Shown here one piece after another: positions 1-1,120 of a stretch of 1,120 nucleotides of DNA. Where the stretch lies: NCBI GenBank assembly GCA_000004985.1, contig GG739547.1; one strand, written 5' to 3'. The position numbers and the translations under genes were made by a program. Under the pieces are notes generated by a model that saw only the letters and a list, made by a program, of their open reading frames with translations, had not been told where the DNA came from and made no database searches. Within the stretch, counting starts at the first letter, position 1. The number at the start of each line of letters is the position of its first letter. The DNA comes from Naegleria gruberi (Eukaryota).

Positions 1-40
1 TCTAATTACACCATATAAACCAATTCTGCATATAACAGAC

Positions 41-451
41 ATGATTGATGAGGAATTATTGAAGGATGAGGAAATAATTTTGGATTTTGCGAATTATAAT
101 TTGAAAAATTGTTCAAGGTTTAATAGAGGTTCAATATTGAGTGATTTATTGAATGGAGAAAGGAGAGATGTTGGATTAAAGTTTTTAGCAATGCATTATG
201 AAGAATATAGACAGTTTACAGATGAATACGGGTTTTCATCGGATGATATTATGTTCATGGTGAAACAAAATGGATTAATTCTTGAAATATTTACAAATCA
301 TCGTTCGTGTAGAGATATTGTGAGAGAGGCAGTTCAGCAAAATCCATCAGTTTTGGATTTAATGTGTAACAACTATATTTCTAAGGAGGTATTTTTGGAA
401 GGAGAGTATATTAATATCCAAAATCCATCCCAAACCAGTTTTTGGATATAG
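41..451 (+). CDS. 5' portion of a DUF4116-like repeat protein gene, as the ORF currently stands. The last 16 sense codons (401-448) and the TAG stop at 449-451 lie inside the left TIR of the inserted element; host-derived coding sequence ends at 401. The frame is open from position 2, so the true start may be ATG 41 or upstream of the window.
   Basis: The 136-aa ORF contains repeat units DDIMFMVKQNGLILEIFTNHRSCR and DIVREAVQQNPSVLDLM. These match the DUF4116 (PF13475-like) pattern, which I recognise from memory rather than from a search. There is no in-frame stop between position 2 and 41. Arginine is encoded by AGA/AGG, consistent with an AT-rich genome. No Shine-Dalgarno-like sequence is evident upstream of ATG 41. 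Confidence 0.6.
   Translation: MIDEELLKDEEIILDFANYNLKNCSRFNRGSILSDLLNGERRDVGLKFLAMHYEEYRQFTDEYGFSSDDIMFMVKQNGLILEIFTNHRSCRDIVREAVQQNPSVLDLMCNNYISKEVFLEGEYINIQNPSQTSFWI
394..401. repeat. Target-site duplication, left copy (TTTGGAAG).
   Basis: Perfect 8/8 direct repeat of 816-823, immediately abutting the outer end of TIR-L. It is not palindromic, so it is distinct from the inverted repeat. Confidence 0.7.
402..451. repeat. Left terminal inverted repeat (TIR-L).
   Basis: GAGAGTATATTAATATCCAAAATCCATCCCAAACCAGTTTTTGGATATAG. It pairs with the reverse complement of 765-815. Confidence 0.8.
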
Positions 452-468
452 GTGAATAAAAAATCGGC

Positions 469-766
469 AAAAAGCCAAATTGAACCAAAAAGCCAAAATC
501 TAAATCCAAAAATAAGTCAAGAAATTTCCACTAAAAAATGAATTATTTCAAAAATAAAATATTCCAAATTTATATCGAAAAATTGTTGATTTATTGCAAT
601 TAGTATTGATAATAATCTAATAAATATTCGTAGTGTGATTTGCCTGCATTCCTTGTTGACAATTGCTCAAACACAACACATTTTCAAATAATATTATCCA
701 ATCCGAGATTTATCGAAAAAGCCAAGCCCGTAAAAATTCAGCCAGATTGCCCTTTTTAAAAAGCCA
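469..766 (+). repeat. Dispersed subterminal direct repeats inside the element. AAAAAGCCA occurs four times (469-477, 487-495, 716-724, 758-766), and TTTAT(A)TCGAAAAA occurs twice (about 567-581 and 708-720).
   Basis: Read directly from the sequence. All copies are in the same orientation and cluster just inside each TIR. The left pair is spaced 18 bp apart. Confidence 0.5.
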
Positions 767-815
767 TATCCAAAAAAAGCGGTTTGGGATAGATATTGGA
801 TATTAATATACTCTC
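765..815. repeat. Right terminal inverted repeat (TIR-R).
   Basis: The reverse complement of 765-815 is GAGAGTATATTAATATCCAATATCTATCCCAAACCGCTTTTTTTGGATATG. The first 20 nt are identical to TIR-L. There are 4 substitutions and one 2-nt T-run length difference over the rest. Confidence 0.8.
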
Positions 816-1120
816 TTTGGAAGCCATTGATAGGAGGACAGATTTTGGAAGTTCATTCTCTATTCCTAACAATTTGATTGAAGATAGGGATGTAGTGTTA
901 AAAGTTGTGGAAAAACATGGAGTTGCTTTGGAACAAGTAAGTGAGACATTTAAATCGGATAGGGAAATTGTATTGACCTCAATTAGGAATAACGGATTGG
1001 CTCTGAGATATGCTAATAAGATATTCTTAACCGATAAGGAAATAGTGAGAGAGGGTCTTTGCGCAAATGGATCAATATTAAATTTTCTATGCAATGAATA
1101 TAAGAACGATAGAGAATTGG
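793..1120 (+). CDS. 3' portion of the same DUF4116-like repeat protein gene. The frame is open from the TAG at 790-792 to the window end, and host-derived sequence resumes at 816/824. There is no in-frame ATG, and the gene continues beyond 1120.
   Basis: Frame 1 (codon starts at positions of the form 3k+1) translates to ...AIDRRTDFGSSFSIPNNLIEDRDVVLKVVEKHGVALEQVSETFKSDREIVLTSIRNNGLALRYANKIFLTDKEIVREGLCANGSILNFLCNEYKNDREL. This has at least three tandem repeats of about 25 aa of the form D+EIVLxxxxxxGxALxYAxxxxxxD+E. There is no stop through position 1120. The only ATG nearby (917) is out of frame. Confidence 0.6.
   Translation, partial: MLDINILSLEAIDRRTDFGSSFSIPNNLIEDRDVVLKVVEKHGVALEQVSETFKSDREIVLTSIRNNGLALRYANKIFLTDKEIVREGLCANGSILNFLCNEYKNDREL
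816..823. repeat. Target-site duplication, right copy (TTTGGAAG).
   Basis: Perfect 8/8 direct repeat of 394-401, immediately abutting the outer end of TIR-R. Confidence 0.7.

What the first reader, a model, noticed from the sequence alone, without database searches (positions are those of the whole stretch)
394..823. MITE-like element with 50-bp TIRs and an 8-bp TSD inserted inside a protein-coding gene
Directly visible are a 20-nt perfect and about 50-nt 88% inverted repeat at 402-451 and 765-815. These bracket 313 bp of non-coding AT-rich DNA. The whole is flanked by a perfect non-palindromic 8-bp direct repeat TTTGGAAG (394-401, 816-823). TIR plus TSD plus absence of an ORF is the classic non-autonomous DNA-transposon (MITE) signature. 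Precise excision, joining 401 to 824, fuses the two flanking ORFs in frame, which I checked codon by codon: gaa(398-400), g401+cc(824-825)=gcc, att(826-828). Both flanks encode the same DUF4116-type repeat. An 8-bp TSD is typical of hAT/P-like elements in eukaryotes and of IS1595, ISL3, IS6, IS256 or IS1016/Merlin-like elements in bacteria. The TIR terminus GAGAG... does not let me assign a family from memory. The element may be an undescribed MITE family.
Basis: seen in the sequence. Interest (0 to 1): 0.8.

Follow-up and report, generated by a model that had tools for sequence, protein, structure and literature searches.

The report
Transposon insertion splitting a Naegleria gene
A 414-bp non-coding mobile element (a MITE) with inverted-repeat ends and an 8-bp target duplication sits inside a gene of the amoeba Naegleria gruberi, and the same genome assembly also encodes the uninterrupted gene, so this is a real, probably recent, but biologically ordinary transposon insertion.

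Summary
Positions 402-815 are a 414-bp AT-rich element with no long ORF. Its terminal inverted repeats are 20 nt perfect and about 87% identical over about 50 nt. They are flanked directly by the 8-bp direct repeat TTTGGAAG (394-401, 816-823). The window is not bacterial. It is a complete 1120-bp orphan scaffold of the eukaryote Naegleria gruberi, and gene model NAEGRDRAFT_77122 runs into the left repeat and stops there.

The predicted empty site exists. Removing 402-823 gives a translation that matches residues 99-330 of N. gruberi NAEGRDRAFT_49131 (605 aa, on a 427.6-kb scaffold) at 231 of 232 residues, with no gap at the junction (KEVFLE|AIDRR). No canonical GT-AG intron can produce that protein from the window, so the other copy really lacks the element.

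The best reading is a non-autonomous cut-and-paste DNA transposon inserted in one haplotype, or in a very recent duplicate, of a DUF4116-repeat gene, truncating it. The superfamily is unresolved. hAT-like is favoured on the 8-bp duplication fitting nTnnnnAn and the terminus GAGAG; Mutator-like is the main rival.

Copy number and an autonomous partner could not be tested, because no N. gruberi genome DNA was reachable. It is a new member of a known kind, of modest interest.

The parts
2..401 (+). Upstream part of the interrupted exon of a DUF4116-repeat gene. It corresponds to NAEGRDRAFT_49131 residues 99-231 plus the first base of codon 232. The annotated ATG at 41 is internal.
   Evidence: The frame is open from base 2. 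It is identical to P0025 residues 99-231 apart from S (380-382, TCT) versus Y225. Pfam DUF4116 E=3e-10.
394..401 (.). Left copy of the 8-bp target-site duplication TTTGGAAG.
   Evidence: (D5). It abuts the left inverted repeat. T at position 2 and A at position 7 fit the hAT target pattern nTnnnnAn (PMC10368747).
402..815 (.). The 414-bp non-autonomous element (MITE-like): AT-rich (28.7% G+C), no long ORF.
   Evidence: As single-stranded DNA the ends pair into a long stem, z=-4.95 against shuffles. No Rfam family, tRNA or Pfam signal.
402..451 (+). Left terminal inverted repeat. The first 20 nt, GAGAGTATATTAATATCCAA, are perfect. It contains an internal inverted pair of the motif ATATCCAA (414-421 on +, 442-449 on -).
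449..451 (+). TAG stop codon supplied by the left inverted repeat. It ends the host frame after 16 element-encoded codons (GEYINIQNPSQTSFWI).
   Evidence: P0001 (NAEGRDRAFT_77122) is identical to ORF 41-451.
469..497 (+). Two left subterminal copies of AAAAAGCC(A) (469 and 487), candidate transposase-binding repeats.
   Evidence: (D7). Their function is inferred, not shown.
716..768 (+). Two right subterminal copies of AAAAAGCC(A) (716 and 758), in the same orientation as the left pair.
   Evidence: (D2, D3).
765..815 (-). Right terminal inverted repeat, with the motif ATATCCAA at 766-773 (+) and 796-803 (-).
816..823 (.). Right copy of the 8-bp target-site duplication TTTGGAAG.
824..1119 (+). 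Downstream part of the interrupted exon. It corresponds to the rest of codon 232 through residue 330 of NAEGRDRAFT_49131 and runs off the end of the scaffold.
   Evidence: identical to P0025. Pfam DUF4116, two stretches, E=9e-24.

Best explanation
Positions 402-815 are a non-autonomous class II (cut-and-paste, DDE-type) DNA transposon, a MITE, in the nuclear genome of Naegleria gruberi.

Inferred mechanism: a transposase supplied in trans recognised the roughly 50-bp inverted-repeat ends. The likely recognition elements are the ATATCCAA motifs, paired inside each end, and the subterminal AAAAAGCC repeats. The transposase joined the element to an 8-bp staggered cut at TTTGGAAG, and repair of the stagger duplicated those 8 bp.

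Shown: the target lay inside an exon of the DUF4116-repeat gene NAEGRDRAFT_49131, between codons E231 and A232. The insertion adds 16 element-encoded codons and a TAG, cutting off the C-terminal 374 residues.

The 1120-bp window is an orphan scaffold that most likely represents the insertion-bearing haplotype of this heterozygous diploid. The 427.6-kb scaffold carries the unoccupied allele. The insertion is therefore probably evolutionarily recent.

Superfamily is the least secure step. hAT-like is favoured (about 40-45%), Mutator-like is next (about 20-25%), and other 8-bp-duplication superfamilies (P, Merlin, Zisupton, Novosib) share the rest.
For: - A 20-nt perfect, roughly 50-nt 87% inverted repeat directly abutted by an 8-bp direct repeat, far beyond chance.
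- The source is N. gruberi. P0001 (XP_002667968.1) is identical to ORF 41-451 and sits on a contig of exactly 1120 bp.
- The empty site exists. P0025 (XP_002677230.1, 605 aa, 427,589-bp contig) shares a 90% cluster with P0001. The window minus 402-823 translates to its residues 99-330 at 231/232 identity with no gap. This requires the other copy to be exactly element plus 8 bp shorter.
- None of the in-frame GT..AG combinations spanning the element reproduces ...KEVFLEAIDRR..., and there is no GT within 394-403. P0025 therefore cannot come from splicing the element out.
- The interior has no long ORF, RNA family or tRNA.
- For a hAT-like assignment: hAT elements usually make 8-bp duplications (PMC12730594). 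Hermes prefers nTnnnnAn and uses subterminal repeats beyond short inverted repeats (PMC10368747). TTTGGAAG has T2 and A7. GAGAG matches 4 of 5 positions of the hAT terminal motif YARNG, which I recall from memory (Kempken and Windhofer 2001).
- Naegleria is described as a heterozygous diploid (PMC9928731). One amino-acid difference in 232 fits allelic divergence.
Against: - No second copy of the element was found and no transposase partner identified, because no N. gruberi genome DNA was reachable. The look-up of encoding contigs has no record for P0001 or P0025.
- The 20-mer end gave no hit in viral contigs and only one isolated match in each of the prokaryote-genome and metagenome collections. 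Neither locus shares any other similarity with the window, and about 1-13 such matches are expected by chance in the genome collection.
- No protein in the databases carries a long translation of the element.
- Apart from P0001, no representative protein carries the one reading frame of the inverted repeat that was searched.
- The empty site is shown at the protein level only.
- Allele versus recent paralogue is not resolved.
- The hAT assignment rests on one insertion site and a terminal motif that deviates at its first base. About 50 bp of end similarity is long for hAT.
Confidence: 0.85

Rival explanations
1. It is the same kind of insertion, but the element derives from a Mutator-like (MULE/MuDR) transposon rather than hAT.
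For: End similarity is long (about 50 bp) and the terminus starts GAGAG. Maize Mu ends start GAGATAAT, which I recall from memory. A full-length MuDRF element has been reported in N. gruberi (PMC3164196).
Against: The duplication is 8 bp. The same paper bp 'characteristic for MuDR elements'. No MULE partner was examined.
Confidence: 0.22
2. The window is not an allele but a very recent duplicate (paralogue) of part of NAEGRDRAFT_49131 that later received the insertion.
For: The scaffold is unplaced and only 1120 bp long. 231/232 amino-acid identity would also fit a young duplicate.
Against: Naegleria is reported to be a heterozygous diploid. A heterozygous 422-bp insertion is a standard reason for a short haplotype scaffold falling out of a Sanger assembly (inference). 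This rival changes only the genetics, not the nature of the element.
Confidence: 0.2
3. The 422-bp interruption acts as a spliceosomal intron, that is, a transposon-derived 'introner', so the gene stays functional.
For: The element offers GAGA|GTATAT at its left end (406). The right end plus the duplication gives a pyrimidine tract followed by AG (CTCTCTTTGGAAG|, 823). Several in-frame GT..AG combinations span the element, for example 366..823 and 406..833.
Against: The element-provided pair 406..823 removes 418 nt and leaves a +4 frameshift that soon reaches a stop. No canonical pair restores the P0025 sequence. The JGI model does not splice it. No literature on introners in Naegleria was found.
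Confidence: 0.04
4. It is an assembly or cloning artefact (a chimeric read), or a contaminant or bacterial IS-derived MITE.
For: The scaffold is tiny and unplaced.
Against: A chimera would not create an inverted repeat abutted by a precise 8-bp duplication at a site that restores a known N. gruberi protein. Both flanks are N. gruberi coding sequence, 231/232 identical to a gene on a large scaffold. The end sequence had only a single isolated 20-22-nt match, with no other similarity, in 596 Gbp of prokaryote genomes.
Confidence: 0.02

Closest known systems
hAT-superfamily non-autonomous elements (hAT-type MITEs; autonomous examples Ac, hobo, Hermes)
   Same: 8-bp target duplication fitting nTnnnnAn. 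A short perfect terminal inverted repeat (20 nt) followed by subterminal repeated motifs. Terminus -AGAG. Small, non-coding, and able to insert into exons.
   Different: The first terminal base is G rather than the usual C or T. Imperfect end similarity extends to about 50 bp. No hAT transposase or other copies have been linked to it. hAT elements were not documented for Naegleria in the literature I could search.
Mutator-like elements (MULEs), including MuDRF reported in N. gruberi (PMC3164196)
   Same: Long inverted-repeat ends beginning GAGA-. A member of the superfamily is known in the same species.
   Different: The duplication is 8 bp here, against 9 bp (typically 9-11) for MuDR.
Other eukaryotic superfamilies with 8-bp duplications: P, Merlin, Zisupton (PMC12730594), Novosib
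   Same: Length of the target duplication.
   Different: Merlin ends start GG and P-element ends start CATG (both from memory). No sequence evidence ties this element to any of them.
Kolobok transposons, reported in Naegleria (PMC9587614)
   Same: DNA transposons with inverted-repeat ends present in the genus.
   Different: Kolobok makes TTAA 4-bp duplications. Here the duplication is the 8-bp TTTGGAAG.
Introner elements (MITE-like intron-generating transposons of Micromonas, Aureococcus and others)
   Same: A short non-autonomous element with inverted-repeat ends and a target duplication inside coding sequence. GT near one end, and an AG contributed by the duplication.
   Different: Splicing at those sites leaves a frameshift, and there is no evidence of splicing or of a large intronic family.

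Membership tests
MITE / non-autonomous class II DNA transposon | Terminal inverted repeats at both ends | tested here: met
   20 nt perfect and 45/52 columns over about 50 nt. The longest in 2000 randomisations was 16 nt.
MITE / non-autonomous class II DNA transposon | Target-site duplication directly abutting the ends | tested here: met
   TTTGGAAG at 394-401 and 816-823. Chance is about 5e-5.
MITE / non-autonomous class II DNA transposon | Small size (under about 800 bp) and no transposase ORF | tested here: met
   414 bp. The longest stop-free stretch lying wholly inside the element is 49 codons. The concatenated six-frame peptides had no database match.
MITE / non-autonomous class II DNA transposon | An unoccupied (empty) site with a single copy of the target | tested here: met
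   Protein level only. P0025 reads ...KEVFLEAIDRR... across the junction, 231/232 identical and ungapped. This cannot be produced by canonical splicing of the window. DNA of that locus was not available.
MITE / non-autonomous class II DNA transposon | Multiple dispersed copies in the host genome | not testable with these tools
   No N. gruberi genome DNA is in any searchable collection. Indirect protein-level searches were negative or uninformative.
hAT superfamily | 8-bp target duplication, often nTnnnnAn | tested here: met
   The 8-bp TTTGGAAG has T at position 2 and A at position 7 (pattern from PMC10368747). This is a single site, so the support is weak.
hAT superfamily | Terminal motif 5'-YARNG and short inverted repeats (about 10-25 bp) | tested here: inconclusive
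   The terminus GAGAG matches ARNG, but its first base is G. The perfect repeat of 20 nt fits, while the extended 50-nt similarity is atypical. The motif itself is recalled from memory.
hAT superfamily | Mobilised by a hAT (BED zinc finger, DDE, hATC dimerisation domain) transposase sharing the same ends | not testable with these tools
   This requires a search of the N. gruberi genome.
Mutator / MULE | 9-11-bp target duplication | tested here: not met
   The duplication is 8 bp. MuDRF in N. gruberi has 9 bp (PMC3164196).
Kolobok | TTAA 4-bp duplication | tested here: not met
   The duplication is TTTGGAAG. Kolobok feature from PMC9587614.
Bacterial IS-derived MITE (IS1595, ISL3, IS6, IS256, IS1016) | Resides in a bacterial genome and shares its ends with an IS | tested here: not met
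   The host is the eukaryote N. gruberi. The end sequence had only one isolated 20-22-nt match, with no other similarity, in 185,579 prokaryote genomes.
Introner element | Element plus duplication provide splice sites whose use restores the reading frame | tested here: not met
   The GT at 406 with the AG at 823 removes 418 nt and leaves a +4 frameshift. Transcript data were not available.

The most novel reading that the evidence does not exclude
The element belongs to a DNA-transposon family that is still mobile in the laboratory strain N. gruberi NEG-M. On this reading, a heterozygous exon insertion with intact ends and a perfect duplication records transposition within the recent history of the strain. 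It would be the first documented active MITE and transposase pair in Heterolobosea, a lineage reported to have very little transposon content. It could also serve as a starting point for insertional mutagenesis tools in Naegleria.
Probability: 0.3. Interest if true: 0.5.

Novelty: new member of a known kind. Interest (0 to 1): 0.3.

Why it matters
Three modest points.

- It corrects an annotation. NAEGRDRAFT_77122 is not a separate 136-aa gene. It is a transposon-truncated copy of NAEGRDRAFT_49131, and its last 16 codons are inverted-repeat sequence.
- It explains why an orphan 1120-bp scaffold exists in the assembly: probably a haplotype carrying a 422-bp insertion.
- Naegleria genomes are reported to contain little recognisable transposon sequence, and few of their repeats are classified. 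A polymorphic insertion with intact ends suggests recent DNA-transposon activity and gives a seed sequence for defining the family and finding its transposase.

None of this challenges current understanding of transposons.

Tried and rejected
- Perfect 20-nt end sequence searched in three collections. Viral contigs: 0 hits. Prokaryote genomes: one isolated match inside coding sequence of a Treponemataceae MAG (L001), with no other similarity. Metagenome contigs: one isolated match, L002. About 1-13 such matches are expected by chance in the genome collection. A longer degenerate end pattern in viral contigs: 0 hits.
- blastn of the whole window against phage records: no match.
- The look-up of encoding contigs for P0001 and P0025: not on record, so no N. 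gruberi DNA could be fetched. N. fowleri is on record but is irrelevant here.
- Concatenated six-frame peptides of the element against 5.8 billion proteins: nothing at E<=10. This only excludes long translated matches.
- Profile of inverted-repeat-encoded peptides (A2). The 46-column version returned 'no candidate', but it also failed to retrieve the positive control P0001, so it is uninformative.
- Representative search with window-derived rows for one reading frame of the inverted repeat (A3). It recovered P0001 (E=1e-10) and otherwise only P0026. P0026 reads like a spurious ORF across a regularly spaced repeat array, possibly a CRISPR array, and I treated it as a chance match.
- Rfam, tRNA and tandem-repeat scans: nothing relevant. 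There was one weak sub-threshold rli31 hit (23.7 bits against a gathering score of 80).
- Intron or introner reading: enumerated and rejected on frame grounds.
- Literature: no paper on MITEs, introners or hAT elements in Naegleria.
- Repbase could not be consulted, so prior description of this family there cannot be excluded.

Full report
**Observation**

- The left arm 402-451 and the reverse complement of the right arm 765-815 share a perfect first 20 nt (GAGAGTATATTAATATCCAA). Overall they match in 45 of 52 aligned columns. The repeat finder extends weaker complementarity to 399-470 / 747-818.
- The octamer TTTGGAAG lies at 394-401 and 816-823, directly abutting the arms.
- In 2000 first-order Markov randomisations of the window, the longest perfect inverted repeat reached 16 nt at most. 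None was flanked by a direct repeat of 6 bp or more. The probability of an abutting 8-bp match is about 5e-5.
- The 414-bp interior is 28.7% G+C. Its longest stop-free stretch lying wholly inside the element is 49 codons. It has no tRNA and no Rfam family above threshold.
- As single-stranded DNA its ends pair into a long stem (z=-4.95).
- Joining 401 to 824 gives one open frame. Both flanks are DUF4116 repeats, and the fused protein has three DUF4116 stretches.
- A third TTTGGAAG at 844-851 lies in coding sequence in another frame. No host tandem repeat covers the duplication.

**Source**

A protein search with the fused translation returned P0001, 'predicted protein [Naegleria gruberi]', 136 aa, on a contig of 1120 bp.
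- P0001 is identical to ORF 41-451.
- The window is therefore a complete orphan scaffold of the eukaryote N. gruberi. Gene model NAEGRDRAFT_77122 simply reads 16 codons into the left inverted repeat and hits its TAG.

**The empty site**

The 90%-identity cluster of P0001 has one other member, P0025. This is NAEGRDRAFT_49131 (XP_002677230.1), 605 aa, on a 427,589-bp scaffold of the same assembly.
- The window translated from base 2 with 402-823 deleted aligns to P0025 residues 99-330 at 231 of 232 identities and with no gap. It reads ...KEVFLE|AIDRR... across the junction.
- The only difference is S (380-382, TCT) against Y225.
It requires the other copy to be shorter by exactly the element plus one copy of the octamer.
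- I checked that P0025 could not be an annotation that spliced the element out. There is no GT in 394-403, and none of the in-frame GT..AG pairs spanning the element reproduces the P0025 sequence.
- The frame is open from base 2 and matches P0025 upstream of the annotated ATG. The window is therefore an internal fragment of this 605-aa gene.

**What it is and how it works**

*Shown:* inverted-repeat ends, an abutting 8-bp duplication, a non-coding interior, and an intact unoccupied counterpart in the same genome.

*Inferred:*
- The element is a non-autonomous cut-and-paste DNA transposon, mobilised in trans by a DDE-type transposase that makes an 8-bp staggered cut.
- The likely protein-binding sites are the ATATCCAA motifs, which form an inverted pair inside each end (414+/442- and 766+/796-).
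- The four AAAAAGCC copies lying just inside the ends (469, 487, 716, 758, all on the + strand) are further candidates. This is comparable to the subterminal repeats used by Hermes (PMC10368747).

*Consequence for the gene:* truncation after residue 231 with a 16-residue element-encoded tail.

*Genetics:* Naegleria is described as a heterozygous diploid (PMC9928731), and the flanks differ by one residue in 232. The simplest account of a 1.1-kb unplaced scaffold is therefore the insertion-bearing haplotype that could not be merged with the empty allele. A very young paralogue is the alternative. Either way the insertion is recent.

**Superfamily**

- An 8-bp duplication is usual for hAT (PMC12730594).
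- TTTGGAAG fits the hAT target pattern nTnnnnAn.
- The terminus GAGAG matches four of five positions of the hAT motif YARNG, which I recall from memory.
- Against hAT: the first base deviates, and end similarity runs to about 50 bp.
- Mutator-like elements have long ends starting GAGA-, and one (MuDRF) is known in N. gruberi, but with the 9-bp duplication characteristic of MuDR (PMC3164196).
- Kolobok, also reported in Naegleria, makes TTAA duplications (PMC9587614) and is excluded.
- Zisupton also makes 8-bp duplications. P, Merlin and Novosib remain possible.
- My estimates are hAT-like about 40-45% and Mutator-like about 20-25%.

**Intron or introner reading**

The element offers GT at 406, and the right end plus duplication offers CTCTCTTTGGAAG| at 823. 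That pair removes 418 nt and leaves a +4 frameshift. Other in-frame pairs delete or add residues relative to P0025. No literature on Naegleria introners was found. I consider this reading unlikely, at about 4%.

**What could not be settled**

- The 20-mer end has no hit in viral contigs. It has a single isolated match in each of the prokaryote and metagenome collections, with no other similarity; about 1-13 are expected by chance in the genome collection.
- Six-frame peptides of the element found nothing.
- A profile of inverted-repeat peptides failed to retrieve even the positive control, so it is uninformative.
- A full HMMER scan of 1.84 billion representatives with one inverted-repeat reading frame recovered P0001 (E=1e-10). 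Its only other hit, P0026, reads like a spurious ORF across a regularly spaced repeat array.
- These results say only that no other gene model in these databases reads into a copy in that frame.
- Repbase and Dfam were not available, so prior deposition of the family cannot be excluded.

**Comparison and verdict**

This works like a MITE and meets every MITE criterion I could test. Copy number is untested, and superfamily membership is open.
- Reported transposon content of N. gruberi is low: 0.28% recognisable TEs in preprint 10.64898/2026.06.24.734286 and 5.1% repeats in PMC9928731. [quoted passage not shown]
- A polymorphic insertion with intact ends is a useful pointer to recent activity and a seed for defining the family. 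Biologically it is an ordinary event.
- Novelty: new member of a known kind. Interest: 0.3.

Noticed in passing
window 41-451: Gene model NAEGRDRAFT_77122 (XP_002667968.1, 136 aa) is an annotation artefact. Its ATG is internal to a larger ORF that is open from base 2. Its last 16 codons and its stop are transposon inverted-repeat sequence. It should be merged with, or flagged as, a disrupted copy of NAEGRDRAFT_49131.
   Followed up: yes
window 380-382: This is the only amino-acid difference between the window and P0025: TCT (Ser) here against Tyr225 there, 19 nt upstream of the insertion point. It fits allelic divergence.
   Followed up: partly
window 844-851 and 390-399 / 505-514: A third copy of TTTGGAAG lies 20 bp downstream of the right duplication, in a different reading frame; by my rough estimate a third copy in the window has about a 4% chance. 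The target context TATTTTTGGA is also the exact reverse complement of an internal element motif, TCCAAAAATA (505-514). This could hint at a target preference resembling the element's own binding motif, or it could be AT-rich coincidence.
   Followed up: no
window 469-497 and 716-768: All four AAAAAGCC(A) subterminal repeats are in the same orientation on the + strand, not mirrored between the two ends. The two ends are therefore asymmetric inside the inverted repeats, as in Hermes.
   Followed up: partly
P0026 (267 aa, from the representative library): The only non-self hit of the inverted-repeat peptide profile (E=8e-4) shows three short peptide motifs recurring about every 23-24 residues (SQSAFAGYGLKR, RNPLSLDMGWK, VAIRFRWIWVEK). 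They look like one DNA repeat read in three frames, so this is probably a spurious ORF called across a repeat array, possibly a CRISPR array. Its resemblance to LSQTAFFGYGFLKR is most likely chance.
   Followed up: partly
The search for homologous proteins: The word-indexed protein search did not return P0001 when queried with a profile containing P0001's own 15-residue tail. Negative results from that tool for short peptides should therefore not be read as absence.
   Followed up: yes
L003 (N. fowleri VFQX01000068.1, 519012-526085): The nearest non-gruberi relative of the host gene is an N. fowleri DUF4116 protein (29% identity, 357 aa), next to an RNase P/MRP p29 gene. DUF4116-repeat genes therefore occur in more than one Naegleria species, but this one is not a close orthologue.
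   Followed up: no

What the first reader, a model, noticed from the sequence alone, without database searches (positions are those of the whole stretch)
41..1120. Single DUF4116-repeat protein gene split into a TIR-tailed 5' ORF and a start-less 3' fragment
As it stands, the 5' ORF acquires a 16-aa C-terminal tail (GEYINIQNPSQTSFWI) and a TAG stop encoded entirely by the left TIR. The 3' part (>=100 codons, running off the window) has no in-frame ATG. The insertion therefore either inactivates the gene or yields a truncated product. The perfect TSD and well-preserved TIRs suggest the event is evolutionarily recent. In AT-rich intracellular bacteria and giant viruses, repeat-protein families such as ankyrin, LRR and DUF4116-like proteins are common targets and effector candidates. 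Loss or phase-like disruption of one member by a MITE would be functionally interesting.
Basis: partly seen in the sequence, partly recalled or inferred. Interest (0 to 1): 0.6.

Follow-up and report, generated by a model that had tools for sequence, protein, structure and literature searches.

The report
Small transposon interrupting a Naegleria gene
A 414-base miniature DNA transposon has landed inside one copy of a repeat-protein gene of the amoeba Naegleria gruberi, while an uninterrupted copy of the same gene exists elsewhere in the assembly; this is an ordinary transposon insertion difference, though it suggests DNA transposons moved recently in this organism.

Summary
A 414-bp element (402-815) has perfect 20-bp terminal inverted repeats, arms of about 52 nt, and a perfect 8-bp target-site duplication, TTTGGAAG. 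It interrupts a DUF4116-repeat gene. Removing the element plus one duplication restores an open frame.

The decisive evidence is new. The window is a whole 1120-bp scaffold of the eukaryote Naegleria gruberi (NAEGRDRAFT_77122). The restored protein matches residues 99-330 of NAEGRDRAFT_49131 at 231/232 residues with no gap. That protein is 605 aa and lies on a 427.6-kb scaffold. The junction KEVFLE|AIDRR is unchanged there, so it is an empty site.

The window is therefore an insertion-bearing allele, or a very recent duplicate, of an intact gene.

- The host is not a bacterium or giant virus.
- ATG 41 is internal Met112. The frame is open from base 2.
- The truncated product would be 247 aa, not 136.
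- No Pfam match spans the junction.
- An intact copy exists, so the gene is not lost.

The element's superfamily and copy number could not be determined, because no N. gruberi DNA was reachable. An 8-bp duplication favours hAT-like. Splicing of the element cannot restore the exact protein.

Verdict: a new member of a known kind, of modest interest.

The parts
2..401 (+). 5' part of the interrupted DUF4116 gene: codons 99-231 plus the first base of codon 232, in NAEGRDRAFT_49131 numbering. The frame is open from base 2 and runs off the 5' edge of the window.
   Evidence: The translation LITPYKPILHITDMIDEE... matches P0025 residues 99-231, with one difference. Pfam DUF4116 matches residues 70-115 of the ORF.
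41..43 (+). ATG used as the start by the database model NAEGRDRAFT_77122. It is really internal Met112 of the full gene.
   Evidence: P0025 has 111 residues upstream of this Met, and the 13 codons before it in the window match P0025.
380..382 (+). TCT (Ser) codon. This is the only residue that differs from the intact copy, which has Tyr225.
394..401 (.). Left copy of the 8-bp target-site duplication, TTTGGAAG.
402..815 (.). Non-autonomous TIR element (MITE-like), 414 bp, 28.7% G+C, with no coding capacity.
   Evidence: TIR and TSD. The longest internal ORF is 47 aa and no peptide hits Pfam. It folds as a terminal hairpin of about 50 nt, z = -4.95. An empty site exists in P0025.
402..421 (+). 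Left terminal inverted repeat, perfect core GAGAGTATATTAATATCCAA. The imperfect arm continues to about 453-462.
449..451 (+). TAG stop inside the left arm. It ends the interrupted reading frame after 16 extra residues.
469..494 (+). Two subterminal AAAAAGCC motifs at 469-476 and 487-494, within the 12-nt direct repeat CAAAAAGCCAAA at 468-479 and 486-497.
716..765 (+). Two further AAAAAGCC motifs at 716-723 and 758-765, in the same orientation as the left pair.
796..815 (-). Right terminal inverted repeat, perfect core, the exact reverse complement of 402-421.
816..823 (.). Right copy of the 8-bp target-site duplication, TTTGGAAG.
824..1120 (+). 3' part of the interrupted gene: the last two bases of codon 232 through codon 330. 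It runs off the 3' edge of the window and has no in-frame ATG within the window.
   Evidence: The translation is identical to P0025 residues 232-330. Pfam DUF4116 1.3e-23.

Best explanation
The window is a complete 1120-bp scaffold of the Naegleria gruberi genome assembly. It carries an insertion-bearing allele, or less likely a very recent duplicate, of the DUF4116-repeat gene NAEGRDRAFT_49131.

A 414-bp non-autonomous cut-and-paste DNA transposon (MITE-like) inserted inside codon 232 of this 605-codon, apparently intronless gene.

Inferred mechanism: a transposase supplied in trans binds the 20-bp terminal inverted repeats, and possibly the four subterminal AAAAAGCC motifs. It makes a cut staggered by 8 bp at TTTGGAAG. 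Gap repair then duplicates those 8 bp.

Shown consequence: the reading frame runs 16 codons into the left arm and stops at TAG. If the allele is expressed, it can give only a 247-residue product. That product lacks the four best DUF4116 units and 374 of the 605 residues. The downstream part has no start codon in the window.

The uninterrupted copy on the 427.6-kb scaffold keeps the function, so the organism is at most heterozygous for the disruption. The little scaffold most likely exists because the 422-bp insertion kept these reads from merging with the main haplotype.

The superfamily is unresolved. The 8-bp duplication, which fits the nTnnnnAn pattern, makes a hAT-like element the best guess, at about 0.45.
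For: Host and identity: the 5' ORF is EFC35224.1/XP_002667968.1, NAEGRDRAFT_77122, and its longest contig is 1120 bp.

Empty site: the same 90% cluster contains NAEGRDRAFT_49131 (605 aa, on a 427,589-bp contig). join(2..401,824..1120) translates to 232 aa, of which 231 are identical to residues 99-330 with no gap. The junction reads KEVFLEAIDRR in both.

Transposon hallmarks: a perfect 20-bp TIR and a perfect 8-bp TSD. None of 2000 random windows reached a 20-nt inverted repeat.

Non-coding and hairpin-forming.

Not a cloning-host IS: no match in 5,426 E. coli genomes or in plasmids.

The repeat register of 24-26 residues is kept across the join, and the junction aligns to the conserved DKEIVLAAV core of homologs.

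The closest named relative, in N. fowleri, is one continuous intronless gene.

No other N. gruberi protein was among the 24 cluster representatives returned, apart from the cluster that holds P0001 and P0025. This favours an allele over membership of a recently expanded paralog family.

Naegleria is described as mainly a heterozygous diploid, and heterozygosity is reported for N. gruberi (PMC9928731).
Against: No second copy of the element was found anywhere, so its repeated, family nature is not shown. The scans were: TIR 20-mer in viral, metagenome and prokaryote collections; composite peptide search; exact ORF look-ups; and 83 fetched loci. These collections do not appear to hold the N. gruberi genome, so this is absence of data and not evidence of absence.

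The empty site is shown only at the protein level. The DNA of NAEGRDRAFT_49131 could not be fetched.

Allele and recent paralog cannot be told apart without that DNA. A scaffold this short may rest on one or two reads, so the insertion could be a rare variant in the sequenced culture, and the Ser/Tyr difference could be a read error.

The TIR begins with GAGAG, not the usual hAT YARNG.
Confidence: 0.85

Rival explanations
1. The insertion-bearing contig is a recent paralogous duplicate at a second locus, not an allele of NAEGRDRAFT_49131. On this reading the element disrupted a redundant copy, which is becoming a pseudogene.
For: Only protein-level identity (231/232) is available. That is also compatible with a very young duplicate. 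DUF4116 genes form multigene families in many organisms.
Against: No other N. gruberi protein appeared among the 24 cluster representatives returned, and the 90% cluster has exactly two members. A separate locus would normally assemble into a longer scaffold. An orphan of 1.1 kb is what a heterozygous indel produces in a Sanger assembly (inference). Naegleria is reported to be heterozygous diploid (PMC9928731).
Confidence: 0.1
2. The element is removed from the transcript as an intron, as in introner-like transposon intronisation, so the interrupted copy still makes a near-normal protein.
For: The host is a eukaryote with spliceosomal introns. In-frame GT...AG pairs exist. One is 389-792: host donor GAG|GTATTT with acceptor TAG| in the right arm, 404 nt, replacing VF by ILDINILS. 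Another is 406-833.
Against: No GT...AG pair removes exactly the 422 nt needed to restore the original sequence. None of the nine possible registers inside the duplication begins with GT. The pair that uses the element's own GTATAT (406) with the duplication's AG (823) leaves 4 extra bases and shifts the frame. The candidate acceptors have no pyrimidine tract. About 400 nt is five times the median Naegleria intron of 80 bp in N. lovaniensis (PMC6125883). The database model calls no intron. The three papers that hold both 'introner' and 'Naegleria' have neither word in title or abstract and were not read further.
Confidence: 0.04
3. The structure is an artefact of cloning or assembly, such as a host IS hopping into a clone or a chimeric read, and does not exist in the Naegleria genome.
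For: The scaffold is only 1120 bp and may rest on very few reads (inference from its length).
Against: The element has no similarity to any of 20,395 E. coli records or 72,556 plasmids. Its G+C content of 28.7% is like that of the Naegleria flanks at 32%. A chimera would not create a perfect 8-bp duplication flanking perfect inverted repeats at a site that is in frame once the element is removed.
Confidence: 0.01

Closest known systems
[quoted passage not shown]
   Same: The element is small (414 bp), AT-rich and non-coding. It has perfect terminal inverted repeats and a perfect target-site duplication, folds as a hairpin, and sits in a gene for which an empty site is known.
   Different: Multi-copy status and a transposase-bearing parent with the same ends are part of the usual definition of a MITE. 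Neither could be shown, because no N. gruberi genomic DNA was reachable.
hAT superfamily non-autonomous elements
   Same: The duplication is 8 bp. TTTGGAAG fits the hAT target pattern nTnnnnAn. The inverted repeats are short (about 20 bp perfect) with subterminal short repeats. Positions 2-5 of the terminus (AGAG) fit YARNG. The consensus patterns are recalled from the hAT literature, so this is a lead and not a test.
   Different: The first terminal base is G, not C or T. No hAT transposase partner was identified. P, Merlin, Novosib and Zisupton elements also make 8-bp duplications.
Mutator/MuDR superfamily; a full-length MuDRF element is reported in N. gruberi (PMC3164196)
   Same: The superfamily is present in this species. 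The terminus GAGAG resembles the GAGA/GGGA starts of many Mutator TIRs (recalled, not tested).
   Different: [quoted passage not shown] Here the duplication is exactly 8 bp and cannot be extended.
Introner elements (transposon-derived introns of Micromonas, Aureococcus and others)
   Same: A TIR/TSD element sits inside a coding exon of a protist gene, with GT and AG dinucleotides near its ends.
   Different: The splice sites do not allow exact or frame-preserving removal using the element end plus the duplication. No family of such introns is known in Naegleria from the papers searched.

Membership tests
MITE / non-autonomous class II TIR element | Terminal inverted repeats at both ends | tested here: met
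   20/20 perfect, then 33/35, with arms of about 52-60 nt. The longest perfect inverted repeat in 2000 random windows was 16 nt.
MITE / non-autonomous class II TIR element | Target-site duplication of fixed length directly flanking the inverted repeats | tested here: met
   TTTGGAAG at 394-401 and 816-823, perfect and not extendable.
MITE / non-autonomous class II TIR element | Small size (under about 800 bp) and no transposase coding capacity | tested here: met
   414 bp. The longest internal ORF is 47 aa. Ten element peptides gave no Pfam hit at E<=1.
MITE / non-autonomous class II TIR element | Evidence of mobility: a matching empty site | tested here: met
   At the protein level. P0025 reads straight through the site, 231/232 identical with no gap. 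The DNA of the empty site was not obtainable.
MITE / non-autonomous class II TIR element | Many similar copies in the same genome | not testable with these tools
   The N. gruberi genome is not in any DNA collection offered. TIR scans gave only chance hits. Peptide and ORF look-ups found nothing.
MITE / non-autonomous class II TIR element | Autonomous relative with the same ends that encodes the transposase | not testable with these tools
   Same reason: no N. gruberi DNA was reachable.
hAT superfamily | 8-bp target-site duplication | tested here: met
hAT superfamily | Target consensus nTnnnnAn and terminal motif YARNG (consensus recalled from the literature) | tested here: inconclusive
   TTTGGAAG fits, with T at position 2 and A at position 7, but in AT-rich DNA this happens by chance about 1 time in 8. 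The terminus GAGAG fits positions 2-5 but not position 1.
hAT superfamily | Mobilised by a hAT (DDE plus hATC dimerisation domain) transposase | not testable with these tools
   No partner element is available.
Mutator/MuDR superfamily | Duplication typically of 9 bp (9 bp for the MuDRF element reported in N. gruberi) | tested here: not met
   The duplication is 8 bp and a 9-bp reading needs a mismatch on either side. The 9-bp figure for MuDRF is from PMC3164196.
DUF4116 (PF13475) repeat proteins | Pfam score above the gathering cut-off of 24.9 bits | tested here: met
   Reconstructed fragment 111.2 bits. The 5' half alone scores 39.3 and the 3' half 82.7. Intact P0025 scores 227.4 bits with 6 matched stretches.
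Introner-type transposon-derived intron | Splice sites at the element ends or in the duplication that allow frame-preserving removal | tested here: not met
   No GT starts any of the nine exact-excision registers. The pair 406/823 leaves +4 nt. Only cryptic in-frame pairs that alter the protein exist.

The most novel reading that the evidence does not exclude
The insertion is a newborn intron caught as a polymorphism. On this reading, transcripts of the interrupted allele are spliced from the host donor GAG|GTATTT (389) to the TAG| acceptor inside the right inverted repeat (792). That gives an in-frame mRNA in which VF is replaced by ILDINILS in a degenerate repeat unit. It would be the first introner-like intron gain seen in Heterolobosea, with the pre-insertion allele still present in the same strain.
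Probability: 0.04. Interest if true: 0.65.

Novelty: new member of a known kind. Interest (0 to 1): 0.3.

Why it matters
There are three modest points.

1. The insertion has a perfect duplication and perfect inverted repeats, and the empty site is still present in the same assembly. That indicates cut-and-paste transposition was recent in N. gruberi NEG-M. Published surveys report a low transposable-element content for this organism (0.28% TEs by one estimate, 5.1% repeats by another) and mostly unclassified repeats. An active MITE and transposase pair would interest a field in which I recall genetic tools being scarce (my own knowledge, not checked here).

2. It is a concrete example of structural heterozygosity in a species whose ploidy and sexuality are still inferred indirectly.

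3. The RefSeq/UniProt entry XP_002667968.1 / D2W6S8 is an annotation artefact. It starts at an internal Met and ends inside a transposon, and should be read as a fragment of the NAEGRDRAFT_49131 gene.

None of this changes what is known about how MITEs work.

Tried and rejected
**Bacterial or giant-virus origin.** Rejected. The ORF is an annotated N. gruberi protein. Viral DUF4116 relatives are only 28-44% identical.

**Exact look-up of the contig DNA for P0001 and P0025.** Not on record, although N. fowleri DNA is reachable.

**TIR 20-mer scans.** Viral contigs gave 0 hits. Metagenomes gave 1 hit, inside what looks like a DNA ligase/BRCT-type gene by eye (not tested). Prokaryotic genomes gave 1 hit, inside ordinary coding sequence. 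In both hits only one arm is present and nothing beyond the 20-mer is similar, so they are chance matches.

**Composite 714-aa query of all six-frame element peptides against the 5.8-billion protein set.** Nothing at E<=10. This test cannot see matches of about 18 residues or fewer; even P0001's own tail failed. It would have seen the 42-residue tail expected from the opposite orientation. The third protein search was not spent on a shorter version, because the gain in sensitivity would be marginal.

**Exact look-up of seven window ORFs (six in or overlapping the element, one mostly antisense to the gene).** None is in the collection.

**Rfam.** Only a sub-threshold chance hit, rli31, at 23.7 bits against a gathering score of 80.

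**E. coli and plasmid similarity, to test for a cloning artefact.** None.

Not found. The intact-copy comparison replaces it.

**Literature on Naegleria MITEs, transposon superfamilies and introners.** Nothing specific beyond MuDRF. The N. gruberi genome paper (PMID 20211133) is not held.

Full report
**1. What is in the sequence.**

The window contains a 414-bp segment at 402-815. Its ends are exact reverse complements over 20 bp: GAGAGTATATTAATATCCAA at 402-421 and 796-815. Similarity continues at 33/35, and with one small gap the arms reach about 52-60 nt.

Directly outside the two ends lies the same octamer, TTTGGAAG, at 394-401 and 816-823. Neither a 7-bp nor a 9-bp reading fits without a mismatch.

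I ran a chance control on 2000 random windows with the same first-order composition. The longest perfect inverted repeat was 16 nt. Only one window combined an inverted repeat of at least 10 nt with a flanking direct repeat of at least 6 nt.

The segment has these further properties:
- Its G+C content is 28.7%, against 32% in the flanks.
- It has no ORF longer than 47 codons.
- Its peptides hit no Pfam family.
- It matches no Rfam family above threshold.
- As single-stranded DNA it folds into a long terminal stem (z = -4.95).
- It carries four copies of AAAAAGCC, at 469, 487, 716 and 758. All four are on the same strand and none occurs elsewhere in the window.

These are the hallmarks of a non-autonomous cut-and-paste transposon.

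**2. The interrupted gene.**

ORF 41-451 ends with 16 residues (GEYINIQNPSQTSFWI) and a TAG, both supplied by the left arm. The frame downstream of the element is open from 793 to the window edge and has no Met.

Removing the element plus one octamer (422 nt) puts the two parts in one frame. The joined fragment scores 1.6e-32 on PF13475 DUF4116, and each half scores on its own.

The Pfam matches do not span the junction. It lies between matches 70-115 and 141-188. However, the repeat register of 24-26 residues is kept across the join. In an alignment with nine homologs, the junction peptide KEVFLE|AIDRR falls on the conserved 'DKEIVLAAVKQNG' core of a repeat unit.

**3. Where it comes from, and the decisive comparison.**

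The 5' ORF is a database protein: EFC35224.1 / XP_002667968.1, 'predicted protein [Naegleria gruberi]', NAEGRDRAFT_77122. Its only contig is 1120 bp long, so the window is that whole scaffold. The host is therefore a free-living eukaryotic amoeboflagellate, not a bacterium or a giant virus.

The same 90%-identity cluster holds a second N. gruberi protein that the representative-only hit table had hidden: NAEGRDRAFT_49131 (P0025). It is 605 aa, lies on a 427,589-bp scaffold, and has six DUF4116 matches at 8.1e-69.

The window frame is in fact open from base 2. The translation of join(2..401, 824..1120) is 232 residues, and 231 of them are identical to residues 99-330 of P0025 with no gap. The junction reads KEVFLEAIDRR in both. 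The single difference is Ser (TCT, 380-382) against Tyr225.

This is an empty site, shown at the protein level.

It also corrects the gene model. ATG 41 is internal Met112. The insertion lies inside codon 232 (G|CC). The interrupted copy could encode at most 231+16 = 247 residues. That product would lose the four best repeat units (252-351) and 374 of the 605 residues. The next in-frame Met is residue 333, just beyond the window.

**4. Allele, paralog or artefact.**

Apart from the cluster holding P0001 and P0025, no other N. gruberi protein was among the 24 representatives returned. The next named hit is an N. fowleri protein at 29% identity, encoded by one continuous intronless gene.

Naegleria is described as mainly a heterozygous diploid, and heterozygosity is reported for N. 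gruberi (PMC9928731). The assembly has 784 scaffolds (PMC6125883).

A 1.1-kb orphan scaffold that differs from a large scaffold by a 422-bp insertion and one residue is what a heterozygous insertion produces in a shotgun assembly. That step is inference. I rate allele at about 0.75, and a rare insertion in the sequenced culture or a recent paralog at about 0.1 each.

A cloning-host IS is excluded, because the element matches nothing in 5,426 E. coli genomes or 72,556 plasmids.

**5. How it works.**

Shown:
- the TIR and TSD architecture;
- the precise position of the insertion in the gene;
- the premature stop;
- the existence of an intact copy.

Inferred from the established mechanism of DDE cut-and-paste transposons:
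- A transposase made elsewhere in the genome recognises the 20-bp ends, and possibly the AAAAAGCC subterminal motifs.
- It cuts the target with an 8-bp stagger, and repair duplicates the octamer.

Perfect ends and a perfect duplication argue for a recent event.

On the superfamily, 8-bp duplications are typical of hAT, but P, Merlin, Novosib and Zisupton elements make them too. TTTGGAAG fits the hAT target pattern nTnnnnAn, and positions 2-5 of the terminus fit YARNG. The first base does not fit. These consensus patterns are recalled from the literature, so they are leads and not tests.

A Mutator-type element (MuDRF) is documented in N. gruberi, but it makes 9-bp duplications (PMC3164196). 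That does not fit the 8 bp seen here.

I put hAT-like at about 0.45 and leave the superfamily open.

**6. The splicing alternative.**

Because the host is a eukaryote, I listed every GT...AG pair that would link the two frames without a stop.
- None removes exactly 422 nt. No register within the duplication begins with GT.
- The pair that uses the element's own GTATAT (406) with the duplication's AG (823) leaves four extra bases.
- Cryptic in-frame pairs exist, such as 389-792, which would replace VF by ILDINILS. They lack pyrimidine tracts and are about five times longer than the 80-bp median Naegleria intron (PMC6125883).
- The database model calls no intron.

I could not test this with RNA data. 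I rate it at about 0.04.

**7. What could not be done.**

No N. gruberi genomic DNA is reachable with the tools. The element's copy number, its autonomous partner and the DNA of the empty site therefore remain untested.

All searches for further copies were negative or gave chance hits.

The papers I could search report low TE content and mostly unclassified repeats in N. gruberi (0.28% TEs in one survey and 5.1% repeats in another). I found no description of Naegleria MITEs or introners.

**8. Verdict.**

The host, the gene boundaries and the functional weight need correcting. This is an insertion difference against an intact copy in the same strain. DUF4116 itself remains of unknown function and is predicted to fold as an alpha-solenoid (PMC8078820).

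It is a new member of a known kind. Its interest is modest, mainly as evidence of recent DNA-transposon activity and structural heterozygosity in Naegleria, and as a correction to a database entry.

Noticed in passing
window 469-476, 487-494, 716-723, 758-765: The octamer AAAAAGCC occurs four times, only inside the element, and always on the + strand. It is therefore a direct repeat and not part of the inverted symmetry. I estimate roughly 0.03 occurrences by chance in the whole window (my own rough calculation, not a tool result). These may be subterminal transposase-binding repeats.
   Followed up: partly
window 380-382: The only residue that differs between the window and the intact copy is Ser (TCT) here against Tyr225 in NAEGRDRAFT_49131. 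It lies 12 nt upstream of the duplication. It could be an allelic SNP or a read error in a low-coverage scaffold.
   Followed up: partly
window 41-451 (database entry XP_002667968.1 / EFC35224.1 / UniProt D2W6S8): The public 136-aa 'predicted protein' is an annotation artefact. It begins at an internal Met of a 605-codon gene and its last 16 residues and stop codon are transposon sequence.
   Followed up: yes
window 389-792: A cryptic in-frame GT...AG pair: host donor GAG|GTATTT with the acceptor TAG| inside the right inverted repeat. It would splice out most of the element and leave a 6-residue net insertion. There are no RNA data to test it.
   Followed up: partly
window 756-1094, minus strand: A 112-codon ORF runs antisense to the DUF4116 gene and ends inside the right arm of the element. 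It is not in the protein collection and is most likely spurious.
   Followed up: partly
L004-L083 (IMG/VR contigs, many labelled GVMAG): DUF4116 repeat proteins are very common on giant-virus contigs: 149 of 198 candidate stretches were confirmed, at 28-44% identity to the Naegleria protein. A preprint on Symbiodiniaceae lists DUF4116 among the domain annotations of virus-derived transfers. I did not pursue whether NAEGRDRAFT_49131 is itself of viral origin.
   Followed up: no
L003 3001-4074 (N. fowleri VFQX01000068.1): The closest named relative, FDP41_009420 (357 aa, 29% identity), is a single uninterrupted ORF. It sits next to an RNase P/MRP p29 gene and a DAO-domain (FAD-dependent oxidoreductase, PF01266) gene. 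Orthology with the N. gruberi gene is not established.
   Followed up: partly
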